From positions 3,584,001 to 3,648,000 of the forward strand of contig OY764159.1 of NCBI GenBank assembly GCA_963668175.1: a DNA stretch of 64,000 bases. The letters are read 5' to 3'. Source of the stretch: Syntrophales bacterium. Its GTDB lineage: Bacteria; Desulfobacterota; Syntrophia; Syntrophales; PHBD01. A program made the position numbers and the translations under genes. This document shows, piece after piece, positions 1-64,000 of this stretch. Below the pieces are notes generated by a model, which had not been told where the DNA came from, searched no databases, and saw nothing but the letters and a program-made list of their open reading frames with translations. The number at the start of each line of letters is the position of its first letter. Within the stretch, counting starts at the first letter, position 1.

Positions 1-349
1 AAACGGGCCTGCCGTTTACAAGTTTAAGTTCCGAGTTCCGGAAGAGCGACCGGAAACAGAGCACTTCCAGGGCCATCCGAACGAACACGCCGGTCTTCGT
101 GGACGGACTTTCCAGAGGCTCACCCTTCAGCCAGTATAGCGATTTTTGCTGGCCGCACGTCGTCGTGATACGGAAGGGAACGGGGACCCTGGCCCAGGCG
201 ATCACTCGATAGACAACCCCACCTATAAAAGCAGCAAATGCGGCGTAAGGAAGGACGATCAGCACTACCGGGGAAAGGGGGCTGACGGCGATTCCAGCGG
301 CCAATGCGGTCAGAATCAGAATGGCTATAAAGGCGCAGATAAAGTTCAT
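1..349 (-). CDS. dsrM: DsrM, canonical type (5' part only; runs off the window edge)
   Basis: Not in the ORF track. Manual translation from ATG at 349 is open to position 1: MNFICAFIAILILTALAAGIAVSPLSPVVLIVLPYAAFAAFIGGVVYRVIAWARVPVPFRITTTCGQQKSLYWLKGEPLESPSTKTGVFVRMALEVLCFRSLFRN... The PVPFRIxTTCGQQKSLxW and EVLxFRSLFRN motifs are typical of DsrM. GAGGG lies upstream. Confidence 0.9.
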   Translation of the reverse strand, partial: MNFICAFIAILILTALAAGIAVSPLSPVVLIVLPYAAFAAFIGGVVYRVIAWARVPVPFRITTTCGQQKSLYWLKGEPLESPSTKTGVFVRMALEVLCFRSLFRNSELKLVNGRPV

Positions 350-365
350 GGCTGCCGTTCTTCCC

Positions 366-1979
366 TCAAGAATTCCAGGACGGTTCGTCCCCGAAACGGA
401 TGATCGCTTTCTTCATGCCGACCAGGGCGTTTACAACCAGCTCGACCAAACCTCCATAATAGAGCCTGCTTCGCTCCTCGGCATGGTAATAACCGATGAG
501 ATCCCGGATCGTCCCCTTGCAGTTCGAGCAGGGTGCGCAAACGTATTTCGGGATGTCGGCAGGTTCGTTTTCAAAGGCCTTGAGAATCTGCATAAATTTC
601 TTCCTGCTGCTGACCAGGTTCCGCCAGTCGGCGAAGTTGAACCCCGACATGATGGCAAACCCGGAACCGCCGCCGCAGCAATAATTGTCCACGCCGTGGG
701 GCCACATTTCCCGGAAACGCGGGGCGATCTTTCTCAAGATGCGCCTTTGCGGCTCGACGATGCCCATGGCCCGGACGACGTTGCAGGGATCGTGCAGGGT
801 AACGGGGAAATCGTTGCGGCGGGGGTCAAACTGCAATCCGCCGTTCATGACGATGTCCTCAAGGGTGACGAGGGCGGACTCCCGCGGGATATTGAGGTTT
901 CCCGTGAGCAGACGGTCTGCGGTGACCGTCAGGGCCTTGTGAGCGTGTCCGCATTCGCCGACGACGATCTTCTTGACCTTCAGCCGCCTGGCAATGTCGG
1001 CATGCCTCACGGCGACACGGGCGAACTGGACATCGTCATACCAGAGTCCGTAGTTGACGACGTCGTATCCGGCGGCCTCCGAAGACAACGTCCAGGAAAT
1101 GCCCGCGGCCTGAAAGATGATCGCAAAGGCCCCCACGTTTTCAGGCCAGGAGAGAATCTCCCCGGCATTGTGCAAAAGCAGGATATCCGCCCCTTCCACG
1201 TCCCAGGGGATTTCGACCTTGGCGCCCGTGATCTCTTTCATCTCCTCCTGGATGAATTCGATGTTGTCCTTGGCGGCGGCGGGATTCATGCCCGTGGAAG
1301 ATCCGGCCCGGAGATGCTGGACGCTTCCCTTCTCATGGATCTCCTTGGGCGCGATTCCCATTTCCTGGGAGAAGAGTTTTCGAATCTCATGGCTGATGAG
1401 GGCGTTGTCGACGCCGATCGGGCAGACCGACGCGCAACGGCGGCAGAGCGAACAGCGGTAAGAAAGCTCGGCCAGGCGTGCAATCGCCTGCCAGTTCAGG
1501 TCGATATCGCCCGTGAATTTTGCGGCGATCTTTCCTCCCGGCTTGATATACTTTCTGTAGATCTTCCGCAGGACCTCCGCGCGGAAAATCGGTCTGTAGA
1601 TCTCTTTTCTGCCGCTCATCTCATAGGCGGGACAGGCATCGGCACAGGTCTGGCATTTAGCGCAGTGTTCCATCGAAAGCATGAAAGGCTGCAGGAAGGT
1701 CCAGTTGTTCTCGCGTTCAAAAAGCTTTTGAAGACCGGCCAGAAACCGGCGCACAAGCTCCTCTTCTTCTTCCTTGGTCGCCGGCTTGGGAATGCCGATC
1801 GCCACGGTGTCGTCCAGGCTCGTTTCGATATGTTTGACCCTCTCCGGATTCAGGGGCGTGATCGTCTTCTGGTTGAAATCCTCGTAAGGAGGCGGGAGAG
1901 GAACCAACTCGCCGGGCGAGATATGAACCAGGCAGTCGGACGGCTTGGCTATGTCGGCGGGTTTAAGTGACGATTTCAT
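366..1979 (-). CDS. dsrK: DsrK/HdrD-family Fe-S protein (heterodisulfide reductase-like catalytic subunit)
   Basis: Two CxxCxxCxxxCP motifs (CAKCQTCADACP, CSLCRRCASVCP), GECGHA, HDPCN, NYCCGGGSG, CAPCSNC (CCG domain); overlaps the upstream NarI-like gene by 4 nt. Confidence 0.85.
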   Translation of the reverse strand: MKSSLKPADIAKPSDCLVHISPGELVPLPPPYEDFNQKTITPLNPERVKHIETSLDDTVAIGIPKPATKEEEEELVRRFLAGLQKLFERENNWTFLQPFMLSMEHCAKCQTCADACPAYEMSGRKEIYRPIFRAEVLRKIYRKYIKPGGKIAAKFTGDIDLNWQAIARLAELSYRCSLCRRCASVCPIGVDNALISHEIRKLFSQEMGIAPKEIHEKGSVQHLRAGSSTGMNPAAAKDNIEFIQEEMKEITGAKVEIPWDVEGADILLLHNAGEILSWPENVGAFAIIFQAAGISWTLSSEAAGYDVVNYGLWYDDVQFARVAVRHADIARRLKVKKIVVGECGHAHKALTVTADRLLTGNLNIPRESALVTLEDIVMNGGLQFDPRRNDFPVTLHDPCNVVRAMGIVEPQRRILRKIAPRFREMWPHGVDNYCCGGGSGFAIMSGFNFADWRNLVSSRKKFMQILKAFENEPADIPKYVCAPCSNCKGTIRDLIGYYHAEERSRLYYGGLVELVVNALVGMKKAIIRFGDEPSWNS

Positions 1980-2893
1980 TGTTTCTCCTTGGGCGGGGAG
2001 GAAACGATATCGCGCCAGTTTTTTTGCCCGTCCGCATCCACGTGCCTGGCCCGCCAGGTCGGTTTGAGACCCAGATAGTCCGCTACGGCGGCCTCGATCC
2101 TGTCGCCGGGCCGATTGGGGGCGTCATCCCACGCAACCCGGTGGTAGAGAAAATATTTCATGAACATGTGGGACATGTGCGTAAGCGGTATATAAGCCAT
2201 AAGGAGCGACGCCGATACGATGGCCATCGCGCCGGGCCGGGACGGAGCCGGGGTCCGGAAACGGCCCCCCGTCAGCAGGGCCAGGACATAATCCTTGGCG
2301 CCGTCCCAGAAAGGATCGACCATGAAAGTCGCCGCCAGGGCGGAAAGGAAAAACAGGAGGTTGAAAAGGAGATTGAAATAATCGGATACCGTCGCGTAGG
2401 CCCTGAGGTCCGGATCGGTCAGGCGCCTGTAGAGAAGGCCCAGCGTACCTAAAGTCCCCAGAATCACGCCGCTCCAGCCGACGGCGGCCACGAACGAGTC
2501 CGTAAGGCTGCGTAAGGCAGGCGCCTCCCAAACGGCAAGTCCGGCGCGCAGGAACATGAGTCCTAAAGCGGCCAACATAAGATACAATCCGAAGTGGAAA
2601 GGAAAAGAGACCCACCAGAGGCTTCTGTTGTTATGCCACAGTCCACGGATAAAGAGGATCTCCGGAACCATGAAACGGATCTCGTTGGTAAGCGATCGTT
2701 CCTGTTTCTTCGTCCACCAATCGTGTTCTTCCATGTAGGAGCCGCCATAGGCGGTTTTGGCGGCGGGTTCATGCTGGACGGGATAGAGTTCCCAGCGGAC
2801 ATGGACGGGAAGGGTCAGCTGCACGTAAATCCGGTAGCCGCATGCCAGCACAAAGACGGCCGCGCATAGATAGGACAAGAGGTAGAAGCCCAT
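1976..2893 (-). CDS. DsrM-like/NarI-family membrane b-type cytochrome (second DsrM paralog)
   Basis: About 5 hydrophobic helices; candidate heme-ligand His in FHFGLY and THMSHMF; translationally coupled to the dsrK-like gene. Confidence 0.8.
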   Translation of the reverse strand: MGFYLLSYLCAAVFVLACGYRIYVQLTLPVHVRWELYPVQHEPAAKTAYGGSYMEEHDWWTKKQERSLTNEIRFMVPEILFIRGLWHNNRSLWWVSFPFHFGLYLMLAALGLMFLRAGLAVWEAPALRSLTDSFVAAVGWSGVILGTLGTLGLLYRRLTDPDLRAYATVSDYFNLLFNLLFFLSALAATFMVDPFWDGAKDYVLALLTGGRFRTPAPSRPGAMAIVSASLLMAYIPLTHMSHMFMKYFLYHRVAWDDAPNRPGDRIEAAVADYLGLKPTWRARHVDADGQKNWRDIVSSPPKEKQ

Positions 2894-2994
2894 AAGTCTT
2901 TTCCCTGAGTTTCCCCTTCCTCAATGTGTCCCCGGGGCAGTTTCCGATGCGTCGTACGGTCGAGCCGGAAGATGCTCACCCGAAGAGGTTGCTT

Positions 2995-3315
2995 TCAGAC
3001 GCAGCCGGTCGGCTTCGAAAGCCCGGCCAGTTTGCAGGCTCCCTTGGCAGGCCCCGTGGGATACAGTTCGTATAGCCTCTTCATATCTATACCGTTATCC
3101 TTGCAGAGCTTACGAATCATGGGTGCAATACCGAACTGCTGGAAATAATTACGCAGATAGTTGATGATTTTCCAGTGCTCCTCCGTTAATGTCCCTTCGA
3201 TACCCTCTTCTTTGGCATAGGCCTGGGCGAATTCTTCGCTCCATTTATCCAATTCCTGAAGGAACCCGTCTTCATCCACTTCGTACGTCTTTCCTGCCAG
3301 TTCAATTTGCGGCAT
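2995..3315 (-). CDS. dsrC: DsrC sulfur carrier
   Basis: VDEDGFL, LTEEHW, and C-terminal GPAKGACKLAGLSKPTGCV with both conserved Cys; ATG at 3315 with AAGGAGG RBS. Confidence 0.97.
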   Translation of the reverse strand: MPQIELAGKTYEVDEDGFLQELDKWSEEFAQAYAKEEGIEGTLTEEHWKIINYLRNYFQQFGIAPMIRKLCKDNGIDMKRLYELYPTGPAKGACKLAGLSKPTGCV

Positions 3316-3356
3316 AACCAAAACCTCCTTTTGCAGTTATCATTCGATTGGATTTG

Positions 3357-4799
3357 TCATCCATTCGCCCGGCGTCCCTGTTCCGCCACCGACGCCGCCG
3401 GCTCGTTCTTATCGTTATGGCGGTACTGCCTGGCCTTTTCGATCAGAAGCTCCGCCCATTGAGGCGTTCCCAAAGCATGCAGATGCGTGAAGGACGCCAG
3501 TATATTCTTCCTGCAGAGGGCATCCCTGTTCTCTCCCATGCCGGTTCCTTTCAGAAGCCGGTAAGCCGTATGGACTTCCCCACGTTTGCAGGCAAGGATG
3601 CGCGAGTAATGGAACTCGTGCCCGGTCAACCGCATACCGACAGGGAAGAAGGGATTGATGCCCACGACGTCCGCAACCGTATACCCATGTCCCTGAGGCC
3701 TCTTTTCCATACCGAAGACCACGGGAAGCGCCCCGACCATAGGATAGCGTCTATCGCCGATGACCAGGCTTTCGCCCAGGTAAATGAAGCCGCCGCATTC
3801 GGCGTAAATCGGGAGCCCCCCTTCGGCGGCCTCCAGCAGAGAGCGGCGAAAGCTTTCGTTTGCCGAGAGCGCCTCCGCCTGAGTCTCCGGAAAGCCGCCG
3901 CCGATATAAAGGGCATCCAATCGCGGCAGGACCTTATCGTCTATGGCGCTGAGGTCCACGATTCTCGCGCCGCATTCCGCCAATGCCTCGATGTTTTCCC
4001 GGTAATAAAACTGAAATGCCCTGTCCCTGATGATGCCGACAGAGACCGGCTCTCCCGAAGCCCTGTTCCCCGGCTCCGCCTGAAGAGCAATATCGTCTTT
4101 CCAGGATGCTGCGCTCTGCGCAATCCGGATGAGGCCATCTATATCCAGTTCGCTTTCCGCCAGGAATACGGCCTGTCTGATAACATCGGCAACGTTGTCG
4201 TGTTCCTGCGGAGGAACCAACCCTAAGTGTCTTTCCAAAAAGGGAAAATCGGCTATCCTCGGTATGGCGCCAAAGACGGGAAGGCCGCAGCTTTCCCGCA
4301 CGGCCCTTGTGATAACGGACGAATGGCGGTTGCTACCCACCCGATTCAGGATGACGCCGCGGATATCGACTTCCGGATCGAGACACTGGCAGCCCCGGAC
4401 CATCGCGGCTGCCGTGCGGGTAACCTTATCGGAATCGACGACGAGAATGACGGGGGCCTTGATCATTTTTGCCAGTTCCGCTGTGCTGTATGCGCCGGCG
4501 GAGTTCACACCGTCGTACAGTCCCCGATTCCCTTCAACCACGCCCCAGGATCCGGCGGCGCGGCGGTAAAAGGAACGAACTACCTGCTCGGGCCCCATCA
4601 GGAAAGCGTCCAGATTATGACAGGGTTTCGACGCGGCCAGGGACAGCCAGGCCGCGTCGATGTAGTCCGGACCTTTCTTGAAAGGAACAATGTCGATTCC
4701 CCGTTTCCGCAGTGCGGCGACAACCGCCACCGAAATGGCGGTCTTGCCGGCGCCTCCGCGCAGGGAGGCAAAAACGAGTCTAGGGCAGTGCCGTTCCAT
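3357..4799 (-). CDS. dsrN: DsrN, siroheme amidase (CbiA/CobB-family a,c-diamide synthase)
   Basis: GGAGKT, FKKGPDYID, EGNRGLYDG, AECGG and GHEFHYS motifs; sits between dsrD and dsrC; start moved to ATG 4799 to avoid overlap with dsrD. Confidence 0.88.
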   Translation of the reverse strand: MERHCPRLVFASLRGGAGKTAISVAVVAALRKRGIDIVPFKKGPDYIDAAWLSLAASKPCHNLDAFLMGPEQVVRSFYRRAAGSWGVVEGNRGLYDGVNSAGAYSTAELAKMIKAPVILVVDSDKVTRTAAAMVRGCQCLDPEVDIRGVILNRVGSNRHSSVITRAVRESCGLPVFGAIPRIADFPFLERHLGLVPPQEHDNVADVIRQAVFLAESELDIDGLIRIAQSAASWKDDIALQAEPGNRASGEPVSVGIIRDRAFQFYYRENIEALAECGARIVDLSAIDDKVLPRLDALYIGGGFPETQAEALSANESFRRSLLEAAEGGLPIYAECGGFIYLGESLVIGDRRYPMVGALPVVFGMEKRPQGHGYTVADVVGINPFFPVGMRLTGHEFHYSRILACKRGEVHTAYRLLKGTGMGENRDALCRKNILASFTHLHALGTPQWAELLIEKARQYRHNDKNEPAASVAEQGRRANG

Positions 4800-4822
4800 G
4801 AGCGATATCCTTGCGCGGCAAA

Positions 4823-5050
4823 TCAGCACTCCTTGGGATAATGTTCGGCGAGCACGATATACGTAGTGCTTCCGCTCGACCAATACTTCAGGACATCATC
4901 CGTGATGAGTTCCTTAACGACATTCTGAATGGCATGTCGGTCTTCATCGGGCAGCCATTTGACGACGTCCCTGATATAGAACATCTTCTTGTCTCCCTTC
5001 GATTTCTGGCGGAATGCATCCAATACCTTCGCCTTCAGAACATCATCCAT
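4823..5050 (-). CDS. dsrD: DsrD
   Basis: 75 aa directly after dsrB, with YWSSGSTTY motif and GGAGG RBS. Confidence 0.92.
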   Translation of the reverse strand: MDDVLKAKVLDAFRQKSKGDKKMFYIRDVVKWLPDEDRHAIQNVVKELITDDVLKYWSSGSTTYIVLAEHYPKEC

Positions 5051-5056
5051 GATGGT

Positions 5057-6115
5057 TTACCTCCATTTGAATTGTGTCGACGACCGGAATGTTTCCGTCG
5101 CCAGGTCGAAATCGTCGATATGCTTATCCGTAAAAGGAATTCCCGTCAGGCTGAAGAATCGCTCCCAACCGATCCGTTCGATCCATTCGCCGACCCGTTC
5201 ATACTTGCGGGCGTTGCTCGCGTAGACCTCGATGATATTCTTGACCGCGTCCACCACTTCCGGCCAGCGCGGCGGGTTGTTGGGCAGGAAGGGAATCGCC
5301 AGCTTGGAGAACATCGGTCTGGTTCGTGTATTGGAGACTTTCCCCCCGACCCAGATGGAAATACCGTCGTTATCGGGATCGGCAATCGGCATGGCGGGAC
5401 AGACGGTATAGCAGTTGCCGCAGTACATGCATTTTTCGCTGTTGACGGTGACGGTTTTGTTCTTCATATCGCCTCGGATAGCGCCGGTTGGGCACGACGC
5501 CACCGTCGTCGGGATTTCGCAGAGGTTCGGCAAGCGCGCATTGTCGGTCTTGGGGACCGTACGATGGATACCCAGAATGGCGATGTCGGAGCAATGCACG
5601 GCGCCGCACATGTTGAGACAGCAGGCCAGGGCGATCCGCAGATGGGCGGGAAGCTTCATCGACGTAAAATACTCATGAATCTCATCCATCAGCGCCTTGA
5701 CCGGACCGGACGCATCCGTCGCCGGCGTGTGGCAGTGGACCCATCCCTGGGTGTGGACGATATTGGAGATGGAACGCCCGGTACCGCCGACGGGATATTT
5801 CCGTTTTGCCAGTTCGTCAAGCAGGGGAGAAACCTTTTCCCGATCGGCAAGAAGAAACTCGATGTTGTTGCGGCTGGTGAAGCGAAGATAGCCGTCGCAA
5901 TATTTATCCGCAATATCGCAAATTTCACGGATGTGATCTATCGAAAGCAGACGAGGCGAAGCGGCGCGCACCGTGTAGAGCGCCTCGCCAGTCTCCCCGA
6001 CATGTTTGAGCACTCCCGGCTGGAGATACTCGTGATACTGCCATTTTCCATAGTTTCGTTGGATGACGGGAGGAAGCATGGTCTTGTAATCCGGGGGGCC
6101 GATATCGGTTGCCAT
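5057..6115 (-). CDS. dsrB: Dissimilatory sulfite reductase beta subunit
   Basis: [60 protein letters not shown]. Confidence 0.98.
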
Positions 6116-6116
6116 A

Positions 6117-7307
6117 TCACTTCACCTCCTTTTGAATGTCTTCGGGCCAGAAGAAGACATAGGGGTTGGTTCTCGGGGCCTTGACCATCTGAGGTGCGGC
6201 GGGAAGCCCGACAGCCCGCAGGAAAGTTCTCATGCCCAATCTCTTGATCAGTTCGCCGACCCGCTCGCGGGATTTGCCGTTTTCACTCCACCAGTCCTGA
6301 ATCTTAACGATGAGGTCCTTCAATTCGTCGTAGGGCGGCTCAAGTTTCATGAAGGGTACGATCACCCAGGACAGAAGCGCCCCTTCCACGATCGGCGCTT
6401 TCCCGCCGATCAATATGGTTGCGCCCTTTTCCGCCCCCGGCCGCAGGGCTTTAGGCATCAGGTTGATGCAATGCATGCAGCGGGTGCAGTCCTCGTCATA
6501 GATTTTCAGAGTCTTGCCGTTCCAGACCATGCATCGCGTCGGACAAAGGTCGCAGACTTCCCTCTGAATATCGAGTCCGTCGGCTGCGTACGCGGCCACG
6601 GCTGCCTGATCGATCGGTATGTCTCCCTTCCACGTGCCGATGACGGCAAGATCTGAGCGGGCAATGGAAGCGACGCAGTCGTTCGGGCAGGCAGAGACTT
6701 TAATCTTGAACTTGTATGGGAACATGGGACGGTGGATCTCATCCTGGAAACTCATGGTCAAGTTATAGCAAACATCCAGACTGTCCACGCAGGCCCATTC
6801 GCAGCGGCCCGGTCCGACGCAGGCGCTCGGCGTGCGCAGGGCGGAACCGGACCCGCCGAGATCGAAGCCGGCCCCCGAGAGATCGTCGAAACATTCCTGC
6901 AGATGATCCGTCGTCGTGCCCAGAAGAATGATATCCCCGGTTGAGCCGTGCATGTTGGTAAGGCCGCTTCCGTGCTTTTCCCAAACGTCGCAAAGCTTAC
7001 GAAGCTTATCGGTCGTATAGAACCATCCCGTCGGGTGATTGACCCGCATGGTATGAAAGGCCTGTACGTTCGGAAATTCCTCGGGACGATCCGAATACCG
7101 TCCGATGACCCCCGAACCGTAACCCTTGACGCCGACGATGCCCCCGTGTTTCCAGTGGCCGATCTTCTCCTTGTAGGAAAGCTCCAGTTGCCTCATGAGA
7201 TCTTTGGCCATGGGGTTCTTCTCGGCAGCCTGCTTCATGTCGTCGACAAAACTCGGCCATTTTCCCCCTTCCAGTTGATCCAGAAGGGGCGTATCGGATT
7301 TAGGCAT
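6117..7307 (-). CDS. dsrA: Dissimilatory sulfite reductase alpha subunit
   Basis: [34 protein letters not shown], Cxxxxx[25 protein letters not shown]. Confidence 0.98.
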
Positions 7308-7340
7308 AATTTTCTCCTCCTCTGCTATTCTATCGGATCG

Positions 7341-8906
7341 TCATATCTTAGTCCAGTAATCAACAAAGACCATCGTCGACAACACAATGCCCAGCGGCAC
7401 ATTAACTATAACACCGACGGTGAAGGCCCAGAAAGGCTTCATGCCGAAGATGAGCATATCCTTGAAGCGCGTGGAAAGGCCGATGCAGAGGAAGCAGAAA
7501 ACAAAGGCCCATGACCGGAGGTTCTTGATCGGGCCGATCACGTCGGGACTTAAGACACTGTCGAACCAGTTGGAACTGGCCCGAAGCTGGTTCATGGCCA
7601 TCTCCTGATCCTTATCGGCGGCCGTCGCCAGTTTCTTCAGATCGTCGCCGGTCAAGACGCCCTTGTAAGAGAGGGCTTTCTTATCCATGTCGATTTTCAG
7701 ACGATCCGCATACTCGGGCGGCACCTGATATTTCGAAAAGTCCGCCTTGTAATCCTTCCCCTTGAATTTCCCTTCCCATTTGGCCTTGGCAAGATAATCC
7801 GCCGGTGCCGTCATCAGGCTGACGATGACGGACGCCGCAAGAAAGCCGAGCACGAATTTCGGGAACCGCTCCCAGATGATACCGCCCCCGACGGCACTTT
7901 TCTTCTCTCCCTCGCTTTTCTCCCAGAGCATGACCGAAACAATGGCCAGGATCAGGCACCATATTCCGATCCAGATATCCCGGCCGATGACCTTCATGAG
8001 AGTAAAGGTTTGTATCGGCGCGTCGCCGAATCGGCTGCCCAGTTCGGCGGCGACGGCAAACCCTGCCGCGTCGGCAAATTCCGATGTCCCGACAATGGCG
8101 CCGGCGACGCCCGGCGAGACGGACTGAGGAACAAGCTGCTTCAGGGCGATGGAGAGGGCGAAGATCATGACAATGGCCCAAACGGTGACGACGGCAATCG
8201 AAATAGATATATGTTCGTTTTTCGCCTTGACGGCTCCACCCACGGCAATCGACGCGGACACGCCGCAGACAGCTCCCCCTGCTCCCAGAACGGCGCCGAA
8301 TTGGGGCTCCAGTTTAAAAATCCTCGTTGCGGCAAAATAGATCGCAAGCCAGGTGACGACGGAGACGATAGTCGCCTGGATCATAGCGATGGGACCGGCT
8401 TTAATAATAAGAGTGAGGGGCAGCGTCGCTCCGAGGAGAACGATACCGGTTTTGATATAGTATTCCGTCCTCAGGGATACTTTCAGCCACGCGGGAATTT
8501 TCGTCACATTGGAGATGATAAGGCCGATGATGAGGGCGAGCAGCGGCGCTTCGATATTGAAATCCTGCATGAGCTTCCAACTGGCGAGATAAAAAATGAT
8601 CACCGAACCGACGAAAATGATGATATACCCGGGAATGAATTCCTTTAACTTGTGGCCCATGACCTTCATGGAAAAACTGAATATCACTCCGAAGAAAATA
8701 AAGATGGTGAGATATCCGGATGCATTCTTTGCCAGATCAGGCCAGATCTTGCTGAAATCGGACAGCTTGCTCGGCAGGACGGCCCACCCTTTTATGGATG
8801 TGCCGGACCACAGGGCGACAATAGCCAAGAGAACAATACCTAAACCAAGCCATACGGACCACCAGTCTTCCGTTTTCCAAAGCTTCTCGAAACCGCCGCC
8901 GTTCAT
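7341..8906 (-). CDS. YeiH/UPF0324 (putative sulfate/sulfite exporter family) membrane protein
   Basis: Multi-TM protein with EDWW, EYYIKTGIVLLGA, GGAVCGVSASIA and P[KW]FVLGFL motifs; ATG 8906 with AAAGGAG RBS; 33 nt upstream of dsrA. Confidence 0.85.
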   Translation of the reverse strand: MNGGGFEKLWKTEDWWSVWLGLGIVLLAIVALWSGTSIKGWAVLPSKLSDFSKIWPDLAKNASGYLTIFIFFGVIFSFSMKVMGHKLKEFIPGYIIIFVGSVIIFYLASWKLMQDFNIEAPLLALIIGLIISNVTKIPAWLKVSLRTEYYIKTGIVLLGATLPLTLIIKAGPIAMIQATIVSVVTWLAIYFAATRIFKLEPQFGAVLGAGGAVCGVSASIAVGGAVKAKNEHISISIAVVTVWAIVMIFALSIALKQLVPQSVSPGVAGAIVGTSEFADAAGFAVAAELGSRFGDAPIQTFTLMKVIGRDIWIGIWCLILAIVSVMLWEKSEGEKKSAVGGGIIWERFPKFVLGFLAASVIVSLMTAPADYLAKAKWEGKFKGKDYKADFSKYQVPPEYADRLKIDMDKKALSYKGVLTGDDLKKLATAADKDQEMAMNQLRASSNWFDSVLSPDVIGPIKNLRSWAFVFCFLCIGLSTRFKDMLIFGMKPFWAFTVGVIVNVPLGIVLSTMVFVDYWTKI

Positions 8907-9063
8907 ATCAGTCTCCTTTCTAGACAAGAAACCATTACGTTATTGGGACAGGTTCGTCCGGGTTAAGAAAAGGTTTAATGTGTTGAGAGACCCGCTGCGA
9001 TTAAAGATGCGAGAGAGCCGCAGGATTTGCAAGAGCGTTGTGCGTGATGTATCGCCTGAATAA

Positions 9064-9093
9064 ATTATAAAGTACGGCATGTTGAAAAGGCAA
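9064..9093 (-). promoter_or_regulatory. Putative sigma70 promoter of the dsr operon
   Basis: Minus strand TTGCCT-N18-TATAAT in the AT-rich region upstream of the yeiH-like gene. Confidence 0.45.
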
Positions 9094-9285
9094 GAAATTT
9101 TGTCTTTATAAATATTATATCATTTCAGATACTTGTCGGACGCTTTGGCGTTTTTTCTTCAAGAGTCTGACATTCTTATCGTGACGTCATTTTTCCATTT
9201 GGAAAAAACAGACAAAGCCGGTATGTAGTGTTTACCCCCTGGTTATGGATAAAACAACGGCGTTCTTCACAGGAGCAGAGAAGAT

Positions 9286-10653
9286 ATGACCGCCCAAGAC
9301 GTCCTTCGGAAAGTGACAAAGCAGGCTGTAAGGCCTTGCGCGCTCCTCTGGGACGAATCCCTGGTCTGGGGCTTAATGGCACAGCGAGCCTTGACGGACG
9401 CCGGACTTCCCTTCGACATCGTCACCGCGGCGGATATACGCCGGGGAAAACTCAAACGTTACCGCATGATCTTTATCCCGGGCGGATGGGCATCCGACAA
9501 GCTGGAAGCACTGGGAAAAGAAGGCCGCGAAAATATCCGGCAGTTTGTCGAAAATGGCGGAAGCTATTTCGGAATATGCGGAGGCGCCGGGATGGCCACG
9601 GAAGAAGGGCTCGGACTTCTGCCGGTTGTCCGCAAGCCGATGGCGGAAAGGGTCCCCAGCTTCAGCGGCGGCATTCGCCTTACCTGTGAGGAACATGCCA
9701 TCTGGAACGGCATCGACACGCCTGACTTTCATGCCTGGTGGCCGTCACAGCTGCAAGTTGCAGCCGGGGATGCAGACGTTCTCGCCGTGTACGAAAGTCC
9801 CCTGAATGATGCTTTCACTTCCGATATAGCGCTTGAATATGGCAAAGCAATCGGGTGGTCAGAGATGGAGCATAGTTACGGCATCCTTCTGGATCCCGCC
9901 CGCCTCCGGGGGGAACCGGCGGTGGTTGCGGGATGTTACGGCCTTGGCAAGGTCATCCTTTCCCTGATCCATTTCGACACGCCGGGCGATCGCAACGGCG
10001 CCATCGCCTTGAGAAACATATGGCATCTCTTGTCCTCATACGTTCCGTCGCATCATCAGGAAAACAGCGAACGGCCGACAAGCGAACCGACCACGAAGCT
10101 GTCACCGGAGTTATTTCAAACGACCGAGGAAATAAGAGAGACGGTAGAGGGGTTTGTGGAGTTCGGCGTTAGAAATTTCCTCTGGCACCGGCGGAATCCG
10201 CTGCTGCTCCAATGGCGGCGCGGCGTCAGGGGCATGGAATACTCGACCTTGATGGCAATGACAAGAGAGATTCTGGCATATGCCGCCATGCCGCATCATG
10301 ATCGTGAGCGGGTATCGAACAGGCAGCCGGGCTGCATGACGGAGACACAACTGAGAGATGCTCTCGCAGACATCAAGAAAAAACTGATCCCTTTTATCGA
10401 AAAGGCCGAGAAGCTCCTCGTCCGAGAACGGCTCTACATGCAATCCTCTTGCCTGTCGCCTTTGAACAGCGGGGACGAGGAGATCAACCGCCTCAGAAAG
10501 GAACTTTTCGCATCGGCGATGAGTCACGGAGGCGAGTTCAAATGCCTTATCGATGCGGTTGACCGCCTGCTCCTGAGACTGATGAAAGAAACCGGCACCA
10601 TTCAGCACCTGCCCGCCGGGAAGCCGCCTGACTTACCTGCCGCTGAATCTTGA
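9286..10653 (+). CDS. BPL-N-domain (class I glutamine amidotransferase-like) protein without a ligase domain
   Basis: IFIPGG and GGSYFGICGGA nucleophile-elbow motif; GGAG RBS. Confidence 0.65.
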   Translation: MTAQDVLRKVTKQAVRPCALLWDESLVWGLMAQRALTDAGLPFDIVTAADIRRGKLKRYRMIFIPGGWASDKLEALGKEGRENIRQFVENGGSYFGICGGAGMATEEGLGLLPVVRKPMAERVPSFSGGIRLTCEEHAIWNGIDTPDFHAWWPSQLQVAAGDADVLAVYESPLNDAFTSDIALEYGKAIGWSEMEHSYGILLDPARLRGEPAVVAGCYGLGKVILSLIHFDTPGDRNGAIALRNIWHLLSSYVPSHHQENSERPTSEPTTKLSPELFQTTEEIRETVEGFVEFGVRNFLWHRRNPLLLQWRRGVRGMEYSTLMAMTREILAYAAMPHHDRERVSNRQPGCMTETQLRDALADIKKKLIPFIEKAEKLLVRERLYMQSSCLSPLNSGDEEINRLRKELFASAMSHGGEFKCLIDAVDRLLLRLMKETGTIQHLPAGKPPDLPAAES

Positions 10654-10674
10654 GGACTGCTGCGGCTGCGGTCT

Positions 10675-10881
10675 TCACGGCCCCTTTGGGCCATCCGTCC
10701 TGTTCTTTCGCCGCCGGGGCGTCCGGATCGCGAGGGAGCGGAACGCGTCGCGGCTGTCCGTTTCCTTGATGCGTTTCATCATGTCGTCAATTTCTTCCTC
10801 ATCGATACTGCCGCGCTCTTCCATAAAATACCATACGGCGCTGCGGCCCGAATGCTTGCCCAGGACGATCCGGCCCGATCT
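10675..10881 (-). pseudogene. Fragment of a LeuA/homocitrate synthase-family gene (post-catalytic region)
   Basis: The frame reads *RSGRIVLGKHSGRSAVWYFMEERGSIDEEEIDDMMKRIKE...; RIVLGKHSGR is the LeuA/NifV motif; in-frame TAA at 10882-10884 just upstream and no start codon before the motif. Confidence 0.55.
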
Positions 10882-11352
10882 TTATCGGGACGCAAATGAA
10901 AGCGATGTCCCGTTTGTCCAACAGCCGACAAATACCCTCCGGGTCCGGAAACCACGGACAGTCGACAATGCGGGAAGCAATAACAGGTATGCCCGTGCCG
11001 ATCGCTTTGCCCGCAATACCTCACCCATGCGGGAACGGCCCTTGCCATGTTCCTCAGACAGGAGGACTCCTCAATGATACATATTCTTCAAAAAGGAAAA
11101 TCGCGGGATGCTCCGTATCCTATATTGATTGACGCGGAGGAAAATAAGACGCTTTTATGGATGAGTTCGACATTTCTCACGCATGGTCGATTGCGCCCGA
11201 CTCTCTTTAGTCCGGCTGCTTGAGACATGAAGGATATTTCAAGGGTATTTAAAAACGACAGGACTTGCGGCACCAAAAGCGGTATATTACTTTTATTGCG
11301 GGGGCATGGGTCGGCTCGCGACGGCCCCGAAAAACGATTGTACGTGGTGCAG

Positions 11353-12726
11353 ATGGCGGCTTTCAACGAACAACGCATCGATGTGACGCAAGGGAATATC
11401 TGGACCGGCATCTGGAGACTCTCCTGGCCGATGCTGGTCATCATGATCTTCAGTTTCCTCGTCGGCTTTACCGACGTCTACGTCGCCGGGTTCTTGGGTC
11501 CCGACGTCCAGGCGGCCGTCGGTTTCGCCACGCAGATATTCTTCCTCGTCGTCATCATTGCCAATGCCATCGCCATCGGCACGCTTGCATTGATATCGCG
11601 CGCCATCGGCGCCGGGGACGGGGAACGGGCGGTCGCCGTCGCCAAACAGTCCCTCATCCTCAGTTTCCTGATCGCCGTCGCCATCACGGCCGTCTGTCTC
11701 CTATTTTACCGCAGCATCATTGCCGTTGCGGGTTTCCCGGAGCCCATCAGGATCATCGCCGAAACATTCATCAGAATTTTTGCCTTCGCCCTGGGAGCCC
11801 ATTACATTCTCATCGTCTCCAACGCCGTCTTCCGCGCCAGCGGCGAAGTGAACAAGCCGCTCGTCACGATGATCATCATCTGCATCGTCAACATCGTCCT
11901 CGACTTCTGCCTCGTCTTCGGCATCGGCCCCTTTCCCAGACTAGGCTATGCCGGGATCGCTTTTTCAACCGCCATCGCCACCATCTCTGGAACCTCCGTC
12001 AACCTTCTTTTTCTTGCCAAAAGTCCGCGTTGGCGGGCCGTCTACGGCAGGCCGTTCGCCCTGTCACTGGAGACCGTCAAGACGATCCTCGGCATCGGAT
12101 GGCCTGCAGCCTTTCTGCAGATCGCCTGGAACCTGACCAGCATCGCCCTCTACAATATCCTGGGGAGACTTCACGAATCGAGCATCGTCGCCCTCGCGTC
12201 CCTCACGAACGGCCTGAGAATCGAAGCGATTATCTATCTTCCCGCTTTCGCCCTCAATATGGCCGCATCGGTCGTTACGGGCCAGAATCTCGGCGCAGAA
12301 GATCCTGACCGCGCTGAAAGGATGTGCTGGAAAATAGCCCTGGCGGGTGTCGGGATCAGCGGCGCTATGGCCCTGGTGATCTTTGTCCGGGCGGAGCAAT
12401 GCGCCGCCGTCTTGACTGCAGACCCGGCCGTCATCGCGGAAACGGCGAGGTACCTCAGGTACAATATGATCGCCGAACCCTTCCTCGCTTTGAGCACGGT
12501 CATGGGAGGGGGCCTGCAGGGGGCCGGCGACACCCGGGGGACCATGTGGGTGATCGTCGTCTCCATGTGGCTGGTCCGGCTTCCGCTCGCATCGTTTCTT
12601 GCGATTGTGATGGGATGGGGAGCACCGGGCGTATGGACCGCCATGCTCGTTTCCATGATCTGCCAGAGCATCATGATGGCCTGGTGGTTCAGGCTGGGGC
12701 GATGGAAAAAGTTAAAATTGCATTAA
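11353..12726 (+). CDS. MATE family efflux transporter
   Basis: About 12 TM with two-repeat MATE motifs (LSWP, TDVYVAGFLG, FRASG, NIVLD, GQNLGA, GAGDT); start assigned to ATG 11353. Confidence 0.93.
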   Translation: MAAFNEQRIDVTQGNIWTGIWRLSWPMLVIMIFSFLVGFTDVYVAGFLGPDVQAAVGFATQIFFLVVIIANAIAIGTLALISRAIGAGDGERAVAVAKQSLILSFLIAVAITAVCLLFYRSIIAVAGFPEPIRIIAETFIRIFAFALGAHYILIVSNAVFRASGEVNKPLVTMIIICIVNIVLDFCLVFGIGPFPRLGYAGIAFSTAIATISGTSVNLLFLAKSPRWRAVYGRPFALSLETVKTILGIGWPAAFLQIAWNLTSIALYNILGRLHESSIVALASLTNGLRIEAIIYLPAFALNMAASVVTGQNLGAEDPDRAERMCWKIALAGVGISGAMALVIFVRAEQCAAVLTADPAVIAETARYLRYNMIAEPFLALSTVMGGGLQGAGDTRGTMWVIVVSMWLVRLPLASFLAIVMGWGAPGVWTAMLVSMICQSIMMAWWFRLGRWKKLKLH

Positions 12727-12786
12727 GGACGCGGAAGGGATTATTCTTTCTTGAGAGATTCCAAGGCGGGAAGAGAGGAGGACTCC

Positions 12787-14004
12787 ATGCTGACACTGTT
12801 CAATTCCCTTGGTAAAAAGATGGAAGTATTTACGCCCGTCAACGCCGGTGTCGTGAATATCTTTACTTGCGGCCCTTCGGTTTACCAGCGGGCCCACATC
12901 GGCAACCATCGCACCTTTCTCTTCGAGGACATCCTGGTCCGATACCTGGAATACTCGGGATACAAGGTCCGCCGGGGCATGAATTTCACGGACATTGAGG
13001 ACAAGGCCCTGATCGAGGCCCATAAGAGAAAGATGCCTCTTGCCGCCCTGACTTCAGCGAACATTGAAACCTTCCTGGGCGAGATGAAGGCGCTCAGGAT
13101 GAAGGTGCCCGATTATCTGCCCCGCGCCTCGGAGCATGTGGACGAGGCCCTCCGGATCATCGACCGGCTCATCGAAAAGGGCGTCGCCTACCGCCACGGC
13201 GGCAACGTCTATTTCGATCCGCTGAAATTCCCCGGTTTCGGGAAGATCTACGGCCTCGACATGACGACATGGCCTGCCAGGAGGGTCCGATTCCACCGGG
13301 ATACATACAACGGGCTCCGCTGGAACCGGGGCGATTTCATCCTCTGGCACGGCTGCGGGACCGCGGACCGCGTCTGCTGGGATTCGTCCGTCGGCAGCGG
13401 CTGGCCCGCCTGGAATATCCAGGACCCGAGCATGGTCGGCCACTATTTCGACGAGACGTTGTCCGTCTATTGCGGCGGCATCGACAATCTCATCCGCCAT
13501 CACGATTACTCCGCCGCCGTGCTCGAATCGATCCGGCCCTATCCGATGGCGAAGTTCTGGCTTCACGGCCAGCATCTCTTCGTCAACGGCAGGAAAATGT
13601 CCAAGAGTACCGGCAATCTCCTCTACACGGACGAACTCGAAAAGCAGGGATATAACATGGAGGAAATCCGCTTCTTCCTCGTCTACGGCCATTATCGGAA
13701 TCGTATGAATTATCGGGATCGGACTATGGAAGAAAGGGCGAATCTTCTGAGGAACATCAAGAAACGGATTGGAGCGATAGGCGCGGTGGCCGGCGGCAAG
13801 GCGGAAACGCAGGGGGATGCAGGCCTCAAGTTGAAAGAGATTTTCAGGATACGCATGGACGACGACCTCGATGTGAAGGGAGCCGTCGACGGCATCGGCG
13901 ACATTCTGATGAAAACGTATCCCGATCGGCTTAAGGCAGGTGAAGCGACATCCCTTATGGAGGCCGTCAAGGAAATCGACGGCGTCCTGCAGGTTCTGCT
14001 TTAA
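12787..14004 (+). CDS. Cysteinyl-tRNA synthetase-like protein (degenerate, truncated paralog)
   Basis: TCGPSVY, HIGN, NFTDIEDK and KMSKSTGN present; WHIECSAM is replaced by WNIQDPSM and FPHHENE by IRHHDYS; the protein ends after the DALR-like helices; GAGGAGG RBS. Confidence 0.85.
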   Translation: MLTLFNSLGKKMEVFTPVNAGVVNIFTCGPSVYQRAHIGNHRTFLFEDILVRYLEYSGYKVRRGMNFTDIEDKALIEAHKRKMPLAALTSANIETFLGEMKALRMKVPDYLPRASEHVDEALRIIDRLIEKGVAYRHGGNVYFDPLKFPGFGKIYGLDMTTWPARRVRFHRDTYNGLRWNRGDFILWHGCGTADRVCWDSSVGSGWPAWNIQDPSMVGHYFDETLSVYCGGIDNLIRHHDYSAAVLESIRPYPMAKFWLHGQHLFVNGRKMSKSTGNLLYTDELEKQGYNMEEIRFFLVYGHYRNRMNYRDRTMEERANLLRNIKKRIGAIGAVAGGKAETQGDAGLKLKEIFRIRMDDDLDVKGAVDGIGDILMKTYPDRLKAGEATSLMEAVKEIDGVLQVLL

Positions 14005-14099
14005 GGAACGTTTTACGGATCGGCCGATGCGACGGCACTGCTGCAATAATATCTACCGGGGTCGATACGGAACGGAATGTAAAGGACGGGGGCCTATCG

Positions 14100-15128
14100 T
14101 CATGGGCCCGACGAGGGGGCTCGCTCATCGATCTTGACTTCGGGCGGCTTGGGCCTGTTTTTTCTCTGATTCACCAGGTTCTGCCTGTACTGAACGTAGG
14201 CATCGCGGACCGCTACATAGGGGTCGATGGCGGCCTGTTTGAGAGATTCATAGTCTCCCAGCGTGAGGGAGACATCGTTCAGCTTCTGATAGCTCCTGAC
14301 GGGCAGCCAGAAATACCACGGTTCAAGATATGAAACGGGATAGAGGAAATACTCCCCTACAAAACCCACCGAATCGCGCGGACTGGAGGGCCCGAGCACC
14401 GGCCACATGATGAAGAACCCATGTCCGATCCCGTAAACGCCCAAGGTCTGCCCGAAATCGACATCCTGCTTTTTGAGATTGATTTCCGGCAAGGAGGCGG
14501 GATCGAAAAAGCCTCCGATCCCCATCGTTGTATTGACAACGAACCGCCCTAATTCCGTCCCCGTGCATTTAAGGTCCGCCTGCAGGAGGCAGTTGGCAAA
14601 GCGGATCGGAAAGTAGAGGTTGGAAAAGAAATTCTGGATGCTGACCCTGAAGCCTTCGGGAGCAATTATATTGTACCCTTGGGCCACGGGCTTCATCACC
14701 CAAAAGTAGAGTCTATCATTGAAAGTGAACATGGCCCGGTTGAAGGATTCGATGGGATCGGAAACCGGTGCAGCCAATGCATTCTCATCCTGCACGTCTT
14801 TCTTCGCCGGGACGTCCTGGGCGGCTGGGCCGACGTCGTCTTCCTCTTTATAATCGCTTAAGTCCTGTTTTTCCTCCCGGCCAGACTTCTGGGCGGTCGA
14901 GGAAGCTTCTTTTACACCGACGGCTTCGCCCTTGGGGTTCACCGCCGTGCCGGACGGGTCTGGCGTAAGCGTTTCCTGCTTTGCAATAACCGGCGCCGGC
15001 TGGGCAGGGGACGGCTGCGGAAGAGGCGTACGGTTAGGGTCATGGGCGCATCCCGTGGCGAGAATAAACGGCAGAAGCATCATTCCGAGTAAACGTTTCA
15101 CCAAGGGGATGTCCATATCAGTCTTCAC
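14100..15128 (-). CDS. mlaA: MlaA/VacJ lipoprotein
   Basis: Lipobox ATGC; DPIESFNRAMFTFND, RFVVNTTMGIGG, DFGQTLG, PVLGPSSPRD, DPYVAVRDAY. Confidence 0.93.
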   Translation of the reverse strand: MKTDMDIPLVKRLLGMMLLPFILATGCAHDPNRTPLPQPSPAQPAPVIAKQETLTPDPSGTAVNPKGEAVGVKEASSTAQKSGREEKQDLSDYKEEDDVGPAAQDVPAKKDVQDENALAAPVSDPIESFNRAMFTFNDRLYFWVMKPVAQGYNIIAPEGFRVSIQNFFSNLYFPIRFANCLLQADLKCTGTELGRFVVNTTMGIGGFFDPASLPEINLKKQDVDFGQTLGVYGIGHGFFIMWPVLGPSSPRDSVGFVGEYFLYPVSYLEPWYFWLPVRSYQKLNDVSLTLGDYESLKQAAIDPYVAVRDAYVQYRQNLVNQRKNRPKPPEVKIDERAPSSGP

Positions 15129-15149
15129 TTCCGTGAAACATCGTCCACG

Positions 15150-15749
15150 TCAATCCTTTTGCGATTTAACTTTATCGCGTAGGATCTGAAGCAGTTGATC
15201 GGGTGAATTTTTTGCCAGGATGTCGTTGAACTGGGTTCGGTAGTTCATGACCAGGCTGATGTTCTCAACGACCACGTCGTACACCTTCCAGGTGCCGTTT
15301 GCAAGAATCATCCGATAGTAAATAGGGACCTCCTTCGAAGCGGTGACAATCTTGGTCTGGACCTCGACCTGGTTGCCGGAGAGAGGCAACTCTTTCGTGA
15401 ATACGACTTTCTCGTTGCTGTACGAGAGGATTCTGTCGGCATAAGCCTTTTCCAGGATCTGGTGGAAGAGATGAACGAATTCCTTCCTCTGGGATTCGTT
15501 AAGCCTGTTCCAGTTCTTCGCCAGAGTCCGCTTGGCGAGTTCGACTTCATCGAACATGGCATTGTATATGACCGTCAGTTTCTGTATTTTCTGTTCCTTC
15601 GCCGAAGCCGCCTTGAGCTTCGGATCGCGGAGCACTTCAAATACTTTATTGACGTTGACCTGAACGGTATCCAGCGGCACGCCGCCATATACCGGCAACG
15701 ACGCTAAAAAGACGACGATAACGATCAATCCTGCAACCCGCGTTTTCAT
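15150..15749 (-). CDS. mlaC: MlaC/Ttg2D periplasmic phospholipid carrier
   Basis: Signal peptide; WKVYDVVVENISLVMNYRTQF. Confidence 0.93.
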   Translation of the reverse strand: MKTRVAGLIVIVVFLASLPVYGGVPLDTVQVNVNKVFEVLRDPKLKAASAKEQKIQKLTVIYNAMFDEVELAKRTLAKNWNRLNESQRKEFVHLFHQILEKAYADRILSYSNEKVVFTKELPLSGNQVEVQTKIVTASKEVPIYYRMILANGTWKVYDVVVENISLVMNYRTQFNDILAKNSPDQLLQILRDKVKSQKD

Positions 15750-15777
15750 GAATGACCCCCTTTTTGCAATTCCTTGA

Positions 15778-16239
15778 CTATTGCTGCTGCTTCTTCACGT
15801 CCCCAAAGGCATACTTGGCTATAAGATCCGAGATATTCACGGCCGGCTGCGTTTCGGTGATGGTATCTCCCGGTTTGAGGAGGTTGCCCGCCCCTCCGGG
15901 TTCGATGCTGAGGTACATGTCGCCGATCAGCCCTTCCGTCTTGATGGAGGCAATAGCATCGTCATAGATATTGATGCCCTTCTTAATCCTCATTTCAACT
16001 ACGGCCGTCTGGGTTTTTTGGTCCATACTGAGGTTTTCCACCCGCCCGACCTCTATTCCCGCAATATAAACAATGCCTCCGACCCGTAAGCCCGTTACCG
16101 ACGTGAAACGGCCGAACAGCGAATAGGAATTGTCGCCCAGAAAATTGAAATGGCCGAGCTTGACCGTCATGTAGCCTATGCAAAGCAGACCGATCACCAG
16201 AAAGATACCCACTGTCGTTTCCATACTGTATTTCTTCAT
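15778..16239 (-). CDS. mlaD: MlaD MCE-domain protein
   Basis: ETTVGIF TM segment, GLRVGGIVYIAGIEVGRV, SIKTEGLIGDMYLSIEPGG. Confidence 0.93.
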   Translation of the reverse strand: MKKYSMETTVGIFLVIGLLCIGYMTVKLGHFNFLGDNSYSLFGRFTSVTGLRVGGIVYIAGIEVGRVENLSMDQKTQTAVVEMRIKKGINIYDDAIASIKTEGLIGDMYLSIEPGGAGNLLKPGDTITETQPAVNISDLIAKYAFGDVKKQQQ

Positions 16240-16243
16240 TTGC

Positions 16244-17503
16244 TCACACCTCCGCGGCACATCTGAGCCTGCCGATCTCTTTCTGTTTCATTCTCGCCAA
16301 TTCGATAACAGCCTCTAACTCCTCGATGGGCCTGCCCTCCGCCAGTCCGGCGCGAACGATCAAGTCAACGCATTCACCCGCATTCAAATGGTTATGGGCG
16401 CCATCCATGATTTTGCGAATGCCCTGATCCTGCAAATCGGCGATAAAATCCTTCAGGATGTCCTCGGCCTCCGCAAGATTGGAGTAAGGCAGAATTGTCA
16501 CGAATTCATTGAGGCTGCTGCGTGTCGAAAAGCCGCCGATGGCGCCGAAATGCTTGTTGATATACTCGCCCATGGCGAACAACGTCTCCTGGGCGACATC
16601 GTGGCCGAGGACGGTGACGACGGCATCGAGGGCGATCAGCGTGAAAACGACGATCGCGTAAGTCTCCTCGCGGGCGCCATGCTGCTTTAAAAGATGATAG
16701 TATTGGGCATTGAACTGATGCTTCGAGTAAAGCCCCGTCAGTTCCTTCTGCAATCCTTCCAGGCTCTTGATCACTTCGTCTTTGAAGGGATGGTCGAAGT
16801 ATTCCAGTTCTTCGGGCGTGCCCTGAAAAACGATGGAACGGTCGTAAAGGGCGAGAATACGATTGGAAATGAAGTAGACATCCGGAATCTCGTGGCTGAC
16901 GACAACGGCCGTGAAGCCGAATTTCCTCTGATACTGGGCGATCATACCGAGAATGGCGTTTTTCCTGATAGGGTCCTGTCCGGACGTGGGCTCGTCGAAA
17001 AGAACGATCTGCGGCTCGGTCACCAGCGCCCTCGCCAGGGCCACCCGCTTCTGCATGCCTCCGGACAGTTCGGAAGGATATCTATAAGCAGCATCCGTGA
17101 GTTCCACCTGCTCCATCCTGGCCGCAACCATGCGTTCTATTTCACTTTTCTTCAGATTGGTTGTTTCTCTGAGCGGCAAGGCAATGTTGTCGACAACGCT
17201 CATGGAATCGAACAGGGCGTTGTCCTGGAACATATAACTCATTTTTGCCAGAAAAGCGGACCTCTCATTTTTTTTCATATCGGCGATGGGCCTTCCCCGG
17301 AAGAGAATTGTCCCCTCGTCGGGTTTCAAAAGCCCGATAATATGTTTTAAAAGGACGCTCTTGCCGCCGCCGGACAGGCCGATGATCGTCGTGACCTGCC
17401 CTTCGAATATCTTGAGATTGACCTGATCGAGGACGGTCCGGTCTCCAAAGCGTTTGGTGACATTCTGGAATTCAATTAACGGCGTTTCCATGGGCTCCTT
17501 CAC
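16244..17503 (-). CDS. mlaF: MlaF ABC ATPase with a C-terminal degenerate GGDEF-like domain
   Basis: Walker A GLSGGGKS, FQDNALFDS, LSGGMQKRVALARA, FDEPT; plus about 165 extra C-terminal residues. Confidence 0.88.
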   Translation of the reverse strand: MKEPMETPLIEFQNVTKRFGDRTVLDQVNLKIFEGQVTTIIGLSGGGKSVLLKHIIGLLKPDEGTILFRGRPIADMKKNERSAFLAKMSYMFQDNALFDSMSVVDNIALPLRETTNLKKSEIERMVAARMEQVELTDAAYRYPSELSGGMQKRVALARALVTEPQIVLFDEPTSGQDPIRKNAILGMIAQYQRKFGFTAVVVSHEIPDVYFISNRILALYDRSIVFQGTPEELEYFDHPFKDEVIKSLEGLQKELTGLYSKHQFNAQYYHLLKQHGAREETYAIVVFTLIALDAVVTVLGHDVAQETLFAMGEYINKHFGAIGGFSTRSSLNEFVTILPYSNLAEAEDILKDFIADLQDQGIRKIMDGAHNHLNAGECVDLIVRAGLAEGRPIEELEAVIELARMKQKEIGRLRCAAEV

Positions 17504-18360
17504 ATCAAGAACGACGTCACGACGTAGTCGGACACCAGGATAAGCACACAGGATACAACGACCGCCGACGTCGTGGCAAGACCGACCGCCTTGGCCCCGT
17601 GGCTGTCGGTCCTCATATGGGCGAAATACCCCTGGTAACAGCAGACGGTGGAAACGATGAAGGCAAAGACCACGGCCTTGATGAGGCCGTCCGTGACATC
17701 CTTCATGGCCATGCTGGCCTGGATACGGTAAAAATAGGTGCCGGCGTTGGCCCCAAGAATCAGGACTCCGGACAGATAGCCGCCGACAATACCGATGAGG
17801 TCGAAGATAGCCGTAAGCAGCGGAAAACTGATAACGGCCGCCGCTATCCTCGGGCTTACAAGAAACCGGAGGGGATCGATCCGCATGGTCTCCAGGGCGT
17901 CGATCTGCTCGGAGATTCTCTGGATGCCGATCTCGGCGCTGATGGCCGATCCGGCCCTGGCGGCGATCATGATGGCCGTAAGGACCGGTCCCAATTCCCG
18001 GACAAGAGAGAGGGAAACCAGTATCCCCAAAGCTCCCTGGGCGCCGACTTTGACCAGGGCATAGTAGGATTGAAGACCGAGGACCATGCCGGTGAACAGA
18101 CCGACGAGCATGATGATCATCATGGACCTCGCCCCGATGTGATAGATCTGCTGAAATATCTTGGACATCTGTTTCGGCCGGAAGATCTTCACGAGCGCCA
18201 GCACAAGAAAGATCGCCGAAGCGCCGAGATGATTGCTCCAGTTAATGGCGGTTCTGCCGAAGAACGCAAAAGGCTGAGACAATGCCACCGCAATGGATTT
18301 CCCTGCTGTGTCTTCGGCGCTATTCATGTCCGTATAGGAGGGGGTTGGAGAAGATCCCAT
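17500..18360 (-). CDS. mlaE: MlaE permease
   Basis: VRELGPVLTA, GSAISAEIG, EQIDALETM, VGLATTSAVV. Confidence 0.95.
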   Translation of the reverse strand: MGSSPTPSYTDMNSAEDTAGKSIAVALSQPFAFFGRTAINWSNHLGASAIFLVLALVKIFRPKQMSKIFQQIYHIGARSMMIIMLVGLFTGMVLGLQSYYALVKVGAQGALGILVSLSLVRELGPVLTAIMIAARAGSAISAEIGIQRISEQIDALETMRIDPLRFLVSPRIAAAVISFPLLTAIFDLIGIVGGYLSGVLILGANAGTYFYRIQASMAMKDVTDGLIKAVVFAFIVSTVCCYQGYFAHMRTDSHGAKAVGLATTSAVVVSCVLILVSDYVVTSFLM

Positions 18361-18839
18361 CGACCATCATATCCTTTTCGTAAGCAGATTCCTTCTCGTT
18401 CATCTCTCTTTCTGCTGATCAGCAGCCCATTAGCCTGTTAATATATATCCAATTTTATATTTATTTCAAGTAGGCAAAGCGTCTTTATCACATTTCGCGC
18501 CGCGTCAATGAAAAAAGATGTCATTTTTCGTTAAGTCACTGAGAAAAATGAAAAAACAGACATGGAAATCAACAAAAGAAGGTTGTCCGGCGTATACGTA
18601 CCTCCTCGTTCAGGGAATAATCGCCGACACACAGCGGAAGGCGATCCCTACCAAGCCGCCATGAAGCCATACCCGCCTGCCGCTCCCCGGTAGCTTGAGC
18701 CGGTCCATTTCTCCTGCGAGTATATCCTTGAGTGCGGCACTTTTTTAAAGGGAATCCGGCCCACCCGGGCAGGGATGGGAATCCCGACCTGGAAGGACCG
18801 GACGAAAGAAAGGGATTATTGGCGTGAATATTGATGATT

Positions 18840-19658
18840 CTATTTAAGCGGAACGAAACCTTCTTTCTGAACGATCTTCTGTCCGGCAGGCCCCAGAAGG
18901 AATTTGATGAAATTCGCCGTTTCGCCGGCAGGCTTACCGTTGGTGTACATGAAAAGGGGACGGGCAACCGGATACGATTTATCGAGGGCCGTCTTGGCGG
19001 ATGCCGTCACACCGTTGACTGTAAGCCCTTTAATCGATTTGTTGAGGTAACCGATACCGATATAGCCGATGGCATAGCGATTCTTGGAAACGGCCTGGAC
19101 AACGGCTCCGTTCGATGCCTGCAACTGGGCCTTAGGCGTTACCTTCGCGCCGCTCAGGACCAGGTGCCCCCACGACTCGAATGTGCCCGAACTGCTGTCT
19201 CTCGATACGACTACAATGGCCAGATCGTCGCCGCCCACCTCTTTCCAGTTCGTGATTTTGCCCTGGTATATCTGGCTCAACTGATCGATGGACAACCCTT
19301 TGACTTTATTCTTGGGATTGACGATAGGGACGATGGCATCGATGGCTACGATATGCTCCATCGGATTGACACCTTTGGTCTTTGCCAGTTCGATTTCCTC
19401 TTTCTTCATGTCGCGGGATGAATTTGCGATATCCGTCGATTTATCGATCAGCGCCTTGATGCCGTCTCCTGAACCGCCGCCCGACAGAGAGATATTGATG
19501 CCGGGATGGGCCTTCATATACGCCTCCGAGGCCGCCTGGGCGATCGGAAGCACGGTCGTCGATCCTTTAATGACCACCGTACCTGCGGCCATCACGGGCA
19601 GCTGCCCCGCGAGGAACATAGCCATGGCCAGAATGATTGTCCTGATTGCTTTCGTCAT
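18840..19658 (-). CDS. pstS: Phosphate ABC transporter substrate-binding protein
   Basis: Signal peptide; KGSTTVLP, GGGSGDG, DIANSSR, SRDSSSGT, YPVARPLFMY; AGGAG RBS. Confidence 0.93.
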   Translation of the reverse strand: MTKAIRTIILAMAMFLAGQLPVMAAGTVVIKGSTTVLPIAQAASEAYMKAHPGINISLSGGGSGDGIKALIDKSTDIANSSRDMKKEEIELAKTKGVNPMEHIVAIDAIVPIVNPKNKVKGLSIDQLSQIYQGKITNWKEVGGDDLAIVVVSRDSSSGTFESWGHLVLSGAKVTPKAQLQASNGAVVQAVSKNRYAIGYIGIGYLNKSIKGLTVNGVTASAKTALDKSYPVARPLFMYTNGKPAGETANFIKFLLGPAGQKIVQKEGFVPLK

Positions 19659-19701
19659 AATGCTTCTCCTCCGTTTTTTGGCAATAATGTAATGGAACAT
19701 T

Positions 19702-19740
19702 GTTGCAGTTTGATGAAGGTATCGTGAAATATCCGTGAAG
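19702..19740 (-). promoter_or_regulatory. Pho-box-like 11-bp direct repeats upstream of pstS
   Basis: Minus strand CTTCACGGATA-TTTCACGATAC-CTTCATCAAAC-TGCAAC: TTCAC/TTCAC/TTCAT at exact 11-nt spacing. Confidence 0.55.
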
Positions 19741-19991
19741 AAGCAAGACGGTGAATCCTTGACAGGACATTCCGTTTATATTAGGACCCGGAAAAGGCTC
19801 TTTTACGGCAGGGACCGCCGACCGACAGGCCCATGCTGAAGATTATGGCCGGCGGGGAAGACGTCAATGCCCCGTACTGAGACAGGGATAAAGGAAGCGG
19901 ACATGGATGTATTCCGAACATTTTCCGGCATGTAAAGATTGGGACCTTTCTTCCGTACGCTGAATAAAATTCGCTCATGTGATTATTCCAG

Positions 19992-22043
19992 ATGACAGAC
20001 TTGACAAAATTCACAGCCGGCCGCACCTTTTTACTGATCTCCTTGTTTCTCGTGATCTTAACCTGCGGCGTCTATCTCCAGGTGAAGGATCATCAATTCA
20101 TCAACTACGACGATACGGATTATGTCGTCAGTAATGCCCACATCCGTTCTGGATTCACCCAGCCTGCCATACGATGGGCTTTTACGACCACGTATTTCAG
20201 CAACTGGCATCCCCTGACGTGGCTTTCCTATATGCTGGATTACCGTCTGTTCGGTTTGAAAGCGGGCGGCTATCATCTCGTCAATCTTCTTTTCCATGTT
20301 TTGAATACGCTGCTCCTCTTTTATCTTCTGAACCGGATGACCCATGCCGTATGGCGGAGCGCCGCAGTCGCAGCCCTTTTCGCCCTGCACCCCACCCATG
20401 TGGAATCCGTAGCATGGGTTTCGGAGCGAAAAGACGTCTTAAGCACGTTTTTCGGCCTGGCGGCCATTGGAGCCTACATTTTCTACGCAGCCAAACCCGG
20501 ATTAAAAAGATATTGGCCGGTTGTTTTGCTTTTCGTTCTGAGTCTCATGGCCAAGCCGATGCTGGTCACGCTGCCTTTCGTGCTGCTGCTTTTCGATTAC
20601 TGGCCCTTGAAGCGTTATCAGCCGCTGAAAATAGCAGCAGTCGAGGAAAAAGGGGAAGCTGAATCAGAACCCGCAAGAAAAGGCGGCAGGAAAAAGAAGA
20701 CGGATAAGCCTCGGCACAACACGCCAGTTGCCAAAGCACCGAAGCATGAAACGATCCGTATCGACTGGTCGACGGCAGGCAGGCTTTTGCTGGAGAAAGT
20801 TCCTCTTTTCATTCTTTCCGGCCTTTCCTGTATTGTAACCTATATTGCCCAGGCCAAGGGCGGGGCCATCGCCAGCTTCCAGGCCATTTCCTTTGCAGAC
20901 CGCCTGCAGAATGTCGTTCTTTCTTATGCGCGGTACATCCTGAATACCGTCTATCCCGTGAAGCTTGCTTATTTCTATCCGCAGCTTACGGCCTTTCCCG
21001 TCTGGAAGGTTGCCGGATCGCTTCTGCTTATCATCCTGATGACGGCATTCGCCTTGAGATGGATCAATCGCCGTCCCTATCTTGCCGTCGGATGGCTCTT
21101 CTTCCTCGGAACCCTGGTGCCGGTGATCGGCCTGGTGCAATTCGGATCCCTGTCCATTGCCGACCGCTACCTCTATCTCCCGGGTATCGGCCTTTACATC
21201 ATGGCCGTCTGGGGGATCTGCGATTTATCGGCAGGATGGCGGAAAAGAAGGATCATCCTCGGAATATCGAGCGGCATTGTCATTGCAACGTTGGCCGTCA
21301 TGACCTTTACCCAGATTGAAAAATGGAAGAACAGCGAGACGATTGCCACCCATGCCCTAAACGTTACAAACAACAACCACTCGGCTTATTTCAGCCTGGG
21401 ACTCGTCGCTTTGGGACAGGGACAAATAGATAAGGCCGCCGCCTATTATGAAAAGGCCCTGCAAATCGCACCCGCCAATACCGTTTATCTGAACAATATG
21501 GGCAACATCATGCAGCGCCTGGGCCGAAAACAGGAAGCCATGGCCTATTACCTGGAATCGCTACGATATTATGCCGACAACTCCGAAGCCCACTTCAACC
21601 TGGCGCATCTTCTAGCCGAACAGGGGCGGTATCAGGAAGCGGAAAGTCATTATCGGACGGTCGTCGACCTTGATCCTGACGACTATATCGCCTGTACGAT
21701 GCTTGCCGATGCTTTGGCCGCCCAGGGAAAAACCGACGACGCCCTGAAATACTATTCTCAAGCCCTCAGACAAAAAGAGGCTCTACCCAGCGTTCACTAT
21801 GCCATGGGGAGGATACTATTCGAAAGAGGCAGGCCCGACGAAGCGGCCCGATCTTTTCAGCGAGCGGTCCTTTTGAACCCCGGCAGCGCTCCGGCACATC
21901 ATTATCTCGGAAGGGCCCTTCTTGCGCAGGGGAAGTACGACGAAGCCGTTGTTCAGTTTCAGGAAGCCCTGCGCATTCAGCCGGGCAGCGAAAGCACGAA
22001 GAGGTATCTGGCAGAGGCCCTGTCGAAAACCAGGAACAGATGA
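19992..22043 (+). CDS. TMTC-like GT-C membrane glycosyltransferase with TPR repeats
   Basis: NYDD, WHPLTWLS, LHPTHVESVAWVSERKD, ADRYLYLP, followed by C-terminal TPR array. Confidence 0.88.
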   Translation: MTDLTKFTAGRTFLLISLFLVILTCGVYLQVKDHQFINYDDTDYVVSNAHIRSGFTQPAIRWAFTTTYFSNWHPLTWLSYMLDYRLFGLKAGGYHLVNLLFHVLNTLLLFYLLNRMTHAVWRSAAVAALFALHPTHVESVAWVSERKDVLSTFFGLAAIGAYIFYAAKPGLKRYWPVVLLFVLSLMAKPMLVTLPFVLLLFDYWPLKRYQPLKIAAVEEKGEAESEPARKGGRKKKTDKPRHNTPVAKAPKHETIRIDWSTAGRLLLEKVPLFILSGLSCIVTYIAQAKGGAIASFQAISFADRLQNVVLSYARYILNTVYPVKLAYFYPQLTAFPVWKVAGSLLLIILMTAFALRWINRRPYLAVGWLFFLGTLVPVIGLVQFGSLSIADRYLYLPGIGLYIMAVWGICDLSAGWRKRRIILGISSGIVIATLAVMTFTQIEKWKNSETIATHALNVTNNNHSAYFSLGLVALGQGQIDKAAAYYEKALQIAPANTVYLNNMGNIMQRLGRKQEAMAYYLESLRYYADNSEAHFNLAHLLAEQGRYQEAESHYRTVVDLDPDDYIACTMLADALAAQGKTDDALKYYSQALRQKEALPSVHYAMGRILFERGRPDEAARSFQRAVLLNPGSAPAHHYLGRALLAQGKYDEAVVQFQEALRIQPGSESTKRYLAEALSKTRNR

Positions 22044-22061
22044 GATGATGCCTTCGGCCGG

Positions 22062-23363
22062 TCAGATGTTCCGTTTGTCGACGATCGGCTGAATTTTCCC
22101 GTCCTGCCGGGGAATGTTGCCCGGCTCCACGAGCTGCAGCGTAACATCAATGCCGATGGCCGATTCGACCCGTTTTCGAAAGGCCTCCGGGAAGGACCTC
22201 TGCCTCTGCATTTCCATGGCAAAGATCTTCTCCGTCGTCTCGATGACCACGGTGAGGACGTCTTTCGCCCCCTTCCGTTCCACAACCAGTTGATAGAGCG
22301 GCTCGTCGTCGGCAATGCCGTAGAGTATCTCCCGGATCTGGGAAGGATAGATGTTCACTCCCCTGATAATCAGCATGTCGTCCGTCCGTCCCGTGGTCTT
22401 CTTCATACGCACCATCGTCCGGCCGCATTCGCAGGGCGTATAGTCAAGGCTTGTGATATCGCCGGTCCGGTAACGGATGACCGGACAGGCTTCCTTGGTG
22501 ATGGTCGTAAGCACCAGTTCACCCTCACTTCCGGGAGGGAGCACTGCCCCCGTCTTCGGGTCGATGATTTCCGGAATGAAACTGTCTTCAAAGAGATGCA
22601 TGCCCTGTTTGAGGTGGCATTCTCCCGCTACCCCGGGGCCGATGACGTCCGAAAGCCCGTAGTTGTCCGTGGCGCTTAAATGAAGCCGTTCTTCGATCTC
22701 CCGGCGGACCGCCTCCGACCAGGGTTCCCCGCCGAACAAGCCTACCTTCAGCATCAACGATTCCGGTTTGATCCCGAGTGTCTCCATCCGGTCGGCCATC
22801 GTCAGGGCATAGGTCGGCGTGCAGACCAGGACCGTCGTCTTGTAGTCCTGCATGATCGTGATCTGCTTCTCTGTGTTTCCCGTGCTCGTGGGAATGACGG
22901 AGGCCCCGATGGCTTCCGCTCCGTAGTGGAGGCCGAACGCCCCGGTGAAGAGTCCGTAGCGAAAAGCGATCTGTACGAGGTCGTCGCGGGTAACACCCGC
23001 CGCCGTCATGAACCGGGCTACGACGTTGGTCCACATGCGGATATCGTTCTTCGTATAACCGACGACCACAGGCTTGCTCGTCGTTCCGGAAGACGAATGG
23101 ATGCGTACCACTTCCCGGAGAGGTACGGCGAACATCCCGTAGGGATAGTTGAGACGCAGGTCCTCCTTGGTCGTAAAGGGGAATTTCTGCAGGTCGGAAA
23201 GGAATTTGACGTCCTCCGGGATGATCCCGGTGTCGTCGAATTTTCCCCGATAGCAGACCACATTCTTATAAACCCGGTTGACCGTCGCTTGCAGCCGTTC
23301 CAACTGCAGTTGCTCGATGTCTTCCCGCGGCATGCATTCGTGGAGCGAATCCCAGATTTTCAC
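22062..23363 (-). CDS. paaK: Phenylacetate-CoA ligase family (aryl-acetate CoA ligase)
   Basis: PFTTKEDLR, HSSSGTTSKP, YGLFTGAFG, DNYGLS, IRYRTGD, GRTDDMLIIRGVN; GTG 23363 with AGGAGGT RBS. Confidence 0.92.
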   Translation of the reverse strand: MKIWDSLHECMPREDIEQLQLERLQATVNRVYKNVVCYRGKFDDTGIIPEDVKFLSDLQKFPFTTKEDLRLNYPYGMFAVPLREVVRIHSSSGTTSKPVVVGYTKNDIRMWTNVVARFMTAAGVTRDDLVQIAFRYGLFTGAFGLHYGAEAIGASVIPTSTGNTEKQITIMQDYKTTVLVCTPTYALTMADRMETLGIKPESLMLKVGLFGGEPWSEAVRREIEERLHLSATDNYGLSDVIGPGVAGECHLKQGMHLFEDSFIPEIIDPKTGAVLPPGSEGELVLTTITKEACPVIRYRTGDITSLDYTPCECGRTMVRMKKTTGRTDDMLIIRGVNIYPSQIREILYGIADDEPLYQLVVERKGAKDVLTVVIETTEKIFAMEMQRQRSFPEAFRKRVESAIGIDVTLQLVEPGNIPRQDGKIQPIVDKRNI

Positions 23364-23385
23364 CGTACACCTCCTGCAAAACGGA

Positions 23386-24138
23386 TCATCTCTCCCATAT
23401 CTCCTTCTTGTCCTTGCCCAGATAGGCCCGCTGGACCTCCCTGTTTTCACTAAGGTCGGCCGCTGTCCCCTCCAGGATCATCCGGCCCGTCTCCAGCACA
23501 TAACCACGGTCGGCGATCTTGAGCGCCGCCCTGGCGTTTTGCTCCACCAGGAGGATGGTGGCGCCCCGTTCCCTCGCCAGCTCTTTAACGACCCGAAAGA
23601 TATCCTGGGCCACCAGCGGGGCAAGCCCCATGGACGGTTCATCGAGCAGCAGCAGCTTCGGTTTTGTCATAAGAGCGCGCCCTATGGCAAGCATTTGTTG
23701 TTCGCCTCCCGAAAGCGTCCCCGCCAGCTGTTTCCGTCTCTCCTTCAGCGTCGGAAAAAGATCGTAGATCGCTTCCAGGTTCTTTTCCGCCTCCTTCCTG
23801 CCTCCTCTCGTAAGATGGAGCCGGTAGGCGCCGAGTTGAAGATTGTCCTCCACGGACAGAGGTTTGAAGACCTGCCTGCCCTCGGGTACCTGAGAAATAC
23901 CCAGTTCGACGATCCTGTGGGGAGGCAGGTTGCTTATAGGAAGCCCCGCAAAGCGTATCTCGCCTTCCCTGGGCGGAACGATGCCCGACAGGGAATTGAG
24001 GAGGGTCGTTTTGCCTGCGCCGTTCGCCCCGATCAGGGTGACGATTTCCCCTTCGTTCAGGTGCAGGGAGAAGTTTTTCAGGGCATGGACCTGCCCGTAA
24101 TAGGTGTTGATGTTCTTGACACGCAACAGAGCTGTCAT
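23386..24138 (-). CDS. livF: HAAT-family ABC transporter ATPase
   Basis: GANGAGKT, VPEGRQVF, LSGGEQQMLAIGRALM; start at ATG 24138. Confidence 0.93.
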   Translation of the reverse strand: MTALLRVKNINTYYGQVHALKNFSLHLNEGEIVTLIGANGAGKTTLLNSLSGIVPPREGEIRFAGLPISNLPPHRIVELGISQVPEGRQVFKPLSVEDNLQLGAYRLHLTRGGRKEAEKNLEAIYDLFPTLKERRKQLAGTLSGGEQQMLAIGRALMTKPKLLLLDEPSMGLAPLVAQDIFRVVKELARERGATILLVEQNARAALKIADRGYVLETGRMILEGTAADLSENREVQRAYLGKDKKEIWER

Positions 24139-24890
24139 TATCCTTCTCCCAGATAGGCCGTAACGACGTCCCTGTTTTCCTGAATCTCCCGAGGCGTTCC
24201 CTCGGCCAGTTTTCGTCCCAGATTCAGCACGACGATCGTGTCGCAGATATCCATGATGAGTTCCATATCGTGCTCGACGAGGATCACGGTAATCCCGAGA
24301 TCCCGGACCTTCCTGATCAGGGCGGCAAGGCCGATGGTCTCCCTGCTGTTTAGGCCCGCCGCCGGTTCGTCCATGAGGATGACTTTGGGTTCGACCGCCA
24401 GCGCCCGGGCAATTTCCAGGAATCTTCCTTTTCCGAAAGGCAGGTTTCTTGCTTCGATCCCGGCCGATTCCCCCATACCCGTGAATTCCAGCCAATGGAG
24501 GCTCTTCTCGTGAATGAGCTTCTCTTCCCGGATCTGGCCGGGCAGCCTGAAGGCGCAGGAAACGATGCCGCTCGAACTTTTCGTATGAAGCCCGACCATG
24601 ACGTTCTCCAGGACCGTCATCTGGCCGAAGAGCTCCACGTTTTGAAACGTCCTCACCAAACCCAGGCCGGCCAGCTTCTCCGGCACATACCGGGAGATAT
24701 TCCGATCTTCCAGGTAAACCTCACCCGCCGTCTGCGTATAAAGCCCCGTCACGACGTTGAAGAGTGTCGTCTTGCCAGCGCCGTTGGGGCCGATGACGCC
24801 GGTGATGGTTCCCTTTTGTACGGTAAAAGAGACGTCTTCCAGGGCCGTGATCCCGCCGAAGACTTTCGTGATCCCCTCAAGCCTCAGCAT
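24138..24890 (-). CDS. livG: HAAT-family ABC transporter ATPase
   Basis: GPNGAGKTT, RTFQN, DEPAAGL, AYLG. Confidence 0.93.
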   Translation of the reverse strand: MLRLEGITKVFGGITALEDVSFTVQKGTITGVIGPNGAGKTTLFNVVTGLYTQTAGEVYLEDRNISRYVPEKLAGLGLVRTFQNVELFGQMTVLENVMVGLHTKSSSGIVSCAFRLPGQIREEKLIHEKSLHWLEFTGMGESAGIEARNLPFGKGRFLEIARALAVEPKVILMDEPAAGLNSRETIGLAALIRKVRDLGITVILVEHDMELIMDICDTIVVLNLGRKLAEGTPREIQENRDVVTAYLGEG

Positions 24891-25881
24891 GCGTCCCCCC
24901 TCCCGTCTTCCTCCTCAGCCGGGCGGTGACAATCTCAGCCAGGCGGCGAAAACCGCCCGCCAAGCCGGCCGGCATAAAGATGGTCATGACGATCAGCAAC
25001 GCCCCGTAGATGACGATATCGAAATCGTTGAAGACGCGAAGCATCTCCGGCATGAGGGTCAGAATGGCCGCCCCGAGGAACGAGCCGTAGATGCTGCCGA
25101 GGCCGCCGATGATGACCATCGTCACCAGTTCCACGGAGAGGTTGAAACCGAAGGATGCCGGCGAAATGAAGGTCATCGTATGGGCATAGAGACTGCCCGC
25201 CAGGGCGGAGAAAACGGCGGAAACGGTGAATATCTGGACTTTCAGTATCCGGGCATTGACTCCCATCACCCGGGCGGCCACTTCGGAGTCGTTGATAGCT
25301 CGAAGCGCCCGGCCGATTCTCGAATCGGACACGTTGATCGACAGCAGCATCATAACCAGGGCGAATGCCCAGATCAGGTAGTAGTTCGCCTTGTCGCTGT
25401 CGAAGACGAACGCCCCCAGGGAAAGATTCGGTATGCCCGACAGGCCCGAAGGACCGCCTGTCAGATCGACCGTTTCGTTGAGAAGGATATAGACAATGAT
25501 ACCGAAGCCGAGGGTTGCCATGGCCAGGTAATGTCCCTTGAGCTTCAGGATGGGAAAGCCGATGATAAAGGCCAGAAGGCCGATGACGACCGCCGCCAGG
25601 ACCATGGCCAACCACGGATCGACGTTGTACGCCGTCGTGAGAACCCCCGAGCCGTAGGCCCCCAGACCGAAGAAGGCGGCATGCCCCAGCGAGATCTGCC
25701 CGGCAAATCCCAACAGCAGATTGAGGGCGATGGCCAGCATCGTGTTGATGCCGACAAAGACCATCACGTTCATGAGATAACTCCCCCCCAGGAGGAAGGG
25801 CGCGGCCATCACGGCAGCGGCAAAGCAGAGAAACAGCACAAGCTCTCTTTGTCCTTTGGTCAATGTTCCGAATTTCGACAT
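24877..25881 (-). CDS. livM: HAAT-family ABC permease
   Basis: GQISLGHAAFFGLGAY, LKGHYLAMATLGF, TGGPSG, GGLGS. Confidence 0.92.
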   Translation of the reverse strand: MSKFGTLTKGQRELVLFLCFAAAVMAAPFLLGGSYLMNVMVFVGINTMLAIALNLLLGFAGQISLGHAAFFGLGAYGSGVLTTAYNVDPWLAMVLAAVVIGLLAFIIGFPILKLKGHYLAMATLGFGIIVYILLNETVDLTGGPSGLSGIPNLSLGAFVFDSDKANYYLIWAFALVMMLLSINVSDSRIGRALRAINDSEVAARVMGVNARILKVQIFTVSAVFSALAGSLYAHTMTFISPASFGFNLSVELVTMVIIGGLGSIYGSFLGAAILTLMPEMLRVFNDFDIVIYGALLIVMTIFMPAGLAGGFRRLAEIVTARLRRKTGGGTHAEA

Positions 25882-25887
25882 ACGGCG

Positions 25888-26772
25888 TCAAACCCTTTCC
25901 GCTTCCGCCTGTCCAAACAGGCCCTGCGGCCGGACAAAGAGAATAATAAGCAGGATGACGAAGACGATGGCCTCCTTGTAGCTCGCCGATACCATTCCCG
26001 CTCCGAACGATTCGAGGATTCCCAGGAGGAGCCCTCCGGCCACCATGCCGACGCCGCTGCTCATCCCGCCGATGATGGCCGTGCAGAAGCCTTTCAGCCC
26101 GAGCATGATGCCCACATCGTAAGAGGTCATCGTCAAGGGAGCGATGATGATGCCGGCCAGGGAACCCACGGCGGAACTTATGGCGAAGGAAAGCCGCACC
26201 ATCCGGACGACATCGATGCCGACCAGCCCCGCGGCCCTGCGGTTGAACGAGCAGGCGCGCATGGCCTTGCCCACGATGCTGTAATGGAAGAAAAGCCTGC
26301 TCAGGACGATGACCACGACGGTAATGCCGAAGATCCAGAGATGCTGGGGAAGGAGCGTGGCGTCCATGAAATAGAGAGGTTCGCTTCCCGTAAAGGCGGG
26401 CAGCGCGTGGGTGTCCTTTCCCCAGATCAGCATGGAGATGCCGCGGAGCAGAATACTGACGCCGATGGTGATAATGACGAGGGCGAGAGGCGTCGGCTTC
26501 TTCAGGGGCCTGATGGCAAGGTACTCGAACGCTATGCCGACGGCTGTCGAGACCGCAACAGCCAGAAGAACGGCCAGCGGCAGCGGCAGATTGAGCACGC
26601 TGAAGAAAAAGAGCGTCGCCATCCCGCCCAGCATGACGAACTCGCCCTGGGCGAAGTTGATGATGCCCGTCGCGTTAAAGATAACGGCAAAGCCGAAACC
26701 GATGAGGGCGTAAATGGCGCCGTTGGACAGTCCCGTCAGCGTATATTGTATGATTTGCCGAAAATCTTCCAT
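25888..26772 (-). CDS. livH: HAAT-family ABC permease
   Basis: GAIYALIGFG, INFAQGEF, GKAMRA, RPQGLFG. Confidence 0.92.
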   Translation of the reverse strand: MEDFRQIIQYTLTGLSNGAIYALIGFGFAVIFNATGIINFAQGEFVMLGGMATLFFFSVLNLPLPLAVLLAVAVSTAVGIAFEYLAIRPLKKPTPLALVIITIGVSILLRGISMLIWGKDTHALPAFTGSEPLYFMDATLLPQHLWIFGITVVVIVLSRLFFHYSIVGKAMRACSFNRRAAGLVGIDVVRMVRLSFAISSAVGSLAGIIIAPLTMTSYDVGIMLGLKGFCTAIIGGMSSGVGMVAGGLLLGILESFGAGMVSASYKEAIVFVILLIILFVRPQGLFGQAEAERV

Positions 26773-26777
26773 GGTTT

Positions 26778-27920
26778 CTATTTAACGAGCGACCACTTTC
26801 CCTTTTTGACCTCCACCAGAACGAAGGCGTCCTTGGTGAGTCCGGCATGATCCTGGGCGGAAAAGTTGAATATCCCGCCGATCCCGGAGAAGTTCCTGGT
26901 TTTCTCAAGCTGGTCGCGAATGGCAGCAGGTTCCGCCCCTCCGCGTTCAATGGCCCCCTTCAGGAGCATTACCGCATCCCATGCATGGCCTCCGAAATGA
27001 TCGCCTTCCGTCTTGTACACCTTTTTGTAGCCCTTTACAAAGGACGTGAGGGATTTTTTCTGCGGGTCCGAATTCGGGAGCAGATCGGCGACGAGCACAC
27101 GCCCCGAAGGCAGCACGATGCCTTCGCTCGCATCACCGGCCAGTTCGATGAACTTCTTCGAGGACACGCCGTGACTCATCAGGAGGGGTATCTTCATACC
27201 CAGTTGCTTGAAGTTCCGGGCGATGACGGCCGGACCGGGATTGGTCCCCCAGCAGATAAGCGCCTGGGCCTTGCTGTCGCGGATTTTGGTCAGCTGGGCT
27301 GTCATGTCCGTATCCTTCGGCCCATAAGTCTCATCGGAAATGATCTGGATGCCGAAACCCGCCGCCTGGCCTTTCAACTGCTCGCGACCGGACGAACCGA
27401 AGGAATCGGAAACGGTGAGCAGCGCGACGCGGTTGATATTCTTCTTTTTCAGGTATTCGTAAATCCTGGCTGCGGCCAGGGAATCGTTTTGAGCTGTTTT
27501 GAAAACCCATTTCTTGGCCGGCTCGGTGATCTTGATCCCGGCGGCACAGGAAATGAGCGGTAGCGCGGCCTTTTCAACCAGGGGGATGACCGCCATGGTA
27601 TCGCCTGTCGTACTGGGACCGATGATCGCCGCGACCTTGTCCTCCTTGATAAGGCGGTTCGCCGCCTGGACGGCTTTCGTCGCGTCGCCCTGTGTATCGT
27701 AGGTGACAAGCTGGAGCATTCGGCCGCCGATCCCGCCCGCCTTATTGATTTCGCCGACGACCATCTCGGCGGTGTTTCGTTCCGGCTCGCCCAAGAACGA
27801 CGGCGGCCCGCTTATGGAGAAGAGCGCCCCTATCTTGATGGGTGGCGCAGCCTGAACAGTTCCCGCCGCCATGACGAATGCCGCCAATACCAATACCAAC
27901 CTCAATATTCTGTGTGACAT
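26778..27920 (-). CDS. HAAT-family periplasmic substrate-binding protein (aromatic/branched acid-like)
   Basis: Signal peptide; IKIGA, INKAGGIGG, DMTAQLTKI; first gene of the liv-paaK operon; AAGGAGG RBS. Confidence 0.9.
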   Translation of the reverse strand: MSHRILRLVLVLAAFVMAAGTVQAAPPIKIGALFSISGPPSFLGEPERNTAEMVVGEINKAGGIGGRMLQLVTYDTQGDATKAVQAANRLIKEDKVAAIIGPSTTGDTMAVIPLVEKAALPLISCAAGIKITEPAKKWVFKTAQNDSLAAARIYEYLKKKNINRVALLTVSDSFGSSGREQLKGQAAGFGIQIISDETYGPKDTDMTAQLTKIRDSKAQALICWGTNPGPAVIARNFKQLGMKIPLLMSHGVSSKKFIELAGDASEGIVLPSGRVLVADLLPNSDPQKKSLTSFVKGYKKVYKTEGDHFGGHAWDAVMLLKGAIERGGAEPAAIRDQLEKTRNFSGIGGIFNFSAQDHAGLTKDAFVLVEVKKGKWSLVK

Positions 27921-28027
27921 GGTTCCCTCCTTAGGTCATAATAATTATGAACAGCTGTCGCATACAGCGGTTGACAGCGAAAAACGATTTGTCGATGGGA
28001 AAAAAGTACCGGTTCAGTCGTTGATTA

Positions 28028-28061
28028 GCCTGCTCTCCCGTTGAACGGCCGGGAAGCAGGC
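28028..28061 (-). promoter_or_regulatory. Attenuator-like hairpin directly after the leader peptide stop
   Basis: GCCUGCUUCCCG-9 nt loop-CGGGAGAGCAGGC (12 bp, one bulge); U6 about 22 nt further downstream. Confidence 0.6.
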
Positions 28062-28062
28062 A

Positions 28063-28143
28063 TTAATACTTGTAGGTATACCCGCAGGTATAGGGATGGG
28101 CTTGAAGTGAATAATGGATGGAACTAACTTTAAACATAGCCAT
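28063..28143 (-). CDS. Putative Tyr-rich leader peptide MAMFKVSSIHYSLQAHPYTCGYTYKY
   Basis: Manual translation; 5 Tyr in 26 codons, 4 of them in the last 9; ends 142 nt upstream of the SBP start; no obvious SD sequence. Confidence 0.65.
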   Translation of the reverse strand: MAMFKVSSIHYSLQAHPYTCGYTYKY

Positions 28144-28295
28144 GTCTTCGGTTAATCGTCGTTGGTTTCTCCCTAGTGGATTCAGGCCGATCTGTCAAGC
28201 ATTTTTATCGGCAAAGGAATGGGAAATGCCCCTTTCCCCCTCGTATGACCCAGTAATGCCTCGCGGCCGCGGAGAAACAGGCGGACCTGGAACGG

Positions 28296-28991
28296 TTATA
28301 GACGATAGGGAATGGGGTCTTCGATCCCAGCCTCGGCAAAACCCTTTCTGCGGAGCAGGCAGCTGTCGCACCGGCCGCACGACCGGCCGTCCGAAGCAGG
28401 GTCGTAGCAGCTGTGCGTGATGCCGTAATCGACGCCCAGTGAAATTCCCTTCATGATGATTTCCGCCTTGGTCATATGAATCAACGGCGTCCTGATACGG
28501 GTGCGAATACTGCCCTCCACACCGGCCTTCGTCGCCAGATTGGCCGTCTTTTCGAAGGCCGCGATGAATTCCGGCCGGCAGTCGGGATAGCCACTGTAAT
28601 CGATCGCATTCACACCGATAAAGATATCGGCCGCTCTCAGGACTTCCGCCCATGCCAGTGCGAAAGACAGGAAGATCGTGTTGCGCGCCGGAACATACGT
28701 GACCGGAATCCCATCGCCCAGTTCATCGGCGGAACGGTTCTTGGGGATGTCCGATTTCCCGGTAAGGGCCGATCCGCCGATGGCGGAAAGGTCGATGCGC
28801 ATAACGAGATGCTCTCTAGCGCCGAAAAAATCTGCGACCTTCTTCGCCGCCGTCAGCTCCAGGGCATGCCGCTGGCCGTAGTTAAAGCTCAGACTGTAGA
28901 TCTCGTAACCTTCCGCCCTGGCGATCGCCATCAGGGTGGTCGAATCCAGTCCTCCGCTGGTGAGGACAACGGCCCTCTTTTCGGTGCTCAT
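28296..28991 (-). CDS. queC: 7-cyano-7-deazaguanine synthase
   Basis: [35 protein letters not shown]. Confidence 0.96.
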
Positions 28992-29005
28992 GCCGCCCAT
29001 CTCCT

Positions 29006-30076
29006 TCAATGATTTCCGGTCGGGTCTTCGAACCATCTCATAAAAAACTGTTTTTTATTTTCGCAGCGTCCGTCATGCCAGCAAGGGTGATAAACGGTAT
29101 CTTGCTGCCCTGCCCGCTTCAATCGTATTTCGTAAGGTCTGCCTTCGCGGACCACATGGACGTAAAGGGCAAAACTGTCGGCAAAATCCTCCCAGATATT
29201 CACGGAGGCCTGCAACGAGGGGAAATCGGTCGCAGTGAAGAGGCGGCGATACACCGTTTCTATCTGACCTGTCGTCAGCAATGCCCCATGAAACCGGTAA
29301 AAACGGACGAGGCTGCGTGCCGGAAATAGTTCGTCGTAGCGGCTCTTCACCGCTCCCTTTTCCATCTTCCAGGAAATGGCCGTAAACGGATACCGGTCCG
29401 AAACGGCCGCCGGTTCGTTCCATGAAGGATGGGCACCGCTTGCCATGCCGAGGACATGACCGATTTCATGCAACAGGATAAAGCGGATGGCATTCTCCAC
29501 GCTATCTTCGGCCGGCTTTTCTATGACGACGTCGAGCTTTACATCCTTATCCGGCTCCGTCTTAAAGACGCTGTTCTCCTTCCAGGTTGCCCATTCGTTG
29601 GCCCTCCTTTTCAGGAGCAGGCCTCGGTTCAGAACGATGAATGCATACTTCTCTTTCTGATTCTCGTCCCTGACCGCCTCGGCAAAACCCGCGCCGCCCA
29701 GATGATCGACCAGAAAGACGCCAATGACCCTGTCCGTCAGAAGTCTTCTCACCTTATCCGGGAGACGTTCCTCGATGTGCTGCAACACCATCCCGAATTC
29801 GGGTGCAGGTTCGGCCGGCGTCGGCCGCTCCGTGAATCCGTGTAACTCGTTTTCAACGGTCAATAATTGGATGACAAGATCAGGGGCTTTGGCGATCCGC
29901 TGCGACAGAGGCTTTTCCTTCCACGCAAATCCCCAGTAACGGATCGTTTGTGTTTGCCGAAAGGATAAATCGGCCTGAACCGAGGCAGAAGCGGGGAGAT
30001 AAGAAATGAAGAGGCATGGCGCGGCAAACACGGCGAAGACGAGAAAGTGCACGTACATTCTTTTCATGTGCGCCAT
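29006..30076 (-). CDS. Secreted protein with a zincin HExxH motif (putative metallopeptidase)
   Basis: N-terminal signal-like stretch, LLHEIGH, downstream EDFADSF; start uncertain. Confidence 0.6.
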
Positions 30077-30107
30077 TTGCAAGCACTGTCCGGAAGAGAG
30101 GAAGCCG

Positions 30108-30530
30108 CTATTTCCTCTTCCATCGCCATCTCTTTTTGACTTTGACCTTGGAGACAGGTTTTTGTTTGGCTTCGGTTTTGACAACCGTCAGCGGGGGCTC
30201 ATCGAGAAAGGATTTCTTAACGACCAGTATGCCGTCCCTGGGATCGAACAGGTAAATGGTGACGTAGTCGCCTTCGTAATGCTTATACATGGCCGCGATA
30301 GCGCCGCCGCTCTTGAATTTGACCAGATCGGCAGGGACCGTCTCGCGGGCGGATGCTACCGACCCGCCGATTTTGGGTTGGACCTGATCGGACGGAACCG
30401 TTTCGCTGACGGGAGGCACGGAACCGCCGTTTTTGGATTTGTCTTCATCTGGTGCCGCTGCATCATCCGCGTAGGTTATCGTTCCTAATGAAAGAATAAG
30501 GAGAGAAATCCATGCGATTGCACATTTCAT
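30108..30530 (-). CDS. Hypothetical exported protein with a basic C-terminus
   Basis: Signal peptide; GGAGG RBS. Confidence 0.6.
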   Translation of the reverse strand: MKCAIAWISLLILSLGTITYADDAAAPDEDKSKNGGSVPPVSETVPSDQVQPKIGGSVASARETVPADLVKFKSGGAIAAMYKHYEGDYVTIYLFDPRDGILVVKKSFLDEPPLTVVKTEAKQKPVSKVKVKKRWRWKRK

Positions 30531-30867
30531 AATGGCCTCCCTTGATTATTTGAGGAATCGATTTACGACATACAGATGGTTTCTATACCTTTTTTTATCG
30601 ATGATGTCGAACCTTTTGATACAGATCGCGAGGAGAATGCCGTCCCCGGTTTTTCGAAACGGAAAATCAGGAAATCCCCGATTGCCGAAACAGATAGAGT
30701 CTAATATGCATGTACGAAAGCCGTTCATATGCGGCAGGCAGAATAAGAACGAACCAACTTGTTCCCAGGGATGGCGTCCCGAATCCCAACCTCTGACGGA
30801 AGGTATCGCTCTGCATTAGGAAGAGCAACACTATCGTGCACTCCTCAGAGACAGAAAGGAGTTTAAG

Positions 30868-31485
30868 ATGAAAGCAAGCGCACAACGAGAAAAAGAGTCC
30901 ATGGGCAGCGCTTTTCCTCAGTTTTCGTCGGAAAACGCTGATTTAATGTCCCAGGTTCCGGATGTCTACAAGAAAATGACCGATGCCTGGTTGAATTTTG
31001 CTAAAATCGCAGCGGACAAGGAGAGCAAGCCCGAAGATGTATCCAAGGCGTTGGTGGAACCGCTCGGCGCCATGTACAACGACATCGTCCAAGTCTTTTA
31101 CAAGGCCTGTTCCGCCATGGGATTACCCGTATCGGGAGAAAAAGCGTCCCTGGACGAAATTTCCAGGAATTGGGCGAATTTCACCGGCAGATTCGCCCCG
31201 ACTTTACCGAACCTGGATACGATGAACGAGGCGACCCGGCGTACGATCGAAATGTCCGAAAAGATCAGGGATACGTATCTGAATCTGGCCCATGATCAAA
31301 TGGAATATATGCAGAAGCTGGTCAAGGCGAATCTGTCCGGAGAACCGAACCAGATCATGAATGCCTATTCCGAAACATCCAAGATGCTGTTCGATAAGTG
31401 GTTTTCGTTCATCACGGATCAGGCCAATTCCCGTATCCAGTTTTGGAAATCCTTTATACCCAAGGATAAATCGGCCTCCCGATAG
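30868..31485 (+). CDS. Hypothetical helical protein (phasin/PhaE-like?)
   Basis: AAGGAG RBS; amphipathic Trp/Met/Tyr-rich helices. Confidence 0.6.
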   Translation: MKASAQREKESMGSAFPQFSSENADLMSQVPDVYKKMTDAWLNFAKIAADKESKPEDVSKALVEPLGAMYNDIVQVFYKACSAMGLPVSGEKASLDEISRNWANFTGRFAPTLPNLDTMNEATRRTIEMSEKIRDTYLNLAHDQMEYMQKLVKANLSGEPNQIMNAYSETSKMLFDKWFSFITDQANSRIQFWKSFIPKDKSASR

Positions 31486-31500
31486 CTCTGAAAAGGAACT

Positions 31501-32523
31501 GTGTCGCAGACCCGCGGATATCTGCCGAAAGGAACAAAGGGGGTTCATCCTTTCCTTTTTGCAGATATCCGTTCTTTTCTTCCAGGGAGCATGTCCATGG
31601 CCAGAACAACGAAAAAGACCGCCATTCCCTACTTCGAACCCTGGTTGCGATACAGGGAGGCGATCCTTGATTTTTGGAACGGACTGACCTTGGCCGGAAG
31701 CCGTTCTCCCGCAGAAGTAAAACCGGATATACCCTCTTTGGCTCCGACCGAGAAATCCCGGGATGGCGCGGACCATCGCGGCATATCGGAATACCTTTAT
31801 AAGTACGACGAGTTCATGAAGTATTGGAATTTCCAGGGCGGGTCGGCCGAACCGGGTGGCCCCGCCCGAACCGATGAACTGCCCGCGGCGGGACACGGCA
31901 GCGGCGAAGGACCTCCCCATCCCGAGGCAAAGCACTCAGACCTGCTGCACGAATATTTACAGAGTCTTGTCAGGGGCGTGGACAAGTACCTGGCGTTTTG
32001 GCAATCCGCCTCCGATTTCCTGATCCTCGCACCGACGGCAACTCCGGAAGACAGGCCTCTCTTTCCTCCTATGATGTTTTCGGAGTACTGGCTGAAAACG
32101 ATAAGCCGGCTGATGATGCCCTGGATCTGGCCGCAGACGCCGGCAACCGCTTCCGCCGATCCTATCTTCTCCGTGCCCGGCAACATGCGCTTCTGGATGG
32201 ATATCGTGGGATCGACCGCCACAAGCACCTGGATTTCTCTCATAAAGAAGGATATCGATTATCTGGTGTACGAAACGGGCAGAATAAAAGAAACCCTGAA
32301 ACAATTGCAGAGCCAAAACCTGATTTCCCGTAACGGCGAAAGTGCCTTGAGCGAATTCGCTGCGCTGCAGCGCGATTCCGTCGCGCAGACGGCGGTCCTG
32401 GCCGGAGAACTTAAGGCCTTGAAAACGGCCGTACATGACCTGAAATCTTCCTTAAAAAAGCAGAAGCCATTGGCCTATCAGTCGCTGAAAAATGAAAAAA
32501 TCCGTCCCCGGACACATGCCTGA
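31501..32523 (+). CDS. Hypothetical protein with a C-terminal coiled coil (PhaE-like?)
   Basis: Repeated FW/YW amphipathic helices; KKDIDYLVYETGRIKETLKQL coiled coil; start uncertain. Confidence 0.55.
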   Translation: MSQTRGYLPKGTKGVHPFLFADIRSFLPGSMSMARTTKKTAIPYFEPWLRYREAILDFWNGLTLAGSRSPAEVKPDIPSLAPTEKSRDGADHRGISEYLYKYDEFMKYWNFQGGSAEPGGPARTDELPAAGHGSGEGPPHPEAKHSDLLHEYLQSLVRGVDKYLAFWQSASDFLILAPTATPEDRPLFPPMMFSEYWLKTISRLMMPWIWPQTPATASADPIFSVPGNMRFWMDIVGSTATSTWISLIKKDIDYLVYETGRIKETLKQLQSQNLISRNGESALSEFAALQRDSVAQTAVLAGELKALKTAVHDLKSSLKKQKPLAYQSLKNEKIRPRTHA

Positions 32524-32936
32524 CCCCCCAAAACCTTCCTTTCCCCACGTAGTGATTGATTAATATCGTATTTTATTGTAATAATATCATGAAAGACCAA
32601 CGTAAACATTTGTGACGGTCTGCGTCAGAGATGATTGCAGTCGTAATCCATGCGTCATACGAACCCGATAAGAAGGCATATTCGCTCATCTTTCACCGAT
32701 AACGGCCGAACAGGAACGAATTGTGATGCAGCACACAGAAAACCAAAACGAAATATGGCCTGATGACAATCGGGATAGACCAAGTACGTAATGAAACGAT
32801 GCATTTTATTGCCGGCTTCCGAATTTGCGGGATATGCTATTCCGGGTCCGGCCTCAGCGAATCCCGAAAAGGCCGGACAACGGCCGGGTTCGCTGCGGGT
32901 TCCATAAACGTAAAACGATAATGGGGGCATGCGGAT

Positions 32937-35900
32937 ATGAATGACGAACTGAAGACGAAAATACAGCTTATCGCTGAACTTAACGCCTTGAGGAAGCAGG
33001 TCGCCGATCTTGCGGAACAAGAGGCTGCACCTCTTGAAAGCAGGGGCGAGCCGACGCCGGAAGACGACACGTACCGCATTCTCCTCGAGAACATTCCGGC
33101 CATCGTTTTCCGCATGCACTTGAGAAAGAATATGAACATGTCTTTTTACAACGACATGCTTAAAACCATTACCGGATATACAGCCGAAGAAATCACCCGC
33201 GACAACGTCTGTTCGATATATCATCTGATACTTGCCGAGGACCGGGAAGGCGTTCTGGCGACGATCGAACAGGCCCTAATCAACAATCAGTCTTTTCAGG
33301 TCGAATACCGGCTGAGACACAAGGATGGATCGATCCGCCACTTTACCGAAAAAGGGACTCCCATTTTCGGCGACGACAGAAAGCCTCTTTTCATCGACGG
33401 CCTTATCGTCGACAATACGGAATATCAACTGACGGGAGCGGCCCTCAGGGAAACCCAGGAAAAATTCCGCAGCCTGGTGGAATCGATCTGCGACTGGATA
33501 TGGGAAATCGACTCCGAAGGAAATTATACCTACGTAAGCCCGAAGGTAACCAATGTCCTGGGATACGATGCCGCATCGCTTTTTGGGAAGACCATTTTTG
33601 ATGTCGTCATACCGGAGGATGCGGAAAAGATGCGGCGGCTGTTCCATGAGACTTTCGTTGCGAAGAAAACCTTCGCAGCGGTGGAAAAGAGATGTCTCCA
33701 CAAGGACGGCCGGCTGCGCATTCTGGAAATGAGCGGTGCTCCCTATGAGGATTCAGAAGGCCATGTTCTGGGGTATCGCGGCCTTGATCGCGACATTACG
33801 GAACAAAGAAACGCCGAGGCAAGACAGAAGTTTAACCGAGACATCCTGAACTGTGTCAACATGGCCGCCGGCCGGCAGGAATTGACGGGGCGGATGACGG
33901 CCCTGATGACAAGCGATGGGGGTTTCGATGCCGCCGCCATTCGTCTGCACGGCGGGAAGACGGCCATCGATTATGAGGCGAAGGGACTTGCTGACCCCTT
34001 CCTGACCCTGGAAAAACACAAAGACAACCTCGACGACACGCAACGCCTCATTAGGCAGGACAGCAGGCCTTCCCTGGAGTACCTTTACGGATGTATCCTT
34101 CGCGGCCAGCCCGACCCCGCCTTCAGCGGCATGAACGACGGCAGCGGTTTCTGGACCAACCGTCTTTCGGAAGAGCCCGATCTTTTTGATCCGCAGGACC
34201 GGCCCTCCCCGTTACGGGAGGCCTTTAAAAAAGAAGGCTACGAGTCACTGGCCTTGATCCCCATGACGGCGGACCGCGAGGTCTTGGGTCTCCTGCAGAT
34301 CATGGACCGGCGGCAGGACCTCTTCAATGCCGATACGATAGGTTTCCTGGAAGAAGTAGGCCGCGCGATGGGGCAATTTTTGAAGAAAGATCGGAAAGTC
34401 AAGGATATCCTGTCTGCCAAGAAACGCTGTGAAGGGCGCCTCGATATCGTCCGGGACTGGATATGGGAAACGAATCAGGACCTCGCCCTGACTTACGTAA
34501 GCAAACAGGTACAGCCCATGCTCGGTTACGGTTCAGCAGAGCTGTTCAATGAAAACCTCCTTGCCGTCATACCGGCTGCGGAGAATGAAGGCATCGAAAC
34601 GTTCATCAAAGAACAGGAATCTCCTGACCAACCTATCGCGAGGAAGGTCTCTTTCAAAAACAGGGAAGGCAACCTTGTCCCATTGGACATGCACGTTACG
34701 GCAATGCTGGACGAAGACGGCTCCCGGAAAGGCTTCCGGGGTATATGCCGGACACCGGCCGTCGAAATGCCGGCGGTCGAAAATATATTCCTTCCGATAG
34801 TCGAGGGCAATCCCGTCGGCATGTGTATCGACCAGGAGGGTATGGTTAAATACGTCAATGACCGGGGCGCCGAGACAATAGGATATGAAAAGGAAACCCT
34901 GATCGGCAAAAAGACGATAGATCTCCTCTACGAGGAGGACCGACCGGCCTTCTCGGATTACTACCGGCGCGTGATGAGCGGCTCAGAAGCCTCGCCGTGC
35001 GAGTTTCGCATCGCCAAGGCCGACGGCTCCGTGATCTGGCTGATGCTGGCGGCCAGGGCGACGCAATATGAGGACAATCCCGCTGTCCTGGGGGTCTTCA
35101 TGGAAACCACGCCGTTCAAGGAGAAAGAGATTGCGGAAAAGCAAACCTGCCAAAGAGAGGCCCTGGGCAAGATGTCGACCGGCCTTATCCGGGAGATCGA
35201 CAATATCCTTTCCTTCATCAGCGGCTATACGGAAATTGCACAGGCCGAAACGATGGCGGAGCCCTTGCGGCAAACCCTCGCGCAAGTCGCGCTGTCGTGC
35301 AGCCGCGGCAGAAATCTGCTCGATAAGATCGTAATGCTCACGGGACACGGCCGCTATGCAAAAGGTTCGGTGGACCTGAACGGTCTGGCAGGGAAGATCG
35401 CGGAAGACCTCGGCAAGACGCTGCCCACCGCCGTTGAAATACGGCCGTTCATAACCGATGAGCCCTGTTTTGTCCTGGCGGATCCGGAACAGGTCCGCGA
35501 AATCATCACGCAACTGTGCGACAATGCCGTCCATGCCCTGCGCGATAAAGGCGGCGTCCTGGAAATACGGACGGAGCGCAGCGACGAGACTCAACCCGGA
35601 ATTGCCCCCTTCGCCCGCCTGGCCGTTTCCGACAACGGCCCGGGTATCGACCCGGCGGATGCCGACCGCATCTTCGATCCCTTCTGGACCGGCAACCCCC
35701 CCGGGGAAAGCTCAGGGTTGGGGCTGGCGCTGGTTCAGGCACTGGTCGAAGACCTGGGCGGAGCACTTCATGTTGCGAACAAACCGGGTAAAGGGGTCAC
35801 GTTTACGGTCGACCTGCCTTTTATCGACCCGTCGCAAGCCGGGGATATCAAATCCGCCGAACTGATTCCGCGGGGCGACGAGCGCATTCTGTTCATCGAC

Positions 35901-36278
35901 GACAATACGGCGATGGCCAACCTTGGCGGCAGCCTCCTCAGGTCGCTGGGCTATCAGACGGTGACCATGACCGACACGGCAAACGCTTTGGAATCGATGA
36001 GCGCCGACGCCGGACGGTTCGATCTGGCCGTCATCGACATGACGATGCCCGATATTGCGGGCATGGACCTGGCAAGAAGAATCGCGGAAATAGCACCCGG
36101 TTTCCCATTGATCCTCTGCAAAGGCAAAACGGAGATCATTGCCGAGGCCGAAGCGAAACGCGCCGGTATCCGGGAGTTTATCATGAAGCCGCTCGCAAGA
36201 AAGAACGTGGCTGCAGCCGTCCGCAAGGTCCTCGACGAGAAAAAGGCAGACGGTACGGCAGAAAGCACGGGGCAATAG
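32937..36278 (+). CDS. Multi-PAS/GAF hybrid sensor kinase-like protein lacking the phosphoacceptor His
   Basis: Four PAS-like domains plus GAF, HATPase (DNGPGI, GLGL) and REC (FIDD, IDMTMP, KP); H-box reads GLIREIDNIL. Confidence 0.88.
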   Translation: MNDELKTKIQLIAELNALRKQVADLAEQEAAPLESRGEPTPEDDTYRILLENIPAIVFRMHLRKNMNMSFYNDMLKTITGYTAEEITRDNVCSIYHLILAEDREGVLATIEQALINNQSFQVEYRLRHKDGSIRHFTEKGTPIFGDDRKPLFIDGLIVDNTEYQLTGAALRETQEKFRSLVESICDWIWEIDSEGNYTYVSPKVTNVLGYDAASLFGKTIFDVVIPEDAEKMRRLFHETFVAKKTFAAVEKRCLHKDGRLRILEMSGAPYEDSEGHVLGYRGLDRDITEQRNAEARQKFNRDILNCVNMAAGRQELTGRMTALMTSDGGFDAAAIRLHGGKTAIDYEAKGLADPFLTLEKHKDNLDDTQRLIRQDSRPSLEYLYGCILRGQPDPAFSGMNDGSGFWTNRLSEEPDLFDPQDRPSPLREAFKKEGYESLALIPMTADREVLGLLQIMDRRQDLFNADTIGFLEEVGRAMGQFLKKDRKVKDILSAKKRCEGRLDIVRDWIWETNQDLALTYVSKQVQPMLGYGSAELFNENLLAVIPAAENEGIETFIKEQESPDQPIARKVSFKNREGNLVPLDMHVTAMLDEDGSRKGFRGICRTPAVEMPAVENIFLPIVEGNPVGMCIDQEGMVKYVNDRGAETIGYEKETLIGKKTIDLLYEEDRPAFSDYYRRVMSGSEASPCEFRIAKADGSVIWLMLAARATQYEDNPAVLGVFMETTPFKEKEIAEKQTCQREALGKMSTGLIREIDNILSFISGYTEIAQAETMAEPLRQTLAQVALSCSRGRNLLDKIVMLTGHGRYAKGSVDLNGLAGKIAEDLGKTLPTAVEIRPFITDEPCFVLADPEQVREIITQLCDNAVHALRDKGGVLEIRTERSDETQPGIAPFARLAVSDNGPGIDPADADRIFDPFWTGNPPGESSGLGLALVQALVEDLGGALHVANKPGKGVTFTVDLPFIDPSQAGDIKSAELIPRGDERILFIDDNTAMANLGGSLLRSLGYQTVTMTDTANALESMSADAGRFDLAVIDMTMPDIAGMDLARRIAEIAPGFPLILCKGKTEIIAEAEAKRAGIREFIMKPLARKNVAAAVRKVLDEKKADGTAESTGQ

Positions 36279-36288
36279 TCCCTGCGGA

Positions 36289-38739
36289 TCAACCCGCCTT
36301 GGCGAGGTCCAGCCTCCCCTTCCACCGCTCCATCAGGACCGCTTTCAGCGCGGCGTGTTCGGGTCTCGAAAGTTGAGGGTCGTCTTCAACGACGGCGAAG
36401 GCGTCCGTTTTCGCTTCGTTGAGGATACGGACGTCCCGGACGATACTGGCCACGCGGAAGTCGGGCAGTCCCGACTGGCGGACCCCCAGGAATTCGCCGG
36501 GACCCCTGATCGCCAGGTCTTCCTCCGCTATTTTAAAACCGTCGGTTGTCGCCTCCATGACGCGCAGCCTCTGTTTGGCTTCCGGGGAGCCGGAATGCTG
36601 GGCAAGGAGAATACAGTATGAAGGAATGTCGCCCCGCCCTACCCTGCCCCGCAGCTGATGCAGCTGGGACAAGCCGAACCGTTCCGCATGCTCGATGACC
36701 ATGAGGGACGCCTGCGGGATGTCGATGCCCACCTCGATGACGGTCGTCGATACCAGGACGTGCAGTTTCCCCGACTGGAAATCCTCCATGACGCCGTTCT
36801 TTTCTTTGCTTTTCATCCGCCCGTGGATGAGACCGATGCGGTATTCGGGAAAGACGTCCTGCTGCAGGTGCTCGGCCATCCGTGAGGCGTCCTTGAGATC
36901 GAGGACTTCCGATTCTTCGACAAGGGGATAGACGATGAACGCCTGATGGCCTTTTTTCAGTTCCTTCCCGATGATTTCATAGACTTTATCACGGTGCTGT
37001 TCGTAATAGACTTTCGTGCGGATCGGTTTTTTGGATGGCGGCATCTCGTCGATGACGGAAACATCCAGGTCGCCGTAAACGGTCATGGCGAGGGTCCGGG
37101 GAATCGGGGTCGCCGTCATGACCAGAATGTCCGGCATGGCTCCCTTCTGACGCAGCATCACCCTCTGGATGACGCCGAAACGGTGCTGCTCGTCGATCAC
37201 GGCAAGACCCAGCTTCCGAAAGGAAACCTGATCCTGGATCAGGGCATGGGTGCCGACGACGATGTCCGCGCCGCCTTTCTCTATGCGTTCCAGGACGGCC
37301 TTTTTCGCGGCGGCGCTTCCCCCTCCGATTAAGACTTCCGTCCGGAGCCCGAGCCGGTCGGCCCAGCCGCCGATGTTGTCGTAATGCTGCTGGGCCAGTA
37401 TTTCCGTAGGCGCCATCAGGGCCGCCTGGTAGCCGTTTTCACAGGCGGTAACGATCGCCGCCATGGAGACGACGGTTTTGCCGGAGCCTACATCCCCTTG
37501 GAGGAGCCGGTTCATAGTCACCGGTTTGGCCATGTCGGCTTCGATCTCCGCAATGACCCGCAACTGGGCAGCCGTAAGCCGGTAGGGGAGAATCTCCATG
37601 AACTTATTCGATAGGGTGCCGTCCTTCCGGAAGGATATCCCGGGATCTATCAGGCGGCTCTTTTTCTTCAGGGCCATTCCCAGCTGGAGAAAGAAGAATT
37701 CGTCGTAGATGACACGCCGGTGCGCTTCGGACCGCCCTTCCAGATACAGTTCCATCCGGGCGTCTTGCGGAGGGAAATGGAGGTCCTGCAAAGCCTCCTT
37801 CATCCCGATCAGCCCGCGTCCCCGGCAGATCGCCTCCGGAATAGGACTGGAGACGGAATCGGCGTATTGAACGGCCACGTTCATCATGATCCGGCGGATG
37901 GTCTTCTGCTTCAGGCCTTCCGTCTCCGAATAGACGGGGACGATCCGCCGGAGATGGGCCGTGTCGGTATCGTCTGGGTCGAGAAGCTCGTAATCGGGAT
38001 GGACCATATTCTTGCCGGAAGCGTATCCTCTTATTTCTCCCGTTAGGACGACCCGCTGTCCCACGGGGAAACTCTTCTTGATATAGGAGGAACTCCCCTT
38101 GAACCAGGTCGCCGTCATCGTTGCCGTACCGTCGCCGATGACTGCTTCGAAGACCCGCCGGCGGGTATAATGCTTCATTTCGGAACGGAGCACCTCGCCG
38201 ACCACGGTTTCTTTCCTCCCCCACTGGGCGGCGGCGATGCTCACGATGGAGCGCCTGTCCTCATAATGGCGGGGCAGGAAATAGACGAGGTCCTCGATCG
38301 TATGGATGCCCTTTCTCGCAAGCATTTCGGCGATCTTTGGCCCTACTCCTTTGATGTACTGAATGGGGACATGGAGATTCTTCGGAGTAACCGCATCGGT
38401 CCGTCGGGGCGGCTCCGCCGGAGGGGGCACCGAATCACTGCGGGCACGATCATCCCGGAACCCGGCGGACAAATCGTTAATAATTGACAAGGCTTCCCGG
38501 ACCCTCGCTTTCTTCTCATCAAGGGCAAGGCGGTCGAATCCGGCGAAGGTCTTCTCCAAAACAAGCAAGACATCCGGCATCTGCATACCGTCAGCCTCAA
38601 GCTTTTCCTCCAGGCGATGCACAAGACCGGTCATGGCCGCTTCAAAATCCCTGACCAGGGTGAGATGACGGAAATCGTCCTTCGATACGAATTCCAGCGG
38701 TGCAGTAATTTTTTGCAGGAGTTCGGCGGTCTCGTTCAT
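36289..38739 (-). CDS. recG: ATP-dependent DNA helicase RecG
   Basis: LQGDVGSGKT, MAPTEILA, DEQHRFG, MTATPIPRTL, QLRGRVGRG, DLAIRGPGE. Confidence 0.97.
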   Translation of the reverse strand: MNETAELLQKITAPLEFVSKDDFRHLTLVRDFEAAMTGLVHRLEEKLEADGMQMPDVLLVLEKTFAGFDRLALDEKKARVREALSIINDLSAGFRDDRARSDSVPPPAEPPRRTDAVTPKNLHVPIQYIKGVGPKIAEMLARKGIHTIEDLVYFLPRHYEDRRSIVSIAAAQWGRKETVVGEVLRSEMKHYTRRRVFEAVIGDGTATMTATWFKGSSSYIKKSFPVGQRVVLTGEIRGYASGKNMVHPDYELLDPDDTDTAHLRRIVPVYSETEGLKQKTIRRIMMNVAVQYADSVSSPIPEAICRGRGLIGMKEALQDLHFPPQDARMELYLEGRSEAHRRVIYDEFFFLQLGMALKKKSRLIDPGISFRKDGTLSNKFMEILPYRLTAAQLRVIAEIEADMAKPVTMNRLLQGDVGSGKTVVSMAAIVTACENGYQAALMAPTEILAQQHYDNIGGWADRLGLRTEVLIGGGSAAAKKAVLERIEKGGADIVVGTHALIQDQVSFRKLGLAVIDEQHRFGVIQRVMLRQKGAMPDILVMTATPIPRTLAMTVYGDLDVSVIDEMPPSKKPIRTKVYYEQHRDKVYEIIGKELKKGHQAFIVYPLVEESEVLDLKDASRMAEHLQQDVFPEYRIGLIHGRMKSKEKNGVMEDFQSGKLHVLVSTTVIEVGIDIPQASLMVIEHAERFGLSQLHQLRGRVGRGDIPSYCILLAQHSGSPEAKQRLRVMEATTDGFKIAEEDLAIRGPGEFLGVRQSGLPDFRVASIVRDVRILNEAKTDAFAVVEDDPQLSRPEHAALKAVLMERWKGRLDLAKAG

Positions 38740-38932
38740 ATATAGACGGATAAGCAAATAATTTTATTTGGAAACACGGTTATTGTTAACAGATAATCTC
38801 CGCAATGGCAAGTGCGGATTGACTTTCGCGGCATTTTGGGTTAAAAATGCCCCTGCCCCGGCCGCCAATGCATATTACCTGTGATATCCAATATATCCAT
38901 TATTCACTCCGGGGCAGAGGAGAAAGAGCGAC

Positions 38933-39982
38933 ATGATCAAGAAGGAATCCTACAAATCCGCCGGTGTCGATATCGACAAGGCCAACGAGTTTGTCGAGCG
39001 GATCAAGCCGATCATCAAGACGACATCCCGCAAGGAAGTGAAGAGCAATATTGGAGGCTTCGGGGCGCTCTTTCATCTCGGCACCGAGAAATACAAGAAG
39101 CCCCTCCTGGTCTCGTCCACGGACGGCGTCGGCACCAAACTCCTCGTCGCACGGATGATGAACAAACACGATACGGTAGGCATAGATCTCGTGGCCATGT
39201 CCGTCAACGACGTCGTCGTCCAGGGGGCCGAACCGCTCTTCTTTCTCGATTATATCGCCACGGGCAAGCTCGACGTCGACACGAGCGTGGACATCGTCAA
39301 GGGAATCGCCGAGGGATGCCGCCAGGCGGGCTGCGCCCTGATCGGCGGCGAAACAGCCGAGATGCCGGGTCTCTACGGCATCAATGAATACGACCTAGCC
39401 GGCTTCTGTGTAGGCGCAGTCGAGGAGGAAAACCTCATCGACGGTTCCACCATACGCACCGGCGACGTCATGATCGGCCTCGCTTCCAGCGGCGTCCACA
39501 GCAACGGCTTCTCCCTGGCCAGAAAAGTCCTCCTCGGTCCGGGGAAGCTGAAAATCCAGTCGCGTGTGGACGACCTGGAGGGAACGATCGGCGAGGAACT
39601 TCTCCGGCCGACGAGAATCTACGTCAAACCGGTCTTGAATATCATCAAAAATTTCGAGATCAAGGGGATCGTGCATATCACCGGAGGCGGTTTTATCGAC
39701 AATATCCCCCGGATCGTCCCGAAATCCCGGCGGGCGGTCGTCAAGAAAGGCAGTTGGGATATCCCGCCCCTTTTCCGTGTAATCAAAAGCATGGGAAAGG
39801 TTGACGATATGGAGATGTTCCGCGTCTTCAACATGGGTATCGGCATGATCCTCGTGGCACCGGAAAAGGAAACCGAGGAAATCATCAGACAACTCGGCAG
39901 CCTCGGGGAAAAGGCATCGGTCATTGGCTGGATCGAAAAAGAGAAAGAGAAGACGGACGTATCGCAAATCTCCTTCGTCTGA
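38933..39982 (+). CDS. purM: Phosphoribosylaminoimidazole synthetase
   Basis: YKSAGVDI, TDGVGTK, GGETAEMPG, HSNGFSL, HITGGG, FNMGIG. Confidence 0.97.
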   Translation: MIKKESYKSAGVDIDKANEFVERIKPIIKTTSRKEVKSNIGGFGALFHLGTEKYKKPLLVSSTDGVGTKLLVARMMNKHDTVGIDLVAMSVNDVVVQGAEPLFFLDYIATGKLDVDTSVDIVKGIAEGCRQAGCALIGGETAEMPGLYGINEYDLAGFCVGAVEEENLIDGSTIRTGDVMIGLASSGVHSNGFSLARKVLLGPGKLKIQSRVDDLEGTIGEELLRPTRIYVKPVLNIIKNFEIKGIVHITGGGFIDNIPRIVPKSRRAVVKKGSWDIPPLFRVIKSMGKVDDMEMFRVFNMGIGMILVAPEKETEEIIRQLGSLGEKASVIGWIEKEKEKTDVSQISFV

Positions 39983-40044
39983 TTCGTCCTCGATTTGAAG
40001 CATCGGCTCCGAAGCCGCAAGCAAAGCGGACCGGCATATCATTC

Positions 40045-40707
40045 ATGAAGAAAAGACAACTGCCCATAGGCGTTCTGGTATCGGGAAGCGGTTCCAATCT
40101 GCAGTCGATCATCGACCGGATCGAGGAAGGCAAGCTGGATGCGGTCATCAAGGTCGTCATCAGCAATATCCCCGGCGTTTATGCCTTGGAACGCGCGAAA
40201 AAGCACGGCATCCCCGTCGAAGTGATTGAGCATAAATCCTATCCCGACCGGGAATCGTTCGACCGGGCCATGGTGGAGATCCTTCGGTCCCACGGCGTCG
40301 AACTGGTGGTTATGGCCGGATTCATGAGAGTCCTTACTCCTTACTTCCTTCGTTCCTTCCCCATGAAGATCATGAATATCCACCCGGCGCTCCTGCCCGC
40401 CTTCCCCGGAATCCATGTCCAGAAGAAGGCTGTGGAATACGGTGTGAAATTCTCGGGGTGCACGGTCCACTTTGCCGACGAAGGGGTCGATACGGGCCCC
40501 ATCATCATTCAGGCCGTCGTCCCCGTGTTGGACAACGACACAGAGGAAAGCCTGGCCGCCAGAATCCTGAAGGAAGAACACCGTATCTATCCCCGCGCCA
40601 TTGCGTTGTACGCCGCGGGCAGGCTCCGCATTTCGGGAAGAAAGGTTGCCGTTCTCAAAAGCAGGAGCGTCAAGGAAAAGGCCCTGCATAATCCCCCCCT
40701 CACATAA
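40045..40707 (+). CDS. purN: Phosphoribosylglycinamide formyltransferase
   Basis: SGSGSNLQ, AGFMRVL, NIHPALLP, GCTVH, DTGPII. Confidence 0.97.
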   Translation: MKKRQLPIGVLVSGSGSNLQSIIDRIEEGKLDAVIKVVISNIPGVYALERAKKHGIPVEVIEHKSYPDRESFDRAMVEILRSHGVELVVMAGFMRVLTPYFLRSFPMKIMNIHPALLPAFPGIHVQKKAVEYGVKFSGCTVHFADEGVDTGPIIIQAVVPVLDNDTEESLAARILKEEHRIYPRAIALYAAGRLRISGRKVAVLKSRSVKEKALHNPPLT

Positions 40708-40729
40708 GCTGCCACGGAGGCAATCGCCC

Positions 40730-42058
40730 GTGATCCCGACTGATTACGATTTCACTGTCTGCAACCTGGGAGAAAGAAAAATCGCCTCGCGCCTGAACAT
40801 CGGCCATTACATTCCCGACGAACGGCGAATCCTCTTCAACATCGACCTCGAACATTACTTAAGCACGGCAACGCCTGCCGGACAACCCCTTTCCGTGGAA
40901 GTGGCGGGGCCGAGGGAAAGGATATTTTTCGACCCATCCCAGACCAAGGCGGCCATCATTACCTGCGGCGGTCTCTGCCCGGGCATCAACAACGTCATCC
41001 GCGCCGTGGTCATGGAGCTTTATCACCGCTACGGCGTGAAGAACATCATCGGCATCCGGTACGGATTCCAGGGACTGGTCCCCCGCTTCGGCCATGACAT
41101 GATCGAACTGACGCCGGAAGCGGTCAAAGACATCCACACGCTGGGGGGCAGTTTTCTCTCGTCGTCGCGAGGCAAGCAGGATATCGCCGAAATGGTCGAT
41201 GCCTTGAAGAGGAAGAACATAGACCTCCTCTTCTGCATAGGCGGCGACGGCACGATGCGGGCCGCCGAGGCCATCACCGGGGAGATCGCCCGGAGAAACC
41301 TTAATATCGGCATCATCGGCATCCCGAAAACGATCGACAACGACCTCAACCTCATCCAGAAAACGTTCGGCTACGACACGGCCATCGCCGAAGCCATGAA
41401 TGCGATCAAGAGCGCCCACGTCGAATCGCGGGGCGCTCCCATGGGAATCGGCCTTGTTAAGATCATGGGCAGGCAGTCGGGCCATATCGCCGTCGGCGCC
41501 GCCCTTGCCTTGAGCGAAGTGAACTTCGTGCTGATCCCCGAAGTGCCCTTCGATCTGGAAGGCGAAGGGGGGTTCCTCAAGGCCCTGCAGCAGAGACTCA
41601 TGGACAGGCAGCACGCCGTGATCCTGGTCGCCGAGGGGGCCGGACAGGAACTCTTCCAAAGCACACCCGATGCAATGGAAACGGACGCCTCCGGCAACAT
41701 CAGACTGAAGGACATCGGTATCCTTCTCAAGAAGAGGATCGAGGACAACTTCAAGAGTATCGGCATGGAGATCAATCTGAAATATATCGACCCCAGCTAC
41801 ATGATCCGCAGCGTCCCGGCCAATGCCAGCGACAGTATCTATTGCGGCGCGCTGGGCCAGTATGCCGTCCATGCCGGCATGGCCGGCAAAACAGGCATGC
41901 TCGTCGGATTGATGAAGGATGAATTCGTCCATCTTCCCCTTCACACGGTCACGTCGGGCCGTACCGTCGATCCCGGGGGCAATCTCTGGATGCGCGTCCT
42001 GGAATCGACTGGACAGCCTTCCATGATCAACTCCGACCGGACCGACGGACCCGCCTGA
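40730..42058 (+). CDS. pfkA: ATP-dependent 6-phosphofructokinase (group X-like)
   Basis: TCGGLCPG, GGDGT (Gly form, ATP type), PKTIDND, MGR, AEGAGQ, YIDPSY; GTG 40730 with GGAGG RBS. Confidence 0.92.
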   Translation: MIPTDYDFTVCNLGERKIASRLNIGHYIPDERRILFNIDLEHYLSTATPAGQPLSVEVAGPRERIFFDPSQTKAAIITCGGLCPGINNVIRAVVMELYHRYGVKNIIGIRYGFQGLVPRFGHDMIELTPEAVKDIHTLGGSFLSSSRGKQDIAEMVDALKRKNIDLLFCIGGDGTMRAAEAITGEIARRNLNIGIIGIPKTIDNDLNLIQKTFGYDTAIAEAMNAIKSAHVESRGAPMGIGLVKIMGRQSGHIAVGAALALSEVNFVLIPEVPFDLEGEGGFLKALQQRLMDRQHAVILVAEGAGQELFQSTPDAMETDASGNIRLKDIGILLKKRIEDNFKSIGMEINLKYIDPSYMIRSVPANASDSIYCGALGQYAVHAGMAGKTGMLVGLMKDEFVHLPLHTVTSGRTVDPGGNLWMRVLESTGQPSMINSDRTDGPA

Positions 42059-42080
42059 GGAACGCGACAGGATAACCGTC

Positions 42081-42518
42081 ATGAAAAGAACAATCCTCCT
42101 GATCCTGGCATGCCTTTGGGGCTGTTCAGCCATGTCCGATCATTCCGCGCAGGTGAAACAGCCTGCCGACGCCGTGCCGTTTCCGCAGGAACTGCAAATG
42201 GTACCGGTGACGCCCGTGAAAGTTCTCCGCATCCCTCTCGGCCAGACCTTCAAGATCACCCTGCCCTCCAATCCTACGACCGGTTACAGCTGGCAGTTGG
42301 CAACAGAACCGGACTCCGCGATAGTGACGACGGAAGGCCGCGAGTATCGACCCGAAACGCCGGTGCGCAGCGGTTCGGGCGGTCATGAGGTCTGGACATT
42401 CAAGGCTTGCGGAAAAGGAAGGACCGCCGTCACTCTGCAATATGTGCGCCCCTGGGAAAAGGGCCAATCTCCGGCCAACACGAACCGCTTCGAGTTCATC
42501 GTCCTCGGAAGCGAATAA
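42081..42518 (+). CDS. Chagasin/ICP-family (I42) cysteine protease inhibitor lipoprotein
   Basis: Lipobox LWGC; NPTTGYSW, GSGG and RPWE motifs. Confidence 0.88.
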   Translation: MKRTILLILACLWGCSAMSDHSAQVKQPADAVPFPQELQMVPVTPVKVLRIPLGQTFKITLPSNPTTGYSWQLATEPDSAIVTTEGREYRPETPVRSGSGGHEVWTFKACGKGRTAVTLQYVRPWEKGQSPANTNRFEFIVLGSE

Positions 42519-42538
42519 CGCGCGAGTAAAAGTGCGCC

Positions 42539-42567
42539 TTGACAAGGGTCCGATTTTGCATAATAAT
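42539..42567 (+). promoter_or_regulatory. Putative sigma70 promoter
   Basis: TTGACA-N17-AATAAT upstream of the 42617 gene. Confidence 0.45.
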
Positions 42568-42616
42568 ATGGGAATATCAAGCAATTGTGTAGAGATTTCC
42601 AATCGAGGAGAGGTTC

Positions 42617-43075
42617 ATGAAGCGTTGGATGATCCACGTTCTGGCTGCATGCTTTCTGACGGGGTGCGTCGCAGCGGCGCCGCTTCCCGATGACGTCAAG
42701 ATCACCGCACCGCGGGAAAAGCTTCCCTCGTACATCGCAAATTATATCGGCGTCTGGGAAAGAATAGAAGGAGGGGTGGAAGGAGGCACCAAGGAACCCC
42801 AGGCCCTGACCATCGTGATAGAAGAGATTAAACTGCCCAACGTCACGGCCATCTATTCCTGGGGCGACAGGAAGGGCACCAGCAACGGCGGCTGGCTGAG
42901 GGTCAACGGCACCATCACGGGCAAGACCATCGTCCTCAAGTGGAAAACCAGGTTCGGCCGGGACAGGAAGGTGACGATCGTGCCCGGCGATACGCCGGAG
43001 TTCATCAAGGCAAGTTACGAAAAGACACCCGGCAAAGTGAGCCGCCGCTCCATCCTGAAGAAAAAGAGCACCTGA
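42617..43075 (+). CDS. Hypothetical lipoprotein
   Basis: Lipobox LTGC; GAGGAG RBS. Confidence 0.75.
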   Translation: MKRWMIHVLAACFLTGCVAAAPLPDDVKITAPREKLPSYIANYIGVWERIEGGVEGGTKEPQALTIVIEEIKLPNVTAIYSWGDRKGTSNGGWLRVNGTITGKTIVLKWKTRFGRDRKVTIVPGDTPEFIKASYEKTPGKVSRRSILKKKST

Positions 43076-43504
43076 CGCGGTCGGAGCGAAGCGCCGGTTT
43101 TACAACCCTGCCGGCGTACCCATGGTCCAAAACCGGCCTGCTCCTGCCAGGACTCCCGGCGTTAAAATCGGTTTTTGTCCTTCATATGCAAATCCTCGGG
43201 GTCTTTCACTGCTCCTCCACCCCCACTTTTCCAACAACGGATCGATGTCGATGAAAGCAGTCCGGGCGTCGCGCTTCCACGCATATGCGTTCAATAGGAC
43301 CTTGAACCGGCAAATAATTTCAGAAAACCGGGCGCCGACAGAATAGAAGTCGATCTTTCAGCGATGGCCGGAACGCATGGATTGACGAGCTCATCTGATC
43401 GCTCTGCGTCAGACGGGTCCTTCCCTATTTTCCGTAATCGTGGTAGAGATATCGTCTCAACGAAAGAGACGTCTTACGGCGAATCGTTCTTCTCGGGATA
43501 AGAT

Positions 43505-43978
43505 ATGTCTGACATTGGAGAAAATATCGATCAACGGGCGGCTTCACTTGAAAAGACCCAATGGGCCGCGGATTTCACCTGGAAGGAAATGCACACGCTG
43601 GCCAAATACCTGAGCCGGATGAAGGTGAAGTCGGGGACGCCGGTTTTTGAGGAGGGTTCAAAGGACGCCTACATGTGCATCGTGGTCGAAGGAAGCGTCC
43701 AGGCGTTGAAGCACAATGTGAAGAACGAAACGAAGGTCCTGTCCGTCATCAACGCCGGCAAAACCTTCGGCGAGATGGCCCTCTTCGACAGTGAACCTCG
43801 GTCCGCCAGGATCGTCGCCGCGGAAAACACGACCATGCTCGTCCTTACGAGCGAAAACCTGCAGAGGATGATGACAGAGGCGCCCGGTCTCGCCGCAAAG
43901 CTCCTGTTTAAGATGGGCAAGCTTTTGAGCCAGAAACTCCGCATGACCAGCGGCCGTCTCGTAGACTACATGGAATGA
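43505..43978 (+). CDS. Stand-alone cyclic nucleotide-binding domain protein
   Basis: FGEMALFDSEPRSA phosphate-binding cassette; no HTH. Confidence 0.88.
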   Translation: MSDIGENIDQRAASLEKTQWAADFTWKEMHTLAKYLSRMKVKSGTPVFEEGSKDAYMCIVVEGSVQALKHNVKNETKVLSVINAGKTFGEMALFDSEPRSARIVAAENTTMLVLTSENLQRMMTEAPGLAAKLLFKMGKLLSQKLRMTSGRLVDYME

Positions 43979-44096
43979 CGGTGCCTCCCGGCCTTGTCCA
44001 TATTGCCGGCGTCATTCCCCGGCGGTACTATCTGTTCCTCATCTCGCCTCAGTTGCCAAACAATCCGGACATGATCCTGTTCATCCCGCCGGGATA

Positions 44097-44882
44097 TTAT
44101 TTCATAAATGTGCGACGGCAATCCGCCAGAACGGCCCGCAACAGAGAAACGGCGTCTTCGATCCGGGCTGTAACTTCCGCATCCGTCATCCTCCGTCTTT
44201 TCAACGGATCGTCGTTATAGCAGCGTTTGGCGAGAGCAATGGACTCATTGGCCAGCATCGCGACTTCACGCCTCAGATCCTCTTCCGAGGCGATGGTGAT
44301 CGCTTTGATCTTCATAACGGGATTTTCTACGGCGTCGAACCTGCCGTCGAAGGCGTCGTGAACGGAAGAGGCCCACCTGCCGATCTCCCGATAAACCTTA
44401 CCGTCGCCGGCCGGTTCGGCGCCATGGGGATAATTATGAAGGGGCTGGGCGAGGTCGCCGATGAAATGGGCCATGCACATGACGGCGTAATCGTAGTCCG
44501 CACGGGCTTCCGTCGTCTTCAATTTCCTGTAAAGCTCGATGATTTTCCAGTAGAGGACCCCGGCTTCATGAGGGACCATGATCTTGATCGGCCGTCCGCC
44601 GGGCTCCGTTTTTGGAACATACAACGCCTCTATGACGGCGTACCGGTCTATATAAGCGGAATCAACCACGGCGTCAGGCGCCGCGTTATGATAATGGAAA
44701 GGCAGGAGCAGTCTATAATTGTCGTGACGTGAAGCATCGGGGATGCAGGCATATTCAGGATTTTTCATCCCGGCCTGCTTGGCGATATACATGTGGGTTC
44801 TGCACGTCCATCCGTAGCCCGATACGGGTATCAGCAAGGCGGCGCATAAAACGACTGCCAATGCTTCTATTCGCTTCGCCAT
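44097..44882 (-). CDS. Secreted Zn-dependent phospholipase C / S1-P1 nuclease-like protein
   Basis: Signal peptide then mature W-xxx-T-H; PD; HYH; HFIGDLAQPLH; HDAFD. Confidence 0.75.
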   Translation of the reverse strand: MAKRIEALAVVLCAALLIPVSGYGWTCRTHMYIAKQAGMKNPEYACIPDASRHDNYRLLLPFHYHNAAPDAVVDSAYIDRYAVIEALYVPKTEPGGRPIKIMVPHEAGVLYWKIIELYRKLKTTEARADYDYAVMCMAHFIGDLAQPLHNYPHGAEPAGDGKVYREIGRWASSVHDAFDGRFDAVENPVMKIKAITIASEEDLRREVAMLANESIALAKRCYNDDPLKRRRMTDAEVTARIEDAVSLLRAVLADCRRTFMK

Positions 44883-44907
44883 ATACGTATTCCCCTGCGT
44901 CAGTCTC

Positions 44908-45354
44908 TTATTCCAATACATGCCCTTTCGTCTTTTCCAGGGAAATGATCCGCTGCCGTATTTCGTCGGGGATCGCCGCCTTCCGTTTTTCACGGTAATG
45001 GAAGGAGACGATTTCGCCGTCGCCCTCGGCAGCCGTCTTGCCGAGTTTCTTGCTCTCAACGAGATAGTGCATCGTGAAGCGGTCCGAACCCAAGCCCGTG
45101 ACCCGGGCCCCTACCAGGACCTCGTCGGGATAATTGAGCGGTATCCGGAACCGGCAGGCCGTGGATGCCAAAATCGGCCCGATTCCGGTCCTGTTCATCA
45201 AGTCGAGGACGTCCAGTTTTTCAAAATAGGCGATCCGGGCGCTTTCGAAATACCGGAAATAGACGATGTTGTTCACGTGCCCGAAAGCATCCATTTCACC
45301 CCAGACCACCGGCAGTTCGATCACGACGGGGTATCCGTCGATGGTTTCCGCCAT
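44908..45354 (-). CDS. Acyl-CoA thioesterase (4HBT/YbgC hotdog family)
   Basis: EMDAFGHVNNIVYFRYFESARIAY. Confidence 0.9.
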   Translation of the reverse strand: MAETIDGYPVVIELPVVWGEMDAFGHVNNIVYFRYFESARIAYFEKLDVLDLMNRTGIGPILASTACRFRIPLNYPDEVLVGARVTGLGSDRFTMHYLVESKKLGKTAAEGDGEIVSFHYREKRKAAIPDEIRQRIISLEKTKGHVLE

Positions 45355-45400
45355 ATGTTTTCCCTCCTCATACAGAATTTTTCCGGGAATCCCCTCGGCC

Positions 45401-47359
45401 TCACGCCTCAGCCTGCAGGGACATCGTTGCCTTATATTCGCCGACGGGCATGAGGCGCCACTGATCCGCTCCTTTCAGATTCAGCACGACGTTATGGTAA
45501 TCGAGGATGCTGCTGCGATGGCCGACGCTGATATATTGGATGCCCAACTCTTTCAGTCTTCCATAAAGGTTGGCCTCGTTTTGCGTATCGAGGGCGCTGG
45601 TCGCTTCGTCCAGAACGGCATATTTCGGCCGGTTGACGAGCAGTCGGGCAAAGGCAAGCCGCTGCTGTTCGCCCAGGGAAAGCAAGTCGGCCCAGTCCAG
45701 CTCGACATCGAACCCGCCCACCCGTTCGGGCAGATCTTCCAGGTTGACCGTCTTCAGGACGCTTCGCAATTCCTCGTCGGATATCTGGCGCTCCAGGCGC
45801 GGATAGAGAAGTTGATCCCGGAGCGACCCCAGGAGCATGTATGGGCGCTGCGGCAGGAAGAATATGTCCGTAAGGGACGGACGGCGGATCACGCCTTCCC
45901 CCTGCGTCCAGAGACCGGCAATGGCCCGCAGCAGCGAGCTCTTACCGACGCCGCTCTGGCCGACTATCGCCAGATTCTGTCCCGGAGCGAGGCTCGCATC
46001 CAGATGATCGATCAGGATGCGGCTCTTGTTCGGTGTGGCCACGGCGACACCCTGGAGATCGAACCGTTCGGCGTCCTCCGATTGTATGCCGGGAGTCCTT
46101 TCCTTATCATCGGCCATCGCTTCGGCAAAAGACGACAATCTCTGGACGCCGGCGGCAAATCCTGTGATCTGTTCTATCTGCGAAACGATCAGCGACAGGG
46201 CTCCATAAACCTGCAGAAAAGCGAAATTCGCCTGCACCATGTCACCGTACTCGATCTTGCCGCTGAAGTACTCGGGGAAGAGGACGAGAAAAGGCAGCAC
46301 CACCGGAAGGTAGCTGTAAGCGGTCGTAAAAAAGGAAAGATTTCTCTGCCAGCCGATAAGCAGATTGAAGTTCCCGAGGACCTGGCGGAATCGTTCGCCG
46401 ATACGGGTGATCTCCGGCTTCTCACCCTGGTAGAAGGCAATCGATTCGGCATTGTCCCGCGCATGTACCAGGGAGTAACGGAAATCGGCCTCATAGCGGA
46501 GCTGGTTGAAATTCAGCCGGACCAGGCGCCGCCCTATAAGGACCGTGAGCCCCGTCCCGAAGAAGGAATATCCCAGGACGACGGCAACCAGAAGCGACGA
46601 TTTTGACCAGAGAATACCCGTGAAGGAGATGAGATCCATGAGCGATCCCAGGATGATCAGGAGGAACGACAGCGATATTTTTGTAAAAGTGCGGATATCC
46701 TCCATGATGCGCTGATCGGGGTTGTCGATATGGGATGTTGTCTCGATTTCGTAGTAATTGCGGTTACGGAAATAGCCGCTGAGGAATTCCCCGGTCAGCC
46801 ACTCGCGCCAGCGCATACCCAGGTAGTTCTGTACGTAACTATAGAAAGCGACAATCGGAATCCCGATGAGGAAACCGAAGAAATAGACGTAGACGAAAAG
46901 ATACGCCATGTCCTGGTTTTTCTTGACCAGGGCGTTGGAGAAATAATTGCCGATATAGCTGAAGGCAACGTTGATTCCCGTTACCGAAAGCGACAGGAGC
47001 AGAACGACGGCCAAAAGGGACCAGGCCCGCCAGCGCGTCTTGAGATGTCTGCGCAGGGCGATAAAGACTGCAACCGGCACAATGAGGAGCCCGGCGGCAA
47101 CAAGCCATAAGTCGGATTGAAAGATTTCATTAACCAGGGCCGAAAGCCCGGCGGCAACCTTGACAGTCAATTCCGGTGCAACGCTCGCCCCCGAAAGCGT
47201 CAGGGCCGAGACAACCATGAACAGGACGCCGAAGAGAAAGATGAGTAGCATCGCAAGAAGCAAAAGCGTCAACGCCCCTCCCCTCGGTATGTCGGGGAAG
47301 AAATAGGGTTGGGCGATCATCACGAAACGCCTCCAAAGGGAGCGCTCTTTCTGACTCAT
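45401..47359 (-). CDS. ABCD/YddA-family fused ABC transporter
   Basis: DNPDQRI, EADFRYSLVHARDNAESIAFY, GQSGVGKSS, FLPQRPY, LSLGEQQRLAFAR, SVGHR. Confidence 0.92.
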   Translation of the reverse strand: MSQKERSLWRRFVMIAQPYFFPDIPRGGALTLLLLAMLLIFLFGVLFMVVSALTLSGASVAPELTVKVAAGLSALVNEIFQSDLWLVAAGLLIVPVAVFIALRRHLKTRWRAWSLLAVVLLLSLSVTGINVAFSYIGNYFSNALVKKNQDMAYLFVYVYFFGFLIGIPIVAFYSYVQNYLGMRWREWLTGEFLSGYFRNRNYYEIETTSHIDNPDQRIMEDIRTFTKISLSFLLIILGSLMDLISFTGILWSKSSLLVAVVLGYSFFGTGLTVLIGRRLVRLNFNQLRYEADFRYSLVHARDNAESIAFYQGEKPEITRIGERFRQVLGNFNLLIGWQRNLSFFTTAYSYLPVVLPFLVLFPEYFSGKIEYGDMVQANFAFLQVYGALSLIVSQIEQITGFAAGVQRLSSFAEAMADDKERTPGIQSEDAERFDLQGVAVATPNKSRILIDHLDASLAPGQNLAIVGQSGVGKSSLLRAIAGLWTQGEGVIRRPSLTDIFFLPQRPYMLLGSLRDQLLYPRLERQISDEELRSVLKTVNLEDLPERVGGFDVELDWADLLSLGEQQRLAFARLLVNRPKYAVLDEATSALDTQNEANLYGRLKELGIQYISVGHRSSILDYHNVVLNLKGADQWRLMPVGEYKATMSLQAEA

Positions 47360-48151
47360 TGTTCAGGTATCCTTTCTTTCATCGTGTATAGAAAAGGTTA
47401 CGAATAAAGCCTTCTTTTCCTATAGATATGAAATTACCAATATTGAAACGGGTTGGCAAGGACAATCCGGGTATCCGGAGGAGTGCGTCGTGAACCGCCA
47501 TACCAGAAGCCATTGAAAACAATTCCGGTGATTAATCACTTCCGTTCGGCTCTGTTAATCGTCGCACGCACGCACTTCTGAGTAATTGACCGTCCATTCA
47601 TAACCATCATGACAATAGCAGACATTTAGTGCAGAGATGGGATCCAATATCGATCAATAGCCAGAGATCATTACAAAAGAAATGAGCTTTTTTGTACAAA
47701 ATATGATTTTTTTTCTTGCTATTTGTAAAATATTGTGATACACATGTCATCACGCTTCGTTTTATATCTTTTATATCAAGGCCCAGGAAGGATCGGATTG
47801 CTTATTATAACAACGGCATGTTTCTGCCTGTTTTAATAAAAGGGGAAAACAAAGGCTCTTCGAAAATCCAATTCGCCCGCTTCCGGGAACGGCTGCAATC
47901 CCCGGTATCTTCGCCCTCCCCCGATCATGTTGCAGCGCTTGTTATTCTCCACGAGTCACCTTCGCATAAGTCACGTTTTTGAGATCAGAAACACCGAGAG
48001 CCGGGCCGCTGCCTGCAGGTGCCAAACACGCATTTCAGCGACAGCCCGCTGACAGGAAATGCTGTCGGCTCTCATAGTGATTTACGAGGACAATCAACGC
48101 TTCGTCAAGAAGCACAGATAGTCCGCGCTGAAATCAAACCGGGAGGGCGAT

Positions 48152-50119
48152 ATGAGAAGAGAAGACAATCCGAACGTCATGCCTGCCACCTCCTCGCGCA
48201 TGCATGAAATGGGACTCAATCCCATCACGCTGGCATTTTCCGGTCCTCTGGAGGAGGCGTTTCTCGACGACTACTACAACAATTCCATGACTATGGTCAG
48301 GTTGTCGCTCTTTGCCGGGATCGTCTTGTACGGCCTGTTCGGAATCCTCGACGCAGAACTTGTCCCCACCATGAAATGGAAGCTCTGGTTCCTTCGTTTT
48401 GCCATCGTCTGGCCTGCCCTGATGGCCGTCATCCTCTGGTCCTACTATCCAAGTTTCAAGAGATTCTTTCAGCCTGCCGTTGCTTCGGTCATGCTCGTGG
48501 CGGGTTTTGCCATTATCATCATGATTCGCATCATTCCCCCGCCAATCAGTTATTCCTATTACGCCGGCCTCATCCTCGTCTTCATCTGGGGTTACTCCTT
48601 CACCCGCGTCAGGTTCCTGTGGGCGGCCTCCGCCGGATGGATCATCGTTATTTTTTACGAAATCGTTACCATGTCCACTGCAAACATTCCCCGGGGCGTT
48701 GTCATCAACAACAATTTCTTCTTCATCAGCGCCCAGATTATCGGTATGTTCGTCTGCTATTCCATCGAGTTCTATCAGAGGCGCGACTTCTTCCTGGCCT
48801 GGCAGCTCCAGAACGAGAAGGCCGTCATCATCGACGCCAACCGTCTGCTCGAATCCATCATTCAGGAGCGCACGTCCGAGCTGGTCAAAACGAACCAGGA
48901 TCTGCGCTCACAGATCGAAGAGCGCCAGCGGGCAGAAACGACGCGGAAGAACCTGGAATCGCAACTTCTGCAGGCGCAAAAAATGGAAGCCATGGGAACG
49001 CTGGCCGGGGGCATCGCCCACGACTTCAACAACCTCCTCATGGGCATCCAGGGGAATGTTTCCCTGATTCTCATGGATATGAGACGAGACCATCCCTATA
49101 ATGACAGATTAAGGAATGTTCAGGAACTTGTCCGCAGCGGTTCGCAATTGACCCATCAGCTCCTCGGATTCGCCCGCGCCGGCAAGTACGAAGTACAGCC
49201 TACGAATTTGAACGATCTCGTGAACCGCTGCAAAAACATGTACGGCCGGGCCAAGAAGGAAATCACCATTTATACGGATTTCCAGGACGACATCTGGACG
49301 GTCAACATAGACCAGGGCCAGATCGAACAGGTCCTGCTGAATCTTTTCGTCAATGCCTGGCAGGCCATGCCGGGCGGCGGGAACCTCTCGGTCGGAACGG
49401 AAAACATCACATTGACTCAAACCGAAGCGGACCGCATCGGCATCAAACCCGGCAGGCATGTCAAAATCATCGTCAGCGATACCGGCACCGGCATGGACCA
49501 GGCAACGATGAGCCGCATCTTCGATCCTTTTTTCACAACCAAGGGCATGGGCCGGGGCACCGGCCTGGGACTGGCGTCTGCATATGGCATCATCAAGAAC
49601 CACGAAGGCATCATCACGGTAAAGAGCAAGAAAGGCCAGGGCGCCACATTCGAAGTTTACATTCCGGCGTCGGACGTAGCGATGGGCAGAGACAAGGTCG
49701 TGCCTGTCCCTAAATTGCTTAAGGGAAACGAGACGATCCTGTTTGTCGACGACGAAGAGATGAACGTCGAGACCGGCCAGCGGATATTGGAGACGCTCGG
49801 TTACACCGTATTGACGGCCAGAAGCGGAAGGGAGGCCATCGAGGTTTTCAAGAAAAGCGACAGGGCCGTAACCCTGGTCATCCTCGACATGGTCATGCCG
49901 GGCATGAACGGCGGGGAGGTCTTCGATGCCCTGAAAAGCCTCGCCCCTTCGGTTAAAGTGCTTCTCTCGAGCGGCTACAGCATGACCGGCGAGGCGACAA
50001 ACATCATGGAAAGAGGTTGCGACGGCTTCATACAGAAGCCCTACGACGTCAACACGTTATCCGTCAAGATCAGAAATATTATGGACGGCTTCGGAAACGT
50101 CAAAAGAATGGTGGGCTGA
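48152..50119 (+). CDS. Membrane-anchored hybrid sensor histidine kinase (about 6 TM input, HisKA, HATPase, REC)
   Basis: TM-only input domain; [28 protein letters not shown] with VDD, LDMVMP, KP. Confidence 0.93.
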
Positions 50120-50236
50120 CGAGGCCACCGGGAACATTCCGGCGGTCGCAGTTCATGAGTATGGGCGGCCGTCGGCGATCCGCATTCCCTTCAGAAAGGA
50201 GGTCATCCGGCAGCTTGCAACGCCGGAAAACGATCG

Positions 50237-51466
50237 ATGAACTCGAGCGCTAACGTACAGACGAACTACGACCATGGGGAACGCCCCGCTCACTTTCGGA
50301 TCGCCGTTGTCGCCCCGGCGAGAGAGGCCGGCGGCTTTATTTCTGCGGCGTTCAAGAAAGTGTTCGCAGAACTCGAAAGCGAGCATATCCAATTGTGGAA
50401 GAAATTGAACGCACTGCCTCTTCGGGAGGGTGACCTTGAAGAGAAGTTGTACGCGGAGATGCAGACATTCGAATCCTGGCGGCTGGACATCATGGGAACC
50501 TTGTGGGATATGGTGGCCGATTTCGACGACGAACAGAAGCGCGCCCATCAGGAGTACATCCGCAATACCCGTTATTTCCAAATCGTCCAGGAGGCCCCCT
50601 TTTATTGGCGAATCATCAACAAACCGAACGGCTATGCCGGCGACGCCTACATGATGCATTATATTTACCGAAACATGTTCGAGGGCGAGACGCCATTCGG
50701 CAAGTTTCTGCATAAGCATGCCTGCTCGACAATGGCCTGCGTCGCCGTGAGGAACCGTAGACGATTCCTGAAGAATCAGATACTGGAAAAGGCCGGGGGA
50801 AAGGTATTGAGTCTGGCGGCCGGTCCGGCCGAAGAGATATGGGATATCCTTGAGGTCGAAAACCTCGGCAAAAATTATCATTTCCTGGCCCTCGATCACG
50901 ACATTGAAACGGTCCAGCGGTTCAACTCGTCCAATCCGCATACCCGTTTTAAATATTGCCTGGCCAATGCCTTTCAGATCATCGGGGGAAATTACCGGAT
51001 CGCCAGGCCCCGGAGAATGATGGACAAGTTCTGCGTACCGGGAAGCGATTTCAAAGGCTGGCGGATCATGATCAGCGCCCTGAAATACGAATTCACCAAT
51101 CTCGCCTGCAGTGAATTCGATCTTGTTTACAGCGCCGGTCTTTTCGATTATATTAAGACGTTTCCTCTGGAAGACAGCAAAGGAAGCGTGGCCCTGACCA
51201 AGCGGCTGTTCGAACTGGTGAAGCCGGGCGGTTCGCTTATTGTAGGCAATTTCAGCCATAACAACCCGCGGGACCTCAAGTTCGTGATGGAATACATCTA
51301 TGGCTGGCATCTTATCTATCGCGGCCGGGACGAGATGACCCGATTCGCCAGATCCATTCCGCAAAACCAGATCGCCCGGATCGACGTTCTGGAAGAGGAG
51401 TCGGGAATCAACTATTTTCTCAAGATCGAAAAAGCAACGAACAAAGCCCTGCCGCTCAGAATCTGA
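50237..51466 (+). CDS. SAM-dependent methyltransferase, PhcB-like
   Basis: KPNGYAGD, AVRNRR, VLSLAAGPAEE, FDLVYSAGLFDY, GNF...WHLIYR. Confidence 0.75.
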   Translation: MNSSANVQTNYDHGERPAHFRIAVVAPAREAGGFISAAFKKVFAELESEHIQLWKKLNALPLREGDLEEKLYAEMQTFESWRLDIMGTLWDMVADFDDEQKRAHQEYIRNTRYFQIVQEAPFYWRIINKPNGYAGDAYMMHYIYRNMFEGETPFGKFLHKHACSTMACVAVRNRRRFLKNQILEKAGGKVLSLAAGPAEEIWDILEVENLGKNYHFLALDHDIETVQRFNSSNPHTRFKYCLANAFQIIGGNYRIARPRRMMDKFCVPGSDFKGWRIMISALKYEFTNLACSEFDLVYSAGLFDYIKTFPLEDSKGSVALTKRLFELVKPGGSLIVGNFSHNNPRDLKFVMEYIYGWHLIYRGRDEMTRFARSIPQNQIARIDVLEEESGINYFLKIEKATNKALPLRI

Positions 51467-51552
51467 AACGCCGTTTTGGCAGCATCCGTGATTCGATTCT
51501 TCTAGGCCGGCGAAAGGCCGTTCAGGTCAGGGAGACAGGATAAAGGGCACGG

Positions 51553-51792
51553 ATGGAACAACTCGCAAAACTGATGCGGATCAGGGAGGCAACCGATTTC
51601 ATCGTCAACGGGATGATGTCGGGATGTGTCCAGATGTCCGCCGCAGCCGGAGAGGCCTACAGGGAGATCGTCGATCAGTTCTATCATGAAAACAACGGGT
51701 TCATGACTCCGGAGCAATACCATTTATGTCGTTATAATTTTGTCAGTTTCCTATCCTGCATCGATGCCGCCATCGACCGGTGCCGGAACTAG
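51553..51792 (+). CDS. Small hypothetical protein
   Basis: 79 aa, coding-like composition, same strand as the methyltransferase. Confidence 0.5.
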   Translation: MEQLAKLMRIREATDFIVNGMMSGCVQMSAAAGEAYREIVDQFYHENNGFMTPEQYHLCRYNFVSFLSCIDAAIDRCRN

Positions 51793-51977
51793 CGACCTTA
51801 AAGAAACATCCCCGGCAAATCTCCATTCATTACGGCAAGCGGTATCTTCTCCGGTTTTCAATTACTTCCGGCAAGAACCCTCCGTCTATGATCGTGCAAT
51901 ATGTTTCATGAAAACAAAACGGAAACGGCCGGCCGGAAACAACTGCCCGGTTACAGCCGGCCATTTCCCTTGAAGGT

Positions 51978-53918
51978 TTAAGATGCAAAGTCCTTAAAAT
52001 CGGCCGGTCCCTCTTCATCCGTTTTCCCGCCGAAGACGCGACCTTTTCCTGCGTTTCGTCCGGCCGTCGCCGGAAGCGCCAATCCGCCGGATACGTCCCT
52101 CCCCCGGATATGTTTCCTGTCCCGGATTGACATGCCGGTCTCGCGATCGGAAATCCCGTCACCATTGCCGCCGATCACGGAAGCGAGTTCGCGGACCACG
52201 TCTCTCATTGCCATGGCCTGTCCGTTCATTTCCTCGGACGCACTGGCCGATTCTTCCGCATTGGCCGCATTCTCCTGGACCACCCTGTTCATTTCCTGGA
52301 CGGCCCTGCTGACTTGTTCGATGCCTTCCGCCTGCTCCACGGAAGCGGCGGCAATCTCGCTGATCAGTTCGGCGACCTTGGCGGCGCTCTGCGCCACGTT
52401 CGCGAAATCTCCATTGGTCCTGTCGACCAGATCGGATCCGTCCTTGATCTTTTTGATCGTCCCTTCAATCAGGACGGACGTGCTCTTCGCCGCTTCCGCC
52501 GCCCGGATGGCCAGATTGCGGACTTCTTCCGCGACAACGGCGAAACCGGCCCCCGCTTCTCCCGCCCTGGCCGCCTCCACAGCGGCGTTGAGCGCGAGCA
52601 GATTGGTCTGGAAGGCGATCTCGTCAATCGTCTTGATAATCTTCGATGTGTCCTCGCTGGCCTGGGTTATATCTTCCATGGATCCGGTCAGGCTCTTCAT
52701 AGAATCGTTCGCCCGGGATACGACTTGCTTCGTCTCTTCCATCAGCTGATTGGCAGCCCCGGCGTTATCGGCGTTCTTCTTGGTCATGGATGCTATCTCT
52801 TCCAGCGACGATGACGTTTCCTCAATGGCGGACGCCTGCTCGGACGCACCCTCAGCGAGCCCCTGGCTGGCGGAAGCGACCTCCCCGGAGGCCGCCGCAA
52901 TCTGATCCGAACCGGCATTCAGCTTCCTGGAGGCCTGCTGAATCGGTCCGGCGATGGATCTGGCCATCATATAGGCCAACCCGATCGCCAGCAGGGCAAA
53001 GAATATAACGCCTCCGAATATGATGTTTCGGGTCATGCGGGCCGACTGGAGCATCTCGTCCACCGGCACGGCCGTGATGACGCACCAGCCGTTGATCTTT
53101 ACAGGGGCAAAACCGGCATACTTTTTGACCCCGTTATAAACATACTCTAGTACCCCCGTTTCGCCGGACAGGGCCTTTCGCATCACTTCCTCCATCCCCG
53201 CAACTTTGGAGAGGTTGAGCTGCAGAACTTGTTTGGCATCCGGGTATACGATCACCGTCCCGTCCTTGCCGACCATATAGACGTATCCCGTCTTGCCGAG
53301 CTTGATCTCATTGATTTTCTCGGCAAGAAAAGAGACTTTCATGAGACCCGATATCATACCGATCACCTGGCCGTTTTCATCCTTTACCGGATGGGTGATC
53401 GAACAGACGGGCTCGTTGTTCTTCTTGTTGAGGACGACAGAATCCATACTGGCGTTGCCCTGCATGGCCTTCTTGAAATAATCGCGGTCGCCGGCTTTGA
53501 GACCTTTGGCTGCACCGTTTACGCTGTCGGTAAAGACGAGGCCTTCTTTGCCCGCGAGAAAAATGAAATCGTACCGTCCTTTGGCGATGGACTGCAGTTT
53601 GGCCAGTTCTTTCTCCAGGAATGCAACCTTTTCGGAACTGCCGCCGGCATTGATTTCCTTGACGGCCTGAACCACGGCATCCCGCTGGGCAAGCATCGAT
53701 ATCGCGTTCGATTCAGAGGTCATGACGGTATCGACCATGTCCCCGATACTCTTCGAAATCATCAAAATCTGCTGCTCCGTCTCCTTCTCCATGCTCGACT
53801 TCGCGTTGTAAACGGCAATCGATCCGAGAATGATCACCGGGACGATGGCCATAAGACATCCTCCCATCACCAACTTTGCCTTCAATCCCCCAGTTTTGAA
53901 GGAAACACCACTGAACAT
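51978..53918 (-). CDS. Methyl-accepting chemotaxis protein with dCache-like sensor
   Basis: Two [36 protein letters not shown]. Confidence 0.95.
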
Positions 53919-54006
53919 ATCAACCTCCTTGCTGCTCTTTTTTTCATAAAACCACACCACCTGCGGTGTTTATGATTCAGCATACAACAGCCTCCCGAGG
54001 AGACGC

Positions 54007-55461
54007 TCACGTCGGCCGATGGTTTGCCGCGATCGCCGACTGCCGTCTTTTTCCCGAAACGAGCACCGATAAATCGGCCACAAAGTCTTCCATCTGCTCC
54101 GCCTGGGCGCTTAACTCTTCGCTGGCGGATGCGGACGCTTCCGCATGGGCGACCGTTCCCTGCATCACCCTTTCCATCTCGGATACCGCCTTGTCGATCT
54201 GGCCGATGCCTTCTGCCTGTTCATTGGATGCCGCCGAAATTTCGTCGATGATGCCGCCTATCTTTGCGGATATCTCGACGTTTCCCTTAAAAGCTTCTTT
54301 CGTCTGATCCATGATCTGGCTGCTTTTCCTGGCTACCTGAATCGTGTTGTCGATCAGTCCCGCCGTGTTCCTCGCCGCCTCGGCTGCCCTCATGGCCAGA
54401 TTGCGGACCTCGTCGGCTACGACGGCGAATCCGGCACCGGCTTCTCCGGCACGGGCCGCTTCCACCGCCGCATTCAACGCCAGCAGATTCGTTTGAAAGG
54501 CGATCTCGTCGATCGTCTTGATGATCTTGCCCGTCTCTTCACTGGTCCTGGTTACTTCGCTTACCGCTTTTGCCATGTTGTCCATGTGCATACTGACGCG
54601 GTCGACTATTTCCCTGGCTTCCGCCATGTGCGTCTTGGCTTGATCGGCGCTCGCGGCATTACGCTTGGTCATAGACGCCATTTCCGCGAGGGATGAGGAC
54701 GTCTCTTCGACGGAGGACGCCTGCTCCGAGGCCCCTTGTGCCAGCACCTGGCTCGAAGAGGCCATCTTGCCGGAAGCTGAAGCGACATGCCCCGCACCCG
54801 CGGCCAACCCCTTTATAACGCGATGGATCGGTTTGGTAATCGACCGGACGATCACGATGCCCAGAATAAATACGATGACAAGGCCGGAAACGCCGAAGAT
54901 CAGGACCTTGATCATGATCTCATAGACCACCCGGTCATAATGCGTATTGGGTACGCCGACATAGAAGATGCCGATGACCTCGCCCCGGCTGTTCTTGATT
55001 GGCTCATATGCCGTTTGATACCAGGTACCGACCACATTGGCCTTCCCGATGTACGGCTGTCCCTTCTTGATCACGGCGTCGACGATATTCTCTGCAGCCT
55101 TGGTCCCGACGGCCCGCTCGCCCGAACTATTCTTTACGGTTGTAGCTATTCGCATATCGCCCTGGAAAATGGTGACGGCATCGTTCGACATTGCGGCAAT
55201 GTTGTCCACTGCCGCGAAGTTATCGTTCATCCGGACATCGCCCTTGAATAATTTTCCCTCCTTCACCGACCATTCCCCGGGATACCGGTCGTTCAGCACC
55301 GCGTAACTCAACGCCATATCGCTTCTTAACTTTTCATGGGCCGTGACGATGATCTTGTCGCGGACCGTCATGACGGTGAACAGGATCATGCACGTGAACA
55401 CAATCGCAAACAGAACGAGTAACATGAGAGCTTTTGTCTGAAACTTAAGATTGGAAAACAT
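54007..55461 (-). CDS. Methyl-accepting chemotaxis protein with single-Cache-type sensor
   Basis: [13 protein letters not shown]...RAVGT...YEPIK; MCP hairpin motif. Confidence 0.95.
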
Positions 55462-56302
55462 ATTCACCCCTCCCGATCCTCTTTTCTTTATGGCATCCGG
55501 CGTAAAATACACCGGTTCCCCTCCATTCCGGACGGCGAAAGATTTTCTGACGAGCTTTTGCTGCGGCCTACTGTTTTCGACCGACCGTTCATGCGGCAGA
55601 CCACGGACCGATACCCGCAAGAACGGATTTTGCCGAAGAAAAGGACCGTTCCTTTTACCGCGCTCAATCATCAGTTTCGAATATATTGTAATCCTTTGGA
55701 TATTGCTTTGCGCAGGGCGGACGTGACATAACGGTCATCGTCAGCATCTAAATAGGCGACGACGAAACGACCCATTGTTTAACGAAGGAAATGTTTCGGG
55801 AAATGGGTTACCTGAATTTATGATGGGCTGAGATTGAGGTTCTAACCGAGGTTAATACCGCATCAAACGGCGGCCTCCCGGATTCTTTGGATATCCTCTA
55901 TTTAATGATGTCAGAACAATCCTGTTAAAAATCCCCCCTGACAGTACGCTTTCCTCATTAAAATCGAGAAAACATATCTGTACAGTTACAATCTCATTTT
56001 ATCAATGATTACTGATATTTCCCATATATAAACATCAAACTATCGTCGCCTTGGCGGTATTATAGAGCAAATACACTCTGAGTACAATACGAAATATTCC
56101 ATAAAATAGGATTAAAAATATAATCTGTTTAAGCCTGTGATGTATGTTAATAGTATTATTAGATTTACAACGGTGGCATTGGAAACGGCTGGTTCTTTCG
56201 GTGATCGAGAACATCGGCGGCAGGCATGGTGCAGGAGAAAGAATCGTTCATAATCGCGGGCATCTTCTTCGGATGGCGTTTATATTTCAAGACGTACGAT
56301 GG

Positions 56303-56338
56303 TCGGGTGGACCCGATCTTTCAAAAGGGTCCACCCGA
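56303..56338. terminator. Strong stem-loop downstream of the third MCP
   Basis: Perfect 12-bp inverted repeat TCGGGTGGACCC / GGGTCCACCCGA; no clear U-tract. Confidence 0.5.
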
Positions 56339-56455
56339 ACCATGAAGGCGTCTCTAGCCAAAACGGCGGAAACAATAGAATGCCCCGGCAAACGGGCACA
56401 TAATTCAGACGCATACGAATGAGATCATAACGCATCTGTCTCAGGCGTTTACGAT

Positions 56456-58381
56456 CTAATATTTCTTAAACTCCTTGTCGTCCATCGGCAGTATGTCTTG
56501 TTTTGATCCTATTACAGAAGCCCGCAACCTTGAGCCCTCTCTGCTGAAAAAAGGATTACCGCTTCCCGCACCGTCATCCTGAGTAATTGAAGCTCCGTGC
56601 CGGGCGGAACCGGGCACCGATACGTTGCCTTTCATTGTGCCGCTGACAATACCATTGAGATTGAAGATGAGGCCGCGCATCATCTCCGCCTGGGCATTGG
56701 TCTGTTCAGAGGAGCTGGCAAGCTCTTCGGCATTGGCCGCATTCTGCTGCACAACCTTATCCATCTCTGCCACGGCCTTGTTGACCTGATTGATGCCTTC
56801 GGCCTGTTCGGTATTGGCCGCCGAGATCTCGCCCACCAGATCGGCAACCTTGGCGGATCTGTCGGCTACATCCAGGAAATCCTTATTCGTCCTGTTCACC
56901 AATTCGGTTCCTTCTTTAATCTTCTTGACCGTATCCTCGATCAGTCCCGCCGTGTTCTTGGCTGCTTCGGCAGCCCGAATGGCTAGATTGCGAACTTCTT
57001 CAGCGACGACTGCAAAGCCGGCTCCGGCTTCTCCCGCACGAGCGGCCTCTACCGCTGCGTTCAGGGCCAGCAGGTTGGTTTGAAAGGCGATCTCGTCGAT
57101 AGTCTTGATGATTTTCGACGTCTCTTCACTGGCCATTGCGATATCATTCATCGATTTGGTCAGGGTCTGCATGGATTCGTCGGCCCGCCCCACGACCTTC
57201 TTCACTTCACCCATCATTGCGTTGGCCTGAACGGCGTTCTCGGCATTCAGCCTGGTCATGGACGACATTTCCTCCAGAGACGACGATGTCTCCTCGATCG
57301 CCGCCGCCTGCTCCGAAGCCCCTTCGGCCATGGACTGGCTGGCCGTCGAAACCTCCGTTGACGCCGTAGCAATCTGATGAGCTGCTTCAGTGAGTTCCCT
57401 GACAATGCCGGCAACCGGTTTGCTGATACTCCGGGAGAAAAAGACGACGACAACCAGCGTGACGACGAGAAAGGCACAACCGAGAATAAGAATGAAATTC
57501 CTTATCATATGGGCCGGCGCCAGAAATTCGTTCGAGTCTTGTGTAACGGCAACCCGCCAGTTGGTGAGATCGACGGCCGCATATCCGCAAATCTTGTGAA
57601 CACCCTTAAATATGTAATCGTCCACACCGCTCTTTCCGCCGAGCATCCTGGATACGAACTCCTTCATACCGTCCAGTCCGGCGATATTCAATTCCAGGAT
57701 AAATTCCTTTTTCGGATGAGCGATAACGAGCCCCGTTTTGTCCACAATAAAAGGATATCCCGTTTTACCGATCTTAAGCGACGCGATCTTTTCGTTAAGG
57801 AAGTCCATTTTCAGCACCAGTGCCACGATCCCGACAAAATTCCCGGATTCCGCATATATCGGACAGACTACGGGAACCACGGGATTACCCGTCGCTTTCG
57901 ATTTGACGGCGGTGCCTACGTTGGCTTTGCCGGCTTTGGCGTCCTTGAAGTAATCGCGGTCCGCGAAGGACATTCCCCTGTACTTGCCGCCCACTCCGTC
58001 TACAAACGCCACGCCGTTGGCATCCGTCACAAATATGCCTTCATAATCGCTGCCGACTTTTTTCATCATCGCCGCAAGATCGGCCGCTTGCCTGGCAAGC
58101 TGGCCGTCGGCTTCTCCGGATCTGCCCGCCGTTACCGCGGCGGCAACCGCAACGATGTCATTCTTTACAGCCAGAGAATTTACCAGTTTGATCTCTTCCA
58201 GAAAAATCGTCTGAACGGAAGCGGCCAGTTCATTGGCGATATGAGCCGCTTGTTCCGTAGCAGCGTTCATCAGGGCCTTCTCCGATTTAAACGCCGAGAA
58301 GGCACCGACCACCAGGAGGGGAACCAAAACGGCCAAGACCCCGCCCAGTGTCATCTTGAAATTCAATGATCTTTCCTTCAT
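56456..58381 (-). CDS. Methyl-accepting chemotaxis protein with dCache-like sensor
   Basis: DRDYFK, GYPFIVDKTGLVIAHP, MCP hairpin motif; ends EFKKY. Confidence 0.95.
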   Translation of the reverse strand: MKERSLNFKMTLGGVLAVLVPLLVVGAFSAFKSEKALMNAATEQAAHIANELAASVQTIFLEEIKLVNSLAVKNDIVAVAAAVTAGRSGEADGQLARQAADLAAMMKKVGSDYEGIFVTDANGVAFVDGVGGKYRGMSFADRDYFKDAKAGKANVGTAVKSKATGNPVVPVVCPIYAESGNFVGIVALVLKMDFLNEKIASLKIGKTGYPFIVDKTGLVIAHPKKEFILELNIAGLDGMKEFVSRMLGGKSGVDDYIFKGVHKICGYAAVDLTNWRVAVTQDSNEFLAPAHMIRNFILILGCAFLVVTLVVVVFFSRSISKPVAGIVRELTEAAHQIATASTEVSTASQSMAEGASEQAAAIEETSSSLEEMSSMTRLNAENAVQANAMMGEVKKVVGRADESMQTLTKSMNDIAMASEETSKIIKTIDEIAFQTNLLALNAAVEAARAGEAGAGFAVVAEEVRNLAIRAAEAAKNTAGLIEDTVKKIKEGTELVNRTNKDFLDVADRSAKVADLVGEISAANTEQAEGINQVNKAVAEMDKVVQQNAANAEELASSSEQTNAQAEMMRGLIFNLNGIVSGTMKGNVSVPGSARHGASITQDDGAGSGNPFFSREGSRLRASVIGSKQDILPMDDKEFKKY

Positions 58382-58523
58382 CGCTCTTCCTCTCCCCCTT
58401 TTTATTTTGTATATTCCAGGATAGGGATCATCGCCCCTTCCATTGCTCCGATCGGCACATAGGAAGCACCGTTCGGCAGATGCGTTTCCGTCCGGGACCG
58501 GCCTTTCGAACCGGCGCCCAAGG

Positions 58524-58536
58524 CCCCCCCCCCCCC
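58524..58536. repeat. C13/G13 homopolymer tract
   Basis: 13 consecutive C on the + strand, about 145 nt upstream of the MCP start. Confidence 0.9.
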
Positions 58537-59004
58537 GAAGCCTTTCGCACTTTATCCTGTTCCGGACCGGTTTATTCAGTCTGCCTGCGAGGCATCATTG
58601 CCGCTTCTCCCCCGGTCATGTACAAATATACCCGTTTCAGCGACGGACCGGTTCAAGGAAGGTCGGCCAGTCTTCTAGTGAAAGCGAAAGACAAATCAAA
58701 TCGAAAACAAAATCTCGGCAGAACGGCTTTGATCCTCAAGAAAAGCACACGGCGGTTCCGGCATCCCTGAGTCTCAGTCCTGTTTGTGAATATACTGATC
58801 AAGCCTCCGGGCTCCCCGATGGAAACAGCAGCCTTCTCCTCCGGGCCTCATGGCAAATAACATCCTCACAGGAGACGCGGAAAAACCGGATGCTCACAGT
58901 ATTATGGTAAGTTGATTATTCTTTGGATGAATGAACGATATTAAAAATGTTTCTTGGGGTCAATACAGAATCTTGATAGAGATAATACAGAGGAGAAATA
59001 CATA

Positions 59005-60492
59005 CTAGCCAAGGGTGAGGAGGTAGGAGCGCAGATTCTTGTTTTGCTTCCTTAAGTTGAGTTTTTTACGGATATTGTTCCGGTGAGTGTTGATGGTGCC
59101 GACGGATGCGTTCAATACCTCTGCGATGTCTTTCGACGCCCTGCCTTGTTTGATCATTTCCGCCACCCGGATTTCGGTAGGAGTCAAATTTCTGTATACC
59201 GCCGATATATTCTGGATGAAGGGTGAAACGATGTCGTTCAGATTGGCCTCCAGAAGCGTCAGATAATCATGATACTTGCCGTTGAGACCCGCCTGCTTGA
59301 GCTTTTCCAGATAGGGAACGACAAGCTCTTCTATGTTGACCTGTAGTCTCTCTTCCAGTTTCTTGTTGTCTTCGGTCTGTCGATTGAGAAGCACCCGCAG
59401 GGCAACGTTGGCTTCTTCCAAATCCTTATTGGCTTTCTCCAGTTCGGAGGTCCTCTCATCCGGGTGCTGCTCCACCTTATCGCGGGCGGCAAGCAGGGCG
59501 CTTTCCTTCATCCTGATTCCGGTGGCATCCCTGAAAATGCCCTGGATGATCATGTGCCCCTTGAATTCGATGGCGGTTCCGGTAATGTCTACGGGTATTT
59601 TTCTGCCATCCTTTGTCAGTATGAAGGTCGCCGTGACCGTTTGCCGACCGTTACTGGCCAATCCCTGGAATACGTTCCATATTTTATCCCATTCTTCCGG
59701 CGGATGAATCCGGGAGATGTGGCTGCCGACGATCTCTTCGATGGTATATCCGAAGAGCTCCTCTGCTTTGCGATTGGCCTCCAGCAGATTCCCCTTCTCG
59801 TCGGCCGTCAGAATCGCATCGTCCGCATTGTTAAGCAAAGACTGGTATTTTTCCTCCGACTGTCTCAGGATTTGTTCCAGACTCCGGCTGTCCACCGGTT
59901 CGGCATGCCGCCGGGCGTTGCTTGTGGTCATATCGTTCACCCGATATCCTGCTGAAGACTCCTGGCCTTGGCGATATGGACGGGTGTTCGCTTCTGATTT
60001 CCGCTGTGCAGTGACATCCTGCATATTCATGACCAAAGCTGATATGACCGCATTATCCGCCATATTCATGCCGATGCCTTCGAGAAAACGTTCCGAACCA
60101 TCCTTATGACTCATGGTGAAGGCATGGGAAAACGCTTCACCTTCCTTCGCGAGAATGGCCTCGTTGAAATCATGCATGGCCCGGGGGATCTCCGATGTCA
60201 CAATATAATCGAAAATGCGGCGTCCGATCAGGTCCTCCGGCTTATAACCGAGAGAACGCTCCACGGAGGGACTTGCATAGGTGATCGTGCCCGATTTGTC
60301 TGCCGCTAGGATGATGTCCCGGCCGGTCTCTGTGATAACCCTGAACAGTTCCTCGACCCGGCGCAGGGAGGAGATAATTTGCCTGAGATGGACATCCGAC
60401 GCCTTCAGTTTTGCGTTTTCCGCACGGAGGGCAGACGATTCGTCAGACTGATTAACGGGCTTCTCGGGATCGATCTCTTTTTCCATTCGCAT
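59005..60492 (-). CDS. PAS-PAS-LuxR transcriptional regulator
   Basis: Two PAS domains, coiled coil, LTPTEIRVA...SKDIA...TINTHRNNIRKKL HTH. Confidence 0.92.
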   Translation of the reverse strand: MRMEKEIDPEKPVNQSDESSALRAENAKLKASDVHLRQIISSLRRVEELFRVITETGRDIILAADKSGTITYASPSVERSLGYKPEDLIGRRIFDYIVTSEIPRAMHDFNEAILAKEGEAFSHAFTMSHKDGSERFLEGIGMNMADNAVISALVMNMQDVTAQRKSEANTRPYRQGQESSAGYRVNDMTTSNARRHAEPVDSRSLEQILRQSEEKYQSLLNNADDAILTADEKGNLLEANRKAEELFGYTIEEIVGSHISRIHPPEEWDKIWNVFQGLASNGRQTVTATFILTKDGRKIPVDITGTAIEFKGHMIIQGIFRDATGIRMKESALLAARDKVEQHPDERTSELEKANKDLEEANVALRVLLNRQTEDNKKLEERLQVNIEELVVPYLEKLKQAGLNGKYHDYLTLLEANLNDIVSPFIQNISAVYRNLTPTEIRVAEMIKQGRASKDIAEVLNASVGTINTHRNNIRKKLNLRKQNKNLRSYLLTLG

Positions 60493-61159
60493 GATTCCTG
60501 TCGATTTATATGACGTCACAATAATGCGTCGTCACTTCATACATAATCGAAAAATCGTGCCAGGAATCACAATTCTTATGATTATTTAATTATTTTGTTA
60601 TTACACATATTTACAATGTATTCGATTGAAAAACGCATTATCGGTGCGGCGAATCCCTGAGCGGTCAGTGCGGAAAATAGGACGACGTCCGGAAAATCGG
60701 ACAAAAAGGGGTGGCTGGCCTCAAGCGATGATGTGCAGGATCAGGAATCATTTCCGCATATTATTTCATATCTGTACAATTCGACCGCTATTATTGCACT
60801 CATGAAATTCACTTCACGACCGCATGGGACGCAGAAACCTCAGGAGGCAATAATCGTGAGGTTGTCTTCATATTCTTTAATCGGTTTCGCCTGATCTATA
60901 GAGAAATCACTATTTATCGGCCATGAGAAACGCAATCATGCATATTATCGGGTCGGACGTCCGCCGGACAAAGTACGCGGAACGCACTCGCATCCGGAAT
61001 CCTCACGATCAGCGATCCTATTATCCATTTTCTCGTTATAGATCAGGCTGTATCGACATTGAGAAGCGGCTGGAACGGTATCCATTCAAACGGCATCGGA
61101 TGGAATCACTGGAAAAGATTTATGCATGAAATGTCTCTAGTTGGGGAGAACACCCGTTG

Positions 61160-61723
61160 TCAAGGGGTGTTGCCGCAAGACTCTCCACAGACGGGACAGG
61201 ATTCGTCATCGGGACTCAAATCGCCGCCGCAGACCTCGCAGATGCGCATTTTCGACGTTCCGGCGACCACGGCCAACAGCGTTCCGAGGAAGGCAAAGCC
61301 CAGACCACCGATACCGAGAGCGGCAGGAAGAAAGAAAAATCCTACGTTGTCGCCGGTGGCCAGGCGAACGTCTTTCGGATCGGCAGGGTTATAACGGATG
61401 TTGTGTCGGGTGCCGGGGGTATAGTATCCGGCCTGAATCTGCATCTCCCGTTCGCTGGACGAATCATAGTCGGATAAAGAGCGGGTAACGTAATTTCTCC
61501 CTTGCAGGGCATATTGGAATTCTATTTCCAATCGGTAGCGTGTTTCTTCCTTGGAACCTTGTTGGACAACGACACGGCTGCCCGTAATGAGCGCCCGCGT
61601 AAGAGGCCACGCTCTGGAGGCGGCATACTGACGATAGCCCGTGCATGCCGCGGCCAGAATCAAGACCAGCCCCGTGGCCGCAAGAAGCCCCCCCAATTGT
61701 TTTATTGCCTGACGCCCATTCAT
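61160..61723 (-). CDS. DUF3592-like membrane protein with a C-terminal zinc ribbon
   Basis: TM, SRAWP, YNPADP, TM, CEVCG...CPVCG. Confidence 0.7.
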   Translation of the reverse strand: MNGRQAIKQLGGLLAATGLVLILAAACTGYRQYAASRAWPLTRALITGSRVVVQQGSKEETRYRLEIEFQYALQGRNYVTRSLSDYDSSSEREMQIQAGYYTPGTRHNIRYNPADPKDVRLATGDNVGFFFLPAALGIGGLGFAFLGTLLAVVAGTSKMRICEVCGGDLSPDDESCPVCGESCGNTP

Positions 61724-61738
61724 GATACGTATACTGCA

Positions 61739-63868
61739 TTACGGCCGAGACGATGGATTCATCTCAAAGCCGTTACCAGAGGGGCTCACTGTCAGCCGCA
61801 CCGACGCCTTCAGCCCCTGCAGGGACGGAACTCTCCCACTTGTTCCTTCCTGACGCAGTTCCCTTTTACGAACCCACGCAAATTTCGGTTTGGTGGACTT
61901 TACCTCTGCCAAGTCCTTTTCGTCAAGATGCATTTTAGCGAGGATCACGGCAAGGTAATCGGCCCAGGCGTCCGTAACCTCCCCTCGCTGATACATAAAA
62001 TGATAACGCACCGGATTTGCGATGATAGAGGCCAGGTATGCCGCTTCAAGAGGCGTAAGGTCATTCGGTTTTTTATCGAAGTAGTGTCGGGAAGCCGCAC
62101 CTATGCCATAAATACCGGGCCCCCATTCTATAATGTTCGCATAGATTTCCAGAATGCGTTCCTTGCCGAGTTCGTGCTCCAACGCATAGGTGAGGAGCAT
62201 TTCTTCGAACTTCCGGGAAATATTCTTTTCGTTCGTAAGGAAGAGATTCTTAACCGTCTGCATGGAAATGGTCGAGGCGCCGCGGGCGAAACGCCCTTCA
62301 CGGATATTCTGTTCCATGGATCGCCGGATATGCTCAAGCTGAAAGCCTCTGTGAGAAAAGAAACGGCCGTCTTCACAGGTCAGAATGGCCCTCACGGCAT
62401 ATGGCCCTATCTTCTTATAGGAAACGAAATCCGGATTTGAAGGCCCGACCCAGAATTCCTTGATTACTTTGCCATTTTTACGAACACGGTGTAAAAAGGG
62501 GCCTCTCAACCGGGTGATATCGGTCTTTGGCGCCGAAACAATCCGAAAATCACGTATATGTACTACGGGATCGAAGGCAATCGAATTCTTATCGAGCCTG
62601 TTCATAGCAAAGGTGACATCCGCATCGATGACGCCTTCCGCCACGGCACCGCGGACCGTCGGGATGAAATCCGGCGGCAGACTGTCCAGGATGTCGCCTA
62701 TGGGAACGCCGGCGCACCGCAGACGCGTCTTTATCTGCGGTGATTCCGAGTAATCAACGGATCCTTCAACATCCGCCTTCAACGCACCCAATCCTATGCG
62801 GGATGAAAGCAGTTCGACTTTCCTGACTTCCCTGTCCCATTTTATCGTGCCGCTGGTATCAAAGGTCACGTTCTTGATCGGCCGATCAGCCAGACGCCGG
62901 TGATCGATCCCCACCTTCTTCAATGCGCAGTTAAAGGCGACCGTCTGAACAGGATCGGCAGGACAATAGACCGTTTCCACCGATCCGGTGAGTACAGCAT
63001 CATCACCGGCCACCAGCCAGGCAGGGAGGTATCGGGACAAATCGGCCAGCCTGATTTCCCGGCCGGCAAGCCTGATCTTGAACACCCGGACACTGCCCTC
63101 ACCCTCAATGCGTGCTTCGCTCTTCGTTTCGCCGATCCTTGCCGCAGCGTTGAGGGCAATCTGTCTTGTCCTCAAATCATAGTTTACTTTCCCGAAGCTC
63201 CCTGTGACGATCGGCGCCGTCGTCCGTCCGATAACCGTGTTCCGTTGAAGCACGACCCTGCCTCGCTCCCAGGACAGGGTCAGATCCGGCCCCACTGTGA
63301 CGAACCGTCCTAACCCGGCAGAAGAAGAGTCTCCGCCGCCGCCGCTGAAACCCTGCCAACGCTTGACGGCGTCTGCCAAAGGCCAGTGGCCCGTAACAGA
63401 CGGCATTGGCAGCGAACATTCGGCATCGACCAGCATTATACCGCTGATCTTCACGCCCGGCCGCGGCAGCAGACTTAAGCCGTAATGGACATAGACCCTC
63501 GAAGCGGAGAGTAAGGGTAGATCGTTCCCACGGCTGTGGTCGTATATGACGACATCGTGAAATCCGATCCCGTGGACCGGATGGAAACCGACGCTTCCGA
63601 CCCGGACGGACACCTCCCACCTGTTTCCGATATCGCGGATTTTTCCATCCAGTTCCGTCTGCAGAAGGCGGCATCCGTAAAGTCCCACTGCGGCGGACAC
63701 CCCGTAGGCTAGAATGCCTATGACGGCGGTAACGACAGCCAGGCGGCGCACTATCCGCCGGATCTTTTTCTCTGAATCGCTGCAGGCGCCGCGGTGAGTT
63801 CCGTCCGGGCGGCCATCAGGCGCCAGTGACCGCATTTTCCTATATATTGATGATGGATGAATCTTCAT
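61739..63868 (-). CDS. Monofunctional peptidoglycan transglycosylase (GT51) with a long AsmA-like N-terminal region
   Basis: EDGRFFSHRG, GASTISMQTVKN, RKFEE, KERILEIYAN; no transpeptidase domain; beta-rich N-terminal 400 aa after a TM helix. Confidence 0.85.
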   Translation of the reverse strand: MKIHPSSIYRKMRSLAPDGRPDGTHRGACSDSEKKIRRIVRRLAVVTAVIGILAYGVSAAVGLYGCRLLQTELDGKIRDIGNRWEVSVRVGSVGFHPVHGIGFHDVVIYDHSRGNDLPLLSASRVYVHYGLSLLPRPGVKISGIMLVDAECSLPMPSVTGHWPLADAVKRWQGFSGGGGDSSSAGLGRFVTVGPDLTLSWERGRVVLQRNTVIGRTTAPIVTGSFGKVNYDLRTRQIALNAAARIGETKSEARIEGEGSVRVFKIRLAGREIRLADLSRYLPAWLVAGDDAVLTGSVETVYCPADPVQTVAFNCALKKVGIDHRRLADRPIKNVTFDTSGTIKWDREVRKVELLSSRIGLGALKADVEGSVDYSESPQIKTRLRCAGVPIGDILDSLPPDFIPTVRGAVAEGVIDADVTFAMNRLDKNSIAFDPVVHIRDFRIVSAPKTDITRLRGPFLHRVRKNGKVIKEFWVGPSNPDFVSYKKIGPYAVRAILTCEDGRFFSHRGFQLEHIRRSMEQNIREGRFARGASTISMQTVKNLFLTNEKNISRKFEEMLLTYALEHELGKERILEIYANIIEWGPGIYGIGAASRHYFDKKPNDLTPLEAAYLASIIANPVRYHFMYQRGEVTDAWADYLAVILAKMHLDEKDLAEVKSTKPKFAWVRKRELRQEGTSGRVPSLQGLKASVRLTVSPSGNGFEMNPSSRP

Positions 63869-64000
63869 GACGAACTGGATTATCGGGAAAAACGGGGATT
63901 ACTTGACAGGATAACTCATGGGCACCACGATACTGCTTTCCTATATTAAGCGAGAGGGCTTCGGCTGTCAACGGAAAACTCGCCGCCGGGATGAACCGCC

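Follow-up and report, generated by a model that had tools for sequence, protein, structure and literature searches.

A conserved cysteinyl-tRNA synthetase paralogue with a rebuilt amino-acid pocket and no anticodon domain

What would a bacterium use a relative of cysteinyl-tRNA synthetase (CysRS) for, once the protein has lost the anticodon domain and changed half of its zinc ligands? The question is raised by a gene at 12787..14004 (forward strand, stop codon included) of the window, the 64,000-nucleotide stretch of a Syntrophales genome that was analysed here. Its translation, its PF01406 and TIGR00435 matches and an AF2 model all identify the 405-residue product as a CysRS-like paralogue. 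A Shine-Dalgarno-like AGGAGG (12776..12781, forward strand) stands 5 nt before the ATG at 12787, and we favour this start over the TTG at 12751 because homologues begin at the same ML.L[FY]N motif. In the 405-residue protein, residues 15-316 match PF01406 (tRNA-synt_1e, E 1.8e-69), and Pfam gave no match to DALR_2 at E<=0.01 or to CysS_C (PF23493), the anticodon domain. Residues 2-404 align to positions 1-401 of the 466 in TIGR00435 with 286.5 bits, below the cut-off of 340, and the protein stops before the C-terminal domain. A preliminary description of this DNA had called the product a protein of about 405 residues without an anticodon domain, and the translation and the absent CysS_C match agree.

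The AF2 model (pLDDT 94, pTM 0.93; an AlphaFold model from the single sequence, at pLDDT 34, was discarded) shows the CP domain, the stem-contact fold and the helical bundle, which is retained in the family with its MDDD motif. The best structural matches of the model are the CysRS structures 8qhp, 1u0b and 1li5 (TM 0.86-0.89), with MshC at TM 0.82-0.84, and the ESM Atlas offered nothing more specific than 'class I tRNA ligase' and CysRS/MshC clusters. No longer homologues that could name a fusion partner (Rosetta stone) were returned, which is weak evidence, and a 1113-residue open frame in one genome (G042) was rejected as a fusion, being an upstream MATE gene read out of frame. An Rfam scan of 10000-14500 gave no riboswitch or other known RNA at E<=1. 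Promoter and terminator scans were not used; promoter predictions were near the shuffle expectation (3 vs 1.9).

The ATP-binding motifs of the protein are intact. HIGN, the class I HIGH motif (residues 37-40, 12895..12906; this and all features below are on the forward strand), has H37, G39 and N40 each in 199/199 family members, and the KMSKS loop (residues 270-274, 13594..13608) has K270 in 197 and K273 in all 199. G29, T68 and W209 are also present in every member, the first two at positions that bind the amino-acid backbone. The zinc ligands of E. coli CysRS in the 1LI5/1LI7 structures are C28, C209, H234 and E238. A HMMER alignment to E. coli CysRS 1li5 sets the residue equivalences, by which two of these ligands are kept and two replaced. 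Cys28 (codon 12868..12870, within T27-C28-G29-P30) is aligned to E. coli C28 and is found in 199/199 sequences, and H234 is kept as His238. C209 is replaced by Asp213, read from GAC at 13423-13425, and E238 by Ser242. That the two conserved cysteines of CysRS bind the active-site zinc is also stated in the available text of PMC5660078. The aspartate closes the motif WNIQD (residues 209-213, 13411..13425), in which Trp209 matches W205 and Asn210 and Gln212 occupy the positions of H206 and E208. The serine closes IRHHDYS (residues 236-242, 13492..13512; canonical FPHHENE), in which His238 and His239 (H235) are kept and Arg237, Asp240 and Tyr241 replace P233, E236 and N237. VYCGG (residues 227-231, 13465..13479) corresponds to the canonical IHxGG and places Tyr228 at H224 and Cys229 at G225.

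These readings had been made in the preliminary description from the letters alone, and DNA and alignment confirm them: the intact HIGN, KMSKS and TCGP, the Asp codon at exactly the position given, and the change of FPHHENE to IRHHDYS. Its emphasis on SVYCGG stands in part. The replacement of the histidine by tyrosine is unusual, since canonical CysRS has His in 106/107 cases and the family has Y in 147, F in 23 and A in 20 of its 199; the cysteine, however, is ordinary, following the histidine in 19/107 CysRS sequences.

The pocket is not peculiar to this gene. Across 199 relatives, which belong to Syntrophales, Nitrospirota, Syntrophobacteraceae, Bathyarchaeia and Thermoplasmatota, the signature does not vary: Q212, D213, H238, H239, D240 and Y241 each occur in 199/199, R237 in 197 and N210 in 185, and position 242 is T in 98, S in 64 and N in 35, so that Asp at E. 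coli position 209 and T/S/N at 238 are common to the family (n=199). For comparison we used 107 canonical CysRS sequences and 119 MshC-like sequences, the latter being Chloroflexota proteins labelled MshC by JGI, of which the query P0189 alone was scanned against NCBIfam and scored below the TIGR03447 cut-off. E238, H206 and E208 are each present in 107/107 canonical and 118-119/119 MshC-like sequences, and all three are altered in 199/199 family members; 42 positions are conserved in both the family and canonical CysRS. More than 120 homologues of about 405 residues share 59-74% identity, 143 loci were confirmed in species genomes, and identities run from 43 to 79% across two domains of life. 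In the tree, which holds the Chloroflexota proteins and no actinobacterial MshC, the family and one further sequence (P0172) form a single clade (SH-aLRT 100, branch length 0.68); the MshC-like proteins form a clade of their own (SH-aLRT 100), nested among HIGH-type CysRS on the opposite side. As judged from pairwise dN/dS, the family is under purifying selection, with ratios of 0.115-0.124 (L032/L033), 0.10-0.11 (L029/L032), 0.15-0.17 (L072/L085) and 0.14-0.23 (L056/L054). Tree and ratios together support the separate WNIQD/HHDY clade under purifying selection that had been looked for, and a decaying pseudogene is rejected by the intact reading frame, the family-wide signature and dN/dS of 0.10-0.23. 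The gene is thus an intact member of a widespread family descended from CysRS, on which searches of open-access PMC and bioRxiv found no report.

Translation in this organism has other enzymes at its disposal. The same genome carries a full-length cysS (TIGR00435, 555.3 bits) and a CysK-CysRS fusion with an anticodon domain (401.3 bits), and a full-length cysS above the cut-off was found in 5/5 other carrier genomes checked. The separate canonical cysS anticipated in the preliminary description therefore exists and, with the window gene itself scoring below the cut-off, its view that the latter is not a translational synthetase is supported. Over the whole genome ARAGORN found one tRNA-Cys(GCA) (G1:C72, U73), one tRNA-Sec (G73) and nothing further of the selC* type, with the proviso that ARAGORN may miss odd tRNAs; an 83-nt 'tRNA-Val(CAC)' at genome positions 3,480,158-3,480,240 was set aside as a false positive, its stems being weak and the stretch looking protein-coding by eye. 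Families GshA, GshB and BshC, and with them the known ligases of glutathione and bacillithiol, had no match in the genome, their positive controls being detected, which leaves room for an unrecognised cysteine conjugate. Three PIG-L deacetylases are encoded 0.6-0.7 Mb from the locus, and were set aside as a linked clue for being distant and generic.

The reading that we prefer, and hold to be fairly probable, is that of a working, stress-linked ligase that would form an aminoacyl-adenylate and whose acceptor is not ordinary tRNA-Cys. ATP would be bound through the intact HIGN and KMSKS, while the conserved G29, T68 and W209 would hold the backbone of a small alpha-amino acid. The side-chain site would be remade from Cys2-His-Glu to Cys28-Asp213-His238, freeing one coordination position on a metal that is presumably retained, and E208 to Q, E238 to S/T/N and P233 to R would leave the pocket about three charges more positive. 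The amino acid may be cysteine or a close, probably anionic, analogue. Once formed, the adenylate would give up its aminoacyl group to an acceptor other than an anticodon-read tRNA-Cys, held by the remodelled and strongly basic CP domain. The setting would be one of stress, most likely oxidative, and in this genome a MATE exporter probably moves the substrate or the product. The adenylating activity proposed in the preliminary description is consistent with the invariant ATP motifs, G29 and T68, but the substrate need not, as was further stated there, be other than cysteine. Cysteine may still be used, since Cys28, His238 and Trp209 are kept, Asp is found at the C209 position in 2/107 full-length CysRS-type sequences (P0159 and P0267, TIGR00435 458-487 bits), and a Cys/Asp/His zinc site can bind thiolates, as in farnesyltransferase.

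The neighbouring genes bear on both the stress setting and the acceptor. The MATE-family transporter gene lies at 11353..12726, ending 60 nt upstream of the ligase as had been described; its frame is open from 11227, and we place the start at 11353, orthologues aligning from residue 1-2 of the resulting 457-residue form (Pfam MatE 1.1e-47; TIGR00797 231 bits). A context survey covered 80 loci and the window (81 in all). MATE is the ligase's neighbour in 21 of them; in other lineages its place is taken by a CNNM/CorC transporter, directly upstream at 17 loci, or by a Bcp-type peroxiredoxin, at a distance of 8-36 nt upstream at 15. At 4 loci an Fe/Mn SOD lies some 500 nt upstream, and 16 have a hydrolase-OsmC fusion within the same gene string. 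These counts overstate independent events, since loci within a lineage are kin. Within its own order, MATE is directly upstream in 14/20 matches, and a 151-genome sample of that order contained both genes in 15 genomes, the MATE orthologue without the ligase in 10 and the ligase without MATE in 6. In one genome (G012) MATE and ligase are each frameshifted and their neighbours are intact. The expectation of conserved neighbours thus holds for the MATE pairing within Syntrophales and Nitrospirota; as both genes are also found singly, the link is genuine without being obligatory. Export of the product by MATE is a plausible proposal. The type of peroxiredoxin was considered as a clue to a thiol cofactor and is uninformative, the archaeal partner being a Bcp/PrxQ with CxxxxC, an enzyme that needs no small thiol.

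Within the preferred reading, a small-molecule acceptor, following the logic of MshC, is a tentative proposal with somewhat less than an even chance of being right. No acceptor-biosynthesis genes (glycosyltransferase, deacetylase etc.) are conserved beside the ligase in the surveyed loci, which counts against it, as thiol pathways often have them. An RNA acceptor seems to us rather unlikely, and it leads to the most serious rival explanation, held at the same low level: an RNA-directed enzyme whose CP and stem-contact regions would dock on the acceptor arm of a tRNA or on some other RNA. Such an enzyme could charge a special tRNA without reading its anticodon, in the manner of CysRS*, or could aminoacylate a modified nucleoside, in the manner of GluQRS/YadB.

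Several features of the protein, its charge among them, favour an RNA partner. Median pI is 8.9 in the family vs 6.0 in canonical CysRS and 5.1 in MshC-like proteins, although pI is a crude proxy and membrane association or an anionic small acceptor could also explain it; net charge is +7 in the family and -22 in the MshC-like set. The added charge falls in block 151-180 of the CP domain (mean +4.8 vs -0.7 in canonical CysRS) and block 301-330 (+4.1 vs +1.0), regions which in CysRS (1U0B) are turned towards the acceptor stem and the inner elbow of the tRNA. The CP domain also carries a family-specific insertion, Trp162-Pro163 (13270..13275; W 197/199, P 199/199), with basic residues flanking it, where every canonical and MshC-like row has a gap. 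R42 (198/199) and K73 (199/199) are kept as in CysRS, unlike in the MshC-like proteins, where they are lost. For a basic family that keeps R42 and K73, RNA or some other anionic acceptor is a better fit than an amino-sugar in the style of MshC. The retained helical bundle with its MDDD motif is in keeping with an RNA partner, and so are further CysRS-like proteins that lack the anticodon domain but have a canonical pocket, which are basic too (pI >9.3 in 7/9). CysRS* itself, as described in the available text of PMC5389517, is a precedent for serving a dedicated tRNA without an anticodon domain. Against an RNA-directed enzyme, the window has no tRNA gene according to ARAGORN, which in 100 related loci gave nothing beyond a single tRNA-Pro, unrelated and at a distance of 5 kb; the genome's single tRNA-Cys is ordinary, its tRNA-Sec genuine and a selC*-like gene absent from the ARAGORN results; no RNA-modification or SelB-like gene is conserved in the surveyed neighbourhoods; and the recurrent exporters suit a small molecule better.

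A narrower version of the preferred ligase would join pocket, charge and neighbours. In a stress enzyme of this kind, the Cys/Asp/His site would select a cysteine-like amino acid that is anionic or oxidised, with cysteine sulfinate, cysteate, phosphoserine and a persulfide as candidates, and the enzyme would load it onto an anionic acceptor (candidates are an RNA 3' end, a carrier and a phosphorylated metabolite). We regard this as unlikely. If true, it would reveal a new route for oxidative damage in anaerobes and Nitrospirota, tied to peroxiredoxin/SOD and export.

It is also conceivable, if quite improbable, that the gene encodes a second, specialised but genuine Cys-tRNA synthetase with a Cys/Asp/His zinc site and cysteine as its substrate, either for use under stress or, in the manner of CysRS*, for a tRNA missed by ARAGORN. 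Cys28, His238, Trp209, T68 and all ATP motifs are kept, the two full-length sequences with Asp at 209 indicate that this change can occur in a high-scoring CysRS, and selC* tRNA-Cys genes are reported, in the supplement legends of PMC5389517, from Deltaproteobacteria and Nitrospirae, phyla in which the family is found too. Such a role is difficult to reconcile with the loss in all 199 members of E238, H206 and E208, near-universal elsewhere, with a TIGR00435 score under the cysS cut-off, with the absence of selC*/selB* near the gene in any of the 100 loci, and with a genome in which a single tRNA-Cys is already provided with two CysRS genes.

Least probable of all is a dedicated cysteine persulfide synthase that has lost tRNA charging and kept or enhanced the PLP-dependent CysSSH side activity of CysRS, making antioxidant persulfides. 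According to the available text of PMC5660078, this activity requires neither ATP nor tRNA and depends on Lys 73, 76, 266 and 269, and E. coli CysRS C28D, C28S and C28/209D keep a high persulfide output with translation strongly attenuated. The family has Asp naturally at the C209 position, K73 (199/199), K270 for K266 (197/199) and K273 for K269 (199/199), and peroxiredoxin, SOD and OsmC genes recur nearby; but Lys stands at the K76 position in only 77/199 (Ile in the window protein), strict conservation of HIGN and the ATP site would go unexplained if no ATP were used, N210, Q212, R237, D240 and Y241, together with the remodelled CP domain, suggest that substrate or acceptor has changed and not simply that a function was lost, and the mechanism is itself without structural definition.

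Synthetase paralogues without tRNA reading have repeatedly run unexpected chemistry, as in MshC for mycothiol synthesis, GluQRS for tRNA modification, CysRS* for recoding and the amino-acid:carrier-protein ligases. To these the family seems to add one more descendant of CysRS, its metal pocket rebuilt and invariant, and it offers a natural experiment in what the zinc site of CysRS contributes to specificity. It is carried by syntrophs, sulfate reducers, nitrite oxidisers and Bathyarchaeia, organisms of environmental importance whose redox-buffering chemistry is little known, and its substrate pair, once identified, could bring to light a metabolite or an RNA modification that is new and linked to oxidative stress.

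How, then, does the family stand to the systems already described? With canonical CysRS (CysS; TIGR00435, PF01406; 1LI5/1LI7/1U0B, 8QHP) it shares the fold over residues 1-405 (TM 0.85-0.89), the HIGH-type and KMSKS motifs, Cys28, His234/235, Trp205, Thr68 and Gly29. It differs in having no anticodon domain, in the replacements of C209 (D), E238 (S/T/N), H206 (N), E208 (Q), P233 (R), E236 (D), N237 (Y) and H224 (Y), and in its Trp-Pro insertion, its extra positive charge in the CP domain, its own clade and its coexistence with a true cysS. MshC, the cysteine:GlcN-Ins ligase of mycothiol synthesis (TIGR03447; 3C8Z, 8HFM), is likewise CysRS-derived, about 410 residues long and without an anticodon domain, and is a tRNA-independent amide ligase that acts via cysteinyl-AMP. 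The window protein scores 159.1 bits against TIGR03447, far from the cut-off of 485.1, and no MshA/B/D-type genes occur among the neighbours in the surveyed loci. MshC had been said to keep the zinc ligands, and this is true of its Chloroflexota proxies, in which C28, C209, H234 and E238 are each present in 119/119 and H206 and E208 are kept; the family has altered its pocket. Since the MshC-like proteins share no clade with the family, and are very acidic and lack R42 and K73 where the family is basic with both, an amide ligase like MshC is one option only.

Another parallel is CysRS* of Desulfobacterales (Mukai et al. 2017), which the available text of PMC5389517 describes as an anticodon-domain-less CysRS with an altered CP1 motif, whose gene follows directly on selC* and selB* where the genome carries an A1:U72 opal-suppressor tRNA-Cys with a UCA anticodon. 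The family, with no selC*/SelB at this locus or at the 100 related loci and none detected in the genome, is set apart from CysRS* by context. GluQRS/YadB, finally, is an analogy only: it has a different parent, being a truncated GluRS, no homology to the family is meant beyond the class I core, and nothing in the present results suggests a modified nucleoside as the target. It is nonetheless a class I paralogue without an anticodon domain that delivers its amino acid to a non-canonical acceptor, glutamylating the queuosine of tRNA-Asp (mentioned in Table 1 of PMC9437257).

The CysRS-like paralogue gene at positions 12787-14004 of the plus strand (hereafter the ligase) is an intact open reading frame of 405 codons, with AGGAGG 5 nt ahead of its ATG and an N-terminus, ML.L[FY]N[ST], common to its relatives. 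The motifs listed in the preliminary description were all borne out when read from the DNA and its translation: TCGP, which contains Cys28, HIGN (residues 37-40), WNIQD (209-213; its Asp is encoded by GAC at 13423-13425), VYCGG (227-231), IRHHDYS (236-242) and KMSKS (270-274). In a HMMER alignment with E. coli CysRS (1li5; ligase numbering first), C28=C28, W209=W205 and H238=H234 are kept, and N210=H206, Q212=E208, D213=C209, Y228=H224, R237=P233, D240=E236, Y241=N237 and S242=E238 are changed. Since we take the zinc ligands of the E. coli enzyme to be C28, C209, H234 and E238 (structures 1LI5 and 1LI7), two ligands are retained and two substituted. The class I catalytic core (PF01406, 1.8e-69) is all that Pfam recognized; neither a CysS_C anticodon domain nor a significant DALR_2 match was returned. 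The ligase scores 286.5 bits against TIGR00435, under the cut-off of 340 and covering model positions 1-401 of 466, and 159 bits against TIGR03447 (cut-off 485), the model for MshC, the CysRS-derived cysteine ligase of mycothiol synthesis. AlphaFold, given an 83-row alignment, returned a confident model (pLDDT 94, pTM 0.93); the closest structures are CysRS (8qhp, 1u0b and 1li5, TM 0.86-0.89), followed by MshC (0.82-0.84) and MetRS (0.6-0.7), and its C-terminal end is a four-helix bundle, the "DALR-like helices" of the earlier reading.

The proposal that this is not the translational CysRS holds. The ligase's own genome, a single 4.57-Mb contig rated 100% complete, carries three CysRS-family genes, one of them a separate canonical cysS (489 aa; WHIEC, HGGG, FPHHENE and KMSKS) that scores 555 bits against TIGR00435 versus 286.5 for the ligase. 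Full-length cysS above the cut-off was also present in all five other family-carrying genomes checked (two Bathyarchaeia, one Thermoplasmata, one Syntrophobacteraceae-type and one Syntrophales). The third gene encodes an 812-aa cysteine-synthase(PALP)-CysRS fusion outside the window (G000:C1 ~4,519,478-4,521,916; L002 460-2898; 401 bits against TIGR00435), in which the CysRS is complete, anticodon domain included. Its zinc-site region reads WHLEC ... FPHCENV, with Cys at the H235 position and Val at the E238 position, and is thus a second altered CysRS pocket in this genome; comparable fusions occur elsewhere (proteins P0134 and P0201), and at least one further Syntrophales genome (G005) has a second over-cut-off TIGR00435 match, of 389 bits. 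By ARAGORN, the genome has one tRNA-Cys (GCA anticodon, U73, G1:C72), one genuine tRNA-Sec (G73) and no additional selC*-like gene. An 83-nt tRNA-Val(CAC) call at G000:C1:3,480,158-3,480,240 was rejected as a false positive, having weak stems and looking by eye like an ABC-ATPase coding region.

The ligase belongs to a family whose members carry no database name more specific than "cysteinyl-tRNA synthetase" or "class I tRNA ligase family protein". More than 120 cluster representatives, each about 405 aa long and 59-74% identical, came from a word-indexed search; in an exhaustive profile-free search, a handful of 50%-identity cluster representatives bearing the family signature (39-47% identical to the query) outranked ordinary CysRS. 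In a scan of species genomes, 143 loci were confirmed and 80 of them retained: in bacteria, Syntrophales (Smithella, Syntrophus), Syntrophobacteraceae, Desulfobacteraceae and Nitrospirota (including Nitrospira japonica, Thermodesulfovibrionales and Dissulfurispiraceae); in archaea, Bathyarchaeia, Thermoplasmatota and one Methanocella. We aligned 199 family sequences, which are not independent of one another (120 close matches, 5 distant representatives and 74 locus ORFs), with 107 full-length CysRS-type sequences (representatives nearest the query, the genome's own cysS and E. coli CysS) and 119 MshC-like proteins. C28, G29, H37, N40, T68, W209, H238, H239 and K273 are each present in 199/199 family members, and K270 in 197. 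Among the altered residues, Q212, D213, D240 and Y241 are present in 199/199 each, R237 in 197 and N210 in 185, with position 242 being T in 98, S in 64 and N in 35. The canonical set has H206, E208 and E238 in 107/107 each and C209 in 105/107. Further family-only features are S31 (canonical T), R63, A74, F151, W179, Y280, H188 (canonical K185) and a Trp-Pro insertion at 162-163. Unsaturated family pairs from three lineages gave dN/dS of 0.10-0.23 (the ligase against its relative at L009 has dN 0.20 with dS saturated), so that the family is conserved and under purifying selection. A decaying gene with substitutions private to this copy and dN/dS near 1 fails against the family-wide signature and these ratios. 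One 405-aa protein, P0147, has an intermediate signature, WNVQC ... FNHHENT, in which H206, E208 and E238 are changed and Cys209, E236 and N237 kept; this single representative, placed weakly near the family base (support 51), is a hint of a broader group of CysRS paralogues lacking the anticodon domain.

In a 79-row tree (IQ-TREE quick search, LG+C20 PMSF; several rows long), the 29 family rows and a degenerate relative, P0172, form one clade (SH-aLRT 100, branch 0.68; support 85 without P0172). The eight MshC-like rows group in a clade of their own (100) that lies within bacterial CysRS of the HIGH type and adjoins the canonical cysS of this genome, and the CysK fusions fall among ordinary CysRS. 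The MshC-like rows are Chloroflexota proteins labelled MshC by JGI; P0189, the one row that was run against NCBIfam, falls short of the TIGR03447 cut-off of 485 with 397 bits. Because the two groups occupy separate clades, the family is, on this quick-search tree with its Chloroflexota rows, a CysRS derivative that arose independently of MshC and not a branch of it. One subclade joins Syntrophales and Nitrospirota; in the other, archaea are intermixed with Syntrophobacteraceae and Desulfobacteraceae, a pattern implying that the gene has moved between domains. The distribution within the window's order is patchy: the ligase was found in 21 of 151 sampled genomes (14/117 among high-quality ones; top match 68% identity), and the 8 other genomes of its own taxonomic family in that sample all lack it.

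What the enzyme activates may be considered from its pocket. The ATP site is invariant, as are residues that presumably bind the amino-acid backbone, and thus adenylation of a small alpha-amino acid is the economical reading. The side-chain site retains Cys28 and His238, gains Asp213 and Arg237, loses Glu238 and has E208 neutralised; from this we infer a shift in pocket charge of about +3 and one freed metal coordination position. Since Cys/Asp/His zinc sites such as that of farnesyltransferase bind thiolates, the rebuilt site could still do so, and it would be equally suited to a carboxylate, sulfinate, sulfonate or phosphate side chain. Asp at 209 occurs naturally in 2/107 full-length CysRS-type sequences (P0159 and P0267, with a compensating N237C in one and not the other), so Asp213 alone is no proof of lost cysteine specificity; the stronger signal is that E238, H206 and E208, universal elsewhere, have all been lost. 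A substrate other than cysteine, as the preliminary description proposed, is possible. According to one study, Cys-to-Asp mutants of the E. coli CysRS zinc site lose translation and retain a cysteine persulfide synthase activity that depends on PLP but not on ATP (PMC5660078). Three of the four lysines implicated in that activity are kept in the family; that its ATP site is so strictly conserved speaks for continued use of ATP.

Pairing with a MATE exporter, suggested from the window alone, proved true and conserved, as one of several alternative pairings. When all ORFs of the 80 loci and the window were scanned with profiles from neighbour clusters, a MATE gene was adjacent in 21/81 loci, upstream on the same strand with gaps of ~10-240 nt in Syntrophales and Nitrospirota and downstream in one Thermoplasmatota locus. 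Syntrophobacteraceae-type loci instead carry a CNNM/CorC transporter directly upstream (17/81), preceded in the same gene string by a hibernation-factor/cold-shock fusion (17/81) and a hydrolase-OsmC fusion (16/81). Bathyarchaeia and Methanocella have a Bcp/PrxQ-type peroxiredoxin 8-36 nt upstream (15/81); an Fe/Mn superoxide dismutase lies ~500 nt upstream in 4/81, and an upstream MFS exporter is adjacent in one locus and within 3 kb in two more. In the order sample, MATE was directly upstream in 14/20 matches; at E<=1e-150, MATE orthologue and ligase occurred together in 15 genomes, the orthologue alone in 10 (six in one genus) and the ligase alone in 6, and superoxide dismutase followed MATE in two MATE-only genomes, directly in one and at ~2.7 kb in the other. 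What these neighbourhoods share is a cation/organic-cation exporter together with antioxidant or stress genes. Loci of the same lineage are related by descent, so the counts reflect a few independent events rather than dozens. That the MATE protein exports the ligase's product, as put forward in the preliminary description, may be the case.

One Syntrophus locus additionally carries a convergent peroxiredoxin gene at a distance of 54 nt. In one relative with a complete, single-contig genome (L110 2801-5455; G012:C1:1068000-1077000), MATE and ligase are each split by one frameshift, with whole flanking genes including a downstream dienelactone-hydrolase gene; this could be joint decay of the pair or sequencing/assembly error. 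Alpha/beta-hydrolase genes recur near the ligase in four contexts (including L009, L096, L103, L106 and L110; L029-L033): in Syntrophales a dienelactone hydrolase lies immediately downstream, in Nitrospirota one is found at 1.4-2.9 kb, and there are a small hydrolase two genes upstream in Bathyarchaeia, and the hydrolase-OsmC fusion in Syntrophobacteraceae.

Further out in the window, a 455-aa ORF (9286-10653, plus strand) has weak N-terminal BPL_N and GATase_3 matches (class I glutamine-amidotransferase-like fold), no NCBIfam family and no conserved proximity to the ligase in other loci. The ~700-nt gap between it and the MATE start (10654-11352) has no Rfam match, and its minus strand holds short out-of-frame pieces resembling protein-gene remnants (e.g. 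...GIPVIASRIVD..., ...VLGKHSGRSAV...); it is probably decayed coding sequence. Convergent with the ligase, 14100-18360 (minus strand) has the appearance of an Mla-like (lipid-asymmetry) gene string, in which the MlaA lipoprotein was the sole member scanned (Pfam 2.5e-68); the four ORFs after it, read by eye, resemble a periplasmic binder (199 aa), an MlaD-like protein (160 aa), an ABC ATPase with a long C-terminal extension (419 aa) and an MlaE-like permease (286 aa).

The acceptor could be RNA or a small molecule. The family is basic (median pI 8.9, net charge +7), as opposed to canonical CysRS (pI 6.0, -8) and MshC-like proteins (pI 5.1, -22), with the excess located in residues 151-180 (CP domain) and 301-330; other anticodon-domain-less CysRS-like proteins with a canonical pocket are likewise basic. 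Of five positions conserved in CysRS and lost in MshC-like proteins, R42 and K73 are retained in the family, K185 and N237 are altered, and V32 is mixed. Basic charge and retained CysRS positions favour an anionic acceptor such as RNA. Adjacent exporters and the absence of tRNA genes favour a small molecule: the window has no tRNA gene, and 100 related loci have a single, unrelated one. The genome has no match to GshA (PF04262, PF04107), GshB (PF02955) or BshC (PF10079), control genomes being positive as expected, which leaves room for a cysteine conjugate of a new kind.

The open-access PMC and bioRxiv full text searched held no report of this family; in the portions concerned, PMC9437257 lists only MshC and CysRS* as CysRS paralogues, the review PMC11580382 lists none, and section 14 of an archaeal thiol review gives no MshC homologues in archaea (PMC7278568). 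Canonical CysRS is the parent and has the same fold, but the ligase fails three of its defining features. MshC shares the architecture and offers a plausible working analogy, yet clade, pocket, charge and score all differ, with the Chloroflexota MshC-like proteins as proxies. CysRS* of Desulfobacterales (Mukai et al. 2017, PMC5389517) also misses the anticodon domain but is defined by a selC*/selB* context absent at the ligase; the comparison with it is one of gene context. The likeness to GluQRS is by analogy only. Beside these systems the ligase stands as a synthetase paralogue without an anticodon reader, known from sequence alone, and with a real claim on biochemists' attention.

Follow-up and report, generated by a model that had tools for sequence, protein, structure and literature searches.

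A candidate Tyr-tRNA-sensing leader without a terminator ahead of putative aryl-acid importers of the Syntrophales

The livKHMGF-paaK operon of a Syntrophales bacterium lies behind a short leader ORF that ends in Tyr-x-Tyr and a hairpin set at a fixed distance from it. The element is kept across the order and is a real, order-wide candidate for a new form of ribosome-mediated attenuation, probably a Tyr sensor without a terminator. Tyr-tRNA sensing and aryl-acid salvage are both well supported by sequence comparison. We regard the sensing of Tyr as very probable and a Rho-dependent output as reasonably so; on balance we favor the combined reading, in which the Tyr-x-Tyr leader and its hairpin would form a Tyr-tRNA gauge, a predicted aryl-acid importer being read through only when Tyr is short and a split Rho-loading site is shielded.

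At ~150 nt and with >140 distinct natural variants, the element offers a compact system for hairpin-assisted ribosome stalling and a Rho switch, and the natural variants in which the stop codon is lost and the spacing kept hint at what matters. It also suggests that two uncharacterized transporter families of syntrophic bacteria, currently annotated as BCAA or C4-dicarboxylate importers, probably serve to salvage tyrosine from aryl acids. Older comparative attenuator screens reportedly took in deltaproteobacteria and could list the classical type. The element was not found described in the accessible parts of the literature on Tyr leaders with phenylacetate, Rho-dependent attenuation, and the Syntroph- and Deltaproteobacteria; motif-screen supplements (e.g. 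PMC8632094) could list it.

The element ahead of livK

In the window, the whole 64,000-nucleotide stretch of DNA analyzed here, the operon, its leader and the predicted leader promoter are on the minus strand. The leader ORF (28143..28063) reads MAMFKVSSIHYSLQAHPYTCGYTYKY-stop and comprises 26 codons, or 24 counted from the second ATG; it contains five Tyr and has PYTCGYTYKY-stop at its C-terminal end. A single U separates the stop codon from a 34-nt hairpin (28061..28028) of 12 bp plus a bulge, with a folding energy of -21.0 kcal/mol, in which a near-invariant GCCUGC/GCAGGC base stem carries a covarying upper stem. No U-tract lies 3' of the hairpin, the nearest U6 run being ~23 nt off and not behind the stem. 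An earlier note on this DNA had described the 26-codon ORF, the 12-bp hairpin 1 nt after its stop and the lack of an adjacent U-tract, all of which are found here. The sensor codons, assigned from sequence and conservation, are Tyr-Lys-Tyr (UAC AAG UAU; 28066..28074), and conservation marks the stop codon UAA plus the one U (28062..28065) as a fixed 4-nt spacer from the last Tyr codon to the hairpin. The hairpin is 107 nt from livK, whose Shine-Dalgarno (SD) sequence AAGGAGG is at 27926..27932, with no accessibility switch predicted.

A leader promoter is predicted from the consensus among relatives, with the -35 hexamer TTGACA at 28193..28198 and, after a 17-nt spacer, the -10 hexamer TAGGGA at 28170..28175; these hexamers were not among the predictions of a generic promoter scan. 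Transcription is predicted to start near 28163, upstream of the leader ATG. In 126 of 141 elements TTGAC occurs no more than 120 nt 5' of the leader ATG, and the consensus of 132 elements is TTGACA-N17-TA. Because this consensus lies 5' of the leader ORF, a transcription start downstream of 28063, which the earlier note had named as a finding that would speak against it, is not favored.

The 4.57-Mb genome has 14 short ATG ORFs ending in Tyr-x-Tyr-stop, of which only the leader ORF is followed by a strong hairpin that begins at most 3 nt past the stop, and a covariance model search of the genome finds a single copy of the element. Folding of the entire 283-nt leader is unremarkable (z -0.77), so the case rests on conservation and not on folding energy. 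The Rfam 15 covariance models gave no match to 27700-28500 at E up to 10, and nothing at the gathering score in 7 loci.

Two other features were observed nearby. A perfect 7-1-7 inverted repeat, TCATAAT-N-ATTATGA (27936-27950), lies just 5' of the livK SD and is absent from the closest relative (locus L465, 90% identical). That relative keeps IYKY-stop, has a hairpin differing by one base, and also has queC (28296-29036 here) directly upstream. Tyr tRNA bears queuosine; the adjacency of queC is probably a coincidence, since the neighbors differ in other genomes.

Conservation across the order

An orthologue of LivK is present in 106 of 339 genomes of the order, and 99 of the 107 matches were examined. 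Thirty-five of these 99 loci have the element described here (type A), 20 have a classical Tyr-run attenuator (type B), 34 are without a recognizable leader, 9 have other or decayed terminators (two Trp-type leaders among them), and one was too short; the LivK tree was built by a quick method. A pattern scan of GTDB contigs returned at least 120 loci, with record titles that are mostly Syntrophales, Smithella, Syntrophus or deltaproteobacteria, and among the 122 matches listed in the scan an unrelated TRAP cassette, dctPQM, lies downstream in 71 and livK in 18; 21 of the 122, then 3 more, were discarded as chance ahead of the counts. The leader-associated dctP is present in 182 of the 339 genomes, and the element was found at 84 of 90 dctP loci examined, which were taken from 186 matches as the 30 best and 60 hand-picked to spread over families. 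Two loci (L292 and L341) were dropped from this set, and the genome of L341 has the element by covariance model.

The two gene-anchored sets, livK and dctP, were selected by the hairpin only, blind to Tyr, and hold 119 loci with 108 distinct elements. In all 108, Tyr-x-Tyr is found exactly 4 nt 5' of the GCCUGC/GCAGGC hairpin. The last sensor codon is UAU in 107 of them, opposite to the binding-protein genes, which favor UAC over UAU (550 vs 278); the first is UAC in 62 and UAU in 46, and the middle codon specifies Met in 73, Lys in 15, Thr in 11 and others in 9. A stop codon is kept in 98 (UGA in 68, UAA in 30), and in the other 10 a sense codon replaces it such that the ORF ends 12-24 nt inside the hairpin, with UAU-N4-hairpin retained. 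An in-frame ATG lies 10-40 codons upstream of Tyr-x-Tyr in 104 of 110 cases (8 and 2 in the other frames), and the homologous leader ORFs are mostly 17-22 codons long with a weak SD. In an independent set of metagenome LivK loci, 11 of 80 are type A, and all 11 have Tyr-x-Tyr-stop. The leader ORF is conserved and probably translated. The counts show conservation and not independent events, because the genomes are kin.

Five of the six base-stem pairs never vary, an invariance that is partly imposed by the search pattern. In the upper stem, 76 cells are altered on both sides compared with 29 in shuffles, and 88% is paired compared with 30-53% in slid controls. Alignment upstream of orthologous operons, which the earlier note had proposed as a check, bears out both the kept Tyr codons and a covarying stem. 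Its emphasis on clustered Tyr codons stands for the last Tyr-x-Tyr, the conserved sensor, and fails for the remaining Tyr codons, which vary.

Of 151 genomes of the class, 93 contain the element by the covariance model, with rare exceptions as a single copy. Outside the order, a sample of the phylum gave no convincing copy, with one pattern-scan match titled Desulfobacterales; a Tyr/Phe pattern run on 401 phylum genomes matched 42 genomes outside the order, with no Tyr-x-Tyr-stop on inspection of the matches listed. Covariance-model outliers, examined for terminator-less Phe or Trp versions, were Tyr-x-Tyr or degenerate.

Several unusual copies were noted. Genome G337 has a second copy (L445:6050-6140, minus strand) with YFYTY-stop and an altered yet fully paired stem before a broken dctP; this copy stayed at the his locus, and the livK of the genome sits elsewhere. 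A degenerate copy in G031 (L446:1530-1615), with PIY-stop, a damaged stem and a local duplication, lies ~270 nt ahead of heterodisulfide-reductase-like genes. At L447 and L449 the element is directly before dctQM with no dctP match between.

The importers and their probable cargo

The operon begins with a LivK-fold solute-binding protein (26778..27920), followed by livH, livM, livG and livF homologues (ABC permeases and ATPases; 23386..26772) and a PaaK-like aryl-acetate-CoA ligase (22062..23450). All of the liv genes score under the BCAA equivalog cut-offs, LivK itself reaching 104.9 bits with NF011933 (cut-off 477), and the ligase falls short of the cut-off for catabolic PaaK (TIGR02155; 542.3 bits vs 646.3). 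A structural model of LivK ties with p-coumarate, phenylpyruvate (4dqd) and hydroxybenzoate binders at Z 38.5-39.7, with rmsd 2.2-2.9 over 345-350 residues; its 13 best structural matches stand at the head of an aromatic-acid group, and the BCAA binder 4gnr, at Z 37.7, is within about 2 of the top. The model of the TRAP DctP groups clearly with binders of aromatic acids (Z 28-31), one of the matches being a complex with 4-hydroxyphenylacetate, and reaches at most 24.5 with any other TRAP protein. By these models both binding proteins are closest to aromatic-acid binders, and the importers likely carry aromatic acids. The equivalog scores and the leading aromatic binders lean toward the suggestion of the earlier note that this is not BCAA uptake, and the closeness of 4gnr tempers it.

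In the proposed route the PaaK-like ligase would activate the aryl acid brought in (4-hydroxyphenylacetate or a relative), IorAB would carboxylate it, and transamination would then yield tyrosine; such salvage would spare the de novo tyrosine route. The ligase-IOR route is known for Methanococcus maripaludis, as cited in PMC4162585, and has been proposed for Bacteroides, where arylacetate-CoA ligase activity was confirmed for a ligase linked to IOR (PMC13285125). The present genome contains rho, iorA and tyrA, with iorAB located away from the livKHMGF-paaK operon; iorA is present in 57 of 60 relatives, which together with the closest structural matches of the binding proteins agrees with the import and activation of aryl acids proposed earlier. 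As tyrA is retained, in 60 of 61 genomes, the route would be one of salvage that supplements synthesis de novo.

The cargo may be 4-hydroxyphenylacetate or another compound. A competing explanation, possible if rather doubtful, is that the importer takes tyrosine itself or 4-hydroxyphenylpyruvate and not an aryl-acetate, the ligase being incidental. The phenylpyruvate complex among the tied LivK matches fits this explanation, as do the TRAP cassettes behind the leader, which have no paaK in 19 of 20 long loci; the orthologue of the operon's paaK is absent from all five TRAP-type genomes checked (best match 51-53%), so tyrosine, its keto acid or several aryl acids are possible as cargo. It is opposed by the constancy of the ABC operon, in which paaK follows livF in 18 of 20 LivK loci with long flanks, the other 2 stopping at a contig or fetched edge; by the related clusters outside the order, in which iorAB is directly upstream in 10 of 20, 9 of those with paaK-ACT; and by the confirmed activity of the Bacteroides ligase.

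The ABC and TRAP importers rarely coexist, with LivK and dctP orthologues together in 1 genome compared with 57 expected if they were independent. At most of the long loci, whichever cassette is present lies behind the same divergent his genes and a shared gene for a small membrane protein, from which we infer that the cassettes replaced each other behind one leader. Some TRAP loci (L279, L294 and L463) have an ORF of ~700 aa after dctM; the start of this ORF seems to resemble NDP-forming acyl-CoA synthetases, and it may stand in for paaK.

Proposed mechanism and comparison with known systems

In the type B leaders, which occur within the same clade of LivK, Tyr runs are combined with an antiterminator that folds and a terminator with a U-tract. 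Because the clade uses these classical Tyr-run attenuators, Tyr-tRNA shortage is the likely signal, and induction the likely direction, for type A as well. All 20 (L032, L042, L053 and 17 more) share a common antiterminator/terminator design with up to 7 Tyr in 9 codons, and two of them gave no match in an Rfam scan. The Phe- or Trp-rich leaders that had been predicted ahead of related ior and paaK operons also exist. Outside the window, the iorA-iorB-dctPQM operon of this genome has a classical Trp attenuator (locus L239; G000:C1 about 438277-438420) with a WWW leader, a GC terminator and U7, the one leader seen ahead of iorA among 33 iorA loci, and this operon is a probable route of indoleacetate salvage to Trp. 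Phe-run attenuators are present in 3 of 20 related clusters in other orders (one with Tyr). Those at L562, L565 and L568, in other orders of the phylum, are classical, of type B design, and precede paaK-ACT-livKHMGF-paaK or livK. The LivK orthologues at L055 and L112 lie behind short Trp-containing leaders with a terminator, which suggests that the sensed amino acid has shifted.

In the three Phe-type attenuators the antiterminator begins GUCUGC, 5 nt past the final Phe codon, its partner being G(C/U)AGAC; the type A hairpin begins GCCUGC, 4 nt past the final Tyr, with GCAGGC as the partner. The usual forms of the type B arms are (A/G)UCUGC(U/C)C and GGG(C/U)AGA, and GGG(C/U)A is a frequent end of the type A upper stem. 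This resemblance, as distinct from tested homology, raises the possibility that the hairpin of type A is an antiterminator kept from a classical attenuator; if so, it would mark a shift from intrinsic to Rho-dependent attenuation. We put forward only tentatively the fuller history, in which an order-wide Tyr attenuator would have kept its antiterminator after terminator loss, the hairpin now being an entry-channel roadblock that holds the ribosome, with two Tyr codons, over a split Rho-loading site, and the gauge having stayed while ABC and TRAP importers were swapped.

The output of the type A element departs from classical attenuation, as the earlier note had allowed. A hidden intrinsic terminator is unsupported, with terminator-like sites between leader and first gene in 5 of 108 elements, and five or more T within 8 nt 3' of the hairpin in 1 of 104; against this, 52 of 108 have a U5 run at some point from hairpin to gene. 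SD sequestration, as in a translational attenuator, is likewise unsupported: the predicted unpaired fraction of the SD is 0.447 and 0.434 in the two ribosome states (n=100; equilibrium folding only), with changes >0.1 being a gain in 10 and a loss in 4 of 100. The 3' arm has no conserved helix partner in the ORF or downstream; its pairing with the C-rich downstream RNA was rejected as a specific fold at -5.05 kcal/mol native vs -5.47 cross-paired and -5.13 shuffled (69 diverse elements). A second ORF from an AUG overlapping the stop was also rejected (ACG stands in its place in 16 of 108, and inspection showed no frame to be kept). Given no conserved alternative helix, few terminators and unchanged SD accessibility, the element is not a classical two-helix attenuator and is probably not an SD switch.

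We propose that a ribosome with the last UAU in its A site would meet the start of the hairpin at +11, the position of the mRNA entry channel, and be slowed in decoding, such that two Tyr codons could suffice for a sensitive gauge. With Tyr-tRNA short, the ribosome would wait and cover the C-rich half of the ORF, the hairpin would stay folded, Rho could not load, and RNA polymerase would proceed to the transporter genes. With Tyr-tRNA plentiful, the ribosome would pass, melt the base stem and depart, and Rho would load on both C-rich halves and terminate transcription in the roughly 40-340 nt between the leader and the first gene. According to PMC7282821, a stem-loop blocks the binding of tRNA to the A site at a distance of 11-12 nt from the codon in the P site, and at 13 nt it does not; the spacer here is 10 nt, one below the window tested there. 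Stems of 11-12 bp with a loop are the most effective (PMC8861025). Rho attenuators controlled by a uORF are known, and in CruR the rut site is inside the uORF, ahead of an importer (PMC12360218).

The predicted halves of the Rho-loading site (minus strand) are a C-rich, G-poor and weakly structured part of the ORF (28075..28119; 16 C, 5 G) and the C-rich, G-poor 30 nt 3' of the hairpin (27998..28027; 8 C, 4 G). Over the 45 nt that precede Tyr-x-Tyr, 105 of 106 elements have more C than G, and over the 30 nt that follow the hairpin 104 of 106 do; the next windows out give 42 and 61 of 106, and 3 of 19 classical leaders have more C than G. Both flanks have at least twice as much C as G in 67 of 108 elements, compared with 0.9% of the 1333 genes that served as controls. 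G is halved (0.14 vs 0.28) at the four-fold sites within the leader ORF and C is not raised (0.44 vs 0.43), and the C fraction after the hairpin is 0.30 vs about 0.2 in neighboring windows. Both flanks fold weakly, and the present genome encodes Rho (TIGR00767, 715.9 bits, over the cut-off). Phage lambda tR1 is a Rho-loading site split by a hairpin. The flanks together make ~75 nt, inside the rut-site size range of 60-90 nt (PMC12360218). The unraised C at four-fold sites, the U5 runs and the LivK orthologues with no recognizable leader weigh against the favored reading. Moreover, a C-rich, G-poor composition predicts rut sites only weakly and could serve instead to guard the hairpin from misfolding, and the Rho model leaves the sequence-invariant base stem unexplained.

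These last points bear on the best-surviving alternative, an unlikely one in our estimation, in which Tyr-tRNA sensing holds and the folded or melted hairpin governs RNA decay, polymerase pausing or a protein that reads the GCCUGC/GCAGGC stem. The invariant base pairs suggest recognition rather than mere stability, and G avoidance in the flanks could just keep the stem folding. It does not account for the raised C after the hairpin; the elemental pause consensus G-10/Y-1/G+1 was not seen after the stem by inspection of a position table, and there is no SD switch.

Considerably less probable is an arrest peptide of the TnaC/SpeFL type, in which an aryl acid or free Tyr would block release at the stop and induce the operon, possibly for catabolism. 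The conserved residues that directly precede the stop, the rut-like flanks and the CoA ligase encoded further on do recall the anatomy of tnaC and speFL (PMC12360218). The conserved exit-tunnel residues and fixed stop of those peptides are nonetheless missing: Tyr-x-Tyr alone is conserved, the 10 elements with a sense codon for the stop keep UAU-N4-hairpin, and sister loci carry starvation-type classical Tyr attenuators. Least probable is the two-structure switch of the earlier note, in which CCUGC of the ORF (28084..28088, minus strand) competes with the hairpin 5' arm for GCAGG: the complement is real in this genome (a -10 kcal/mol duplex), yet CCTGC occurs in 34 of 147 ORFs and is absent from 113, the duplex has a mean z of -0.27 against shuffles, the motif is lost in the closest relative, the native hairpin is at -21 kcal/mol, and no terminator is available to switch, such that this pairing is rejected.

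The Rho-linked Tyr gauge that we favor can be compared with several known systems. Like classical attenuators (E. coli trpL, pheL and hisL, and the sister Tyr-, Phe- and Trp-run ones), it has a short leader ORF with cognate codons ahead of amino-acid supply genes, and the position of the ribosome decides helix formation just past those codons; unlike them, it senses just two codons at the end of the ORF with a fixed 4-nt spacing, and has neither a U-tract terminator hairpin nor a conserved alternative helix. With the uORF-dependent Rho attenuators (tnaC, speFL, Bordetella cruR and Salmonella mgtL; PMC12360218) it shares a rut-like C-rich, G-poor RNA in or near the leader ORF, which a stalled ribosome would shield, and cruR and mgtL also control importers. 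In those systems the signal is a ligand-bound arrest peptide at the stop, whereas here we predict a shortage of Tyr-tRNA at sense codons as the signal, a conserved hairpin divides the rut-like RNA in two, and Rho dependence is predicted; the word tyrosine is absent from that review. The actinobacterial cys leader peptides (PMC1262725) similarly have cognate codons near the stop, no intrinsic terminator and pyrimidine-rich candidate Rho sites, but as described there they have no conserved hairpin and their Rho motifs are not conserved, whereas here the hairpin and the C>G flanks are kept in >100 distinct sequences. As in the pausing stem-loops of dnaX and HIV gag-pol (PMC7282821, PMC8861025), a stem of ~11-12 bp with a loop would be at the entry channel with the sensed codon in the A site; unlike those, the element has no slippery sequence or frameshift, its spacer is 10 nt vs the 11-12 nt tested (PMC7282821), and the stem-loop would be used, if at all, to sharpen amino-acid sensing. 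Finally, the aryl-acid salvage systems of Methanococcus maripaludis (via PMC4162585) and Bacteroides (PMC13285125) likewise have a PaaK-like ligase, IorAB and an aromatic-acid binding protein, and many relatives have a clustered iorAB-paaK-ACT-livKHMGF-paaK. Here, in contrast, iorAB maps to another part of the genome, tyrA has not been lost, and a leader peptide is predicted to control the importer, for which ABC and TRAP cassettes are swapped at one locus.
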